From the NCBI GenBank assembly GCA_963778345.1, contig CAVZTP010000003.1:41408-105407 (forward strand): a DNA stretch of 64,000 nt, given 5' to 3'. The DNA is from an uncultured Acidobacteriaceae bacterium. GTDB lineage: Bacteria > Acidobacteriota > Terriglobia > Bryobacterales > Bryobacteraceae. Below the pieces are notes generated by a model. It had not been told where the DNA came from, did no database searches, and saw only the letters and a program-made list of their open reading frames with translations. Of this stretch, positions 1 through 64,000 are shown piece by piece. The position numbers were made by a program, and so were the translations under genes. Numbering within the stretch: position 1 is the stretch's first letter; every line of letters begins with the position of its first letter.

Positions 1-867
1 CGCTAACGCGACACAAAAGCGTTGGAAAGTTACGCGAGGTGTTGACGCTGCCGTAACATCCGATCTGCCTCCGGCCGCCGGTTTGTCTTCCTCTTCTGCG
101 CTTGTCGCCGGGTCCATGATCGCTCTGCTTCGAGCGAACGAAATTTATCCCACTGTGGACGAGCTGATGGAGATCTTGCCGGAAGCCGAACAGTTTGTCG
201 GCACGCGGGGCGGGGGAATGGATCATGCCGTGGTTTTGGCCTCCCGACCGCGGTTGTGCGCTTTTGGTCGGGTTTTCGCCGCTGGAACTCTCCCCGATCC
301 CGATTCCTCCGGGTTGGTCATTTGTAGTTGCGCACAGCCTGACGAAAGCGGAAAAGTCGGGAGCGGCGCGATTGGAATACAACGCCCGCCGCGCGGCCGG
401 TAGCCGGGCGCTCGAGAAATTGGGCTTCCCATCTTATCGCCGCGCTCTGGTGGCGTCCGCTCCCCGACTGCGCCAGGCGTCAGCTTACTGATGAAGAATT
501 GCGTGCTTTCCGACACGTGGTGGAGGAGGGAAGCGCGGTTCAGAAAGCCATCGCCGCTCTTCGCGACAACGATGCAACCCTCTTTGGACAGTTGCTGCTT
601 GCTTCCCATGCCAGCTTGCGCGATCAATTGCGCGTGAGTTGCCCCGCGCTGGACGAAATTGTGGAAATCGCCGTCAATGCGGGCGCCTTGGGTGCTCGCG
701 TCACGGGAGCGGGGTTTGGCGGCTGCGCCATCGTCTTCTGCAAAGCAACAGATCGCGAGCAAGTCTGTGAGCAACTCGTCCAGCGCTACTACTCAAAATT
801 CAGTGATTTCGACCGTCAGAACCATTTGATCGTCGCTGAGCCGTCCGCGGGAGCAATGGTTGACTGA
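1..867 (+). pseudogene. galK: galactokinase-like GHMP kinase, 5'-partial, apparently frame-disrupted
   Basis: GHMP motif DLPPAAGLSSSSALVAG and GTRGGGMDHAVVL are in the frame of ORF 83..403. SFVVAHSLTKAEKSGAARLEYNARRAA is in the frame of ORF 195..491. LTDEELRAFRHVV...GARVTGAGFGGCAIVF is in ORF 499..867. Frame changes near ~250 and ~445-480. The 5' end lies outside the window. Confidence 0.7.
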
Positions 868-890
868 GACGATTCATTCGACATGCGGTC

Positions 891-1584
891 ATGCTTGCTG
901 CCGGCCGGGGCACGCGAATGGGCAGCATGACCGAGGCGACACCGAAACCCATGCTGCCGATTCAGGGGCGGCCGATGTTGGAGCATATTCTCGAACGGCT
1001 CGCCGCGGCAGGGATGGACCAATTTTTCGTTGTCGTCGGTTATCGCCACGACGTGATCGAAAATTATTTCCGCAATTCCAACTTGCAATGTGGAATTCCG
1101 AGTGCAAGATCCCGTGAACGGGACCGGATCGGCGGCGCTGCTGGCCAAGGATTTTGCCGATGCCCAGCCGTTCCTGCTCACCTACGGGGACATTTTGTGC
1201 GACCCTTCGGAATACGTGCGCTGCGAGTCGGAACTAAAACGGAATGAGGCTGCCGGGGCAGTCATCGCGGTGAAGGCTGTCGATGATCCCTGGCAAGGCG
1301 CGGCTGTTTACGAAGAGGAGGGACGAGTGCGGCAGATCATCGAAAAACCCCCGAAAGGCACATCGACAACTCCCTGGAATAGCGCCGGATTTTATGCGTT
1401 TCGGCCAGTGATCTTCGAATACCTGGAGCGATTGCAACCTTCCGCTCGCAATGAATACGAGCTGACTTCGGCTCTGGACATGATGCTCGAAGACGGCCTG
1501 GAACTGCGGATTTCCGCGGTTCAGGGTGACTGGCGCGACGTGGGTCGTCCGGAAGACCTGAGCGCCGTCAATTTCCTATCCTGA
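891..1584 (+). pseudogene. sugar-phosphate nucleotidyltransferase (G1P thymidylyl/uridylyl-transferase-like), one apparent frameshift
   Basis: The N-terminal LAAGRGTRMGSMTEATPKPMLPIQGRPMLEH signature is in ORF 891..1247. The protein-like continuation (NGTGSAALLAKDF...GDILCDPSEY...NSAGFYAFRP) is in ORF 1090..1584. Frame change near ~1085-1100. Confidence 0.7.
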
Positions 1585-1589
1585 ACAGT

Positions 1590-3364
1590 ATGTCTTCGAC
1601 AGGCTATAACCGGTTTCTGCTACTGGTCGCCGGACTGGGTGGCCTGCTCTATGGCGTCGATGTAGGCATCATCGGCGGCGCGTTGCCGTATTTGGAGGCA
1701 ACCTCCGGTCTGAATGCGAGCCAGCTTTCAGTGATCGTGGCCGCTGTTTTGCTGGGTAGCGTGATCTCGACTCTATTCGCCGGCATGCTGGCTGACTGGA
1801 TGGGACGAAAGCGCCTGATGGTTCTCAGCGGGCTGGCTTTTGTGGTGAGCATTCCGATCATTGCCGGTTCGCAAGGCTATGAGCCGCTGTTTTTCGGACG
1901 TTTGCTGCAGGGCATCAGCGGAGGATTCATCGGAGTAGTTGTTCCGCTTTATCTGGCCGAATGCCTGATTGCATCGAAGCGCGGTAAAGGCACAGGGATT
2001 TTTCAGTGGCTGCTGACGCTGGGGATTGTCGCGGCGGCGCTGATCGGGATCTATTACAGTTATCGCGTGGCGGAAGTCGCCCGTGCTGCTAATGCAGCTC
2101 ATCTGTTTGCATTCGAGGATCAGGCATGGCGTCGCATTTTTTGGGTTTCGCTGCCTCCGGGCGTCTTGTTCGTGATCGGTAGTCTGCTGGTGGCGGAATC
2201 TCCGCGCTGGCTATTTCGACGAGGCAAAACCGAAGCCGCGCTCCAAGCGCTTCTTCGCTCCCGCAGCGCGGAACAGGCCAGACTTCGAATTGCGGGAGAT
2301 GGAGCAGATTGCCGCCGCCGAAAAAGACAAAGTCTCGCAAAGGCGGCAAGGCCCGGGATTCGCTTTTGCGCCGGAAATATGTAATTCCGTTCGTGCTGGC
2401 TTGCGTCATCCTGTTCTGCAATACAGCCACGGGCATTAATTCCATCATCGGCTACAACACCAATATTCTTTTGCAGAGCGGCCTCTCGGATCTGCAGGCG
2501 CATTGGGGTTACGTTGCCTTTACACTGGTCAATTTTCTGATGACCATCGTCGGCCTTCTGCTCGTGGATCGCAAGGGGCGCAAGTTCCTCCTGACCTTGG
2601 GCAGTGCCGGAATCATTGTGTCTCTGATTACGACAGCCATGCTTTTCCGGAATACGGAAAAACTGCGCGTGGACTGTCGGGATGCCGTTCAAGCGATGGT
2701 CAGCCCGGATCAGACACTCACGATGCGTTTCGACGGAGCGGAGGCAAACAAGCTTCTCGCCACGAGCCCCGCGGCTGGAGGCATCAATGGCAGCCGGGCA
2801 ACTTTGACGATTCTCTACTCCTATGGCGATTTCACCGGTGGAACAAATGTCGTACGTTCTGACGATGCCGCTGCGCCGCCTATCAAGATTACTCGCGAAA
2901 GCTCTGTTCCCGCTAATAGGATCGAGGCATTTTTCAAGAATCCATTTGCGGATCTGAACAGTGCCCGCACAGCCCCTTTGCACATTGAAAAAGCTCTCAT
3001 CAGCCCCGTGCCGGATACGCAAAACGGTTGGGCGGTAGCGATCAGCCTTTATGTGTTCATGGCGTTCTTCGCGCTCGGTCCAGGCGTGTGTGTCTGGCTG
3101 GCGCTTTCCGAACTGATGCCGACGCGGATTCGATCGAACGGGATGAGCATCGCCCTGGTGATCAATCAAGTGGTCTCCACTACACTGGCGGCGATCTTCT
3201 TGCCGGTTGTCGGCAGGTATGGATACTCGACAATGTTCTTTCTGTTCGCGGGCTTCACGGTCATCTACCTTATTACTGCCGCATTCTTCCTGCCTGAAAC
3301 CAAAGGCAAGACTTTGGAAGAGATTGAAGAGCATTTTGAAACAGCCGGGGCAGTCCTAGAATGA
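1590..3364 (+). pseudogene. MFS sugar-porter family transporter, two closely spaced apparent frameshifts
   Basis: Sugar-porter motifs: ADWMGRKRLM, AESPRWLFRRG, LVDRKGRKFLL, PETKGKTLEEIE. The path runs from ORF 1590..2384, through a short stretch in the third frame (ELREMEQIAAAEKDKV, ~2285-2335), to ORF 2309..3364. Confidence 0.75.
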
Positions 3365-3373
3365 AAGACGATC

Positions 3374-4687
3374 GTGTCATTTCCTCCTGTCGAAGAACAA
3401 CTTGTTTACCTGAAGAAGGGCCTTGCGGAACTCATTCGTGAAGAAGAGCTGAAAGAGCGTCTAATCGCGTCCGCAAAAGAAGGCCGCCCGCTTCGGGTGA
3501 AAGCAGGCTTCGATCCCACCGCTCCGGATCTGCATTTAGGCCACACGGTTCTGCTTCGGAAAATGAAGCATTTCCAGGATCTCGGCCACACGGTCATCTT
3601 TTTAATCGGCGACATGACCGGGCTGATCGGCGATCCTACGGGCCGCAATATCACGCGTCCGCCGATGACGCGCGATGAGATCCAGCGTAACGCCGAAACT
3701 TACAAAGCCCAGGTCTTCAAGATTCTGGATCCCGAGAAAACCGAAGTGCGATTCAACAGCGCGTGGCTTGAGCCGCTCACGTTCGAGAATCTGATCCGGC
3801 TTTGCTCAAAGTACACGGTCGCTCGTTTGCTCGAACGCGACGATTTTAGCAAGCGCTACAAAGAAGGAACGCCGATTTCGGTTCACGAGCTCCTGTATCC
3901 GCTCGCTCAGGCGTTCGACTCGTTCGCGCTCGAATGCGATGTCGAGATGGGCGGCACGGATCAGAAATTTAATCTCCTGGTGGGCCGCGAAATTCAGAGA
4001 GATTATGGGCAGCCTCCGCAGATCGTCGCCACCGTTCCCATTCTGGAAGGCATCCATGGCATCGAGAAGATGTCGAAGTCGAAGGACAACTATATCGGCA
4101 TCACGGAGCCGCCCAAGGTCATTTTTCGCAAGATCATGCAGGTCAGCGATGAGTTGATGTATCGCTATTACGAGCTGCTGACCGATCTGCAAATGGATGA
4201 CATCGCCCGGCTGAAAGAGGATGTCGCTTCCGGGCGAAGAGATCCGATGGCGGTGAAGATGGAACTTGGGCGGCGGATCGTTGCCGATTTCCATTCGGCC
4301 GCGGAAGCCGATGCCGCGCGTGAGGCGTTCGATCGCGAAGTTCGCCAGGGCCTGGAACCGGCGGACACGGAGGTTCTGGATTTGCCCGGGTCGGTGACCA
4401 CGGAGAAAGGCATCCGAGTGGACAAATTGCTGGCGACGATCGGGCTGGCCGAGAGTGTTACGGACGCCACGCGAAAACTGAAGGCGGGCGCGGTGGAAAT
4501 CAACGGCGCTATTTTCAAGGATCTACTGCTCACGGGCGCTACGGCGATTCTGGTCATTCGTCTGGGCAAAAAATGGAAGCGAGTGCAGAATTTGAGTGAG
4601 CCGGTCTCGAAAATCTGGAATATGATGAGGGCGAAAGGAAAATCATGGCTACTGTTCTTACCGAACCTACAAGCACGCAAACTCTAA
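3374..4687 (+). CDS. tyrS: tyrosyl-tRNA synthetase
   Basis: 437-aa ORF with a GTG start. It has a class I HIGH-type motif ([11 protein letters not shown]), a KMSKS motif (EKMSKSKDN) and a C-terminal S4-like domain ([12 protein letters not shown]). The last ~14 codons overlap the next gene. Confidence 0.9.
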
Positions 4688-6126
4688 TCAAGCAAACCAA
4701 GATTCTGATCGATAACAAATGGGTAGACAGCGTCTCGGGCAAGAAGTTCGACACCATCAACCCGGCTACGGGCGATGTGTTGGCGAAGGTGGCTGAGGCA
4801 GACGCAGCCGACGTCGATCTGGCTGTGAAAGCTGCCCGGAAGGCGTTCCACTCGAAAGCGCCCTGGCGCAGAATGTCCGCCTCGGAGCGCGGAAAACTTC
4901 TCAACCGGCTGGCGGATCTGATTGAGAAGAACATTGACGAACTGGCTACGCTCGAATCGCTGGACAATGGCAAGCCCAAGCATGTCGCGGCTGCCGCGGA
5001 TTTGCCGCTCACCATCGCGTGTTACCGCTATTACGCGGGCTGGGCCGACAAGATTCAAGGCAAGACCATTCCGATCAGCGGCGATTATTTCTGCTATACC
5101 CGCCACGAACCTGTTGGCGTGGTCGGACAGATCATCCCGTGGAATTTTCCGCTATTGATGCAGGCCTGGAAACTCGGCCCGGCGCTCGCTTGCGGGAATA
5201 CGGTTGTGCTGAAAGTGGCGGAGCAAACGCCTCTGAGCGCTCTGCGAGTGGGCGAGCTGATTCTCGAAGCGGGATTTCCCAACGGCGTGGTGAATATTCT
5301 TCCGGGCTATGGGCCAACTGCGGGAGGAGCGATCGCGCGCCACATGGATGTCGATAAGGTGGCATTCACCGGTTCGACCGAAGTGGGGCACCTCATTATG
5401 AAGGCTGCGGCGGAAACGAATCTGAAACGAGTCACCCTCGAATTGGGCGGCAAGAGCCCGAATATTGTCTTCGCCGATGCGGATATGGAGCAGGCGGTCG
5501 AAGGGTCGCATTTCGCGCTGTTCTTCAATCAGGGACAGTGCTGCTGCGCGGGCTCGCGGGTATTTGTCGAGGACAAGATTTACGACGAGTTCGTCCAGCG
5601 CAGCACGGAACGGGCTAAGAAGCGCACGGTCGGCAATCCGCTCGATAAGAATACGGAGCAAGGGCCGCAGGTCGACAACGATCAATTTAATAAGGTGATG
5701 AGCTATGTCGAAGCGGGGAAGAAAGAAGGGGCAAAGCTGATGTGCGGCGGGGAGCGCGTCGGCGATCGCGGCTATTTCGTGGCTCCCACGGTTTTCGCGG
5801 ACGTTAAGGACGATATGAAGATTGCCGAAGAAGAGATCTTCGGTCCGGTGATGAGCGTTTTGAAGTTTAAGGATATGGATGAGCTGGTGGAACGCGCCAA
5901 CAAGACCATGTATGGTCTGGCGGCAGCGGTTTGGACGCGGGACATTACGAAGGCGCATCACATTGCGAACAACGTGAGAGCGGGCACGGTGTGGGTGAAC
6001 TGCTATGACGTTTTCGATGCGGCTGCGCCGTTCGGAGGGTTCAAGCAATCCGGCATCGGGCGCGAGCTGGGCGAATACGGCTTACAACAGTATTCGGAAA
6101 TCAAGACGGTTACGGTGAAGCTGTAG
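4645..6126 (+). CDS. NAD(P)-dependent aldehyde dehydrogenase
   Basis: 493-aa ORF with ALDH signatures [12 protein letters not shown] and [13 protein letters not shown] (catalytic Cys), plus [11 protein letters not shown]. Confidence 0.9.
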
Positions 6127-6130
6127 ATTT

Positions 6131-6165
6131 AAAAAAAGAGGAGCAGGCCGCCAAACCTGCTCCTC
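6131..6165 (-). terminator. intrinsic terminator between convergent genes
   Basis: Perfect 10-bp stem GAGGAGCAGG (6138-6147) / CCTGCTCCTC (6156-6165) with an 8-nt loop. Read on the minus strand it is followed by T7 (A7 at 6131-6137). It sits just downstream of the minus-strand gene 6178..6945 and after the aldehyde dehydrogenase stop. Confidence 0.6.
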
Positions 6166-6177
6166 GTCAAAATGCCG

Positions 6178-6945
6178 CTACGCCGCTAGCGGCATGTCCA
6201 CAACATTTCTGACCGGCATCTCTACTACGTTGTCGGTCGCGAGCTTCGTCAGAAGAGCGTCCGTGGCGATCGCCAGTAACTGTTCCGCCCGATCGCCGAG
6301 ATCGAATTCTTCGGAGAAGCGCCTCAATTGCGTGTTGAACGCGCGCCGCAGCAGCACTAACGCTTCTTCCAAGCCCAGCTTCGGGATATCAATGATTGCG
6401 AATTTCAAAATGCTGTCCATGAGCACCGTTTCCACGTTGAGCATTTTGTAGAGCGAACGGCGATTCTTCATCACGTACTTGATGACTTCCTTGCTGCGGT
6501 AGGCGAAATAGTGCTCGCGGGTAAACCAGGGAAACCGTTTCGTGTCGAGCGTCTTCAACTCGCGGCCCAGCTTATTCGCGGCCGAACGGAAGGCCCGGTC
6601 GAGAGCCTCGGTCTGCTGAATGTCGTAGGTGAACATGTTGGTCGGTTTGCCCGAGAACGGATGCGTGCATTGATACACGAGAATCGGATATGCAGTGTGC
6701 GGCCGCAGGAGAACTTCAGGATTGACTGCGAACCATTCGCGAACCCAGCCGCGCATTGCGGTCTGCATGGCTTTCGAAACGGTCGAGTAAGTGGGGAAAT
6801 AGGCGGCGGTGCGTTCCCTGGGAGCTCGCTTCCAAACCGAGAAGTCAATTCCGGAATTCTCAGCGCACGCCGGCGCCTGGTTCGTCTCGACGGCTGAAGC
6901 ATCTGCTTCCGTGTTCCGCAACGGCATCATGATCAGTTCGCCCAT
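6178..6945 (-). CDS. hypothetical protein (no recognisable domain)
   Basis: Internal ATG at 6945 (MGELIMMPLRN...) is preceded by GGGAGAG. The longer 335-aa ORF upstream extension looks non-coding. I recognise no motif. Confidence 0.5.
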   Translation of the reverse strand: MGELIMMPLRNTEADASAVETNQAPACAENSGIDFSVWKRAPRERTAAYFPTYSTVSKAMQTAMRGWVREWFAVNPEVLLRPHTAYPILVYQCTHPFSGKPTNMFTYDIQQTEALDRAFRSAANKLGRELKTLDTKRFPWFTREHYFAYRSKEVIKYVMKNRRSLYKMLNVETVLMDSILKFAIIDIPKLGLEEALVLLRRAFNTQLRRFSEEFDLGDRAEQLLAIATDALLTKLATDNVVEMPVRNVVDMPLAA

Positions 6946-7211
6946 TTGATCTCTCCCAAAATGCGAAAGCCGGGAACGTGTCCCGGCCTGCCTGAATTTG
7001 ATTTCTACTCGGGGGTGTTCACCCGAGCGACCACGAAAGTAGCACAGCCGCCAAAACAAACTGGGGTCCGATGAAGGGGTCAGACGCGGAAAAAATGCTG
7101 TAACCGGCTGATAGAGATGGAGAAAAAAAATTTGAGAAATATTTTCAACTTTTGTGACTACTTTTGCGAGACTTGCGAAAAGCACCCATTTGGGGGTGTT
7201 TATCGCACCGC

Positions 7212-7259
7212 CTCACGGTCGCGGTTCTGCCGCAAAACCGCTCCTCACGGTCGCGGTTC
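7212..7259 (+). repeat. two tandem copies of the REP-like core CTCACGGTCGCGGTTC
   Basis: Identical 16-mers at 7212-7227 and 7244-7259. The same core recurs at 34676-34713 and 35525-35562. Confidence 0.7.
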
Positions 7260-7411
7260 CGTTATTACTCGTTATAAAAAAGATCCCAGGCCATCACAAT
7301 TTTCGGTTCTCATTCTGAGCTCGTGTCTTCAATGAGTTAGGGCTGATTTCCAGGCCTAGCGTTTTGGCGGTGGATTACGCTGCTTGCGGGAGAGAACGAA
7401 GCTCTCGGAGG

Positions 7412-7461
7412 GGTAATAATGCACTTTTTTGCGGTAATAACGGGGTTTTTGGAGGTAATAA
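7412..7461 (+). repeat. three GGTAATAA boxes at exact 21-bp spacing upstream of the terminase small-subunit gene
   Basis: GGTAATAA occurs at 7412, 7433 and 7454. The first two boxes are followed by T-runs. The last box is 8 bp before the ATG at 7469. Confidence 0.6.
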
Positions 7462-7468
7462 CGCGCTG

Positions 7469-7792
7469 ATGGCACGGCCAACTTACGAAGTTACGGCGAA
7501 GATGCGGAAGATGGTGAAGGCCATGGCATCGCTGGGCTGCCGGCATGAAGATATTGCCCGGATGATGGAGATGACTCCGAAGACATTGCGCAAACATTTT
7601 CGGAGCGAGCTGGATACGGGCGCGATCGAGGCCAACAACAAGGTAGTGCAGTCGCTGTTCGAAATGGCGACGACGGGGAAGAATCCCACAGCGGCGATTT
7701 TCTGGGCGAAGACGCGGTGCGGATGGCGAGAGCGGTCGCGGGATGCGGACCCGTCGCCGGAAACGCCACAGATCATTGTGAAAGTGGAATAG
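7469..7792 (+). CDS. phage terminase small subunit-like HTH protein
   Basis: MARPTYEV... starts 13 nt after GGAGG. It has an HTH-like segment (CRHEDIARMMEMTPKTLRKH) and AAIFWAKTRCGWRE, which is typical of small terminase proteins. It lies immediately upstream of the large subunit. Confidence 0.55.
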   Translation: MARPTYEVTAKMRKMVKAMASLGCRHEDIARMMEMTPKTLRKHFRSELDTGAIEANNKVVQSLFEMATTGKNPTAAIFWAKTRCGWRERSRDADPSPETPQIIVKVE

Positions 7793-9100
7793 TTGGCGCG
7801 GAAAGAGAGAGCGGCCGCGACGACGATCGGACTGCGTCCAGCCCAGATGGAGGTGTTCCGGTGTCCGAGGCGGTTTCGGGTGCTGGTGGCGGGACGGCGA
7901 TTCGGAAAGACGCAACTGGCGCTGGTGGAACTGCTGCGGGCGGCGGCTGAACCGCAACGGAGCGTGTGGTATGTTGCGCCGACTTACCGGCAAGCCAAGC
8001 GGATCGCATGGAACCGGTTGAAAGAACTGACGCGTCCGTTCTGGAGCGGCCGGCCGAACGAGAGCGATCTGAGCATTGTGCTGCGCGGGGGCGGGACGAT
8101 TGCGCTGAAGGGCGCTGACCGGTACGACTCGCTGCGCGGGAATGGATTGGATTTCGTGGTGCTGGATGAGTATGCTTCGATGCGGCCGGAGTGCTGGACG
8201 GAGGTGCTGCGACCGGCGTTGAGCGACCGGCGGGGAGGAGCGCTGTTCATGGGGACGCCGCAAGGAGCGAATCATCTGCGCGATCAGTTCGAACAGGCGC
8301 AGCGGGATATGGAGTGGCAGGCGTTTCAGTTCACGACGATCGAGGGCGGGAATGTGAGCGAGGAAGAACTGGCCAGCGCGGCGCGGGCAATGGACGAGCG
8401 GCTGTACCGGCAGGAGTTTGAGGGGTCGTTTGAAAGCGTCGGGCATGGGCTGGCGTATTACGCGTTTTCACGGACGGAGAACGTGCGGAGTTGTGAGTAC
8501 GATCCGCGGCTGCCCTTGATCTGGTCACTGGATTTCAATGTGCATCCGATGTGTTCGGTGCTGCTGCAGCGGGAGGGGGAAACGGTATACGTTCTGGATG
8601 AAATGGTTTTGCACAATGCGAATACGCCGGCGGCTTGCGAGGAACTGCTGAAGAGAACGGCGGGGTGGCAACGCGCCGGGGCGGTGACGATGGAGGTGTA
8701 TGGCGATGCGAGCGGATATCAGCGACGCACTTCGGGGACGGGCACGGACTGGAGCTTGATTCGGGAGTTTTTCGGAGGACGGAGAGGACAGTTCCTGGCA
8801 TCGGTTCGCGCGGGGAGCACGAACCCGGCGGTGCGGGATCGGGTGAACGTGGTGAACAGCCGCTTGTGCAGCGCGAGCGAGGAGCGGCGATTGTTTGTGG
8901 ATCCGCGATGCCGGGAATTGGTGCGGGATCTGGAGCGCGTGCAGTGGTGCACCGACGGGGCGGGGCAGCCGACGAGCGAGTTGGATAAGTCGGATCGGAT
9001 GCGGACGCATGTTAGCGATGCGGTTGGGTATTATCTGGCGCAGGCGTTTCCGATGCGGGGACGGATTGGGCTGCAGAACGTGGGGAGAGTGGTGTGGTAA
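7793..9100 (+). CDS. phage terminase large subunit
   Basis: 435 aa. Walker A-like VLVAGRRFGKT, Walker B FVVLDEYASM, and a C-terminal nuclease-like region (WSLDFNVHPM...YGDASG). Confidence 0.8.
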   Translation: MARKERAAATTIGLRPAQMEVFRCPRRFRVLVAGRRFGKTQLALVELLRAAAEPQRSVWYVAPTYRQAKRIAWNRLKELTRPFWSGRPNESDLSIVLRGGGTIALKGADRYDSLRGNGLDFVVLDEYASMRPECWTEVLRPALSDRRGGALFMGTPQGANHLRDQFEQAQRDMEWQAFQFTTIEGGNVSEEELASAARAMDERLYRQEFEGSFESVGHGLAYYAFSRTENVRSCEYDPRLPLIWSLDFNVHPMCSVLLQREGETVYVLDEMVLHNANTPAACEELLKRTAGWQRAGAVTMEVYGDASGYQRRTSGTGTDWSLIREFFGGRRGQFLASVRAGSTNPAVRDRVNVVNSRLCSASEERRLFVDPRCRELVRDLERVQWCTDGAGQPTSELDKSDRMRTHVSDAVGYYLAQAFPMRGRIGLQNVGRVVW

Positions 9101-9103
9101 GGA

Positions 9104-9145
9104 GGAGACAGGAGTCAGGAGACAGGAGACGGGAGTCAGGAGACA
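9104..9145 (+). repeat. heptamer tandem repeat (GGAGACA / GGAGTCA / GGAGACG) x6
   Basis: Six consecutive 7-bp units read directly: ggagaca ggagtca ggagaca ggagacg ggagtca ggagaca. Confidence 0.9.
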
Positions 9146-9147
9146 GA

Positions 9148-9516
9148 GTGATTAGCCAACGACCGGCGGCTCGAACATTTCGCGATTTGATTGTTTGGCG
9201 AAAGGCGCATGAGTTTGTGCTTGGCGTCTACCGCTTCACTGGCTTATTTCCTAAGCACGAAATGTATGCGCTCTCGATGCAAATGCGTCGCGCTGCAATA
9301 TCGGTGCCGGCCAATATCGCCGAGGGTTTCCGAAAACGCACTAAGCCCGACAAGGCGCGTTACTTGAACGTCGCGGAAGGTTCACTCGAGGAGAGCCGCT
9401 ATTATTTGATCCTGGCAGTGGATCTTGGATACGGGGATACCGCTGAGTTGATGGCCCTCCTTGAAGAAGTGAGCCGTCTCCTTCACGCATACGGCAGAGC
9501 GATTCTGGCTCCTTGA
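9148..9516 (+). CDS. four-helix-bundle protein (23S rRNA intervening-sequence protein family)
   Basis: FRDLIVWRKAHEFVLGVYRFT...QMRRAAISVPANIAEGF...YLNVAEGSLEESRYYL matches this family. The in-frame GTG at 9148 gives the usual ~120-aa size. The upstream part of ORF 9094 is only translated heptamer repeat. Confidence 0.8.
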   Translation: MISQRPAARTFRDLIVWRKAHEFVLGVYRFTGLFPKHEMYALSMQMRRAAISVPANIAEGFRKRTKPDKARYLNVAEGSLEESRYYLILAVDLGYGDTAELMALLEEVSRLLHAYGRAILAP

Positions 9517-9832
9517 GGAGAAGGTTTGCCGATCCTGCCGGCTCGCATTCAGCAAAGAGTTCGGCGATAATGCTTTTGATCGATCTACGGGGACTTTCGA
9601 ACGGCCTATCTCGACCAACATGGGCCCTCAATTGGCTTGCCGATACGGAGGGCGCGGGGTCTTTTTTTCTCGCCGCCATGAATTATGTACAAGTTTAGCT
9701 GAAGGAGTTGTACTAGTGTTAAGAATCTGGCTGGGGCGAGATTCGCTGGGCGACGGCGAATCAGTTATGCGGGATTGTGACGATAGCTTCCGAAGCGCGG
9801 CGGCCCGTGTTTACGGTCAATACGTCTTGCAA

Positions 9833-10354
9833 TTATTTTGTGGACATGTCGGAGAACAGGTCGGCAACGGCCAATTTCACGTCGCCCGCAGTTAATTCTT
9901 CTCCGATGCCAATCAGCTTGAACGAATCCGGACCATGAGACTCGAAGCAAACCTGGGCGGCCGGGTCGATCACCCAGCAATGAGGGACGCCCCACGCATG
10001 ATACTGTTTGCATTTCCGGAGCAGTTCGGATTGCGTTTGGCCGGGCGATAGAATTTCTACGCACAGCAGGGGGGTCGAGATCAGATAGCCGCGCTGATCC
10101 GTATCGAAGGTTCCGGGGTGCGTGAGTGTGACGTCCGGAACGAGCCATTCCTCGCCGCGCGCGAGACTCCATTCCTGATGAACGGTTGCGCCGATGCGGC
10201 GGGCGATCGGCTTCAACCGCAAAACAACGTTGAACTGGCACTCGGAATGAGTCTTACCGCCCAAAACACGCTCCACGAACTGGCCGTTGACGAATTCAAG
10301 GTATCTGTCGCGCTCGAGTTCCAGATCGAGCGGAGCTGAAACATGGGTTGCCAT
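9833..10354 (-). CDS. Uma2-family (DUF820) PD-(D/E)XK-like endonuclease
   Basis: 173 aa with the family pattern EFVNGQFVER...GKTHSECQ...VPDVTLT...PLLCVEILSPGQ. Confidence 0.75.
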   Translation of the reverse strand: MATHVSAPLDLELERDRYLEFVNGQFVERVLGGKTHSECQFNVVLRLKPIARRIGATVHQEWSLARGEEWLVPDVTLTHPGTFDTDQRGYLISTPLLCVEILSPGQTQSELLRKCKQYHAWGVPHCWVIDPAAQVCFESHGPDSFKLIGIGEELTAGDVKLAVADLFSDMSTK

Positions 10355-10378
10355 TTGCGCCTACAGTTGATTGTAGGC

Positions 10379-10487
10379 GCTTCAATGAGGCCGCGATCCG
10401 GTGGATCGCGGAAATATGCGGCTCTCCTACGTCACACATGCACAACACCCAGCTTCAATTTGGTTGCCTGAAGCAAAAACTTGCCGC
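10379..10487 (-). other. crRNA-like mini-array: degenerate repeat remnant (only ATTGAAGC retained), 36-nt pseudo-spacer, 37-nt repeat-like element
   Basis: The minus strand of 10415..10379 reads ATTTCCGCGATCCACCGGATCGCGGCCTCATTGAAGC. The array repeat is AATTCCACGATCAAATGATCGTGGCCTCATTGAAGC. The last 14 nt are identical and the stem is preserved by an A:T to G:C double change. A second ATTGAAGC (minus strand, 10459..10452) lies exactly 36 nt upstream. Confidence 0.6.
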
Positions 10488-10563
10488 ATGACCGGATGAT
10501 AGAACATTTCTGGGTCTTTTGGAAGTGAGATGTAGAGAAGAGAGGAACTTTTTAATTTGTTGT

Positions 10564-10593
10564 TGACACACATCATTATATAACGATACACTT
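10564..10593 (+). promoter_or_regulatory. candidate sigma70-type promoter of the cas operon
   Basis: TTGACA (10564-10569), 18-nt spacer, TACACT (10588-10593), in an AT-rich stretch ~30 nt upstream of the cas7 GTG. Confidence 0.35.
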
Positions 10594-10623
10594 GGCAATT
10601 CTACACATTAGAAAGCAGGTACC

Positions 10624-11841
10624 GTGTCATTTGAATTCTCAGATTTACTGGCTGCAGTAGGTGGGTCGGCGGCGGCGTTCCGCTCTATTACACAATTACA
10701 GCCCGTGGGTGGCGTGGGGGATAAGGTCTTTCCCGTCACGTTCGCAGGGGGTGTCTATGCAAGAGAAAAGCGCCGCCTCGACGGCGCTGATGTTGATTGC
10801 GTGCTCATCGATTCGGTGCAGTCGCAAAGCAACAGGGCAGAGGAAGCGCTCATGCGTGCAATTGAGAGGGGCCAACTCTCTTTGCCGCTCATCGAAGTGG
10901 ATTTCACTTCGGCGAACGAAAAGCTGCGGAGCCCGTTGCCGAACCTTACCAGTCTTGAAGTGCCTCACAGACTCGCTGATGCAATCCTGCGCGACAGCCA
11001 GTTAGAAGATGGAACCCGATTTTCAAAATCTGCGTACGCAAAACAATGGAGCCGTTCGAATGTCTGGAACGCCAGTGCCGTTTATGAACTGTGCCCGACG
11101 GCCTTGGTGTTTGGCATGTGGGGCTCTCCCGAGAAGCCCGGCGGTTTGGGCGCCAAATTCGAGCGTGCCTATGTTTCGGAGATCGTGGCAGTCGATGTGG
11201 TCGGGAACAACGGAGCGCCAACCGACCGGGAAGGCCGGAACGACCTCACCCAAAAGCGAGCAGGATTCCGAATCGATCCACTCGGGTCAAGTAAAAGCGT
11301 CGCTCTGAAGCAACGAGACGACGGGGGCTTTGAAGTCGGAAGTGGAAAACTAAGGCCCTCCGAGTTAAATCACGGCAACATTCTGTTTGAGTCTTCGAAC
11401 ACAGGGATTCGGTTCCGTTACGCGGAACAAACAACCGTGGTCTCACTAGGAGCGCTGCGGAAACTGCGCTTTCCCGTAAACGGTCGCACCGACTCCAGCA
11501 CCGACGACGCAGCTCGGGCAGTTTTGGCCGCTATGGCCCTGTGCGCCGGTGTCTTGTCGGCTGAGACAGGAACGAGTTTGCGTTCACGCTGCCAATTGTG
11601 GCCGGTCGCCGACCGCGAATGGGAGTTGCTTGAAAAACCCGGGCAGGATGCTCGGAGATTCAGCTTGCAGGGACAGCGAGCAATCGCCTTGTTGAACGAG
11701 GCCGTCACCCATGCCGAAGGTGCGGGATTGAAATGGATGAAGCACAAGCTGGTCTTGAAACCTACGCCTGAACTGGTTGAACTAGTGCGACAGAGCCAGG
11801 AAAACGCCGCGAAGGAGAAGGGTGAAGGAGAGGCGCAATGA
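10624..11841 (+). CDS. csb1: type I-G/I-U Cas7 (Csb1, GSU0053 family)
   Basis: 405-aa intact ORF. It carries LQPVGGVGDKVFPVTFAGGVY, PTALVFGMWGSPEK, GAKFERAYVSEIVA, FRIDPLG and NHGNILF, which are characteristic of Csb1/Cas7u. It is the first gene of the cas operon. Confidence 0.85.
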   Translation: MSFEFSDLLAAVGGSAAAFRSITQLQPVGGVGDKVFPVTFAGGVYAREKRRLDGADVDCVLIDSVQSQSNRAEEALMRAIERGQLSLPLIEVDFTSANEKLRSPLPNLTSLEVPHRLADAILRDSQLEDGTRFSKSAYAKQWSRSNVWNASAVYELCPTALVFGMWGSPEKPGGLGAKFERAYVSEIVAVDVVGNNGAPTDREGRNDLTQKRAGFRIDPLGSSKSVALKQRDDGGFEVGSGKLRPSELNHGNILFESSNTGIRFRYAEQTTVVSLGALRKLRFPVNGRTDSSTDDAARAVLAAMALCAGVLSAETGTSLRSRCQLWPVADREWELLEKPGQDARRFSLQGQRAIALLNEAVTHAEGAGLKWMKHKLVLKPTPELVELVRQSQENAAKEKGEGEAQ

Positions 11842-13367
11842 CGGTCCTGGGCATTCGATATTTGCGAGGGTACTCGGTATCTAGGGATGCGGCGAAGGAC
11901 TGTCCAGAGTGGCCGCCGCATCCTGGCCGTATATTCATGGCGCTCGCGGCGGCGCATTTCGAGACCGGGGAGGACGAGGCCGAACGTCGCGCACTGGAGT
12001 GGCTTGAGCAGGAGAGCGCCCCTTCCATTGCGGCCAGTGGCGCGAATGAGAGATCGACTGTCACGACTTACGCCCCCGTAAACGACAAATCTGGCGGTAT
12101 CACTGGGCGGAGCCGACAGCCGCGTAGTTTTTCAACGGTCAGGCCCGAACGTGACGAAGTGTTTCTGATCTGGCAGGGCGACGCTGAGCAAAAAACACAA
12201 AGCGCGCTCGATCGGATTTGCCGTAGGGTAACACGAATTGGGCATTCCTCTTCATTGGTGCAGATGTGGGTGGCGAGTGGGACTGAAACGCCAGCGGCGA
12301 ATTGGGTGCCGGTCGATTCTCTGGTTCGCGATCGCATGCGTGTACCCGAGGCAGGGACTATCGCGTATTTGGAGCGCTCCTTTGCGAAGCGGGAGGCGCA
12401 GCAATACACGGTATTGCTGGATGCGATCGCGTCTGCAAAGGGAAGGGAAAAGAATCGGCTCAACAAAGAGCTAGACCAGTCTTTTCCGTTGGGCGCTCCG
12501 GGACCCACTCCGCCTCAACTGACGAAATGGCAGGGGTATGCCCCTGCCGGACGGCTGTCCGGCATAGAACCCGCGGTTCGCCGCGGGCCGTTCGATTCGC
12601 AGCTTATCGTTTTCGCGAAGGATGAAGGGCGCGCCTGGGCCTAGAGACCACGGTGCAACTACGGGTGCGTTGCGGAACGCTGCGATGAAGGCATCGGGAG
12701 AACAGCCGCCGGAGTGGTTGACTGGACATCAGGCAGATGGAACTCCAACGCTGCGCCCGCACGTAGCATTTTTTCCGTTGCCCTTCGTCGATGCGCGCCA
12801 CGCTGACGGACACGTTATGGGGCTAGCGATGGCGATTCCGCATGACCTTTCAGAAGAAGAACTTAGGAGAACTATAAGGCCCCCTGCTTTTCAAGGACAG
12901 CGGCGAAGAGCGAGTCCTTCGCTTGTGGCGTGATCGCACCAAGCAGCCGGGGATTGTGTCCAACAGAGTGGGAATGGCTTCTGCGCCGGGAAACGCGTCC
13001 GCGCCCGCCGGTTACGTTGCGTGCTGAGACATGGATCCAGGCGAGTAAGGTTTGGGCGAGCGTCACTCCCGTCGTGTTGCATCATCATCCCAAGCGCAAT
13101 CGCGAACGCGATGTTCAGCGTATTGTGATGGAGGCGTTCGAGTCAGCCCTGCTACCCTCACCTGAAGGTATAGAAATTTGCTCCGTGTCTCCGTTAACGG
13201 GCGTGGGGCATGCGCGCTCGATCCCGCATTCGATGAGGGGGGTAACTCACTTAGCCGGTATCAGACGCATGTGATCGCTAGGTTTGCGGCTCCGCTGGAA
13301 GGGCCAGTATTGGTTGGGCGCGGGCGATTTCGGGGCTATGGTTTGTTCCGGCCGTGGCGAGGAAACA

Positions 13368-13387
<20 letters not shown>
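11838..13387 (+). pseudogene. csb2: type I-G/I-U Csb2 (Cas5-Cas6 fusion, GSU0054 family), at least 3 frame changes
   Basis: The N-terminal CPEWPPHPGRIFMALAAAH is in ORF 11838..12644. HVAFFPLPFVDARHADGHVMGLAMAIP is in ORF 12622..12933. WASVTPVVLHHHPK is in ORF 12930..13274. The C-terminal HVIARFAAPLEGPVLVGRGRFRGYGLFRPW is in ORF 13178..13387. A protein-like stretch LLFKDSGEERVLRLW in a further frame near 12880-12950 suggests a fourth change. Confidence 0.8.
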
Positions 13388-16149
<2,762 letters not shown>

Positions 16150-16172
16150 GCGGTCACAAACACAGGTGCTGG

Positions 16173-17386
<1,214 letters not shown>

Positions 17387-17412
17387 TTCCCGTGTAAGTA
17401 CCTTGGAGGTGC

Positions 17413-19191
17413 TTGTTGGCTACTGCCCCACTGCCGCTCCATCCGGAACGGTCGCTGCCCGATTATCTTCCGGCACGAATGGTCAATGAGTTCGTCTATT
17501 GTCCGCGGCTCTTCTTCTATGAGTGGGTGGAAGGCGTATTCCGTGAAAGTAGCGACACGGTGGAGGGCTCGGCTCAGCACAAGCGCGTGGATCGCGATGA
17601 CAAGGGCATTCCGGCGGCGGATGAACTCGGAGACGAACGCATTCATAGCCGGTCGGTAACGCTATCGAGCGAAACCCTGCGAGTGATCGCCAAGATGGAC
17701 CTGATTGAAGTGGAGGATGGGGTCGCTACGCCGGTCGACTATAAGCACGGCAAGCCGCGCATGAAGGATGACCGCCTGGAGTTATGGCCGACGGACCGCG
17801 TGCAATTGTGCGTGCAGGGATTGGTGTTGCGGGACAACGGATATCGTTGCGACGAAGGCATGGTCTACTATGCGGCCACCAAGCAGCGGGTGCGGATTCC
17901 GTTCACGGAGGAGGTGGTTGCGGAGACGCTGGGCGCGATTGCAGGAGCCTGGGAGGAGGCGCGCGCCCGGGTGATGCCGCCACCGCTCGAAGACTCGCCG
18001 AAATGCGTGGGATGCTCACTTGCGCCGGTGTGCTTACCCGATGAGGTGCGGTATCTGGCGCGGCGGGCCGAAGAGCCGGATGTCGAACAGTTGCTACTAT
18101 TCGCGGCGGGAGAAGCGGCAGCGCCTAAGAAGCCCGTTCAGAAAGAAGTACGGCGATTGATAACGCCTCGGGATGACTTACGTCCGCTCTATCTGAATAA
18201 GCCTGGGCTACGCGTTGGTAAGGCGGGCGCGGTACTTCAGGTGAAAGAGAAGGATTCGCTGGTGCAGGAAGTGCGAATGAACGAGATCTGCCAGTTGAAC
18301 CTGATGGGCAACATTCAACTATCGACGCAAGCCGTGCAGGAACTGTGTGAAGCCGGTATTCCGATTTGCTACTTCTCGATGGGCGGGTGGTTCTATGGCA
18401 TCACAACGGGTATGTGCACCAAGAACATTTTCCTGCGACAGCGGCAGTTCACAATGGCGGAGCAGGCGTGGTTCTGCAGGAAGCTGGCTCGTTCCCTGGT
18501 GGCGGGGAAAATTCGGAATCAACGGACCTTTCTACTGCGGAACCATTTGGAACCTGACCGGAGGGTGATGCGCGCCCTGAAGGAGATGGCGCAAGATGCC
18601 GAGCAGTGCGGGTCGATGGAAGAGTTGCTGGGTGTGGAAGGCAACGCGGCCCGGTTGTATTTCGGTGCGTTTCAAGGCTTCATAAAGGTAGAGGCCGACG
18701 ATGAGTTGCCGGGCATTTTTCAGATGGACTTCGCGGGGAGAAATCGCCGGCCACCGCGCGATGCGGTGAACGCGTTGCTTTCGCTCGGCTACAGTCTACT
18801 GGCGAAAGATTTGACAATTGCTTGCTACTCGGCCGGCTTCGATCCGATGATGGGTTTTTATCATCAGCCGCGGTTCGGGAGACCGGCGTTGGCGCTTGAT
18901 TTGATGGAGCCGTTTCGAACTCTGGTTGTGGATTCGGCAGTGGTGACGGCGATTAATACGAAGATGGTGACGCCCAAGGATTTTGTGAGCGCGGCATCGG
19001 CCGTTGCCTTGACGGCAGAAGGGCGGAAAGGGTTTTACCGGGCGTATGAATTGCGCATGGATGCAATGGTTACGCATCCAATATTCGAGTATCGGGTAAG
19101 CTACCGGCGTTTGCTGGAAGTGCAGGTACGGTTGTTGGCTAAGTTCCTGGAGGGAGATATTGACGACTATCCGGTGTTTACGACGAGATAG
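17413..19191 (+). CDS. cas1: Cas4-Cas1 fusion
   Basis: 592-aa intact ORF. The N-terminal Cas4 part has YCPRLFFYEWVEG, DLIE/DYKHGK and the Cys cluster CVGCSLAPVC. The C-terminal Cas1 part has GNAARLYF, RRPPRDAVNALLSLGYSLL and GFYHQPRFGRPALALDLMEPFR. TTG start after GGAGG. Confidence 0.9.
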   Translation: MLATAPLPLHPERSLPDYLPARMVNEFVYCPRLFFYEWVEGVFRESSDTVEGSAQHKRVDRDDKGIPAADELGDERIHSRSVTLSSETLRVIAKMDLIEVEDGVATPVDYKHGKPRMKDDRLELWPTDRVQLCVQGLVLRDNGYRCDEGMVYYAATKQRVRIPFTEEVVAETLGAIAGAWEEARARVMPPPLEDSPKCVGCSLAPVCLPDEVRYLARRAEEPDVEQLLLFAAGEAAAPKKPVQKEVRRLITPRDDLRPLYLNKPGLRVGKAGAVLQVKEKDSLVQEVRMNEICQLNLMGNIQLSTQAVQELCEAGIPICYFSMGGWFYGITTGMCTKNIFLRQRQFTMAEQAWFCRKLARSLVAGKIRNQRTFLLRNHLEPDRRVMRALKEMAQDAEQCGSMEELLGVEGNAARLYFGAFQGFIKVEADDELPGIFQMDFAGRNRRPPRDAVNALLSLGYSLLAKDLTIACYSAGFDPMMGFYHQPRFGRPALALDLMEPFRTLVVDSAVVTAINTKMVTPKDFVSAASAVALTAEGRKGFYRAYELRMDAMVTHPIFEYRVSYRRLLEVQVRLLAKFLEGDIDDYPVFTTR

Positions 19192-19372
19192 CGCGCGAGA
19201 GGCGGAGTGAGGGCGGAAATGCGGGAGGCGCTCGCATCGGAATAACGGTCGTGTTTTGAGTAGCTTGTATGGGTTTGGTGGAAGTGCTACCGTCATGGTG
19301 CGGGTCTTGTGAGAGCATCGCTCGCAAACGTGTTTGTAGCTGGTTGAAAATAGAATAGTTGGCGGCTGGGCT
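19192..19372 (+). promoter_or_regulatory. CRISPR leader
   Basis: 181-bp non-coding stretch between the cas4-cas1 stop and the first repeat. It becomes AT-richer next to repeat 1 (GGTTGAAAATAGAATAGTTGG). Orientation is inferred from the repeat 3' end ATTGAAGC and from a degenerate terminal repeat at the far end. Confidence 0.5.
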
Positions 19373-19981
19373 AATTCCACGATCAAATGATCGTGGCCTC
19401 ATTGAAGCGTGGACTGGGGAGCGTGCCATCCTGGGAAAAGAAGCAATTCCACGATCAAATGATCGTGGCCTCATTGAAGCAAGACTTTTCTGCCGCGCCG
19501 TTTCTTCCGTTTCCGCAATTCCACGATCAAATGATCGTGGCCTCATTGAAGCAATCGAGGATGGTAGCGGAATCCTCACCGGCGGGCAATTCCACGATCA
19601 AATGATCGTGGCCTCATTGAAGCATCCCAATATTCCTGGTAGACCGTGACCGTTGTGCAATTCCACGATCAAATGATCGTGGCCTCATTGAAGCAGTTCT
19701 TCCATGATTCGGATGGACTCCAGATTGTGCAATTCCACGATCAAATGATCGTGGCCTCATTGAAGCTTTTCGAGATCAGCCGCTTCCCGCACTGCTGGCA
19801 GAATTCCACGATCAAATGATCGTGGCCTCATTGAAGCCAGACAATAATTTGACCGTGTACACGTTCGTGTGCTAAATTCCACGATCAAATGATCGTGGCC
19901 TCATTGAAGCATTTCCCGCGAACAGCGCAGAGGCGCGCGATCGCAAATTCCACGATCAAATGATCGTGGCCTCATTGAAGC
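19373..19981 (+). CRISPR. CRISPR array, 9 identical 36-bp repeats and 8 spacers (35-37 bp)
   Basis: The repeat is AATTCCACGATCAAATGATCGTGGCCTCATTGAAGC. It starts at 19373, 19445, 19517, 19588, 19659, 19731, 19802, 19875 and 19946. It has an 8-bp stem CCACGATC/GATCGTGG with loop AAAT. A possible 10th degenerate repeat begins near 20014 (GATTCACGTTC...). Confidence 0.97.
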
Positions 19982-20076
19982 GACGATTTACCGGAAGCGA
20001 TGCAGGCGGCCTGGATTCACGTTCGCTGTGAGTACCGGGACTTGCCATAATCAAACTAGACCGATATCCTTGAAAC

Positions 20077-20313
20077 ATGCCGACCGTGCTTCGATTGGAG
20101 GGGTTTCGGTTCTTCTTCTACAGCAAGGAAGGCAATGAACCCGCACACGTCCACGTGGAGCACCAAGAGCGGCGCGCCAAATTTTGGCTAACGCCGGTTT
20201 CCCTTGCCTGGAACGCCGGATTTAACACCTCTACCGTGACCTGGCTCTAGGCCGTGATCAGAGAACATCGAACCGCGTTTTTGGAGAAATGGAATGAGCA
20301 CTTTGCCCAATAG
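20077..20313 (+). pseudogene. DUF4160-family small protein with in-frame TAG
   Basis: MPTVLRLEGFRFFFYSKEGNEPAHVHVEHQERRAKFWL... is typical of DUF4160. TAG at 20248-20250 interrupts the frame, which then continues as AVIREHRTAFLEKWNEHFAQ to a stop at 20311-20313. Confidence 0.6.
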
Positions 20314-20545
20314 GCCAGAACCTCTGGCCGTGAACGTTACTTTCGAGACCGACTACTTCACCGTGCAACTCAACGACGGTCGCGCCCTGTCTGTCCCTTA
20401 CGTTTACTCGTCGCGTCTTGCGGAGGCGACGCCGGAACAACGCGCCGACTACCGTCTGATCGGAAGAGGCGATGGTATTCACTGGCCCCAAATCGACGAG
20501 GATCTTTCCGTCCGCGGACTGCTTTTAGGAACGCCCGCCCGTTGA
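20294..20545 (+). CDS. DUF2442-family small protein
   Basis: 83 aa. FTVQLNDGRALSVPY...LAEATPEQRADYRLIGRGDGIHWPQIDEDLSVRGLL matches the DUF2442 pattern. It overlaps the DUF4160 gene, the usual pairing. Confidence 0.65.
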   Translation: MSTLPNRPEPLAVNVTFETDYFTVQLNDGRALSVPYVYSSRLAEATPEQRADYRLIGRGDGIHWPQIDEDLSVRGLLLGTPAR

Positions 20546-20793
20546 CAGGTTACTTCGAAATGGAGCAATACAAATCGAACTGGGATCTAGCCTCGATCCC
20601 CAATGATGCGTTTCTCTCCGAGCTCGGCCGCCGCAACGCCGCCAAACGCACTGCGCCGCTAGGCGGTTTTCGCCCGGGTGCCGGGCGGCCTGCTCAGCGT
20701 GTTCGCTGCCCTCGCTGCGGCCAACTGGTTACGAAAACCGAAGCCCGCCGCGGCCACGGCTGTCAAGCTATTGTTGGGTCTTCGGCTCGCTGA
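20542..20793 (+). CDS. hypothetical small protein with CPRCG motif
   Basis: ORF only. The start is uncertain (TTG at 20542 or ATG near 20560). No family recognised. Confidence 0.3.
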   Translation: MTGYFEMEQYKSNWDLASIPNDAFLSELGRRNAAKRTAPLGGFRPGAGRPAQRVRCPRCGQLVTKTEARRGHGCQAIVGSSAR

Positions 20794-20801
20794 CAAAGCG
20801 C

Positions 20802-20869
<68 letters not shown>

Positions 20870-20883
20870 ATTTTGCAAGCGCG

Positions 20884-21561
20884 TCAGGATGTACGGTGCG
20901 CGTAGGGGAATCGAGAGAGGAGATAATCGATCCAATCCGTGATTCGGTGTCCTGTTTTGGCGGAAACCGAGAGGGTAATTAGGCCTGGGCGGACGGCGTT
21001 TATGTTCGCGCGCGCGGCGCTCCAGTCGAATTCGACGGCGTCCGCTAAGTCCGCTTTGGTGATCACGGCTAAATCCGCGCTGTTGAAGATGGTCGGGTAC
21101 TTCAGCGGTTTGTCTTCTCCCTCGGTGACGGAGAGCAGAACAAGCCGGAGACTCTCGCCTAAGTCGTAAGAGGACGGGCAGACCAGATTGCCGACGTTTT
21201 CGATAAACAGGAAATCGAAATCCGCAAGGTTCCAATCATCGATCGCGTTTTCGATCATCGCGGCTTCCAGGTGACAGAGCGTTCCGGTGGTGATCTGTTT
21301 CACCTGGGTCTGGCTGCGTGCCAGGCGCACGGCATCGTTGTCGGTCGCGAGATCGCCGACCAGCGCCGCGGGGCGGTAATGTTGCTTTAAAATTGTCAGC
21401 GTCTTTTCGAGGAACGCAGTCTTGCCGGAACCGGGACTGGAGACCAGGCTCACTACAAATACGCCTTGCTCTTCGAAGCGCCGGCGCAGCCTGCGAGCAA
21501 CCTCGTCATTGTGTTTCAGGACGTTTTGGCGGATTTCCAGGATGCGGGGCGAAGTTGTCAT
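20884..21561 (-). CDS. hypB: hydrogenase nickel-incorporation GTPase HypB
   Basis: P-loop SSPGSGKTAFLEK and ENVGNLVCP. The start ATG at 21561 overlaps the hypA stop (ATGA). Confidence 0.9.
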   Translation of the reverse strand: MTTSPRILEIRQNVLKHNDEVARRLRRRFEEQGVFVVSLVSSPGSGKTAFLEKTLTILKQHYRPAALVGDLATDNDAVRLARSQTQVKQITTGTLCHLEAAMIENAIDDWNLADFDFLFIENVGNLVCPSSYDLGESLRLVLLSVTEGEDKPLKYPTIFNSADLAVITKADLADAVEFDWSAARANINAVRPGLITLSVSAKTGHRITDWIDYLLSRFPYAHRTS

Positions 21562-21905
21562 TCGGTTAACTCCAGGCCAGAAACTTGCAATTCGCGGCCA
21601 TGCACGATGTCGGTCGCGGGCGTGCCGCAATCGACACAGTAGAACGATTGGATGGAGCGGACCGGGCGCTCTGCGTTGCAGTGCGAACAACGAATCGAGA
21701 TGGGGATCTCTTCGATCACCAGAGCGCATTTCGCAAAACGGGTTTGCTCAGCCGCAAGTTCGAAAGCGGAAAGGAGGGCTTCTTTCACCACGCCGGCGAG
21801 GGGTCCGAGTTTCAGATGAATTGCTTCGACGCGCACGTTGCCGCGGCGTTCGACTTCTTCCTCCACCACATCCAGGATGCTCAAAGCGATGGAGAGTTCA
21901 TGCAT
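21558..21905 (-). CDS. hypA: hydrogenase nickel-insertion protein HypA
   Basis: MHELSIALSILD N-terminus and zinc motif CSHCN...CVDCG. Confidence 0.9.
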   Translation of the reverse strand: MHELSIALSILDVVEEEVERRGNVRVEAIHLKLGPLAGVVKEALLSAFELAAEQTRFAKCALVIEEIPISIRCSHCNAERPVRSIQSFYCVDCGTPATDIVHGRELQVSGLELTE

Positions 21906-24169
21906 GGACGTCTCCGGAGGAGCCGAGCGCGGCTAACGCCGCCTGGCCTAGGCTGATGCCGCCATCGTTCGGCGGGACCGCGGAATTGGTCCAGATATGC
22001 ATCCCCTGCCGGTCAAGCCGCGGCTTCACAAGCGCGAGCAGCAGCTCGTTCTGAAAAACGCCGCCGGAGAGCACGACGGTGTCCAGAAGGTATGTTTCGC
22101 AGAGCTTAAGCGCGGCTGCGCAGAGGCCGTTCGCCATGCCTGAGTGGAATGCACGCGCGATTTCCGGTTGCGGCCGCCCGCGCAGGCGATCAGAAACAAC
22201 GCAGTCGAGTAACGGTCTGAAGTCCAGTTCATTGCCATCCAGCGGGAATGGATATGCTTCGCGAATCGGCGAGCGGATCGCGCAATCTGTTCGAGCCACA
22301 TCGCGGCTTGCCCTTCGAAAGAGATCTCACGCGTGAAACCCAGCAGAGCAGCGGCGGTATCGAAGAGTCGCCCGACTGAGGTGGTCTTGAAGGTCCGAAT
22401 GTTCTTGCTCAGAAGATCGAGAGAGGCGCGATAACGGCCGGAAAAATGGAAAGGCGGCGCTTCAAATCCGGCATGCGGTGGAGCTGGGAGAGGAATCCAG
22501 CCGCACATTGTACAGGGTATCGCGCGGCCGCATCTCCACCGGGTAAATACGCGCTTCGGAGATGCATGGCGCGAGTGAAGCCAGCGGTGATGCTGCCGAC
22601 GAAAAACTCGCCGCCCCAAATCGTTTGATCGTCACCGAAGCCCGTGCCATCGAAGCTGACGCCCACAACACGGGTATCCCAAGCCTGGCGTTCGGCGAGA
22701 ACGGAAGCGACGTGGGCGCGATGATGCTGAACGGCCGTTTTTCGCGCGGCCTGAAGATCGAGCGCGTAAGCGGTGGACGCATACTGAGGATGCGCGTCGT
22801 GCGCGAGCAGAAGGTCGCCGCGATTGACTTCATACATGGAAATCAGATCGTGAATCGTCGCCTGAAAAGCCTGGAATGACGAGTAATGCTCGAGGTCACC
22901 GATGTGCTGGCTGACGAACGCCTGCCCATCGACGACCAGCGTAATTGCGTTCTTGAGGTCCGCGCCAACCGCGAGAATCGGTTGGTGACATGGGATGGTG
23001 GTGACGGCGCCTGGCGCGTAGCCGCGGGAGCGGCGCAGTATGGCAGGGCCAAAAACGCCGGCGCGCGCAACGGAGTCATCCATTCGACGCGCAATCGGCC
23101 GCTCGCCAATGAGAAATGCATCGGCGATGCCCGCGAGACTTTCGCGCGCACTGGTGTCGAGATATGCGATCGGCTCACTGGACCGATTCGCGCTGGTCAT
23201 GACGAGAACATCGGGCGCACCCGCTGCAAACAGGAGATGGTGCAAAGGCGCATACGGCAGCATAACGCCCAGTTCGCCGTTATCGGGCGCGACTTCTGGA
23301 AGCTGCACTTTGGCTGGGGCTAAAACAATCGGGCGTGCAAGCGAGGTGAGCAGCGCTTCGGCATCGCGTGATAGCTGAATGAGCGCACGAGCGACTTTCA
23401 GATCGCGCACCATGACTGCGAATGGCTTCTCTTTGCGAAATTTTCGTTCACGAAGAGCATGGACGGCGCTGCTGTTGTGCGCGTCGCACGCCAGGTGATA
23501 GCCTCCGATGCCCTTGATGGCGATGATTTCGCCGGCATTCAGTAGCCGAGCGGCTGCCTCTATGCTGGCGCTGTCTCCGGAAACGGTCTCGTTGACCGAC
23601 TCCAGAAAGTAGTGAGGTCCGCAAGCCGGGCAGGCAATCGGTTGGGCGTGAAAGCGGCGATCGGCGGGATCAGAATGCTGCGCGGCGCACAAAGGATCGA
23701 GCGCCCAGTGCTTCATGGTTGTGTTCGGCCGATCATAGGGAAGCGCTTCGATTACCGAATAGCGAGGACCGCAGTTGGTGCAGTTGATATAGGGATAGCG
23801 GTAGCGCGAATCGGCAGGATCGAACAACTCCGCTAAGCAAGATTCACAGACAGGCAGGTCGGGAGATATACGGACTGATGGATTTCCGTTGCCACGGCTC
23901 TTTCGAATTGTGAAGCCGCTGAGGCCAACGGCATCGGACGCCTGAACGTCGATCGCCGTGATTTGAGAGGCGGCGGGCGGCTGCGCGACGAGCTCGGAGA
24001 GAAAAGTTTGTACAGCCGGCTCCGGACCTTCGACATGAATATCGACTCCTCCGGCTTCATTGAGAACCCAGCCGGCAAGAGAATTCGCGCAGGCCAGACG
24101 AAACACGAAAGGGCGGAAGCCGACGCCTTGCACGACGCCGCGAACACGGATGGAGCGCGCCGCCGTCAT
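21898..24169 (-). pseudogene. hypF: carbamoyltransferase HypF, two apparent frameshifts in the C-terminal third
   Basis: Acylphosphatase-like VRGVVQGVGFRPFV, zinc fingers CESCLAEL...CTNCGPRYS and CPACGPHY, and YrdC/Kae1-like regions. The gene is split over ORFs 22409..24169, 22026..22619 and 21898..22299, with frame changes near ~22485 and ~22275. Confidence 0.85.
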
Positions 24170-24412
24170 TTATTTAGAACCTACTCCCACGATGCAGCCG
24201 CGTCCTTGCCAGCCAATCTGTACGGCTTTGCCATCCTCAATGAGAACAGGGACTGTACGCCGGCCGTTCGTCGCCTCGAGCATGCGCTTGAGGGCGTTGG
24301 AATCGGCGTCGACGTCGTATTCGATGAACTCGCGGCTGTTCCATTCGAGCCATTCGCGCATCTCTTGCGTATAAGGGCAACCTGCTGTTCCGTAGAGCTC
24401 AGTTTTCGGCAT
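24170..24412 (-). CDS. small glutaredoxin-fold protein (Uxx-star/GlrX-like family candidate)
   Basis: 80 aa starting at the internal ATG 24412: MPKTELYGTAGCPYTQEMREWLE...RRTVPVLIEDGKAVQIGWQGRGC. The stop abuts the hypF start. Confidence 0.6.
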   Translation of the reverse strand: MPKTELYGTAGCPYTQEMREWLEWNSREFIEYDVDADSNALKRMLEATNGRRTVPVLIEDGKAVQIGWQGRGCIVGVGSK

Positions 24413-25586
24413 GATCAGGCGCCTGCAAGAGTTCGCGTATGAGGTGGTACACCGAAGCTTGCACTTCCTGGATGCGCGGGATGTAGTCGGAGTGAACGAC
24501 AAGGGCATGATCGGCCAAACCGCGCCGGAGAATTTCGCCGCCGTCGTAGCCCAACAGAGCGACTGTGAGCAGCTTGCGCTTGCGAGCTTCTTCAAGAGCA
24601 ATGATGATGTTCCGAGAGCCGCCGCTGGTGGATATTCCTACCGCCACGTCGGCGGGACCGGCTTGGGCAATGAGCTGGCGCAAGAAGATCACGTCGGCGC
24701 CGACATCGTTTGCCAGCGCGGTGATGTTGGCGGGTTCCATGGAAAGGGAAATGGCCGGAACCGGCTTGTATCCAGCAGGCGGCAGGACGCAATCAATCGC
24801 CCAGTCGTTGGCATCCGTCGCCGAACCGCCGTTGCCGAAGAGGATGAGCTTGCCGCCACGCGCCAGGCGCTCCCGAATCGCGAGCGCCGTTTCCACGATT
24901 TGTTCCGATTCTTCGCTGGCGACCTGCGCACGTAATTTCGCGTCTTCCCGCACTTTCATTTGAATGGAAGCAGCGACTTCATCGATGAGGCCGGAGCTTT
25001 CCTGCTTTTGCTGTCCAAGAAACGGATAGAGAAAACTCGCCTCGCCGGCATCGTGACCCAATTCGCGGCGCTCAAAGAAAACGTGTACCGTCTCCCAAAG
25101 CGTGTGATAGAGGATCTCGATCAGTTCCTGGTGCATGAAAGGATGGTTGGTTGTTTCGCCCAGCACGTACGTGCCGGCGGGGCCCGGCAGCGCGAAGGTC
25201 ATGCAGCCTCGCATGTCCATGGATTCGAGAGATGCGCAGATATCGGGATCGCTCTCGGGCGGACCAAAACCCATGACGATGTCCGCGGGGCGGGCAATGG
25301 CTTCGAGCCACGGACCGGAGAGCAGAGACAAATCGAGGGCAGGGAGGGCGCGCTTGCCGACGATCACCGGATGGACGAATTCAACCGAGACGTGCTGGGC
25401 ATCGGTCGCATACGGTCCTCGTCCGAACGCGAGCAGCCGGCCGCCTTTGAGAAAACGCTCGGACATCTCGCGACAGGCGATAGCAAGACGTTCCGCCTCG
25501 CGGGAGAAGAACGCATGGTACAGTTCGTTGCGGGCGTGCAGCGCACTTTCAACGCGGCCGGCAAGTTGGGAGAGGCTGGCCAGCAT
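24399..25586 (-). CDS. tandem SIS-domain (GmhA-like) protein
   Basis: 395 aa. The C-terminal half has canonical LFGNGGSATDANDWA and ISTSGGSRN. The N-terminal half is a degenerate copy (AFGRGPYATDAQHVSVEFVHP). Confidence 0.7.
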   Translation of the reverse strand: MLASLSQLAGRVESALHARNELYHAFFSREAERLAIACREMSERFLKGGRLLAFGRGPYATDAQHVSVEFVHPVIVGKRALPALDLSLLSGPWLEAIARPADIVMGFGPPESDPDICASLESMDMRGCMTFALPGPAGTYVLGETTNHPFMHQELIEILYHTLWETVHVFFERRELGHDAGEASFLYPFLGQQKQESSGLIDEVAASIQMKVREDAKLRAQVASEESEQIVETALAIRERLARGGKLILFGNGGSATDANDWAIDCVLPPAGYKPVPAISLSMEPANITALANDVGADVIFLRQLIAQAGPADVAVGISTSGGSRNIIIALEEARKRKLLTVALLGYDGGEILRRGLADHALVVHSDYIPRIQEVQASVYHLIRELLQAPDHAEN

Positions 25587-25587
25587 G

Positions 25588-26629
25588 TCAACAGATGCGC
25601 GGCAGGGGATCGCCTACAAGCATGTCGATCACGCGCGTTCCTCCGTATGCAGTAGTTCCGAGCACAGTAGCCGCAGGCTGATGGCGGATCTCACCAATGA
25701 GGGCGGCGTTTTCACCGCCGGGCGTTTGTTGAAGAATTTCGAGGGCCACATTCGCGTATTCCGGCGCAATGACCAACAGGAACTGACCTTCGCTGGCGAT
25801 ATGAAGGGGATCGAGACCGAGCAACTCGCATGCGCCACGCACGGTGTCGCGAAGCGGAACGCGTTCTTCAAACAGCAGCACGCTCAAGTTACAATCGCGG
25901 GCCAATTCATTCAGCGAGGTGGCCACACCGCCGCGGGTGGGATCGCGCATCCAACGAACGCCGGGGCCGGTTTTTTCGACCAGAGCCTCAATGAGCGGAA
26001 GCACGGAGCGGGTATCGGAGGAGATTTCACCTTCCAGATCGAGCTCGCCGCGGGCGAGAAGGATAGTGATGCCGTGATCGCCGACGGGGCCGCTGATCAG
26101 CACTTTATCGCCGGGGCGAACCGAGGCAGGCGAAATCGTGATGCCTGGAATCAGTCTGCCGATGCCGGCGGTTGTGACATACATGCCATCCGCTTTGCCG
26201 TGTTCGACAACTTTTGTATCGCCGCCTGAAATGATTACGCCGGCAGCATTCGCGGCTCTGCTCATGGCCCGGACTTGCGGCTTCGAGAATTTGAGTCGGA
26301 AGGCCAGCTTCGAGGACATAGGTCACGACCAAAGCTTCGGCTTTAGCGCCCGAGACGGCGAGATCGTTCACGGTTCCATTCACGGCGAGTTCACCGATCG
26401 ATCCGCCGGGGAAGGTCAGCGGCTTGACGACGAAACTGTCAGTGGTGATAGCGATCCGGGTTCCGTTCACGTTGAGGTGGGCCGCATCGCCGAGAGGTTC
26501 GGGCGATGTGCCAAATAGGAGCGGCGCAAACAGGCCTTCGACCAGCCTGCGGCTGGCCTTACCTCCGGCTCCGTGAGCCATCTCGATTTGCGAGTCGCGG
26601 AACCGAATTTTGGGCGAGTCGGCACTCAT
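25588..26629 (-). pseudogene. hypE: hydrogenase maturation protein HypE, one apparent frameshift
   Basis: The N-terminal part (AHGAGGKASRRL...NDLAVSGA) is in ORF 26105..26656. The remainder (AAGVIISGGDTKVV...) is in ORF 25588..26319 and ends with the HypE C-terminal PRIC. Frame change near ~26280. Confidence 0.85.
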
Positions 26630-26642
26630 GCGCGGCTTTTCG

Positions 26643-27767
26643 TCAGACTGCTGCACTAAGCTGAGCGAGGTTCTTGCGGTGCTCGTAATTGTAGTAAGCG
26701 GCGCAGGAGCCTTCGGAAGAGACCATCAGGGCGCCCACGGGACGCTCCGGCGTACACTCCTTTCCGAAGAGCTTACATTGCACGGGCTTCAAAACACCCT
26801 TCAGCACTTCGCCGCATTGCGCCGCTTTGGGGTCTGTCACGCGGACGCCGGACACGGAGAAGCGCCTCTCGGAATCCCATTCGGCATAGCTGTCGCGAAT
26901 CCGCAGAGCGGATTGGGAAATGAAACCCATGCCCCGCCATTCAAAGTAGTTGCGCAACGCGAAGACTTCGGCCATGGCCTTGAGGGCGGCGCGATTTCCT
27001 TCCCACGGCACAACACGCTTGTACTGATTTTCGACTTTGGCTTCGCTTGCCTTGAGCTGTTGCAGAAGCATCAGGATGGTTTGCAAGATGTCGACGGCCT
27101 CAAACCCGGAGACGACGATCGGTTTGCCTTCATTGCGCGCCACCCACTCGTAAGGCCGGCAGCCGATCACGGTGGAAACGTGTCCCGGCCCTAGGAACGC
27201 GTCGATGCGCATATCGGGCGAATCGAGAATCGCGCGAATGGCAGGGATGATGGTCACGTGATTACAGAAGACGGAGAAATTACGCACGCCCAGGGCTTTC
27301 GCGCGCATTAACGTCAGGGCAGTGGAAGGCGCGGTGGTTTCAAAGCCGATGGCGAAAAAAAGAACGTGTTTCTCGGGATTTTTTTGCGCGATTTTCAATG
27401 CGTCGGAAGGCGAGTATACGATGCGTACATCCATTCCGCGCGCTTTGTGTTCAAGAGGACTGCCTTCACGGCCGGGGACTCGCATCATATCGCCGAACGC
27501 GGTGAAAATCACGTTGGGATCTTTCGCGAGGGATAATCCATCGTCGATACGCCCCATGGGAAGAACACAAACGGGGCAGCCAGGGCCGTGCACCAGTTCA
27601 ATGTTGGGCGGCAGCAGATCTTTTAAGCCGAAACGATAGATGGCGTGCGTGTGTCCGCCGCAGACCTCCATGAAACGGTAATGACGGCCGGGGTCGGCGA
27701 GGCGTCGAATTTCGTCGGCGGCTTTGGTGATCACGACGGGATCGCGAAATTCGTCTACGTATTTCAT
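26643..27767 (-). CDS. hypD: hydrogenase maturation protein HypD
   Basis: 374 aa with EVCGGHTH, GPGCPVCV and GFETTAP motifs. Confidence 0.9.
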   Translation of the reverse strand: MKYVDEFRDPVVITKAADEIRRLADPGRHYRFMEVCGGHTHAIYRFGLKDLLPPNIELVHGPGCPVCVLPMGRIDDGLSLAKDPNVIFTAFGDMMRVPGREGSPLEHKARGMDVRIVYSPSDALKIAQKNPEKHVLFFAIGFETTAPSTALTLMRAKALGVRNFSVFCNHVTIIPAIRAILDSPDMRIDAFLGPGHVSTVIGCRPYEWVARNEGKPIVVSGFEAVDILQTILMLLQQLKASEAKVENQYKRVVPWEGNRAALKAMAEVFALRNYFEWRGMGFISQSALRIRDSYAEWDSERRFSVSGVRVTDPKAAQCGEVLKGVLKPVQCKLFGKECTPERPVGALMVSSEGSCAAYYNYEHRKNLAQLSAAV

Positions 27768-27769
27768 AT

Positions 27770-28081
27770 TCAGTTCCCCGGCAAATCGCGCGGTTGCGGG
27801 CCGGCGGCGTCGCCTGAACCGTAGCCTTCGACCTCTTCCAGAACTGCCTGGCTTTCGCCCAGCATCGCGAGCATACGCAATTGATCTTGGGCTTGTTCTT
27901 CGCCGATCTTGCTCATCGCAAAGCCGACGTGAACCAGGACCCAGTCTCCGACTTTCAAGGCCTCGTCCTGCAGCAGCCCCGTGTCGATGTGACGCCGCAC
28001 TCCGACAACTTCGACGAGCGCGCGATTTTGGTCGTCAGCGGGTAAAAGCTCAACAATCCTGGCAGGTATTGCGAGACACAT
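27770..28081 (-). CDS. hypC: hydrogenase assembly chaperone HypC
   Basis: Starts with MCLAIPARIV. 103 aa with an extended acidic/Pro-rich tail. Confidence 0.85.
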   Translation of the reverse strand: MCLAIPARIVELLPADDQNRALVEVVGVRRHIDTGLLQDEALKVGDWVLVHVGFAMSKIGEEQAQDQLRMLAMLGESQAVLEEVEGYGSGDAAGPQPRDLPGN

Positions 28082-28861
28082 CTACAAACCCTCCAAGGCG
28101 ATGAGGCGCTCGATCCGCTTCACCGCTTCGTCAATTGCAATCGAAACAGGTTCGCTCAGGCCCATTTGACCTTCTTCACCGCCGAGCGTGGCCGGTTCGC
28201 AGCCGACCAGCACGATACGGGCCGCGACGGGTCCCAGGGCTTTCGCCAGGCGAAGAACGTTCATGGGATTCATGGTGTGTGCGTCGAGGGCGATGGGCGC
28301 CGCGGAACCGGCTGCTTCGTTTAGGTCGGGCTCAATGATATAGACCGCGCCAGGCTCCTGGCCGCGCGGGCATGCATCGATCAAAATGACGAGTTCGTAG
28401 GGTTCCAGTAATGCGTAGGCGAGATCGTAACCCCGAATTCCGAAGTCGCGTACGTGCACGCTCGCGGGAAACTCCTGCTTGGCGAGCCGCCGCGCCACTT
28501 CGACACCGAAACCGTCATCTCCCAAGAAAATGTTGCCAATACCGGCTACAAGAATCTTCGGTTTTGCGTAGGGCTCGATCTCCTCAGGCTTGAAGAAAAA
28601 GCGGTGGCCTGGCTGCCGAAGCACGCCTAGATCTTTGCCCGGATCGTTTTCGAGCACGACTGCTACGTGCAGATTGCCTTCGTAATCCTGCTCGATGGTT
28701 TCGACAACCGCTGTCTGCCCCGCCAGCGCCAAGTCAAATATGTCGCCTCCGGGCCGGGGATGAAGCACCACCCGGTCACCTTTCCTGACCTCGCAACCGG
28801 CGATCTCAATCGATTCCGCAGAGGCCTTGTCTTCGAGCAGCTGCCATTCCCATTCGTTCAT
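28082..28861 (-). CDS. hydrogenase maturation endopeptidase with ~100-aa N-terminal extension
   Basis: The C-terminal ~160 aa carry ILVAGIGNIFLGDDGFGVEVA, LILIDA and LDAHTMNP (HyaD/HupD-like). The N-terminal ~100 aa are an extra domain of unknown function. Confidence 0.75.
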   Translation of the reverse strand: MNEWEWQLLEDKASAESIEIAGCEVRKGDRVVLHPRPGGDIFDLALAGQTAVVETIEQDYEGNLHVAVVLENDPGKDLGVLRQPGHRFFFKPEEIEPYAKPKILVAGIGNIFLGDDGFGVEVARRLAKQEFPASVHVRDFGIRGYDLAYALLEPYELVILIDACPRGQEPGAVYIIEPDLNEAAGSAAPIALDAHTMNPMNVLRLAKALGPVAARIVLVGCEPATLGGEEGQMGLSEPVSIAIDEAVKRIERLIALEGL

Positions 28862-29799
28862 GGCGACTCCTCACGAGCTTGACGCAGACCACGCAAGGCA
28901 CCGTGCATTTTCATCAACTGCTCGGGCGGCATGGATTCGGTTCGCTCAAGGATCCGGCGGGCGCGGTCATCCACGGTGCTCATTTCGAGCTTCTCCTCAT
29001 CGGTCAGGGTCATGATGCGGAGCGTAAGAATTTCGTCTATTTCGGTTCCATCGAACAATGCACCGGCGCTTTCGGGTGCGATTTGCGGATAGTCGTACAA
29101 GATAATGGGCGAGGAGAGCATGACATCATGGCAGCCTTCGTCGCCCACCAGGACCGGATAGGTTCCCAGGTTCCGGCATTGGGAGGCGGCCGCCCGGTAC
29201 TCGTCAGGCGGGTCGAGCAAGGAGACGAAATCCGCACCTTCGAGTTCGAGTATGACGTGTGCGGATGCGAGGGACTGTGCCAGCGCGCGTTCCCGGCTGG
29301 ATGATTTGGCTTCATCGAGAAGCGTGGTGTTCGAGACATCCACTCGAACCTTAAACAAGCCATTCGCGAGCTGTGCAACCTGTATGTCGATCATCCCCTC
29401 GATGGGTTCACGAAGCCTCACAAAGCGCTCGTCCGTTTCGCGGCTCGCCGGATAAGAAAATGCGTGCCGCGCCGGCCCGAGGGCAAGCTCCGCCACAGGT
29501 AGATTTCGAACCGGCACGTCACGTTCGGTGGCTTCCTGCCAGCCATCGTCGCGGTCGATGAGATGAAGAAATCGAGCGGTGACATGGAGAGCCGCGCCAG
29601 GTGCAAGCGAGGTCACCAGACACTCGGTTTGGGTGTTCCATCGATCGGCACCCTGTTGCGCTTCGGCAAAGGCTCGCGGATACAATATGCCAAAATTCCA
29701 ACGCCGGCGGTTCTTTACAGCGGACGCCCGGTAGGGATAAAGAAGATAACCCTCATAGAGGATGGCGTTCGCGATCTCATCTACTTTTTGGCGGTTCAT
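28858..29799 (-). CDS. hydrogenase-cluster conserved hypothetical protein
   Basis: 313-aa ORF whose ends overlap the neighbouring genes by 4 nt. No domain recognised. Confidence 0.5.
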   Translation of the reverse strand: MNRQKVDEIANAILYEGYLLYPYRASAVKNRRRWNFGILYPRAFAEAQQGADRWNTQTECLVTSLAPGAALHVTARFLHLIDRDDGWQEATERDVPVRNLPVAELALGPARHAFSYPASRETDERFVRLREPIEGMIDIQVAQLANGLFKVRVDVSNTTLLDEAKSSSRERALAQSLASAHVILELEGADFVSLLDPPDEYRAAASQCRNLGTYPVLVGDEGCHDVMLSSPIILYDYPQIAPESAGALFDGTEIDEILTLRIMTLTDEEKLEMSTVDDRARRILERTESMPPEQLMKMHGALRGLRQAREESP

Positions 29800-30446
29800 G
29801 CGCGCACCGGGTCCTGTTCCATGGCGAGGAGCGTTTCGAGCGTTTGCTCCCAGGTAGGAATTGCGTGCTGAACTTTGTAGTCGTAGAGGCGCTCAAAAAC
29901 ATCGCGCCTCAGACAGAGCCAGGCACTATTTGGATAATAATAGTCCATCATTTGGCGCCAGGTGCGAACCGGCAGACGGTAGCGCGCCTCGGTGTTCCAG
30001 GAAATCGGGGACACTTGCAGCGCGCCTTCGGGACCAGCGTAGAAGACAGTTCCGCTGAAAAGCAGATTCAGCGGAATGTCGCCGTCCGAAACAGCGTGGA
30101 AATATTTTGTTGCCGCGACGTTGAAGTCGAATGTGCAGGGCACCTGCAGATCGGAGGTGGTTTGGCCTTGGAAGGATGTGATGACGACGCTTGCGTGGGT
30201 CCACAGCATCGGTCGAAGAGTCTGACCCCAGCGTTCGGGTTGATCGAACAAGTCGCGCAAAGATTTTTTCTCGACGGCATTGTACTGGCGGCGATTCGCT
30301 TCGATTTGAATTTGCGCGCGAAGGGCAATCGTGTGAATTGTCTCTTCAGGGATGGCGTTCTCGACGTGCAATTTCAGAGCGAGTGACGGCTGCGCAGAGA
30401 AGGGAACGGCCTCCGCTCCATGCACACGAAACCTCAGATCAGGCAT
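29796..30446 (-). CDS. conserved hydrogenase-associated protein (DUF6084-like, from memory)
   Basis: 216-aa ORF at the position seen in group 1h clusters after the DUF5947-like gene. The assignment rests on recalled synteny, not on a motif. Confidence 0.45.
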   Translation of the reverse strand: MPDLRFRVHGAEAVPFSAQPSLALKLHVENAIPEETIHTIALRAQIQIEANRRQYNAVEKKSLRDLFDQPERWGQTLRPMLWTHASVVITSFQGQTTSDLQVPCTFDFNVAATKYFHAVSDGDIPLNLLFSGTVFYAGPEGALQVSPISWNTEARYRLPVRTWRQMMDYYYPNSAWLCLRRDVFERLYDYKVQHAIPTWEQTLETLLAMEQDPVRA

Positions 30447-31089
30447 ATGCGCTCTCCCGGGAAGCGCGGGTTTTCAATTCCTCGAAAAATAAACCAATGT
30501 GTTTCCAAACCTCCGGCCCGCCGGAGAGGCCACGCCATTGGGCACGGATCAGCCCAACCAGCTCATAGCACTTGTCGATGGGAGCTATGTAATACTCGCC
30601 GCCGCCGGTGTGTGCCTGCTCGATTCTATTCACCAGAAGCGCTTCGACGTCCGGCTCCATTTTCATCAGAATCGGGTTCTGCTGAACGATTTCGTTCCAC
30701 GCCGCGATGGAAGGGATAGATTCCGTCGCGCCGGCGGGACTCGGATAGAAGGCGAAAATTCTGTCTTCCACACTGGTTTCGAGGAAAAACGCCAGGCCAA
30801 TGGGAATCATGAGGTCATCCCATTGCGCGTCGCTTAGATGAAAATTTTGAAGAGCGCGGGTGCGGCGCGGCACACGCTTGTATTTTGTCTCGCCTTTTGC
30901 GTGAAAAAGAACGGCACAGGCATCGCAAGAACAGAGGAGTTTTCGCGCAACCGGTTCGAGAAGGTGTTGGTGTTCCGAATGCAGGCCGGCTCCGCAAAGC
31001 TCGCAGCGTTCTCTGGGATCGCGCCGGCGGACTAAACCGCGCAGCGCATTAAATGAGCCGTATTGCGCCTCGGGCATAACGGAATTCAT
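30439..31089 (-). CDS. conserved hydrogenase-associated protein with Cys motifs (DUF5947-like, from memory)
   Basis: 216 aa with CELCGAGL...CSCDAC, a zinc-ribbon-like pair. Its position downstream of the NifU-like gene matches actinobacterial group 1h clusters. Confidence 0.45.
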   Translation of the reverse strand: MNSVMPEAQYGSFNALRGLVRRRDPRERCELCGAGLHSEHQHLLEPVARKLLCSCDACAVLFHAKGETKYKRVPRRTRALQNFHLSDAQWDDLMIPIGLAFFLETSVEDRIFAFYPSPAGATESIPSIAAWNEIVQQNPILMKMEPDVEALLVNRIEQAHTGGGEYYIAPIDKCYELVGLIRAQWRGLSGGPEVWKHIGLFFEELKTRASRESAYA

Positions 31090-31661
31090 GAACGGCTCAA
31101 AGTGCGAGCGGGTCCGGATCCGTTGGCGATTTGCAAGCTGTCGAGCGGCACGAACCCGGAAGCGGATTCGGTCTGGGCCGATTCAATCATGATTTCGGCC
31201 GCATCCGGAGCTGTCTCGAATAGGGAGGCTCGAACGATTGACTGCAACTCGGCAGTGGTGGATCCGCAGGCGTGGCCATTGGTGTCGATTTTCAACCTGA
31301 CGGTAGCCTGATCGACGGCGAGCACGTGGACCGTCGCGGCACGGCGAGCCAAGATTTGCCGGGCCTTTTCCACACCGCGATGAACGCGAGTCGGAAAGTC
31401 CTCCGGGTGCAGATCATATAAGACAAGCAAGCTGCCGACCAGTTCATCCGCACCAAGGGACCGAACCATTCCTGCGCCTTGCTCTCCTGTTTTCGCGACA
31501 ATCTCAAGAATGCGCTCCATGGCCGCGCTGTGCAGATCCATGACCGATTGGAGCAGCTCTTTCGCCGCAGCCCGCATTGCCGGATCGGCAGTCGATTCTA
31601 TGTTTTGAATCAACTCCTCGATCCGGCCGATTTGTTCTTTGAAGGCCTGCGTGTCTCGCAT
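31086..31661 (-). CDS. NifU-like / hydrogenase accessory protein
   Basis: 191-aa ORF immediately downstream of the large subunit. The assignment is by position and weak similarity to a NifU C-terminal fold. Confidence 0.4.
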   Translation of the reverse strand: MRDTQAFKEQIGRIEELIQNIESTADPAMRAAAKELLQSVMDLHSAAMERILEIVAKTGEQGAGMVRSLGADELVGSLLVLYDLHPEDFPTRVHRGVEKARQILARRAATVHVLAVDQATVRLKIDTNGHACGSTTAELQSIVRASLFETAPDAAEIMIESAQTESASGFVPLDSLQIANGSGPARTLSRS

Positions 31662-31667
31662 AGCGAG

Positions 31668-33470
31668 CTAATTCCCAGACATGTTCCCAAACATGGGCGA
31701 ATGCACGGTTTCGAGCACCTTGCCTTCGCCAAGATACATATGGACGCCACAGGGCAGACAGGGATCGAAGCTGCGGACTGCGCGCATGATATCGATGCCT
31801 TTGAACTTGTCCGGTCCGTTCTCTTCGAAAATAGGCGTGTTCTGGACCGCGTCTTCATAGGGCCCGGCCGTTCCATAGATATCGCGAGGAGTGGCGTTCC
31901 AAGGCGTCGGCGGATAGGGGTGGTAGTTGGCGATTTTTCCTTCACGGATGACGACATGATGGGAGAGCACGCCTCGAACGGCTTCGTGGAATCCGCAGCC
32001 GATGGCTTCTTCGGGCACTTTGAAGTCGGTCCAGGTTTTCGTTCTACCGGCGTGCAAGTCGGCTAGAGCCTTTTCGATAAAGTGAAGCGCCGCGGCTGCG
32101 GCATAGGCCTGGAAATACGTGCGAGCGCGATCGCGTTCAATTGCGTTGCTCCACTTCGGAATCTTCCATTCGAACTCCATCTCGGGAAGCGAGATGGTCT
32201 TCGGCAGATAAATTTTCACACTGTGGCCGGTAGCTTTCACGTATCCGATATCGACTATCCCGGCCAACGCGGTGGACCAGAAACGCGCGATGGGTCCACC
32301 GCCCGTATCGAGCGCGAGATGATCGCCGGTGCGTTTGTCGTACCAACGCGGGCACATCACCCAGGAATAATTGCCGTTGAAATCGCGTTTCTGCGGGCGG
32401 GGAATGGTGGTCTGATTCCAGGGATGCCGCTGATCTACCGGATTTCCGAGCGGATCTTGTCTAACGAACGTTTCACCCTGCTGCCAGTCGTCGTAATAAG
32501 AGTGGCCGAGAAGAATACGGATATTTAGATTGATGTCGACCAGATCGTTGGTTACCAGCTCACCATCCACAACGACGCCCGGAGTAACATACATGGCGCG
32601 TCCCCACTCGGTCATATTTTTGTAAGTGTAATCGCAGACTTTCGGATTGTTCCAAGAGCCCCAGCATCCGAGTAAGATGCGCCGCTGACCTACTTTCTCA
32701 TAGCCTGGAAGGGCTTCGTACCAGAAGTCGAAGAGGTCGTCATGGAGCGGAACTACTTTCTTCATGAACTCGACGTACTTCATCAGGCGAACCAGATAGT
32801 CGGTGAATAGCTGGTGCGTGGGAACCGTGCCGACGCCGCCAGGGTAGAGAGTGGACGGATGAACGTGGCGGCCTTCCATGAGGCAGAACATTTCACGCGT
32901 CATGCGGCTCATCTGCAAGGCTTCGCGATAGAAGGAGCCGCTAAACGGATTGAGCGAGGTCATGATGTCCGCGATGGTTCGAAAGCCGTGGAGGTTTGCG
33001 TGGGGCGCGGGCGTACTTTGCGCTTTCGTCCAAACTCCTGGGTTGGTTTCCTTCACCATCTGCTCGCAGAAATCGACGCCAACGAGATTGTCCTGAAAAA
33101 TGTTGTGGTCGAACATATATTCGGCCGCTTCGCCGAGATTGACAATCCACTCGGCGATATCGGGCGGCCGAACTCCGAAAGCCATGTTTTGTGCATAAGT
33201 AGCGCAAGTGGCGTGATTATCGCCGCAGATGCCGCAGATACGGCTGGTGATGAAGTGGGCGTCGCGGGGGTCCTTGCCCTTCATGAAAATGCTATAGCCG
33301 CGAAAGATCGACGATGTACTGTGGCATTCGGCCACTTCGCGATTATCGAAATCGATTTTCGTGAAGATGCCGAGACTGCCCACGATCCGGGTGATCGGAT
33401 CCCAATTCATCTCCACCAGGTTGCGCGGTTTTCTTTCGACACCCGGCATCGGTTCGGTGATTGTGCTCAT
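31668..33470 (-). CDS. hhyL: [NiFe]-hydrogenase large subunit, group 1h (Hhy/high-affinity type)
   Basis: 600 aa from the ATG at 33470, which has GGAG 6 nt upstream. L1 motif TSRICGICGDNHATCA and L2 motif SFDPCLPCGVHMY are as in group 1h/5 enzymes. Confidence 0.92.
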   Translation of the reverse strand: MSTITEPMPGVERKPRNLVEMNWDPITRIVGSLGIFTKIDFDNREVAECHSTSSIFRGYSIFMKGKDPRDAHFITSRICGICGDNHATCATYAQNMAFGVRPPDIAEWIVNLGEAAEYMFDHNIFQDNLVGVDFCEQMVKETNPGVWTKAQSTPAPHANLHGFRTIADIMTSLNPFSGSFYREALQMSRMTREMFCLMEGRHVHPSTLYPGGVGTVPTHQLFTDYLVRLMKYVEFMKKVVPLHDDLFDFWYEALPGYEKVGQRRILLGCWGSWNNPKVCDYTYKNMTEWGRAMYVTPGVVVDGELVTNDLVDINLNIRILLGHSYYDDWQQGETFVRQDPLGNPVDQRHPWNQTTIPRPQKRDFNGNYSWVMCPRWYDKRTGDHLALDTGGGPIARFWSTALAGIVDIGYVKATGHSVKIYLPKTISLPEMEFEWKIPKWSNAIERDRARTYFQAYAAAAALHFIEKALADLHAGRTKTWTDFKVPEEAIGCGFHEAVRGVLSHHVVIREGKIANYHPYPPTPWNATPRDIYGTAGPYEDAVQNTPIFEENGPDKFKGIDIMRAVRSFDPCLPCGVHMYLGEGKVLETVHSPMFGNMSGN

Positions 33471-33492
33471 CGTTTGCTCCTCTAATTCACGA

Positions 33493-34554
33493 CTAAAAAG
33501 CTCTTGGTTGATAACCGGTGGTAAGCCGTTTGCCAGCATGGCGCCACTTCGGTTCCTTGTTTACGGTGTCGTTCGTGATCGAGCGAAGAGCACGGATGGC
33601 CCGGCCGTAGACTCCTATAATGTTGCTCGATAATGTCGCGCCCGGCGGCTCGTCCATGAAGGGCATGAACTTGTCCGGGAAGCCGGGCATGGTGCAGCCG
33701 ATGCAGATGCCGCCTACATTGGGGCACCCTCCAATACCATCCATCCAGCCGCGTTTAGGGACGTTGCAATTTACGACCGGACCCCAGCAGCCGACTTTGA
33801 CGAGGCATTTCGGGGAACCATATTCTTCCGTAAAATCGCCTTGTTCGTAATAACCAGCGCGATCGCAGCCTTCATGGACGGTGGCGCCGAAGAGCCATTT
33901 CGGCCGGTTCTGATCGTCTAGCGGAATCATGGGAGCCAACCCGGCAACTTGGTAGAGCAGATACAGGAGAGTCTCCATGAAATTGTCAGGCTGCACCGGG
34001 CATCCGGGGACGTTCACAATCGGCAGGCCTGCTTTTGATTTCCAATCCCGGCCTAAGTAATCCTGCAAGCCCATGCAGCCGGTAGGATTACCGGCCATGG
34101 CGTGAATGCCGCCATTGGTCGCACAGGTACCTGCTCCGACGACAGCCAACGCTTTCGGCGCGAGGCGATCAATCCATTCACAGGTAGTGATCGGCTGACC
34201 GGTGCCGGGATCGGTGCCTAACGCTGCCCAGTATCCTTCGCGCTTAATGCGCTCGTTGGGGATGGAGCCTTCGACCACCAACACGAATGGGTCAAGCTTG
34301 CCCTCCCATGCCTGGTACCAATACTTCATGAAATCGTCGCCGACTTCGTAGGCGAGAACGGGATTGTGGAGATGGACTTTCGGCAGACCGGGAATCGCGC
34401 CGAGCACGACGTCCTCGACACTCGGTAAAGTGGCTGCCGTGACCGAGACGGAGTCCCCATCACAGCCCAACCCGGAGGTCATCCAAACGATGTGGATATC
34501 GGGAATGGGAGATGGCTTTTGAGTCTTTTGACCGTATGGGGCAGGATCCGGCAT
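33493..34554 (-). CDS. hhyS: [NiFe]-hydrogenase small subunit, group 1h, no Tat signal
   Basis: 353 aa from the ATG at 34554. It has GLGCDGDS, GTCATNGGI and CPNVGGICIGCTMPGFPD FeS motifs. The N-terminus MPDPAPYGQKTQ lacks an RRxF twin-arginine motif. Confidence 0.88.
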   Translation of the reverse strand: MPDPAPYGQKTQKPSPIPDIHIVWMTSGLGCDGDSVSVTAATLPSVEDVVLGAIPGLPKVHLHNPVLAYEVGDDFMKYWYQAWEGKLDPFVLVVEGSIPNERIKREGYWAALGTDPGTGQPITTCEWIDRLAPKALAVVGAGTCATNGGIHAMAGNPTGCMGLQDYLGRDWKSKAGLPIVNVPGCPVQPDNFMETLLYLLYQVAGLAPMIPLDDQNRPKWLFGATVHEGCDRAGYYEQGDFTEEYGSPKCLVKVGCWGPVVNCNVPKRGWMDGIGGCPNVGGICIGCTMPGFPDKFMPFMDEPPGATLSSNIIGVYGRAIRALRSITNDTVNKEPKWRHAGKRLTTGYQPRAF

Positions 34555-34675
34555 GCTACAGCGCTCCTCGATGGAAATGAACCGGCAGCTTGCGGACTGC
34601 CGCAATTTATAGACCTGTCACGGTAGATCGCGTTACGGCTTGGAAAAAAATTAACCGGACTTCGTCAGAAACGCC

Positions 34676-34713
34676 CCACGGTCGCGGTCCAGAAAGTCGA
34701 TCGACTAGAAGAA
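34676..34713 (+). repeat. REP-like element (CCACGGTCGCGGTCCAGAAAGTCGATCGAC...)
   Basis: 31 of 38 positions are identical to 35525-35562, in the same orientation. It shares the CACGGTCGCGGT core with 7212-7259. Confidence 0.7.
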
Positions 34714-34747
34714 CTGCCTTCGGCCCCGATTTTCGAACTTAAGGCAA

Positions 34748-35479
34748 TTGCCGATGCTCTCATCGCCATTCACACCGTACCGGACGAATTGCGCTTTTTT
34801 GGGCAAGAAGCTAAACGGCAATTACCAGGACGAAATGGGCAATCGCTACAATGTGCGCCTGGAAGGCACGCGCGTCAGGCACTCGATGGGAATGGCTTCC
34901 ATCAAAATGTATGACAAGTTCGGGCAGATTCTGCGTATTGAAACCACCACCAAGGACGTTACCTTTTTCAGGCACTACCGCGAGGTAGAACAACGCAACG
35001 GAGAAGCGGTGATGAAGTTTGCGCCGATGAAGAAAACCATCTACAGTCTGGCTCCGCTACGCGAATTGTTGGCCGCTTCCAACCGACGTTATCTGGAGTT
35101 TCTGTCGGCCATTGATAATCCCAGCAGCGGCTTCGGCAAGCTGAATAAGATCAGCCGCACGGTGCACGACGAGGCGCGTTCCTATCGCGGCTTCAACTTC
35201 TTCGATCAGGAGGACGAAACACTTTTCCTCGCATTAGCCCGCGGCGAGTTCACCATCAGCGGCCTCCAGAACAAAACTCTGCGCCGCTGGCTACCGCAGT
35301 ACAACAGTGGACAGCTCTCCAGAATCCTCCGCAGACTCCGCACTCACGGCCTTATCAAGAAGGCAGCTCACTGCTACAAGTACTACTTAACCGCGCTCGG
35401 AAAACACGTCATCGCACTCGGTCTCAAGCTCAAGCAACTCGTGATCATCCCTGAACTCGCCACTTCGCCCGCGCACTGA
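34748..35479 (+). pseudogene. N-terminally truncated hypothetical gene with a C-terminal winged-helix-like segment
   Basis: The 243-aa ORF begins abruptly after the REP-like element. The C-terminus is LSRILRRLRTHGLIKKAAHCYKYYLTALGKHVI. I recall homologs being longer. The family is unnamed. Confidence 0.4.
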
Positions 35480-35508
35480 TTCCATTTCCTGCCATTTTCG
35501 GCAAGAAT

Positions 35509-35760
35509 CTAACGATGTAGGTACTCACGGTCGCGGTTCAAAAACTCGCTCGACCATAAGAATGACCGCGGTCCTGGTTTTCGTACTGAGGTAATTACCG
35601 GTGCTATTTGCTGGGTTTCGTGGCCTGCGCGAATCAGCCGCAGCACCTCTAGCCCGTGGTCCGACAACTCCTCCATGAAGGAGTGGTTTTTAGATGCTCC
35701 CCCGACAAACTGATGAATCATCTTCAGACTGCCTCCGATCATGCGAGCGCGATAATTCAA
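35509..35760 (-). pseudogene. fragment of a LuxR/NarL-type HTH regulator
   Basis: LSDHGLEVLRLIRAGHETQQIA resembles the LuxR-type HTH start (LSxRExEVLxLIAxGxSNKEIA). The reading then runs into the REP-like element. Confidence 0.35.
35525..35562 (+). repeat. REP-like element, partner of 34676-34713
   Basis: TCACGGTCGCGGTTCAAAAACTCGCTCGACCATAAGAA. See the alignment noted under 34676-34713. Confidence 0.7.
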
Positions 35761-35921
35761 CTGTGCTCTGCTTGAGAGGCGAAGCGATTTTCTTGAGCTG
35801 CGATGAGCGTGCTGAGCTAAGGCCGGATTTGCTGCTCAGCTTGGCGCCTGGCATGCCTCACAGCGTGGCCGCCCAGCAAGATACGCTTCTGCTTGTAACC
35901 ATATCCGAGCAGATCGTATGA
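35694..35921 (+). pseudogene. C-terminal fragment of a cupin-fold protein
   Basis: VLCLRGEAIFLSCDERAELRPDLLLSLAPGMPHSVAAQQDTLLLVT resembles the second half of a cupin barrel. The N-terminal metal-binding half is absent. The stop overlaps the next ATG (ATGA). Confidence 0.35.
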
Positions 35922-37585
35922 TTCCCTTCGATGATGCGCATCGGGCCGTCCACTATCCAAAAGACCGGCGGTTCCGAATTTGGATTCGCCCCTCGATCCT
36001 AATTCTCCTGATAGTGCTCGCTCTAGTTCCATTGGTGCTGGCCTGGGTACAGCACGCGTTCTTCGGTCTGCCGTACATCGCGCCTTCCCCGGCATCTCTT
36101 GAAGGCGCAGCGACCGGCCCGCATGGGTTTCCGGTCTGGATCCGTTGGAGTCACTTCTTCAATCTGATTTTTTTGTTCATGCTGATCCGCAGCGGCCTGT
36201 CGATTCTGATGGACCACCCGCGCCTATATCTGAATGACCATTGCACTCCCGGCACGGAATGGATTCGCTTCACGCCATTGACGGTACCCAAGGACCGCCT
36301 CTGGACAGCAAAGGACGACGCGCGCTACATCTCGCCCGCGGTTGCGCTGCCAGGCTACCGTCACACCGTGGGGATCGCGCGCTCCTGGCATTTCATCAAC
36401 GTCTATGGGTTCGTGCTCACTGGTGTTTTTTTCGTCTGCGGGTTGCTTACCAGCGATCAGTGGCAGCGCCTGGTACCCACCTCTCCCGCCGTTTTCATCG
36501 ACGCCTGGAACACTTTTGTCCATTACGCAAATCTTCACTTGCCGCCCGAACCGAATGGCTTCTATGGTTACAACGCGCTGCAGCAATTGGCCTATTTCGC
36601 CACCATCTTCGTTATGGCCCCGCTCTCCATTCTTACCGGGATGGCGATGTCTCCCGCGCTGGTGAATCGTTTCCCTCGGTATGCCAAACTTTTCGGCGGA
36701 CGGCAGGCAGCCCGGTCCATCCACTTCTTAATGCTCGTGGGATTCCTGGCATTTGTGGTCGTGCACGTCACGCTCGTGGCGCTGACTGGCTTTGCCCGCA
36801 ATATGAACCACATTGTGCTGGGCACCGACGATCAGCGCCCAACCGGGATGATTCTCGGCTTTATTGGCATTGGGGTCGTGCTGCTTTGCTGGATAGCGGC
36901 GCACTATATTTCCTGGTATTTTCCTCGCGGTTTGCAGCACGCGCAGAAGGCGATCACAGAACCGGTCAAGCTCCTAACGCTCGATCGTCTGATTCCACGC
37001 CAGCATTACACGAAAGCGCAGATCTCGCCCTACTTCTGGCCCAATGGCAAAATGCCAGTGCGGGAAGACTGGAAGCAACTCGCGACGGATGGGTTCAAGA
37101 GCTACAAGCTGAAAGTATCCGGGATGGTCGACAACCCAGTCGAGCTTTCGATCGGCGAGATGCGCGCTCTGGGAGCCGAAGAGTCGATAACCATGCACCA
37201 TTGCATCCAAGGCTGGTCGGGGATTGCGCAATGGCGCGGAATCTCGATGCGCAAACTGATCGAACTCGTACAGCCCAAGCCGTACGCCAAAGTGATCGCG
37301 TTCTACTCTTTCGGAGGCTCGTTGTACGGCGGTCTTTACTACGATACGCAACAAATCTACGATGCGATAAAACCCGGGTGCATGCTGGCCTTTGAGATGA
37401 ACGGTGAGCCGCTACCCGCCGTGTATGGAGCGCCCCTCCGTCTACGCGTCGAAAACCAGCTCGGCTACAAAATGGTCAAGTGGATTGAGCGGATTGAATT
37501 TGTTGAGTCCGAGAAGCTGCTCGGAGAGGGCGAGGGCGGCAAGAACGAAGACGACGAGTATTTCGATCTGCTACCGAACATTTAA
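35918..37585 (+). CDS. cytochrome b-like membrane domain fused to a molybdopterin (sulfite-oxidase fold, MsrP/YedY-like) oxidoreductase domain
   Basis: 555 aa. The N-terminal ~340 aa have multiple hydrophobic helices with conserved His (WSHFFNLIFLF, SIHFLMLVGFLAFVVVHV). The C-terminal part has ITMHHCIQGWSGIAQWRG and GAPLRLRVENQLGYKMVKWI. Confidence 0.75.
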   Translation: MIPFDDAHRAVHYPKDRRFRIWIRPSILILLIVLALVPLVLAWVQHAFFGLPYIAPSPASLEGAATGPHGFPVWIRWSHFFNLIFLFMLIRSGLSILMDHPRLYLNDHCTPGTEWIRFTPLTVPKDRLWTAKDDARYISPAVALPGYRHTVGIARSWHFINVYGFVLTGVFFVCGLLTSDQWQRLVPTSPAVFIDAWNTFVHYANLHLPPEPNGFYGYNALQQLAYFATIFVMAPLSILTGMAMSPALVNRFPRYAKLFGGRQAARSIHFLMLVGFLAFVVVHVTLVALTGFARNMNHIVLGTDDQRPTGMILGFIGIGVVLLCWIAAHYISWYFPRGLQHAQKAITEPVKLLTLDRLIPRQHYTKAQISPYFWPNGKMPVREDWKQLATDGFKSYKLKVSGMVDNPVELSIGEMRALGAEESITMHHCIQGWSGIAQWRGISMRKLIELVQPKPYAKVIAFYSFGGSLYGGLYYDTQQIYDAIKPGCMLAFEMNGEPLPAVYGAPLRLRVENQLGYKMVKWIERIEFVESEKLLGEGEGGKNEDDEYFDLLPNI

Positions 37586-38212
37586 ATGACCAGGGGCAAA
37601 CCCCAAACTTCTCCAAGCCATGCGGCCCACAGAGCGGAGCATGTTTTCCGGCTCATGGAGCGGCTGAGGTTGAGCTGGCTGCTAGCCCACTTGCCGCCCA
37701 CCGCCGTCTGGGCGAGTTATGTATTCGTGAACAGCTTCGCCACCATTGGCCTGCTGGCTCTGCTGGCATTCCTGACGCACAATCCGTTTGTTTTCCCCTC
37801 GCTCGGTCCCACAGCGTACCTGTTCTTTTTTACTCCGCTTGCGGAAACAGCGAGCCCACGCAACGCAGTTCTGGGTCACGCCATAGCGCTCTGCTGCGGC
37901 TTTGCGGCGTTTTCTGTTACCGGCATGAGCCATCTTCCACCGGGCCTACCCGTCGAGATCTACTGGCCGCGGGTTTTGTCCGCCGCGATTTCGCTCTCGC
38001 TCACGGGGGCCATCATGGTGCTTCTGCGCGTCAGCCATCCGCCTGCCGGTGCGACCACTATGATTGTTTCGCTCGGGATCATCTCCAAACCCGAATATCT
38101 GGTGACGATTGAGGTAGCTGTAATCCTGCTCACGGCCCAGGCATTGGTAATAAACCGGCTCGCGGGGCTCCCGTATCCGATCTGGCAAACAGCGAAAGCG
38201 CAATCTAAGTGA
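37586..38212 (+). CDS. HPP-family membrane protein
   Basis: It has the HPPAGAT motif and four or more TM segments. The ATG immediately follows the upstream stop. Confidence 0.85.
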   Translation: MTRGKPQTSPSHAAHRAEHVFRLMERLRLSWLLAHLPPTAVWASYVFVNSFATIGLLALLAFLTHNPFVFPSLGPTAYLFFFTPLAETASPRNAVLGHAIALCCGFAAFSVTGMSHLPPGLPVEIYWPRVLSAAISLSLTGAIMVLLRVSHPPAGATTMIVSLGIISKPEYLVTIEVAVILLTAQALVINRLAGLPYPIWQTAKAQSK

Positions 38213-38283
38213 ATGAGCCTTGATCCAAACCGAATCGCTGCAGCCCCGGGAAGTGGGAATCCGCGCTTGAACCCGAAGAATCA

Positions 38284-39612
38284 TCACTCGGCTCGATAGG
38301 CGATTAATTCCGAGCTTGTGGACGCCGCAGAAACGTAGGAGGTTTTGATGACCAGCTCCAGGTGCTGAATGTTTGCGCTTCTGTCGATTCCAATCCTTCT
38401 TAGCGAATCCGAGAGGCGATTCAGGTCCGTTACGAAATCGCCCGCCGCCTCCGTTCCTTCCGTGCTCGTCCCGGCAATGATCAGGGCCGGGGCCCTCCCC
38501 GATACGTTCGGTTCAAGCGCGATGAGCGCGTAACCCTCCGAAAACCCGCTGTGACTCCGGGTCGGCACGTAGACCGGCAATTCACCGGCTCGCGGATGGC
38601 GGTTGATACACACGTCCATCCCCGAATCGAATCGATGAACAACCTGAAAATTCAGCTTGTCGTATAACAATTGCACCCAAGGATTGGACATCGGGCTTCC
38701 GAATAACACCAGCGGCTGATCGCCCTTCAGTTCGGAAATCTCGAAGCGGTTACAATACCTGACGCGAGCCTCGGTCCCCCCTTGGGCTGCCAGCCCGGCG
38801 ATCCGAGCAGCCAGGATGGCATCGGAAACTGATGTAAGTGGAATCTCGTTTAGAAAGGCGCCGAAAGGACCTGAAAGATTTCCACCATAAGCGAAGTTAT
38901 GCGTCGCGTACGTTTCAATTGGTACATCGCGCCCCGATCTAACCTTATTTACTACCAGATTCGCGTCCGCCACCACCAGGTTGATTTGCCGGCCCGTTTT
39001 TAACAGTGCCGACCATGGCAACAACGCTCTCGTGGTCAGCGGTGGAGTAGCGGTTTGGCGATGATGAATGCCGAGGGCCGCCGCTGCTGCAATCCCGCCT
39101 GCCGCAAGAAGAAACAGAAGAGCGTACCTCCTCGGCAAGTTACTCGAATTCACGGCATACGGTGCGCCCTTTCCCTGAACAACAGTCTCAGGGGCCTTCT
39201 CTGAGACGGCCGCTCTCTCGTTCTCGGGGGAAATCGCTATCTGCGGAATGTAAACACCCGAAGGCAAGCTAATCTTAACGCCGCTGTCAGGTCTCTCCCG
39301 GTAATACTCCCGAAGGCGTTTACGAACGTCGTTCGCCGCTACGCGTACCACCGAATCACGATCAGTATCGAACGAGCTGTCTCGTCCAAATAGTTCGATC
39401 CCAAGTATTCGCTCCTTCAGTTCATCGAAATGAGCTCCAAGCGCCTTATCGACGACATATTGGAGAAACGTGCAGCTGCGATGACTGGTGCGAAACTGGT
39501 CACTTTCCAGAATGAGCTTCAGTTCTGCTCGCACGCGTTCCACGTTACTGGAACGTGAAAGCTCGTGGATATCACTGCAGAGTTTGGCAACTTGGTCAAC
39601 GCGCGACAGCAA
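38284..39612 (-). CDS. membrane-anchored hypothetical protein
   Basis: 442-aa ORF. The N-terminal segment FRTSHRSCTFLQYVVDKALG...LKERILGIELFGR... is common in acidobacterial signalling proteins. It has one TM helix (YALLFLLAAGGIAAAAALGI). Function unknown. Confidence 0.5.
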   Translation of the reverse strand: MLSRVDQVAKLCSDIHELSRSSNVERVRAELKLILESDQFRTSHRSCTFLQYVVDKALGAHFDELKERILGIELFGRDSSFDTDRDSVVRVAANDVRKRLREYYRERPDSGVKISLPSGVYIPQIAISPENERAAVSEKAPETVVQGKGAPYAVNSSNLPRRYALLFLLAAGGIAAAAALGIHHRQTATPPLTTRALLPWSALLKTGRQINLVVADANLVVNKVRSGRDVPIETYATHNFAYGGNLSGPFGAFLNEIPLTSVSDAILAARIAGLAAQGGTEARVRYCNRFEISELKGDQPLVLFGSPMSNPWVQLLYDKLNFQVVHRFDSGMDVCINRHPRAGELPVYVPTRSHSGFSEGYALIALEPNVSGRAPALIIAGTSTEGTEAAGDFVTDLNRLSDSLRRIGIDRSANIQHLELVIKTSYVSAASTSSELIAYRAE

Positions 39613-39745
39613 AGACCAAACCTCCCGTTCAGGATATCATCCGGCCATATGGACGTTACGAAACGGCCGTAACGCTTCGCATCGCAAAAGTCCGCTGCAT
39701 ACTGGATCATTACGCGTCCCGGGGACAATCCAGGAGGCTTCAGAG

Positions 39746-42700
39746 ATGGATAAATGTACGAAGATCGTGTTCGTGACGCTTCTTGGCGTCTTCGCAGTTA
39801 TCGTCACATGCACAGGTCGAAAGAGCGTCAGTATCAGGGATCATTAGCGATAAGACCGGTGCGCCGCTTGCAAACGCGCAGGTCACAGCGGAAAATTTAG
39901 CCACCTCCGTAAAGACTTCAACACAGACCAACGGCAGCGGAAACTTGTATCTCAATCTTCTTCCTGGCGATTACCGCGTTACGGTCTCACAACCGGGATT
40001 TGCAACCGCAACTATTCCTAAACTGACGCTATCGGTCGCGCAGGCCGCCACTCTCAACCTGTCTCTCGAGGTCGCTGTCGTCCAACAGCAGGTCACGGTA
40101 AAGGACGTTTCGGCGCTGCTCGAGCAGGAGACTGCCAGTCTCGGCTCCACCATTCAATCCCAGCAGATCTCTCAGTTGCCATTGCTTTCTCGGAATCCCT
40201 ACTCGCTGGTCGTGCTCGCCCCAGCCGTTAATCCCAAAGGAAATCCCGGCACGGGGCCGCTGATCAATGGGGGACGCTCGAATGCCAATGCACTGTTGCT
40301 GGACGGCCAGCAAGAGCTGAATTCAACTACCAATGACGCGGCCTACACCCCGCCGCTCGATTCTATTGAGCAATTTAAGGTGCAGACCAGCAGTTTCCAG
40401 GCAGAATACGGGCGCACGGCAGGCGGCGCTATCAACGTCATCACCAAAATGGGAACTAACCAGTTCCACGGCGCTCTCTACGAGTTTTTCCAAAACGACG
40501 CGCTCAATGCCAACACTTACACGAACAACTTGGCCGGCCTGCCGCGTTCCGTCGTGCGCCATAACGACTTTGGCGGAGACATCGGCGGTCCAGTTTGGTT
40601 GCCTAAGATCTACAACGGCCGCGACCGCCTATTCTTCTTCCTCGCCATGGAGGCAATTCCGGCCCGCACTCCGCAGCCGCTCATTTCCAGCGTACCTACC
40701 TTGCTGCAGCGTTCGGGCGATTTCAGCCAGACCTTCGGCGCCAATGGGAAGCAGGTCGTGATTTACGATCCGACTTCCACCAAGGCGGATCCGGCGCATC
40801 CCGGCCAGTTCATCCGCACCGCATTCCCCAACAACAAAATCCCGGCCGGCCGCATCAGTCCCGTCGCCACTAACATCCTCCAGTTCTTTCCGTTGCCAAA
40901 TGCGCCAGGTGTAGGCAATACTGGCGTGAATAACTACATCAGGAGCGGCAACAGCGCCAGCCAAAATCGTGAAACGCTTGCACGGGTCGACTATGCTCTT
41001 AACGACCGCCAACGGCTGTTTGTACGAACCGGGGTAAATGTAAGCAACACTACCTTTAATGCGATAGTGAATGACGCGTTCCCCCAACAGACCTCGACCG
41101 CTTACGAGCCCATCGACGGATTGAATTCCAGCACCGTGGTGGGCGACACGGTTACGTTTCGCCCTACTCTCATAGGCGAATTCCGGATCGGGTACACTCG
41201 GGTCTCGAAGAACAGTGTTCCGACTAGTCTCGGGTTCGATACTACGCAACTCGGTTTCTCGCCTTCCGTCGCGTCTGTTGTCCGGGCCGGAATATTTCCG
41301 GGCATTAACATCACGGGTGAAGCTCCACTCGGCACGGCCACCACAGCTCTGCGGCTCAGCGTACAGGATAATCGCCAGACCCAAGGGGTCCTTACCTGGG
41401 TAACCGGCCGCCACACCATCAAAGCGGGAGGCGATCTGGAGGTCTTTCACAACAACACCTATTCGCCCAGCAGCCCTTCAGGCACGTATTCCTTCGGAGC
41501 GAGTTTCACTCAGGGACCTAATCCGACAACGGCCTCTGCGAATGACGGTCTAGGTCTGGCTACCTTTTTGCTCGGCTTACCCACCAGCGGCTCGCTCACG
41601 CTGGATCCGTCATTGGCGACGCAGCAGATATACGCTGCCGGGTTCGTCCAGGATACTGTTAAACTCACACCTGGATTTACGCTGGACGTCGGCCTTCGGT
41701 ACGACTTCACGTCTCCCTGGCAGGATCGTCTCAACCAGCTTGCCTACTTCGATCCGCATACTCCCGACTCGGTCACCGGGCTTCCCGGTGCCTTACTCTT
41801 CGTAGGCGGCAATCATCGCGGCCAAACCAATCCCAACACGAATGACTGGGGCCCGCGCATCGGCATTGCCTGGCGATTCGCTCCCCGCACAGTGTTCCGC
41901 GCCGGTTATGGTGTCTTCTATGCACAAGGTAATCGCGGCATCGGCGCAGTTTCGAGTGAGCTCGGCCAGGGCTTTCAGACCAGTACATCCGTGTTTTTGG
42001 GAACCCCGAACCCCATCTCGTTCGCTCCGCCCATTGGCGCATCTTTCTCGAATCCATTCGTGACAGGCTTCAATATCCCTCCATCCAACTTAGTTGGTCA
42101 GGGCATCAGCACCATCGTGCCGACCACGCCGACCCCCTTGCAGCAGCAATGGACCGCAAGCTTCCAGCACCAGCTAACGCAGAATCTGTTGGTTGAGGTC
42201 GCCTACACCGGAAGCCGCGGAGAGCACATCTGGCAGGATTTTCCGTTAGATGCCGCCAATCCCGCCTACTTGTCACTGGGCACCGCCCTGGCGCAACTGG
42301 TAGGCAACCCTTTCCTTGGAAAAATCACCACTGGGTCCCTCAGTGCGTCTACCGTGGCGCGCAGCCAGCTGCTGCTTCCCTTTCCGCAATACACATCCAT
42401 CAATCTGCACGATTACCCGGTCGGGGATTCCAGCTACAATGCCTTCACAGCCCGCGTCGATAAGCGTTTCGCGCACGGTTTCACCATCGAGGGTTCGTTC
42501 ACCGCGAGCAAGGAAATCGACGACGTCGGTGAGCACTTCTCCGGCAGATCCGGTATCACTGATCCCTACAATCTGCGCTTAGACCGCTCCGTAGCGGATT
42601 ACGATGTCCCGCAGCGGCTCGTCGTTAGCTACATCTGGCAGTTGCCCTTTGGTCCAGGTCAGTCCCATTTTCACTCTGGTCTGCTCGCCACAATGGTTGG

Positions 42701-43139
42701 TAATTGGCAAGTGAACGGCATCACAAGCTTGCAGAAGGGCGAGCCGATTGTGATATCTGCTCCTAACGTTTCCGGCTTGCCGGGATTGACCTCAGGCGCG
42801 AACCGCACGGGGACCGGCGCGCTGCCGGGAGGACCGACCGCAGACGAATGGTTCGACACCAACGCATTTACGGCGGCCTTGCCATACACGCTGGGCACGG
42901 ATTCGCGTACAGAACCAAACCTGCGTGCCCCGGGGATCGTCAATTTCGATTTCTCTCTCATGCGCAATCAACTGATCCGCGAGAGGTTCAATATTCAGTT
43001 TCGGGCCGAGGCGTTCAATTTGTTCAACACGCCGCAATGGGACCCACCGGACAGCAGCGTAAACTCACCCACCTTCGGACGCATCTTGGGCGGGGGCAGT
43101 GACCGCGCTCTGCAATTGGGCTTGAGACTGTCGTTTTGA
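39746..43139 (+). CDS. TonB-dependent receptor with CarboxypepD_reg-like N-terminal domain (signal peptide in a different frame)
   Basis: 1118-aa ORF 39783..43139 with VSGIISDKTGAPLANAQVTAENLATS, plug NALLLDGQ and C-terminal LGLRLSF. The only plausible signal peptide, MDKCTKIVFVTLLGVFAVIV (ATG 39746 after AGGAGG), is in another frame. This implies a 1-nt indel near ~39805. Confidence 0.85.
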
Positions 43140-44425
43140 TGCTTCTCCGAAGGGAGCTCTTAAAGCTGCTCCTTAGTTCGCCCGCTGTCCTCGCATCCTC
43201 GGCACCGCGAGTTGACCCGTCTTCACTGGACGGTAAAGTGCTGCTCGGGTACCAAGGCTGGTTCAACTGCCCGGATGATGGCTCTAACCGGGGTTGGCGA
43301 AGTTGGGCTCGCGAAAATCTCTCGCCCAGCTCTTTGACAGTCGAGATCTATCCGGATCTGTCGGAATTCTCTAAGGCTGACCTGTGCCGGATGCCGGGCT
43401 TTACCATCGACGGAGGTCCGGCGTATTTGTATTCAGCTTGGAATCCGCATATCGCAAACCGGCATTGCCAGTGGATGAAGGATTATGGTCTCGACGGTCT
43501 TCTGGTCCAGCGCTTCGTCTCGGGCATTCCTGCCAAACGATCGTCGGGAGATGTGGTGCTCAAGAACGTCATTGCCGGTGCCGCCGAGCACGGCCGCGTA
43601 TTCGCAGTTGAGTATGACGTCACAGGTTCCGATCCCCGGACCTTCTCCCAGGCCATGCGCGAAGACTGGGAATATCTGGTCGATGATCTGAAAATCACCT
43701 CTTTGCACGCCTATCTTCAACATAATGGCAAGCCGGTGCTGTCCGTATGGGGTATGGGATTTTCCGAAGATCGCAATCCACCGTACGACCCTGAACAAGC
43801 ACGCCAATTAGTGGCTTGGTTCAAATCTGGAGCGCCGGAGCGCCTCCGTGTTACGTACATGGGCGGTGTCCCCAGCCGGTGGAGAACGCGAACTGCGGAT
43901 GCCCGTGCGGAAAAAGGCTGGAACGAAGTCTACGCGATGATGGATGTGGTTCAGCCTTGGACAGTAGGCCGTTATGCAAGCGAAGCTGCGGCAGACCACT
44001 GGAGGGACGAGTTCATTATTCCCGATATGAGCGCGAGCAGGCAGAACGGGCAGCAATACATGCCCGTGATCTTTCCCGGATTCTCATGGTCTAACTTGAA
44101 AACGAATTCGCCATTCAATCAGATACCGCGAAATGGTGGGCGTTTCCTATGGCGGCAGGCGTACAACGCAAGATGCGCCGGAGCCCGCAGCCTGAAGATT
44201 GCAATGTTTGACGAGGTCAATGAGGGTACCGCCGTATTCAAGATCGCGCCATCGCGCGGTTCAGCTCCCGATCAAGGAAATTGGCTAACGCTCGACGCCG
44301 ACGGATTGCGTTTGCCCAGTGACTGGTATTTGCGGTTGTCCAGCGAAATCACTCGCGTGTTTCATGGCCTAGCCGACAACACGGCGGCTATGCCCGCCGT
44401 TCTAGACAGCATCCGTAAGTACTGA
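43136..44425 (+). CDS. secreted glycoside-hydrolase-like protein (GH71/GH99-like fold candidate)
   Basis: 429 aa with a signal peptide, VLLGYQGWFNCPDDGSNRGW and KIAMFDEVNEGTAVFK. The family assignment is from memory only. Confidence 0.5.
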   Translation: MMLLRRELLKLLLSSPAVLASSAPRVDPSSLDGKVLLGYQGWFNCPDDGSNRGWRSWARENLSPSSLTVEIYPDLSEFSKADLCRMPGFTIDGGPAYLYSAWNPHIANRHCQWMKDYGLDGLLVQRFVSGIPAKRSSGDVVLKNVIAGAAEHGRVFAVEYDVTGSDPRTFSQAMREDWEYLVDDLKITSLHAYLQHNGKPVLSVWGMGFSEDRNPPYDPEQARQLVAWFKSGAPERLRVTYMGGVPSRWRTRTADARAEKGWNEVYAMMDVVQPWTVGRYASEAAADHWRDEFIIPDMSASRQNGQQYMPVIFPGFSWSNLKTNSPFNQIPRNGGRFLWRQAYNARCAGARSLKIAMFDEVNEGTAVFKIAPSRGSAPDQGNWLTLDADGLRLPSDWYLRLSSEITRVFHGLADNTAAMPAVLDSIRKY

Positions 44426-44452
44426 CTGGGCACTTCGATATGCGATTTTCCG

Positions 44453-44860
44453 CTATTCGTCCAACCCCTCTGCTTCGGCCGTTGCTTTCCGGTCCAAAAT
44501 AGCCTGATCCCTCCGCGCACCGCGCACTGGCATCTTCCGCGCTCTTTCGGCCTCGGCAAATTTCCGCATTTCGTGAATCCGTACTCCAGTGATACACGGC
44601 GGAGGTCCTTTTGGGGGGCCTTCAGCGAGGACCGTATCGAGAATGGCTGAGGAGATGCTGCGCTCGTGTTGAAGCGCGGTTTCGGCCTGCTCGATTCTTG
44701 GCGATGCGCCGTCGAAAAGCGTATCGGCCGTTTCGCTCAGATTCGGTGTTGCATTGTTCATGAGAAACGACACGGTTCCCCAAGCTACGGCCAAGAGAGC
44801 TTTCAGTGATAGGCAGGAGACGACCAGTCTAGCCCCCGGATAGACTGCCACTCCGACCAT
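44453..44860 (-). CDS. hypothetical protein
   Basis: ORF only. No motif recognised. Confidence 0.2.
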   Translation of the reverse strand: MVGVAVYPGARLVVSCLSLKALLAVAWGTVSFLMNNATPNLSETADTLFDGASPRIEQAETALQHERSISSAILDTVLAEGPPKGPPPCITGVRIHEMRKFAEAERARKMPVRGARRDQAILDRKATAEAEGLDE

Positions 44861-45094
44861 ATGCGGTGCATTGCGGGCGACTGGTTTGACGCTGGCGACC
44901 TCGAACTCCGCCAGTTTTTGGGCTGATCTGTTTTGCGGCTACGACATGCGCGGCCGGCGGAAATGTCCAAGCTCCAGGGATCGGGCGTGCCCGATCCTCA
45001 CGGAACACACAATTTCATCGAACCTGAAGCAGGCACGCAGGGAGCACTCCGTGGTAGAAGTGGAGTGGACTGGAAGACAGGAGGCGCCCAAAAG

Positions 45095-45202
45095 ATGAAG
45101 CTTTCAAATATTGTTCGATATCTGGTGATTGCCGCGGTCGCAGCGACTGTAATCGTGAGCCTCCCCGATATAAAGCGCTATATCAAGATCAGCACTATGT
45201 AG
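45095..45202 (+). CDS. 35-aa single-TM small protein (DUF6893-like PDIKRYIKI motif, from memory)
   Basis: MKLSNIVRYLVIAAVAATVIVSLPDIKRYIKISTM, preceded by GACAGGAGG. It is too short for the ORF track as a stand-alone entry. Confidence 0.4.
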   Translation: MKLSNIVRYLVIAAVAATVIVSLPDIKRYIKISTM

Positions 45203-45203
45203 G

Positions 45204-47384
45204 CTATTGTTCCAGGACGACAGCCGCAGATCGGGGGGAATCTTTAGTTTACCCGAGGTGGGCCGCGAGTCGGGAAGTTCAGGTGTGGCGACGACGAGCG
45301 TGCCCGGATTCGGCAACTCCACGGTGGCGGAAATTGTCTTCTGTTGTTCCTGGTTGACAACTACGACGGCGCGTTTTCCGGTCTTAGTTACGAAAACGGA
45401 ATAACGGTGCGCGCCATCGGCGCTCACATTCGCGCCCAGAGTGTCACGGAACTCGGCATCCCAAAGCCAAGCCTTGTATTTGCGCCGCAGGGAATCGATT
45501 TTTTTGCCATAGGCGAGCGTCAGAGGGAAGTCGGTCAGGTGGCCTTTGAAGTTATAAGGTTCGTAGCTGATGATGTAGCGATCCAGCAGAATCAGGTTAA
45601 GCATCTCCCTGTCGTCGAAGCCAGTAACAGCAACCATCAGCGGCGCCTGCGGATCAATGTATCGTTCCACTGCCGTCGAGTTATTATCGATGCGGAAGTA
45701 GGAGACAGGATAATACTGCATCAGCCAGTCCTGATGTCCTTCTCCGGCGAAAATAAAGTCGCGGCTTACTTTATCGGCGGCGGCTCGCAATTGCGCAGCC
45801 ATCGGCATGTCGCCGCCATAGATAAAGCCCGGCGCCGTGTAGCCATGATCCGGCGCAAAGTTGTATTTGACCGGACCGTGGTGGCAGTTCTCGTCAAAGA
45901 GCCAGCCCGATCGCGCCGAGCGCGAGCAGTTTCTGAAACTCCTTTGTCGCAATATCGCGATAGCCGGGCATTAGAAAATCCATCACTGCCCGGCGGTGAT
46001 TATTGATCCCGGCTAACTGCGTCGGCGTGTAATAACTGTAACCGCCTTGCTCGTAGGGAATGCCATAAGGATCGGTGCATTGGTACTTATACAGTTCGCG
46101 TTTGTACCAGGGCATGGTCATATCGGCCCAATTCAATTTTCCAAACAGAATGATCTTCACGCCCATCGCCTGAATGCGCGCGATGGCTTCATGCAATTGC
46201 TGCCAGGTGCCTAAGCCCGGATCGGTGTCTTGCGCGGGATCGCCGCCATCCTGCCCGCCGCAGATTCCAGCCGACCAGTTGAATCGCGCCCACCCCATTC
46301 TTGGCGCATTCTTCGCCATATTTCACAGGTCCGGTATACGGCACGCGTTAGTCTTGCTCGGGCGAATTGATTTGCAATTGCTGCCAGGAGTTCAGGTCTG
46401 CGACCCACTCCGGAACATGCGGCGGCTTGAACCACGTCGTGCGCCACTGCTTGTATAAGTCTACGCCGGCGTGCCAGTCACCTTTGTATGCGGTCATTAC
46501 GACCGGCGCCAGTTTCACGGTGGAATGCGGGTGGGCAAAGATGAAATGAGTGGTCCGAAACTCCATGTGCACGGGATGACCATCGATATCGTCCTGTTGC
46601 GGGACCGGATCGCCGATGGATTGCACAACACCGGGATATTGCTCAAAAGTGTATTGAAGCAAGTAGCGTTGGGTTGGATCTTTCATCTCTACATAAAGGC
46701 CTCGATCGGGCGCTTGTATCAGACAGAAGAGGCTGCGGTAGGAATCGAAAGTTTTGGTTGGGACGAAATCGCCCCAATAGCCTTTTTCATTCCGGAACAT
46801 CGGATAGATCTCGTCGGATTGGAGGTTGCCGTACCAGGTGGTCCTGACGTGCATGGCAGCATCCCGGGCAGGCGCATTGAAATCGCCGAAATAGGGATAG
46901 TCGATGGTTTCCACGACCAGCGGAGAATCATTGATCGAGATTGCCCTCAAATGTGAGGACGCCATTTTCCAGAGTTACGGTGGCTGTGAAGGTCATCGGC
47001 AATACGCCGCCGTGTTCGCTGGTCAGATTTTTCCATCTGAGAAGAAGCTCATGGTCGGAAAGTTTTCGTTAGCTCGGAAACGCGCTGTTTTTGCCCGAGC
47101 ACGAAGTTATATCGGCGGTTGGGCAAAGGCGCGTGCAGCCGAAACGAGATACCGAGTTCAGGCCGCCTTTCGAGGATCCAATGCGTGGATTTATCTTCCA
47201 ATCGGGTCAACGCGCCTGAATTGGTGTCAAACGCGACCAGCAGTTTTTCGTCTTGTAAGCTAACCTCGCTTGCAAAGGAACACTGCGCGGCCGCGATGGC
47301 AATCGCGCACAATGCGACGGAAATGCGGATGGAAGAATAGTTCTGGTATTTCATTGCAATGTTTAGAGTCTGGACGGCATTCAT
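45204..47384 (-). pseudogene. secreted glycoside-hydrolase-like protein (DUF6259-like), multiply disrupted
   Basis: A signal peptide and N-terminus are in ORF 47049..47384. Protein-like continuations occur in other frames (ELLLRWKNLTSEHGGVLPMTFTATV; ORF 46348..46965; RVPYTGPVKYGEECAKNGVGAIQLVGWN; ORF 45894..46319; ORF 45104..45952; C-terminal PRSAAVVLEQ). Frame changes lie near ~47050, ~46950, ~46268, ~45910 and ~45236 (G6 run). There is an in-frame TAA at 46348-46350. Confidence 0.6.
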
Positions 47385-47407
47385 CTTCGCAGCAGAAAGT
47401 GAAACGA

Positions 47408-48528
47408 TTAGCTTTTCTGCAGTCGCTTACGGACGGAGTTCGGGACTGGGCTTGCCCCTCGCTTGCGCTCAGGGTTCCGTAGGGCTCGGCTTGCGCCTCG
47501 CTGATCAGGCGGCGAGGCAGTAGAATTTCGGATTCGCAGCAGCGGCTGCAGCACGGCATGCCGATCGGGCACCTCACGACCTTCGCGGCGGCCGGCGATT
47601 TTTTCCAAGAGCAACTCCATCGCTGTACGGCCCATTTCCCGAGTGGGCTGGGCGACGGTGGTAATTGCCGGATGGAAAGTTTCGTTCCATGCGAAATCAT
47701 CAAATCCGACAATGCTGACGTCCTCGGGATATTGCAAATGCATCCGCTGGAGCGCTCGTACACACCCCCTCAACAATTTGTTGCTAGTGCAGAAAATTGC
47801 GGTGGGAGGCTCGGGGCTGCGCAGAAGATGGGATGTGAAATTGTACGCGGCATCGACATCCAATCCTTCCATCCCGCAATATTCGTCGCGTATGGCTAAA
47901 TGCGATTCCTGCATGGCTTTTCTGAAGCCGTCGAGGCGATGCGCGTGGGTCGAACGGCTCAGACTGCCCGCTATGATGGCGATCTCCTTGTGGCCGTGTT
48001 CAATAAGGTGACGAGTGGCCATATGCGCGCCGGCGATGTTATCGGTAGTGACGAAACTTCCGCGGAAGTTTTGGGTATGCGGTCGAAAAACACGATCGGA
48101 AATCTTTTCAGGATGGGGCGTTCATAAGCCATCGAAGAATCGCAGCAAGCGATCAGAACAGCTTCGACGCGATGCGAGAAGAGCATATCCAAGTGGCGCT
48201 GCTCGACGGCGGGATCTTCATTGGAGTTGCATAGAAAGAATGAGTAGCCGACGTTCGAGGCTACTTCCTCGGCTCCGGCGACTACTTCGGCGAAGAAGGC
48301 GTGCCCCATATCGGGAATGACCACGCCAATCACTCGGGTCTGGCCGGTCCGCAGACTTCGAGCATTTTCGTCGGCATGATAATCGAGAGCTTCAATCGCC
48401 TCTCGAACCTTTCGGGCTCGCCGGGGACTCACGCGTTTGTTGCCGTTGATGACAGCCGAAACCGTAGCCGTAGAGACGCCCGACAGGCGCGCTACGTCGC
48501 GCATGGTGATTTTGCCTGTTTTACTCAC
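47408..48528 (-). pseudogene. LacI-family transcriptional regulator, one apparent frameshift
   Basis: The HTH ITMRDVARLSGVSTATVSAVING is in ORF 47971..48528. The sugar-binding domain continues as NFRGSFVTTDNIAGAHMATRHLIEHG in ORF 47408..48022. Frame change near ~48070. Confidence 0.8.
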
Positions 48529-48590
48529 GTTTTAAACGATTCGCTCTTACCAAAAGATCCACTGCAAAATTCCGAAGACCACCCCGACGC

Positions 48591-50234
48591 CTAACCCCCA
48601 AAAGAGGGGACGCTTGTATAGCGGCAGGTGACTGTCATTGGGAACTCGGCGAGGCCACGAACCAAGCCCTTCAATTCCGCGTCTGGTTTGGGTTCGGTGA
48701 GGAGACTTACCAGCACGGTAACCAGCACGCAGATTAACCAGGCCCAGAGAGCGCGGTAGAGATTTTCCGCCATATCCTTGGCATCGGGAGAAAGCGCAAT
48801 CCAGGCGAGTTTACCGGGATCAGCCTTGACCATCGCATACATTCCGATGGATGAAACGGTTCCGGCCAGAAGGCCGCAGAATCCGCCTTTCGGCGTGGCG
48901 CGTTTCCATAACATTCCGAGAATGACAGTTCCGAATAGAGGCGCGATAAAGAAACTGACGAGCGCCTGCATATAATCCATGATGCTCTTGAAGTGAGTGA
49001 CGAAGTATGCGGTTCCTATGCTCACAAGCACACCAATAATGGTGCACCAGCGTCCCATACTCAGGTAGTGAGCGTCGGTTGCGTTCTTGCGCAAATAGGG
49101 CCGGTAGATGTCATAGGTCCAGACCGTGGCGAAGGCGCTCACGTTGCCGGCCATTCCCGACATGAATCCGGCGATGAGAGCAGTAATGCCTAAGCCGAGC
49201 AGTCCAGGGCCACAGTAACGCGCGAGCATCAGGGGGAGAACCTCGTTGTAGCTGTGAAGACCGGGTGCGGCGGCGCCTTCGGGGACAAGTTTGAAAGGAA
49301 GAACAGCGAGGGCCAGCAAACCGGGCAGGATCACAATCAGCGGCACGGCCATTTTGAAATAGGAGGCGATGATGGGAGCGAATTGGGCGGAACGCAGATC
49401 CTTTGCCGACATGGCGCGCTGAACAACGAGGAAATCCGTGGTCCAATACCCGCAGGCGATGACACCGCCCAGACCGAAGACAATCCCGGTCCAGTGGACT
49501 CCCATCGGATTGCCGCCGAAGGTTCCGAGAGTTCGCCACAGGTGAACGAAATCGCCATGCGGAAAATTGCGATGAATTCTATTCACGAGTCCGGACCAGC
49601 CGCCGGCTTCGATGAGTCCGAGGATGGGAATCAGCAGTGCGCCCAGCCAGATCAGGAAAAACTGCAGCACCTCATTGAAGATTGCCGCGAAGAGGCCGCC
49701 GAGCGCGACGTAAATCGCGACCGTGATGGAGGAGACCCAAATGCTGAAGTGGATGTTCCATCCCAGAACGACCTTCATCACCAGGGCCATTGCATACATA
49801 TTGATACCGGACATCAGCACAGTCATGAAGACGAAGGAGATTCCGGTGAGTGCGCGGGTGGCCTCGCCGTAGCGTAACTGGAGATATCCCGGGACCGAGT
49901 GGGTCTTCGAGATGTAGTAAAAGGGCATCATTACCAAGCCGAGCAAGACCATTGCGGGAAAAGCCGCGATCCAGTAAAAATGGGTGGCTAAAATGCCGTA
50001 CTGATAGGCGGAGGCGGCCCATCCCATCAACTCCAGAGCACCGAGGTTGGCCGACAAAAAACTCAGCCCGGCCACCCAGGCCGTCATCTCCCGCCCGGCC
50101 AGAAAGAAGTCGTTGGCGCTGGTAGCGTATCGCTTCAGGTAGAGTCCGATACTGAGCACCATCAAGAAATACACGGCGATGATGGCGATGTCCTGCGGGC
50201 TCAGCGAGATCAGCCGGCTAGCCGGTGCGGTCAT
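48591..50234 (-). CDS. sodium:solute symporter (SSS family)
   Basis: The start is taken at the ATG at 50234 (MTAPASRLISLSPQDIAIIAVYF...). It has 13 or more TM segments and FLAGREMTAW. The upstream 145 codons of the ORF are not protein-like and overlap the divergent gene. Confidence 0.88.
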   Translation of the reverse strand: MTAPASRLISLSPQDIAIIAVYFLMVLSIGLYLKRYATSANDFFLAGREMTAWVAGLSFLSANLGALELMGWAASAYQYGILATHFYWIAAFPAMVLLGLVMMPFYYISKTHSVPGYLQLRYGEATRALTGISFVFMTVLMSGINMYAMALVMKVVLGWNIHFSIWVSSITVAIYVALGGLFAAIFNEVLQFFLIWLGALLIPILGLIEAGGWSGLVNRIHRNFPHGDFVHLWRTLGTFGGNPMGVHWTGIVFGLGGVIACGYWTTDFLVVQRAMSAKDLRSAQFAPIIASYFKMAVPLIVILPGLLALAVLPFKLVPEGAAAPGLHSYNEVLPLMLARYCGPGLLGLGITALIAGFMSGMAGNVSAFATVWTYDIYRPYLRKNATDAHYLSMGRWCTIIGVLVSIGTAYFVTHFKSIMDYMQALVSFFIAPLFGTVILGMLWKRATPKGGFCGLLAGTVSSIGMYAMVKADPGKLAWIALSPDAKDMAENLYRALWAWLICVLVTVLVSLLTEPKPDAELKGLVRGLAEFPMTVTCRYTSVPSFGG

Positions 50235-50300
50235 TTCAATTGAGGGTACGCCACGGGGGAAGGGCGGGTCAAGGAATCTGGCGCAGTACTGAGATTTTCT

Positions 50301-50348
50301 AATCGATTCGCTTTTCCCCTTGACGGGCGGCATTATCAGGAGTAAGGT
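50301..50348 (+). promoter_or_regulatory. candidate promoter (TTGACG-17-TAAGGT) with an adjacent AATCGATT palindrome (LacI-type operator core candidate)
   Basis: AATCGATT is at 50301-50308, TTGACG at 50320-50325 and TAAGGT at 50343-50348. This lies in the divergent intergenic region between the SSS transporter and the TonB receptor. Confidence 0.3.
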
Positions 50349-50357
50349 TTTCATCAG

Positions 50358-53300
50358 ATGAACGCCAGAACTTCCGCAGGCCACAGAAAGCGATGGCCCG
50401 CGCCACTGGGTCTGGTTCTGATGGCGTTGTGCGCAAGCAACGTGTTCGCGCAATTGGATCAAGGAACCATTACGGGCGTGGTGCAGGATAGCTCGGGCGC
50501 GGTTGTCTCCGGCGCACAGGTAACGCTCACCAACACGGATACAGGGCTGGTGCTGCAGACCAAGACCGATGGGAGGGGCGTCTATATCTTTTCTCCGGTC
50601 AAAATCGGTCATTACAGCGTGAGTGCGGCTACTCCCGGGTTCCAGACTACCTTGCAAACGAATTTGCAATTGAACATACAGGAGAGACTGAATGTCGTGC
50701 TGGTTCTAAATCCCGGCGCGGTGACCCAAACAATCACAGTTACAACCGCGCCTCCACTGCTTCAGTCGCAGTCGGGTTCGGTGAGTCAGGAGATCAGCAC
50801 CCAGACCATCAACAACACTCCGTTAAATCAACGCAACTGGGTATACCTCGCACAGCTCACGACAGGCGTGGTTCCTTCCTCGGGTACTCGGGGCGGGGGA
50901 ACGGGCGACTTTGAATCAAACGGACAGCGCGCGGAACAGAATAACTTTATTCTGGACGGAGTTGATAACAACATAAACATTGTCGATTACGAAAACGGAT
51001 CCAGTTATGCCATTGCTCCGCCTCCGGATGCGTTGTCGGAGTTCAAGTTAGAGACAGCGGACTACACGGCTGAATACGGGCATTCGGCCGGTTCCGTGCT
51101 GAACGCCAGCATCAAATCGGGAACCAACCAGATTCATGGCGATGTGTGGGAATACTTCAGAAACACCTCCTTGGATGCGCGGAACTGGAATGCATTGGTG
51201 ATTCCGCCGTACCACATGAACCAGTTTGGCGGGACGCTGGGCTTCCCGATCTTCAAGAACAAACTTTTCTATTTTGGCGATATTCAAGACACGCGTATCG
51301 CTTATGCCGCGACGAATACGTACACGACCCCGACCTCATTGATGCGCCAGGGCAATTTCAGTGAGATATTGAATACCGCCCTTACCGGGAATTCATCGCC
51401 TGTGAAGTTGTATCAGCCGAATTCCGGCGGAACGCAGCTGTTGACCTGCAACGGACAGATGAATGTGATGTGCGCGAGCCAGATCGACCCGGTAGCTCAA
51501 AAATTGCTTTCGCTGTATCCGCAACCGAATGCAAACGGAGGGAAAACATTCAACAATCTAGTTGAAAATCTGGCTACCGACAGCGATCCGGTTCAATGGG
51601 ACCAACGTGTGGATTGGAATATAAACGAAAAGGACCAGGCCTATGCGCGGTTTAGCTACGTGCATATTATGAACAGGAACACGCCGCCTTTGGGGCCGGT
51701 TCTGGATGGGACAGGAAATTTTGTCGGTTCACAAGACAGCTATCTGACTCAGAATTTCATGATCAGCGAGACGCATCTTTTTAACCCGAATCTGACCAAT
51801 GAATTTCGCTTTTCCTTTAATTGGGGAATCTTCTTAAATCTGCAAGAAAACTATAACGTGAATGAAGCGGCCAGCCTGGGGTTGGGCGGAATGCCGTTCG
51901 GACCAGGATTTCCCGACAATGGCGGCTTGCCTAGCGTCACTATCGGGGGTATCACCGCTTTTGGAACGCACGGTAACGATCCGTCAATTGAGAAACAGAA
52001 TGTTTACCAGATTATCGACAACCTGACTAAGATACTCGGCAATCATTCGTTCAAGACGGGCGTTGATTTGCAGCGGATACGGGTCTTGTTCCTGCAGCCA
52101 CCGGCGCCGCGCGGCAACTACGGTTATAACGGTCTCTATACAAGCATTCCAGGACAGAGTTTCACAGGATACGGTGTCGCCGATTTCCTTGCCGATCAAA
52201 TGAACTCAGCAAGTATTACCAACGAGCCCTCGCTCAATGACGAGCAGGGGTACAGTTCCGGATATATTGAGGACAACTGGAGAGTAACAAACAAGCTAAC
52301 ACTCGATTTAGGGCTGCGGTACGACTATTTTCAGCCATACAAAGAAATGGCGGGACTGCAAGCAAACTTCGTTACCACCTCAGCGGGAATCGGCACGGGC
52401 ACAGGGCTTTACCTGATCCCATCGGCGAGCCGAAATGTGGCTCTTCCCGCGGCATTTACGAGCACACTGCAACAGGATAATATCAGCCTGCAGTACGATT
52501 CCAATTCCAGGCTGGCGAGCGAGCAGAAAACAGCGTTTGCGCCGCGACTCGGCGTTGCCTATCAACTGGGCAGCAAGACCGTTGTGCGCGGCGGCTTTGG
52601 CATTTTTTACGGGGCGATAGAAGGCGCGGGATCCAATGCCAATATCGGAGAGAATTTTCCCTTTGTAGTTCACGCGAATCTGGTCACGCCGAGTTGCAGC
52701 GCAAATAAACCTTGCCCTTCTTTGGGATCTCAGGGGGCCACGCTCGAACAGGGGTTATCGCAGCAGATCGCGCAGGGCATCCAAAACTTTGTTTCGGCTC
52801 CAGGTCTATTTGGCGAAGATCCATCAATCAGGACGCCTTATACGGCTAATTATAATGTTACCGTTCAACGTGCGTTTTCGAACAATCTGGCGGCGACGTT
52901 AGGTTATGTAGGAAATTTCTCGCGAAACCTTATCACTCTAGTAACTTCCAATGGCGCCGAGGCCCTTTTGAGGTCGGGACTTAATTCCAACATCGTGCAG
53001 CCGTTTCCGCAGTTCAGTAGCGCAAACCTACTTACCTATTCAGGTAGAAGCCACTACAATGGATTGCAGGCTTCGTTGCAAAAACGTTACGCGAACGGAC
53101 TCAATTTCTTAGCTAGTTACACATGGTCGCATGCCTTCGACGACTCAGTCGATCCATTGGGAGGCGGCATCGGCGATCGTAACAGCAATCTGATTCCGAT
53201 TATCGACGAATACACAAATTCGTCGTTTGATGTACGCCAGCGGTTCACGTTCAATGGTTTTTACCAGCTACCGTTTGGGAAAGGGCGTGCCTACTTGAAC

Positions 53301-53873
53301 GGCTCGCGGGCGGCTGACCTCATTGTTGGCGGGTGGGCAGCAAACGTGACCTTCTTTGCGCAGACCGGATTTCCGTTCACCGTTGGTCCGAACATCACAG
53401 CCGCAGCGGGCGGAAGCGCGAGAGCTATTTTGACCGGAGATCCCTTTGCTTCGGGCGGTACCCCAAATCCCACCAATCCGAACGTGACCTGCGCAGCGCA
53501 GACGCATACTACGGCTAATTGGTATAACCCGTGCGCCTTTGAAAATCCGCTTGCTGGAAATACGATTCCAGCGGGCACTTATATAACAAACTTTGCGCAG
53601 GTACTTGCCTATCTTGGCGGTAACGCCAACCGGATATACGGTCCAGGGTTTGAGCGGATTAATATGTCTTTGTTCAAAGACTTCACGGCTTGGCGCGAGC
53701 AGCACTTACAGTTCCGTGTAGATATTTTCAATGTGCTAAATCATCCGAGTTGGGCAAATCCATCCACCACGAATATTAATTCGAACGGTGGAACCATAAC
53801 GGGTCCGGTCTCTTTCCAAAGCAATACGCCCGACGCCAGGTTTTTTCAACTTGCACTGAAGTATGTGTTTTGA
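50358..53873 (+). CDS. TonB-dependent receptor with CarboxypepD_reg-like N-terminal domain
   Basis: 1171-aa intact ORF. It has a signal peptide ending ASNVFAQ, ITGVVQDSSGAVVSGAQVTLTNTDTG, plug NNFILDGVDNN and C-terminal QLALKYVF. Confidence 0.9.
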   Translation: MNARTSAGHRKRWPAPLGLVLMALCASNVFAQLDQGTITGVVQDSSGAVVSGAQVTLTNTDTGLVLQTKTDGRGVYIFSPVKIGHYSVSAATPGFQTTLQTNLQLNIQERLNVVLVLNPGAVTQTITVTTAPPLLQSQSGSVSQEISTQTINNTPLNQRNWVYLAQLTTGVVPSSGTRGGGTGDFESNGQRAEQNNFILDGVDNNINIVDYENGSSYAIAPPPDALSEFKLETADYTAEYGHSAGSVLNASIKSGTNQIHGDVWEYFRNTSLDARNWNALVIPPYHMNQFGGTLGFPIFKNKLFYFGDIQDTRIAYAATNTYTTPTSLMRQGNFSEILNTALTGNSSPVKLYQPNSGGTQLLTCNGQMNVMCASQIDPVAQKLLSLYPQPNANGGKTFNNLVENLATDSDPVQWDQRVDWNINEKDQAYARFSYVHIMNRNTPPLGPVLDGTGNFVGSQDSYLTQNFMISETHLFNPNLTNEFRFSFNWGIFLNLQENYNVNEAASLGLGGMPFGPGFPDNGGLPSVTIGGITAFGTHGNDPSIEKQNVYQIIDNLTKILGNHSFKTGVDLQRIRVLFLQPPAPRGNYGYNGLYTSIPGQSFTGYGVADFLADQMNSASITNEPSLNDEQGYSSGYIEDNWRVTNKLTLDLGLRYDYFQPYKEMAGLQANFVTTSAGIGTGTGLYLIPSASRNVALPAAFTSTLQQDNISLQYDSNSRLASEQKTAFAPRLGVAYQLGSKTVVRGGFGIFYGAIEGAGSNANIGENFPFVVHANLVTPSCSANKPCPSLGSQGATLEQGLSQQIAQGIQNFVSAPGLFGEDPSIRTPYTANYNVTVQRAFSNNLAATLGYVGNFSRNLITLVTSNGAEALLRSGLNSNIVQPFPQFSSANLLTYSGRSHYNGLQASLQKRYANGLNFLASYTWSHAFDDSVDPLGGGIGDRNSNLIPIIDEYTNSSFDVRQRFTFNGFYQLPFGKGRAYLNGSRAADLIVGGWAANVTFFAQTGFPFTVGPNITAAAGGSARAILTGDPFASGGTPNPTNPNVTCAAQTHTTANWYNPCAFENPLAGNTIPAGTYITNFAQVLAYLGGNANRIYGPGFERINMSLFKDFTAWREQHLQFRVDIFNVLNHPSWANPSTTNINSNGGTITGPVSFQSNTPDARFFQLALKYVF

Positions 53874-56028
53874 AGAAAGCGGACAGGCCCCCGGCAACGG
53901 CAGAGCGATAGATAGAAGAACCTTCAATAAGCTGGCTGGTGTTCTTGGCGTTTCCGTCTTGACGGGACAGGAATCCGGACCGCGCGTGTCACAGCCGGGA
54001 AGCCGCGCTTTATGGAACCATTATTTCCTGGGGGCGGCGTATTATCCCGAATGGTGGCGGCCCTCCGAGTGGGAAGTAGATTTCCGCCAGATGCAGGAAC
54101 TGGGGATCAACACCGTTCGAATGGGGGAATTTGCCTGGGCCTGTTTTGAACCTTCCGAGGGAAAGTTCGATTTCGGATGGATGGATGAAGCGATCGGGGT
54201 GGCCAGTCGTCATCAGATCGACGTGATTCTCGCCACGCCGACTGCATCGGCGCCGCCCTGGTTGTACCAACTGCATCCGGACGTTTTGGGCGCCAACGCA
54301 AAAGGGCCCTATACGTATGGCGGGAGAAAAGGCTATTGCACCAACAGCCAACACTATCTGGAGGCGGGCGCGCGCATCACGACTGCACTGGCCGAACACT
54401 ATGGCCGATTTCCGGGAGTGATCGGCTGGCAGCTTGATAATGAGCCGGGTTTCCCTTTCGAATGCTACGATCCAAACTGCGAGCGCGCGTTTCAGGCCTG
54501 GTTGCAGAAGCGCTACGGCACTCTGGACGTTCTAAATCGCACCTGGAACGGCGCATTCTGGAGTAATGAGTATTCCGACTGGTCTCAGATCCATTTTCCG
54601 ACGAATTCGGCGGAAGGCGGTTGGCAGCCGGCAATCAGCCTGGATTACCGGCGCTTTTTTTCGGATTCGTTTTTGAATCACCTGAGGCGGCAGGCGACGA
54701 TTCTGCATGAACACGCGAAAGACCAATTTCTGTTTACGAATTGGCCGAATGCCACGTGGTCCGTCGACGTTTTTGCAGGAGCGGAGTTTCTGGATGCAAC
54801 GGCCTGGGACAATTACGTCAGCGCGCCGGGTCTTTCTGAATTTCACCACCAGTACATCGCGGGATTTCATAACGACTTCTGCCGGTGTGCCGGAACGCAG
54901 CAGCGATTTTTCTGCGCCGAACAGATTGCCTACCTTCCACCGAACGCTCTCAATCAAGGACTGCGCTTGCAGGCCTACATCAATCTCGCGCACGGAAGCC
55001 ATGGGCAGATTTATTTTGAATGGCGCCGTCCGCTGGCGGGCAACGAGCAGTTCCGGCCGTCGCTGATAAAGAGATTCGACGGATCGATCAATCCGCAGAA
55101 GCCGGTGTTCGAACAAATCGGCAAGGAATTTGCGCGCCTCGGTCCGCTTTTGGGCGGCGCGACCACTCGTGCAGACATTGCACTTCTTTACGATTTCACG
55201 AACGAATGGTCGCAGGGATTTTGGTCGGTGGGGGACAGGAACGACCATTACGACAGCGCAGCGGGGCGCTATTACAACGGCTTTAAAGTGCTGCAGCGGA
55301 ATATCGACATCGTCCCGTTCGCGACCGAGTTTTCACGTTACAAAATCGTTGTCGCGCCGAACCTGCGCCTGACTGACGATTCGATTGTGCAGCGGTTGAA
55401 GGCTTTTGTGAGGAATGGCGGAATTCTGGTGCTCAACAACCGGGCCGGCACACAGAACCTGGACAACAGCATGAAACGAGTGCTTGCGCCGGGACCTTTT
55501 TCAGAGATTGCGGGTGTCACCGCAGAAGCCAAGCTCGATTTAATCGAAAACAATCCAGCGAACGGGTCGCTTAATTCGGAGCTCGCGATTATCTTTCCGG
55601 GTAACGAAACAGCCTTTCGTCCACGCACCATTTTGGAATCGCTTACGCTGCACGGCGCGGAGCAGATCGCTGCATTTCGCGGCGGCCGGATGACAGGGAG
55701 GCCGGCCATCACTCGGAATCGCGTAGGTCGAGGATGGGTTTTCTATGTCGGTACGGATTGCGCGGAACATGGCTTCCACGAAGCTGTTGCCCACGCAGTT
55801 GGAACGACCGCAAATCTTTCGCCACTGATTTCGGCACCTTATGGTGTTGAAGTGACCAGCCGGGAGGACTCGAAAGCGATTTACTATTTCTTGTTGAATC
55901 TTACCGAGAGTTCGTGGAACAAGATCGTCTTACCTCGACCGATGGATAACGTGATTACGGGCGAGGCCGGCGTCAGAGAGATCTCCTTGGGACCGCTGCA
56001 AGTTGCCGTAGTAGCGCAGGCCCTTTAG
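53863..56028 (+). CDS. GH42-family beta-galactosidase with Tat-like signal
   Basis: DRRTFNKLAGVLGVSVL, INTVRMGEFAWACFEPSEGKFDF and GWQLDNEPG (catalytic acid/base region). 721 aa. Confidence 0.85.
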   Translation: MCFEESGQAPGNGRAIDRRTFNKLAGVLGVSVLTGQESGPRVSQPGSRALWNHYFLGAAYYPEWWRPSEWEVDFRQMQELGINTVRMGEFAWACFEPSEGKFDFGWMDEAIGVASRHQIDVILATPTASAPPWLYQLHPDVLGANAKGPYTYGGRKGYCTNSQHYLEAGARITTALAEHYGRFPGVIGWQLDNEPGFPFECYDPNCERAFQAWLQKRYGTLDVLNRTWNGAFWSNEYSDWSQIHFPTNSAEGGWQPAISLDYRRFFSDSFLNHLRRQATILHEHAKDQFLFTNWPNATWSVDVFAGAEFLDATAWDNYVSAPGLSEFHHQYIAGFHNDFCRCAGTQQRFFCAEQIAYLPPNALNQGLRLQAYINLAHGSHGQIYFEWRRPLAGNEQFRPSLIKRFDGSINPQKPVFEQIGKEFARLGPLLGGATTRADIALLYDFTNEWSQGFWSVGDRNDHYDSAAGRYYNGFKVLQRNIDIVPFATEFSRYKIVVAPNLRLTDDSIVQRLKAFVRNGGILVLNNRAGTQNLDNSMKRVLAPGPFSEIAGVTAEAKLDLIENNPANGSLNSELAIIFPGNETAFRPRTILESLTLHGAEQIAAFRGGRMTGRPAITRNRVGRGWVFYVGTDCAEHGFHEAVAHAVGTTANLSPLISAPYGVEVTSREDSKAIYYFLLNLTESSWNKIVLPRPMDNVITGEAGVREISLGPLQVAVVAQAL

Positions 56029-56102
56029 GCCGGCACACCGGCGGGTAGAGATGCGGATCGCACCGGCAGGCAATTTGCATAATTGGTAGAGGAAAAAACA
56101 GG

Positions 56103-56525
56103 ATGCTGTCCAACAGATCGATACCTCGCGCGACCGTCATTCCGGTGTTGGCGTATCGGGATGTAAATCAGGCTGCGGCTTGGCTGTGCGATGCATTCGG
56201 ATTTAGCGTGCGTCTACGGATCGGTAACCACCGCGTGCAGTTGAATGTGGGAGAAGGAGCGGTGATCGTGAGGGAGATGCGCTCGAACGAGACCAACGCA
56301 GTTCCGGGCATTGGATACTCGGTCACTGTTCGCGTCGAAGATGCCGATGCCCACTGCAACCGTGCCAGGAATCACGGGGCGCGGGTCACGCAGGAGCCGG
56401 TGACTCATCCGTACGGGGAGCGGCAATACAGCGCGGCTGATTTTGCAGGGCACTCATGGACCTTTTCGCAGTCCGTAGCGGATGTGCATCCCCAGGATTG
56501 GGGCGGAACGGCGGAACAGCTATAG
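56103..56525 (+). CDS. VOC/glyoxalase-family protein
   Basis: 140 aa with PVLAYRDVNQAAAWLCDAFGF...YGERQYSAADFAGHSWTF, typical of the glyoxalase/bleomycin-resistance fold. Confidence 0.8.
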   Translation: MLSNRSIPRATVIPVLAYRDVNQAAAWLCDAFGFSVRLRIGNHRVQLNVGEGAVIVREMRSNETNAVPGIGYSVTVRVEDADAHCNRARNHGARVTQEPVTHPYGERQYSAADFAGHSWTFSQSVADVHPQDWGGTAEQL

Positions 56526-56611
56526 CATTACGTTGCTGCAGTTCCCCATGCAGTTTTTCCGGATGGACCTGCACTGCGAAGCGTGACTGTCTTCCGAATG
56601 AATACTGCGCC

Positions 56612-57124
56612 TTATGAAGGGTAAAGCAAAGAATTCACCAATGCGCCGAGCTTAAAAAATTCTTCCAGAAGGCTCGGTTTTTTGAAATACGCTGTCGCTC
56701 CGAGCTGCCGATTTTTCTCCATTTCGTCAAGGGCTTCCGAGGAGCTAACAATCACCACCGGAACCAATGCACAACGACGGCTGGCGCGAATGCGGCTCAA
56801 TACCCAATGTCCCGATCGCTTGGGTAAATTCAAATCGAGTAAGACAATGCTGGGACAGGCTGCCGTTGCATCCCTATCGAGACAATCGAAAAAGGAAGCG
56901 GCTTGGTCGCCGTCCGAAAGCACTGTAGAGTCACACTGCACATTGTGCTCCCGAAGCGCTTCCTCGATCATGAAAACATCTCCAGGGTTGTCCTCCACGA
57001 TGAGGATGCACTGCTTGTCCGCGGACGTTTCAGCGTTTGTGAAGCGCAGAGCGTCTTCTTCCGAGGCGAGAGGTCCCGCGGGAAACGGGATGCCACGATC
57101 CGGGAGCATCACTGAGGCAAGCAT
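56612..57124 (-). CDS. stand-alone response regulator receiver protein
   Basis: ILIVEDNPGD, VLLDLNLPKRSG, VVIVSSS and YFKKP. Its start overlaps the end of the kinase gene. Confidence 0.85.
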   Translation of the reverse strand: MLASVMLPDRGIPFPAGPLASEEDALRFTNAETSADKQCILIVEDNPGDVFMIEEALREHNVQCDSTVLSDGDQAASFFDCLDRDATAACPSIVLLDLNLPKRSGHWVLSRIRASRRCALVPVVIVSSSEALDEMEKNRQLGATAYFKKPSLLEEFFKLGALVNSLLYPS

Positions 57125-60100
57125 TCGGATCGTCCTCTCGGAACTTGCTGGCCGGCTTGGGGCTCTTCGGCAGGAAAAGCAAAAAAGAATGTAGAGCCCG
57201 TGCCCACTTTCGACTCGACCCAGATGCGGCCCCGGTAGTGCTCCACCAATTTCTTGCAGATCGCCAATCCCAGGCCTGTACCCGAGTAACGCTCGCGCGT
57301 ATGAAGACGCTTGAAAAGGCCGAATATCTGGTCCCGGTAATCGGGCTCAATCCCAATGCCGTTATCCGCGATAGAGATCACCCACTCTTGGGGCTTCCGA
57401 TCCGCGGTCACTCGAATGACAGGCGGCCGCTCGGATCGATACTTCAGGGCATTACTCAAAAGGTTCTGAAAAAGCTGATTCAGATGCACTGGTTCTATTT
57501 TCAAAACGGGCAAAGGGCCGCGCGTAATAGCGGCATTGTTCTCACGAATGGCAACCTGAAGGGTGGCTAGCGTGCTGTCGAATACCTCGTCTAGAGCAAT
57601 CGGCGGTTTCGGCGCGATGGATACACAAGAAGCCTGCGTATAGGCGAGCAGATCGCGGATCATCCCTTCCATACGGACCGCGCTTTCGACACATTGTTTA
57701 ATGATCAGATCGGCTTGGGAATCTAATTGGCCGTGGTATTTTTTCTTCAGCATCTGACTGTAAAGCGCGACCATTCGCAGCGGCTCCTGCAGATCGTGAC
57801 TAGCTGAATAGGCAAACTGCTGCAAGTCTGCGTTGGCTCGGGATAAAGCGCGGTTTGTTTCTATAAATCCGGTGACGTTGCGAGTTGAGCCTGCGACAGC
57901 CTCGACTTCGCCGTTTTGCGAAAGCACGGGAACGAGAACGTAGTCGAGATGCTCGATGTCTCCATTCATGCTTACAAGCGCTGTTTCGTCACGGATGGGA
58001 CGCCGTCGATCAATTACCTCCTGCATTTGGATTCGCAGTTTGGCGACAAGCTCGGCTGGATATCTCAACTCGTCAAGATTTTTGCCAACCACGGCGGAAA
58101 AGGGTCTTTGCCAACGCTGCAGCAGAGCTTGATTGGCGTACATCAAGCGGCCCTGGAGATCGAATACGTAAATGGAATCAGGCGTGTGCGACAGCGCGGT
58201 ATCGAACAATCGCCACTGCCGCTCAATTTCCGCCGCACTGCGGCGTTTTTCTTCCTCCTGCGACAGTTCCCGACGCAGATGAGCAAGCTCCAAATTGACC
58301 CGAACACGCGCCAGGAGCTCACGTGCGTTGAAAGGCTTTACCAGGTAATCATCGGCGCCGGCCTGAATGCCTTCTACACGAGCTTCTTCTCCAGCACGTG
58401 CCGAAAGCATGATCACAGGAATCCCTTGACTGCTCTTATTGGTGCGCAACGCGTGCAGCAAGCCGAACCCGTCCAATTCCGGCATCATGACATCGGTCAG
58501 AACCAGATCAGGCATGCGAGTCTCGATCGTTCGCAAGGCTTGAGCTCCATCGCTGACGGATTCTATTTCGAATTCAGGTGCCAGGATGTGTTCGATGTAT
58601 TGCCGCATATCGGCGTTGTCATCGGCCAAGACAATGCGCCTGGAACGCCTGTTCGCAGAGTTCGTGCTTTCGTTGGGCCGGTACGATACGCAATTCGTAG
58701 GCAGCCAGTGTAGAGCCTCTTCGACGAATATATTTGCGGCTTTAAGGCTTACATTCGCTTTGCGGTCATGATGGACCTGTTCTGCCGGAAGGTGCTTGTA
58801 ACCCTTCGGAACACCAATGCGAAAGGTTGTACCGACGCCTAACGTGCTTTCTACCCAGACTCGTCCGCCGTGCAACTTCACGAGATCTTCGACCAGTGCC
58901 AAGCCAATGCCAGTGCCTTCATACGTGCGCCCCCGTGCACCCTGTACACGATGAAAACGCTTAAAGAGGTTCGGAAGCTCGTGCCCAGGGATACCCGTGC
59001 CCGTATCGGATACCGATAGCAGAACCTCCCGCCCGGCTTCTTCCAGTTGCACACGGATCGTCCCATGAAAAGTGAACTTAAAAGCATTGGACAGGAGATT
59101 GAGAATGATTTTTTCCCACATCTCGCGGTCTACATAGATCGGCTCGGACAGTTTTGCGCAGTGGACTTCCAGCCTCAAGCCAGCCTTTTCGGTAGCGGAA
59201 CGAAAAATGCTCGCTAGGTCACGGGTTAAAGCGGACAGGTCCGTGCCTTCATACGCGGCTTGCACCCGATTGGCTTCGATGCGCGAGAAATCAAGTAAGG
59301 TATTGACCAACCGAAGCAGCCGAAGCCCGTTTCGATGAACCAAGTCAATAGCCTGACGCTTCGCAGTAAACTCCTCTTTGCGGTGGGTCAGCATTTCTTC
59401 GAGCGGCCCGAGCATCAGCGTCAGAGGGGTCCGGAATTCGTGGCTGACATTGCTAAAAAACGCAGTCTTCGCTCTGTCAAGCTCAGCCAACTTTTCAGCG
59501 CGCTTCCGTTCCTCCTCATAGGCGCGAGCGTTCACGATCGCGGCGGTGAGAGCAGCGCCGATGAGATCGACGAAAGCCCGGTATTCATTCGTGAACGGCA
59601 GTCGAGGGCTTACCGCCGCAATGAGAAAACCAGCCGGGTAGTCGAATCCGGCCATCACAATTGGAAGCACAAGCGCAGTGTCCGGAGACTCCGGATAGGG
59701 CCCACAGTTTAACGACCCAAACAGGTTCGTGAGACCCGTTACTGTGCAAGGTGTTCCGGTGCGAAGTATCTCATCCAGCGGCCACGGAGAGCCGCCGCCG
59801 ATTTCGATCAGTTCTGGGCTTGCGGGCGTGCCGCGGTTCAGATGTGCGGTGGCGGTCAGGCGTGCCCGTTTACCGTTTTCGTCCAGCAGGTAAACCATTA
59901 CAAACGGTAGGTCCAGGTGATACTGCCTGAGCGCGGTTATCGCCAGGTCGCAAGCCTGTTCAATGGTCTTCGATTGACTAGCCTGCGATCCTAAATCCTG
60001 AAGAGCACGGGTGCGACGCTGACTCAGCATCTGTACAGTGGTCTCAGTAACCGGATGAAATAATCCCCCAACCTCGCCGGATTCATCCCGAATAGGACTC

Positions 60101-60519
60101 AAAGAAAACGTGAAAAAAGTCTCCTCCAGATAACCAAGGCGGTCGAGGAACATTCTCTGATTTTCGAGAAAAGACGTCTCTCCGGCCAGCGCGCGGTCAA
60201 ACGCCTCGGCCAGGCTGTCCCAAGCAGACGCCCAGGTCTTTGTATAATCTTCGCCCAATGATTTTGGGTGTTTTCCCGCGCAGATAGGGCGATATCCGTC
60301 GTTGTAGATTTGAATGTGCTGCGGTCCCCAGATCAAGTTGATAGGAAAGTTCGAAGCGAGACAAAGGCTCACCGTCGTTCGCAAACTTTGAGGCCAACTT
60401 TCTATGGGTCCCAAAGGTGTGGCGGCCCAGTCTTTGGAGCGAATTGCCTCGCCCATGATGCCGCCGCCTATTAAGAAATGGCCGGCTGCAGATAGCGGTG
60501 ACTTGGATGCGTTAGGCAC
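57109..60519 (-). CDS. hybrid sensor histidine kinase with two kinase cores and an internal receiver
   Basis: 1136 aa. First core: H-box SHEFRTPL with GTGIGLALV. Receiver: LADDNADMR...DVMMPELDG. Then a PAS-like region and a second core: H-box SHDLQEPL with GTGLGLAICKKLV. Confidence 0.9.
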   Translation of the reverse strand: MPNASKSPLSAAGHFLIGGGIMGEAIRSKDWAATPLGPIESWPQSLRTTVSLCLASNFPINLIWGPQHIQIYNDGYRPICAGKHPKSLGEDYTKTWASAWDSLAEAFDRALAGETSFLENQRMFLDRLGYLEETFFTFSLSPIRDESGEVGGLFHPVTETTVQMLSQRRTRALQDLGSQASQSKTIEQACDLAITALRQYHLDLPFVMVYLLDENGKRARLTATAHLNRGTPASPELIEIGGGSPWPLDEILRTGTPCTVTGLTNLFGSLNCGPYPESPDTALVLPIVMAGFDYPAGFLIAAVSPRLPFTNEYRAFVDLIGAALTAAIVNARAYEEERKRAEKLAELDRAKTAFFSNVSHEFRTPLTLMLGPLEEMLTHRKEEFTAKRQAIDLVHRNGLRLLRLVNTLLDFSRIEANRVQAAYEGTDLSALTRDLASIFRSATEKAGLRLEVHCAKLSEPIYVDREMWEKIILNLLSNAFKFTFHGTIRVQLEEAGREVLLSVSDTGTGIPGHELPNLFKRFHRVQGARGRTYEGTGIGLALVEDLVKLHGGRVWVESTLGVGTTFRIGVPKGYKHLPAEQVHHDRKANVSLKAANIFVEEALHWLPTNCVSYRPNESTNSANRRSRRIVLADDNADMRQYIEHILAPEFEIESVSDGAQALRTIETRMPDLVLTDVMMPELDGFGLLHALRTNKSSQGIPVIMLSARAGEEARVEGIQAGADDYLVKPFNARELLARVRVNLELAHLRRELSQEEEKRRSAAEIERQWRLFDTALSHTPDSIYVFDLQGRLMYANQALLQRWQRPFSAVVGKNLDELRYPAELVAKLRIQMQEVIDRRRPIRDETALVSMNGDIEHLDYVLVPVLSQNGEVEAVAGSTRNVTGFIETNRALSRANADLQQFAYSASHDLQEPLRMVALYSQMLKKKYHGQLDSQADLIIKQCVESAVRMEGMIRDLLAYTQASCVSIAPKPPIALDEVFDSTLATLQVAIRENNAAITRGPLPVLKIEPVHLNQLFQNLLSNALKYRSERPPVIRVTADRKPQEWVISIADNGIGIEPDYRDQIFGLFKRLHTRERYSGTGLGLAICKKLVEHYRGRIWVESKVGTGSTFFFAFPAEEPQAGQQVPRGRSECLPQ

Positions 60520-61093
60520 CTGGTCCTCCGGATATTGTTAAGTTTGGTCCGGATTAAAGAAAGGAAGGCGCGCCGCGCTGCACGGGCCTTTGGGACTTTC
60601 CCAAGAACTTGGAATCTACGAGCGCGCGAAGAGGCGCTCCCGGACTTATGCCTAGTCTACCGTTTTAGAGTTCAAAGAGCAAAGAATTTGATCTCCAGGC
60701 GGGTTGCTGTCGCGGTGAATTCGTTAGCATGGGCGCACTTCCCGCAGGGGCGAAAACCTGGCCAAGCGTCGACAGGAGTCTCGACGCGGCACGCGAGAGT
60801 GCGCGGGCCACAAAAAGGCGTCACGAGGGATACGCGTTGCTTCAGCGGTGCTGGTCGTGAATTTGCAAAGTGGATATAGCAGCTTTTCCGGCCAGAGGAG
60901 CGACCTCAGACCCGAATTGCCATCTAAACTAGATAAGAGGGCGTTGCACCACGAAATGTCCTTCCTCCCCGGTTGCTAGCGAATATCCCGGTCGAAACGC
61001 TATCTGAGGAAAAGGCGAGGCAGGCCTCGCCCCTACATGAACTCAGGTGTTCCGGATGGCCATCCCGATCCGCACCAATGAAAGGCGCTAATT

Positions 61094-61924
61094 ATGCAAC
61101 AACCAAAACAATATCTATTCATCAGTGATTTCGACCAAACCCTAAGTTTCAACGATTCCGGCCTGGCATTGAGCAAATTGATCGGAGTGGATGGCTTTGA
61201 CGAGCGAGTAGCTGGGCTCTCTGAAATACATCTGGTGCAGCAGGGCGGGGAACTGTCCTATTTGCTGCTCCACGATCCGGAATTCCGGCGCGTTCGCAAG
61301 GAGCATTTGGCGGCCGTCGGAAAACAAATTCGCCTGAAGGAAAATATCGGATTGCTTTCCGATGTTCTTCGAGATCTCGACGGGCATGAGTTCTCTTTCC
61401 ACGTGGTTTCAGCCGCGCCCGAGGAGGTCATTCAGTCGGCGCTGGAGGGAATCGTTCCTCCGGAGCACATCCACGGGACACGTTTTCGGTACGATCCGGA
61501 TTCCGGTGAAATCGAATCGATCATACGGCTTCCCGCTGGTTATGGAAAAGTCGCGGTCGTGGATCAGCTAAGGGCCCAGATGCGGATCGGGCACGACAGT
61601 CTGGTCTATGTCGGGGATGGCGGCTCCGACGTTCACGTGATGCTTCATGTGAACCGCCTGGACGGGCTTACGATCGCGGTATCGGAGAACAAATATCTGA
61701 CTCCGATCGCGAGACGCACGATTCTTAGCGACGATGCGACCAGCGTTCTGGTGCCGATCCTCGAAGATCTCTTCGGGTGGAACTCGACCAAGATCCGCGG
61801 GTTCTTCGAATCGCACGGCCTGGCGGTTCAGGAGTGGGACAAGGTGCGGACAGATTCGATTACGCTTTGCCGGACCGCTACGCTTGGGCCGACGGCGCTT
61901 TTGACGGATGCTCCGGTGAATTAA
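61094..61924 (+). CDS. HAD-superfamily hydrolase (phosphoserine-phosphatase-like)
   Basis: Motif I ISDFDQTL and motif [12 protein letters not shown]. 276 aa. Confidence 0.75.
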
Positions 61925-62041
61925 GAGCCCAGTGGCTCCGCTTCTCTTGTCGTATGATCGCGGTAAGTACGGAAACGAGCGCGTTGTTGCGCCAGGCAGG
62001 GACGGTCCTCCCAGCGCGCCCGCCCTGGAGATAATCTAAAT

Positions 62042-64000
62042 TTTCCCACGACCTACATCTACGACTCGCTGGGACGGCAGATCCAAGTGAAAACAGCAGA
62101 TGGAGCCGTTGCTTGTACGAGCTATTCAGGAACCCAAGCCACAGTGACGGATCAAGCCGGACTGGTACGCACAAACGCCTACGATGCGATGGGGCGCCTG
62201 ACACAGGTGACGGAAGATCCGTTTGCAAACACGGCCTGCAACGGAATAGCGAGCCCGTCGCCACACCTGAACTACGCGACCGCGTACGCGTATGATGCGT
62301 TAAATGACCTAACGGCGGTAAACCAAGCCGGGCAGACGCGCATTTTTGCGTACGACTCATTGAAGCACCTTACCTCGGCGGTCAACCCCGAGAGCGGAAC
62401 GATTTCCTATACATACGACAACGCCGGCAATCTGCAAACGAGGACCGATAACCGCGGCGTCGCGACAAACTACAGGTACGACGTCTCCTATCGGTTGCTG
62501 CAACAGAGCTATTCTGACGGGACGCCAACAGTAAACTATGGATACGACGCGCCCGGCGTAACGAATTCAAACGGACATTTGACGAGTATCGCCAATTCCA
62601 GTTCGACGACCAGATTTTCTGGATTCGATAACGTGGGAAACGTGTTGTCTACGCAAGCATGTAATCTCAGGACAGACCTACACCCTCACTTACGCTTACA
62701 ATCTCGCTGGTGCGCTGACGAGCAAGACCTACCCATCAGGGCGAGTGATGACAAATGGCTATGACGGAGCGAATCGGATTATTCAGGTGAGCGGGGCCTA
62801 CGGCGGCCCGGCAACCAGCTATGTGAGTCAGTTGAACTACTCGCCACAAAATACGCCGAATTCCTATTATTACGCCAACAATGTGGCAAGGACGTACACT
62901 TACAATAGCCGGCTACAACCGGGCTGCATGTGGGACGCGGTCAACAACGACCCGAAGTTTTATCTATTCTCGACTTGTCCCAACTGGGGCGGAAGCAACA
63001 ATAACGGAAATCTGCAGGGGAACACTCAGTCTGAAGGCGGTCCCGGCCCGCTGGGAACACTGACGACGTATCAAGACAGCTTCTCCTATGATGGAGCGAA
63101 CCGGCTGACGAGCGGTACGGAATCCAGTCCGTCGTGCGGCGGGACCTGCTGGACACGAACGCATCAATATGACGCATTCGGCAACATGTGGGTAACTTCC
63201 AACGGCGGCTTACCGAATGTGACCGGCCCGACCTCGAACGTGTTCAACTCCAGCAACCAGATTTCGGGCGTACAGTACGATCCGGCAGGAAATCAATTAA
63301 TAGTGAACGGAAACACTTTGAACTACGACGCGGAAAACCGCCAGATTTCGGCGACCGAACCGCCGTCTCTGGGAGGCGGTACCGAGAGCTATTTCTATGA
63401 TGGCAAAGGACAGCGCGTGGAGAAGTCGGGACCGAGTGGGACGATAGTGTACGTGTACGATGCCTTTGGCCGATTGGCAGCGGAGTATTCCGACGGCCCG
63501 ACAGTAACCCCGGCCTGTCAGACGTGTTATTTGAGCTATGATCATCTGGGCACCGTGCGGATGGTGACGGACGCCACCGCGCAAGTGATCGCACGGCATG
63601 ACTACGTGCCGTTTGGCGAAGAGATTCTGCCTCCCTACGCGGGGAGGGGCGCGTCGCAAAGCGGCATTTCGAATTTCGGCGCCCCGGACAGCGTGAGCCA
63701 GCGGTTTACTGGCCAATTCCGCGATTCGGAAACCGGCGAGGACTTTTTCAACGCGCGCTATTTCACCGGGACGCTCGGTAGGTTCAATAGCCCAGATCCC
63801 GGAAATGCAGGTGCAAGTCCAGCCAACCCTCAGGATTGGAATGCTTACAGCTATGTGGGAAATAATCCGCTGAATGCGACAGATCCCGCTGGCTTGGCAC
63901 GAATTGATCAAGACGGGCTGAACCTGATTAGGGCGGACCTGGGGCTAGGTCAGGACCCATGGACTGGCGGGTGTGCCGGTGGTTTCCTGGCCTGCGGCGG
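62042..64000 (+). pseudogene. 5'-truncated Rhs/YD-repeat protein fragment with core end and start of a C-terminal toxin tip (3' end outside window)
   Basis: YD repeats: TTYIYDSLGRQ, YAYDALNDLT, YTYDNAGNLQTRTD, YFYDGKGQRVEK. One frame change near ~62655 (ORF 62087..62764, then an open frame to the window end). Core end: RYFTGTLGRFNSPDP...NPLNATDPAGL (DPAGL at 63882-63896). No N-terminal region or start is present. Confidence 0.8.

Follow-up and report, generated by a model that had tools for sequence, protein, structure and literature searches.

Mini-arrays of the CreA/CreR and crlRNA kinds give rise, according to the published accounts considered here, to RNAs that are loaded into Cascade and, by pairing only partially with their targets, cause repression without Cas3 cleavage. 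The CreR/CreA elements of types I-B, I-E and V-A described by Liu et al. (bioRxiv 10.1101/2023.03.10.532045), the function of which has been validated experimentally, consist of a psiR1-psiS-psiR2 unit beside the cas operon, in which psiR1 conserves the 8-nt 5' handle, psiR2 conserves the 3' hairpin part and psiS partly matches a PAM-flanked site at or near the cas promoter. The crlRNA mini-arrays described by Shmakov et al. (PMC10120712) are standalone repeats that form two-repeat units conserved among related loci, with a partial match biased to the 5' seed at a canonical PAM, unpaired sixth positions and, e.g. in type I-D, toxin-antitoxin (TA) or other cargo adjoining the unit in a variable hotspot. 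All these traits are shared by the type I-G unit analysed here or by its relatives. In CreTA (RNA toxin, I-B) and CrePA (protein toxin, I-F), Cascade is directed by a CreA-like RNA to the promoter of a harmful product and represses this promoter. The tracr-L and scaRNA molecules of type II are likewise derived from repeats and, through a short partial match, make the effector repress the transcription of host genes or of its own operon; unlike the unit considered here, they belong to class 2, are Cas9-based and have a tracrRNA-derived architecture, and the resemblance is by analogy only.

Type I-G is represented sparsely in the parts of these studies considered here. Liu et al. (bioRxiv 10.1101/2023.03.10.532045) report creA-like elements found manually for types I-D, I-C, I-E, I-F and I-U, the last being the former name of I-G. 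Table 1 of Shmakov et al. (PMC10120712) gives mini-arrays in 4% of 235 I-G loci, I-G being a table row only in the sections at hand, which analyse types I-E, I-F1, I-D and I-B. The experiments reported in these parts of the two papers cover types I-B, I-E, V-A and I-F1, and an analysed I-G case was not found in them. An earlier note on this DNA had stated that such an organisation was not described for I-G; this was overstated, the class having been predicted, and not analysed, for I-U/I-G as far as these parts show. What is new here is the PAM-flanked self-target of the guide.

The locus is located in a window of 64 kb (the whole stretch of DNA that was analysed), the plus-strand operon of which is a type I-G (formerly I-U) CRISPR-Cas system with two apparent pseudogenes. 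All markers of type I-G are present, namely Csb1/Cas7g, Csb2 (a Cas5-Cas6 fusion), Cas3g, Cas8g, a Cas4-Cas1 fusion and a 36-nt hairpin repeat with a terminal 8-nt handle. The genes csb1/cas7g (10624..11841; TIGR02570), cas8g (16146-17096), cas2 (17096-17386) and cas4-cas1 (17413-19191) are intact, and the same strand carries a CRISPR array of 9 repeats and 8 spacers (19373-19981; repeat AATTCCACGATCAAATGATCGTGGCCTCATTGAAGC, spacers of 35-37 nt). The csb2 gene (11838..13274, plus strand) is split over three reading frames, with the Cas6 domain out of frame, and cas3g (~13284..16149, plus strand) comprises at least five frame segments; compared with intact relatives, the reading-frame path runs through frames 3, 1, 3 in csb2 and frames 3, 2, 3, 2, 3, 1 in cas3. 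Other long genes of the window, including some of 1,100-1,170 aa, are uninterrupted. Both csb2 and cas3 look like pseudogenes in this genome; a local assembly error behind the frameshifts is possible. The sequence of a Logan contig (L083) agrees fully with that of the window over the upstream stretch read (L083 1-420, approximately window 10221-10640) and ends before the first frameshift, and exact look-ups of two csb2/cas3 fragment products returned no match. These frameshifts had been missed in the earlier note.

Upstream of csb1, 165 nt from this gene and 9 kb from the CRISPR array, a mini-array occupies positions 10379-10459. Read 5' to 3' on the minus strand, it consists of ATTGAAGC, a 36-nt pseudo-spacer and ATTTCCGCGATCCACCGGATCGCGGCCTCATTGAAGC. 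In psiR1 (10459..10452), the 8-nt 5' handle ATTGAAGC is the sole remnant of the repeat: there is no hairpin, and the 28 nt preceding the handle show 25% identity to the repeat, the level of random sequence, and do not fold (z = +0.3). The guide psiS (TGGGTGTTGTGCATGTGTGACGTAGGAGAGCCGCAT, 10451..10416) fills the interval of exactly 36 nt between this handle and psiR2 (10415..10379), a 37-nt copy of the repeat with an intact hairpin, a loop that differs from that of the array repeat and 3' 14 nt identical to it; the folding energy predicted by RNAfold is -15.8 kcal/mol for psiR2 vs -12.3 kcal/mol for the array repeat. The 8-bp stem is preserved by an A:T to G:C double change relative to the array repeat. 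Re-reading of the sequence in these respects agrees with the earlier note, which had described psiR2 as a near copy of the repeat with a compensated stem, and a second handle exactly 36 nt upstream in a context no longer resembling the repeat. G:C is the usual state of the "compensatory" pair in the repeats of relatives and, because of this, it may be the array repeat, not psiR2, that has changed.

The degeneration of the mini-array is asymmetric, psiR1 keeping the 5' handle and psiR2 the hairpin, and the element differs from an ordinary array in that it has two units only, the leader-proximal one is degenerate and the spacer matches its own neighbourhood. In a scan of the window, exact copies of the 12-mer CCTCATTGAAGC were confined to the array and the mini-array, with 0.33 matches at no more than one mismatch expected by chance. 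The 1-mismatch 12-mers at 49670, 51334 and 62355 are chance matches that lack a repeat context and show 13-18/36 identity to the repeat. A search of Rfam gave no match for the mini-array; a single array repeat is weakly similar to CRISPR-DR16, with a score under the gathering threshold.

Within the 64-kb window, psiS is matched best by the adjoining plus-strand site TGGGTCTTTTGGAAGTGAGATGTAGAGAAGAGAGGA (10511..10546), located 48 nt upstream of the handle, with TTC (10508..10510, plus strand) directly 5' of it. This trinucleotide fits TTN, the PAM reported for I-G interference. The guide and this protospacer-like self-target agree at 21/36 positions overall and at 19/25 of the first bases, with mismatches at positions 6, 9, 12, 14, 18 and 21, and the effective pairing covers 10511-10535. 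In the structure of I-G Cascade, every sixth base of the crRNA is prevented from pairing. The estimated chance of finding a TTN with matches at positions 1-5, 7 and 8 and at least 14/28 of the others is ~0.002 per 128,000 positions. Two alternative targets of psiS in the window, at 60265 (TTT PAM, 14/36) and 19270 (GTA, 19/36), are at chance level, the estimated expectation being ~0.5 TTN-plus-seed sites per window.

The self-target lies in a region with two divergent candidate promoters, both of which are consensus matches only. The minus-strand candidate for the mini-array/Uma2 transcript (10524..10496) combines TTCCAA (10524..10519) with TATCAT (10501..10496) over 17 nt; it is weak, as the earlier note had described it, matching the consensus at 8/12 positions and remaining under the threshold of the promoter scan. 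The PAM and protospacer positions 1-14 fall within it. Similar promoter geometry is found in relatives, e.g. TTGAGC-18-TATTAT in L019 (L numbers denote loci and contigs of the comparative set). On the plus strand, TTGACA-18-TACACT (10563..10592, 10/12) faces csb1 and is the candidate promoter of the cas operon. A gap of 16 nt separates its -35 element from the PAM-distal protospacer end, and in relatives a TTGACA box lies beyond the target at a comparable distance. The self-target overlaps neither the -35 nor the -10 of the csb1 promoter and, because of this, autorepression of the cas genes is not assured. There is no gene between target and csb1 in the window, so that a role of the target in regulating such a gene was rejected. 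In relatives, this interval holds a leader of ~350 nt with a conserved SD and a short Arg-rich ORF.

For comparison, I-G loci were gathered from genomes (80) and metagenomes (7; single-protein scan) and by exact-protein look-up (5). Csb1 homologues are plentiful in Acidobacteriota (Bryobacterales, Terriglobia), the closest showing 79% identity. A unit filter, which demanded a repeat-type hairpin with a near-match to ATTGAAGC 32-40 nt before the hairpin, was passed in 31/91 loci of this Acidobacteriota-rich sample, as against the 4% of 235 I-G loci tabulated in PMC10120712. One false hit, two duplicate contigs and a true array were then removed, which left 28 solitary units upstream of csb1 from the 91 loci, most of them on the strand opposite to csb1 and 130-950 nt away from it. 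In the relatives, psiR1 keeps 8-14 nt of the 3' end of the repeat and no hairpin, and the last five bases of psiR2, i.e. the part that Csb2 would cut off, are often missing. Over 23 sequences, 98% of the cells of the psiR2 hairpin are paired and 6/8 pairs show changes on both sides, in a set partly preselected for the presence of a hairpin. About half of the closer relatives have no detectable unit.

The guides of these units differ and their targets differ with them. In 22/28 cases the highest-scoring guide match over the entire locus, searched on both strands for up to 21 kb, is located 21-140 nt upstream of the unit, and it is flanked by TTN in 22/22 of these; when guides were exchanged between loci as a control, a nearby TTN best match was obtained in 12/748 swaps (1.6%). 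In L002, L021 and L031 the local TTN site is as good as the top match, and no convincing nearby target was found for L003, L048, the second unit of L018 and L052. At least 20 different guide 5' ends are represented, each matching its own target. The closest relative, L081, is orthologous to the window over the whole intergenic region, and both guide and protospacer are changed between the two at positions 2, 11, 15 and 22. L091 carries a different guide with its own TTC-flanked target and mismatches at positions 6, 9 and 12. The target is in direct, not inverted, orientation in L004, L014, L018, L071 and L075.

Across 25 guide-target pairs, positions 1, 2, 4, 5, 7, 10, 11 and 13 match in 96-100% of pairs, position 3 in 80%, position 9 in 52%, positions 12, 18 and 24 in 28% and position 6 in 4%, and matching beyond position 24 is random. 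The initial target score skipped every sixth position and could itself have created such a periodicity; rescoring with all 24 positions recovered the identical nearby TTN site in 21/28 cases, and the troughs at 6, 12, 18 and 24 persisted, so that a scoring artefact was rejected. Troughs to random level or lower at every sixth base, together with a stop after ~24, are the signature expected of type I Cascade binding without cleavage, and the profile fits I-G Cascade with every sixth base unpaired.

The mini-array is thus real, non-random and conserved, with an identified self-target. We put at about 80% the probability that it is a crRNA-like regulatory mini-array of type I-G, of the CreR/crlRNA kind, an assignment made because PAM-flanked nearby targets, co-variation and periodic matching recur across related loci. 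The earlier note had compared the element with the psiR1-psiS-psiR2 organisation of CreA/CreR RNAs, a reading now strengthened by the TTC-flanked partial match and by recurrence in ~25 related I-G loci. It had made this reading depend on a seed match of the pseudo-spacer, on conservation beside homologous cas operons and on the site not being the tail of a normal second array: the scan of the 64-kb window yielded the match 48 nt from the handle, the asymmetric unit recurs in those ~25 loci, each with a nearby TTN-flanked partial target, and the divergent array of relatives lies at least 3 kb farther than the unit, beyond cas2-cas4/1. The element also departs from the CreR/CreA elements described in the parts of Liu et al. 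considered here: it belongs to subtype I-G and is divergent from the cas operon; its target is found on the upstream side, within the putative promoter of the unit itself, and not downstream towards the first cas gene; its pairing of ~23 nt is interrupted, compared with 11-15 consecutive nt; and its function is predicted, whereas theirs has been validated experimentally.

From these features, transcription, processing, repression and the identity of the affected promoter can be predicted as follows. The weak promoter at 10524..10496 would transcribe the minus strand; the psiR2 hairpin of the transcript would be bound by Csb2 and cut 4 nt 3' of the hairpin, Csb2 processing being known to leave an 8-nt handle. 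The mature RNA, comprising the ATTGAAGC handle, the 36-nt guide and the hairpin, would be loaded into Cascade (Csb1, Csb2, Cas8g), which would read the TTC PAM at 10508-10510 and pair with ~23 nt of the protospacer at 10511-10546. Because the pairing is interrupted and ends at about position 24, Cascade would remain bound without licensing Cas3 and form a roadblock in the divergent promoter region; that repression proceeds without Cas3 cleavage is suggested by the missing pairing beyond ~24. The mini-array's own promoter, which reads into Uma2, would be occluded directly because the target lies inside it, and, since 16 nt separate the end of the target from the -35 element facing csb1, expression of the cas operon may be lowered too. 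The most direct effect is most likely that the mini-array transcript, with the genes reached by read-through, represses itself; damping of the cas operon is possible, and less certain.

The gene reached by such read-through encodes a 173-aa Uma2-family (PD-(D/E)XK) protein (9833..10354, minus strand; Pfam Uma2 8e-16, PADLOC PDC-S03 3e-13), PDC-S03 being a candidate defence family only. The gene is intact and starts 25 nt beyond psiR2. A 9-bp hairpin, GCGCCTACA-ATCAAC-TGTAGGCGC (10380..10357, minus strand; z = -5.6), overlaps psiR2 by 2 nt and ends 2 nt before the Uma2 ATG; it has no U-tract, the scan called no terminator between psiR2 and Uma2, and the hairpin is kept in L081, L091 and L092. 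In L081 the linkage of mini-array and Uma2 is maintained (79% identity). L091 has the psiR2-hairpin-Uma2 block beside a cas3-first I-G operon, with the same neighbouring terminase gene and a Uma2 of the same 90%-identity cluster as that of the window, and L092 has the hairpin and Uma2 and no recognisable mini-array. Elsewhere, the position behind the unit is occupied by HicA (L002), TacA with a GNAT toxin (L026), a resolvase (L019) or cas2-cas4/1 (L009, L021, L013 and, after the inserted HicA module, L002), and some loci have nothing recognisable as cargo there. In this respect, Uma2 in the window and the adaptation genes cas2-cas4/1 in relatives differ from the cargo reported in the parts of PMC10120712 considered here.

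The reading of the element as a regulatory mini-array leaves a choice as to which output matters. One explanation, a serious contender against which we would nevertheless lean, is a strict CreR function, in which the relevant output is autorepression of the csb1-csb2-cas3-cas8g operon and Cas levels are tuned to crRNA abundance. The short distance from the target to TTGACA-18-TACACT and the recurrence of a TTGACA box in relatives agree with it, as does the locus L075, in which the target overlaps the csb1 start, and the CreR targets described in the parts of Liu et al. (bioRxiv 10.1101/2023.03.10.532045) considered here "closely adjoin" cas promoters, one of them lying ~140 bp upstream of casA. 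However, Cascade would be placed at approximately -53 to -91 from the inferred csb1 start site, i.e. outside the core promoter, the target and csb1 are separated by ~350-450 nt in many relatives, and the promoter predictions, as stated above, are matches to a consensus.

According to the second explanation, which is possible and in our estimate unlikely, the element acts chiefly as a switch for cargo that Cascade represses, as in CreTA/CrePA: the guide would keep the promoter shared by mini-array and Uma2 off, and loss of Cascade or an anti-CRISPR would induce Uma2 as a toxin or back-up defence. This explanation overlaps the regulatory mini-array reading and differs from it only in which output matters. 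It draws on the location of protospacer and PAM inside the minus-strand promoter and not the csb1 promoter, on the close, terminator-free placement of Uma2 and its match to PDC-S03, on the retention of the psiR2-hairpin-Uma2 block in L081 and L091 beside differently ordered I-G operons, and on the HicA and TacA/GNAT TA modules at the same position in other loci; mini-array-controlled protein toxins and TA cargo have been published for types I-F and I-D. What speaks against it is that the cargo is inconstant across loci, ranging from cas2-cas4/1 and a resolvase to nothing recognisable, that Uma2 and its hairpin occur in L092 apart from any recognisable mini-array, and that Uma2 is intact in this genome although csb2 and cas3 appear to be pseudogenes, so that loss of Cascade was evidently not lethal.

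A related and equally tentative proposal is that the I-G mini-array is a sensor of Cascade activity placed on the promoter of interchangeable cargo. Back-up defence or spacer acquisition would then be turned on whenever Cascade is lost, titrated or inhibited by an anti-CRISPR, the cargo being the Uma2 nuclease here, HicA/TacT-type toxins elsewhere and cas2-cas4/1 in L009, L021 and L002; the conserved 9-bp hairpin would become the 5' end of the Uma2 mRNA after cleavage by Csb2, and the extra mismatch at position 9 that recurs, together with 6 and 12, among unrelated guide/target pairs would be a designed feature that lets Cascade bind and not recruit Cas3.

In this particular genome the circuit is probably inactive because of the frameshifts in csb2 and cas3, unless Cascade is provided in trans by a further I-G system; the disrupted Cas6 domain of csb2 is needed for processing as well as for Cascade assembly. 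That the circuit still operates here is improbable even on a generous estimate. The same observation bears on the comparison with CreTA and CrePA. As in those systems, the unit has a protein gene immediately behind it, and in relatives this place is taken by TA toxins; the Uma2 gene lies behind the unit on the same strand, with the psiS target in the shared upstream promoter, the toxicity of Uma2 being putative. Unlike in those systems, csb2 is disrupted while Uma2 is intact, which a working addiction module should prevent, its Cascade genes not being losable as long as the toxin is intact. Because of this, a working addiction module in this genome is not supported.

It is highly improbable that the element is a non-functional remnant of a second divergent array eroded to two repeats. 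Full arrays are indeed found upstream of csb1 on the opposite strand in the relatives L013, L014, L021, L072 and L077, and the cas operon of the window is also decaying. However, the degenerate repeat is the leader-proximal one, the two-repeat unit occurs in ~25 loci where guide and target co-vary, the PAM is TTN and matching follows a 6-nt period, and the true array of relatives is located beyond cas2-cas4/1, at least 3 kb from the unit. Least credible of all is a plain inverted repeat of guide and "target", forming an RNA or DNA hairpin (an attenuator or a protein-binding palindrome) unrelated to Cascade, since, although most loci have the two copies inverted and 21-91 nt apart, TTN is found only 5' of the target copy in 22/22 nearby best matches, matches are concentrated towards the 5' end of the guide with troughs at 6, 12, 18 and 24, five units have the direct orientation and the complementary arm would be absent from a transcript that begins at the proposed start site.

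Among the type I subtypes, I-G has been studied least and, as far as the parts of the literature considered here extend, it has no analysed regulatory crRNA-like RNA. The window and its ~25 relatives provide a comparative data set of guides, PAMs, targets, a matching rule and natural co-variation. According to this rule, positions 1-5, 7-8, 10-11 and 13-17 pair, positions 6, 12, 18 and 24 are free and nothing pairs beyond 24; the data thereby predict how I-G Cascade may be programmed for repression without cutting, which would be useful for the ongoing development of I-G genome engineering. For annotation, mini-array units of this kind should not be labelled as orphan or eroded arrays. The slot behind the I-G mini-array is a cargo hotspot for Uma2, TA toxins and adaptation genes, and it offers a way of testing whether self-targeting guides allow CRISPR effectors to guard themselves or to control the acquisition of spacers.

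In the 25 guide/protospacer pairs compared, which include the window (10511-10546) and L091 (7733-7768), a related I-G locus, the guide of the mini-array departs from its target in a recurrent pattern. Besides the mismatches at positions 6, 12 and 18, roughly half of the pairs have one at guide position 9 and about one fifth have one at position 3; positions 7, 8, 10 and 11 match in nearly all pairs, and the match rate at position 6 is 4%, which is below chance. The set of mismatched pairs includes unrelated guides, namely those of the window and of the related loci L004, L009, L014, L034, L045, L081 and L091. Folding of the mini-array's putative primary transcript predicts that AUGCGGC of the leader (10483-10489, minus strand) pairs with GCCGCAU (10416-10422, minus strand) at the guide's 3' end; for the whole 146 nt the predicted fold has a z-score of -2.9.

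Immediately before the Uma2 gene lies a 9-bp hairpin, GCGCCTACA...TGTAGGCGC, found in the window (10357-10380) and in L081 (1307-1340), L091 (7975-7999) and L092 (6796-6820), and in all four loci it ends 2-3 nt from the Uma2 start codon. In L092 the mini-array has decayed, yet the hairpin is kept. The hairpin would mask the ribosome-binding region of Uma2; alternatively, the Uma2 mRNA would begin with it once Csb2, the Cas5-Cas6 fusion, has cut.

On the other side of the mini-array, the interval between target and csb1 contains a leader segment of ~350 nt in nine relatives (L015, L017, L019, L021, L022, L026, L031, L032 and L034), with a strong, conserved Shine-Dalgarno sequence and a short, conserved Arg-rich ORF (e.g. 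MRFRRISHRPPACAGCSSRYRLRR...), as well as conserved GC-rich hairpins. This segment could encode a small protein or a leader peptide, or it could be a CreT-like RNA; the same interval of the window is without it. Two repeat-spacer-repeat units are located on opposite strands 5' of csb1 in L034 (9300-9600), and in the plus-strand unit both repeats are full and carry the hairpin.

Within 11838-16149 of the window, csb2 is spread over three reading frames and cas3 is split into at least five segments, while csb1, cas8g, cas2, cas4-cas1, the CRISPR array and every other long gene are uninterrupted. The I-G interference module looks pseudogenised. Two tandems of one heptamer unit in equal orientation, AGGAGAC (9103-9146, about six copies) and GACAGGA (20803-20867, nine copies), flank an 11.7-kb segment comprising Uma2, the mini-array, the cas operon, the CRISPR array and a DUF4160/DUF2442 gene pair (20077-20545, after the array). 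Just past Uma2 (7793-9516) lie two genes, one resembling a terminase large subunit and the other of the 23S rRNA-intervening-sequence (four-helix bundle) type; these two genes, taken together with the DUF pair, suggest a mobile or defence-island setting. When L091 (ENA ERZ1758400) was compared with 7793-10624 of the window, both were found to carry, beside the I-G operon, the terminase-like gene and a Uma2 of one 90%-identity cluster, whereas the operon starts with cas3 in L091 and with csb1 in the window. This combination of common flanking genes and different gene order suggests that the cas operon has been replaced or rearranged next to a retained mini-array-Uma2 block.
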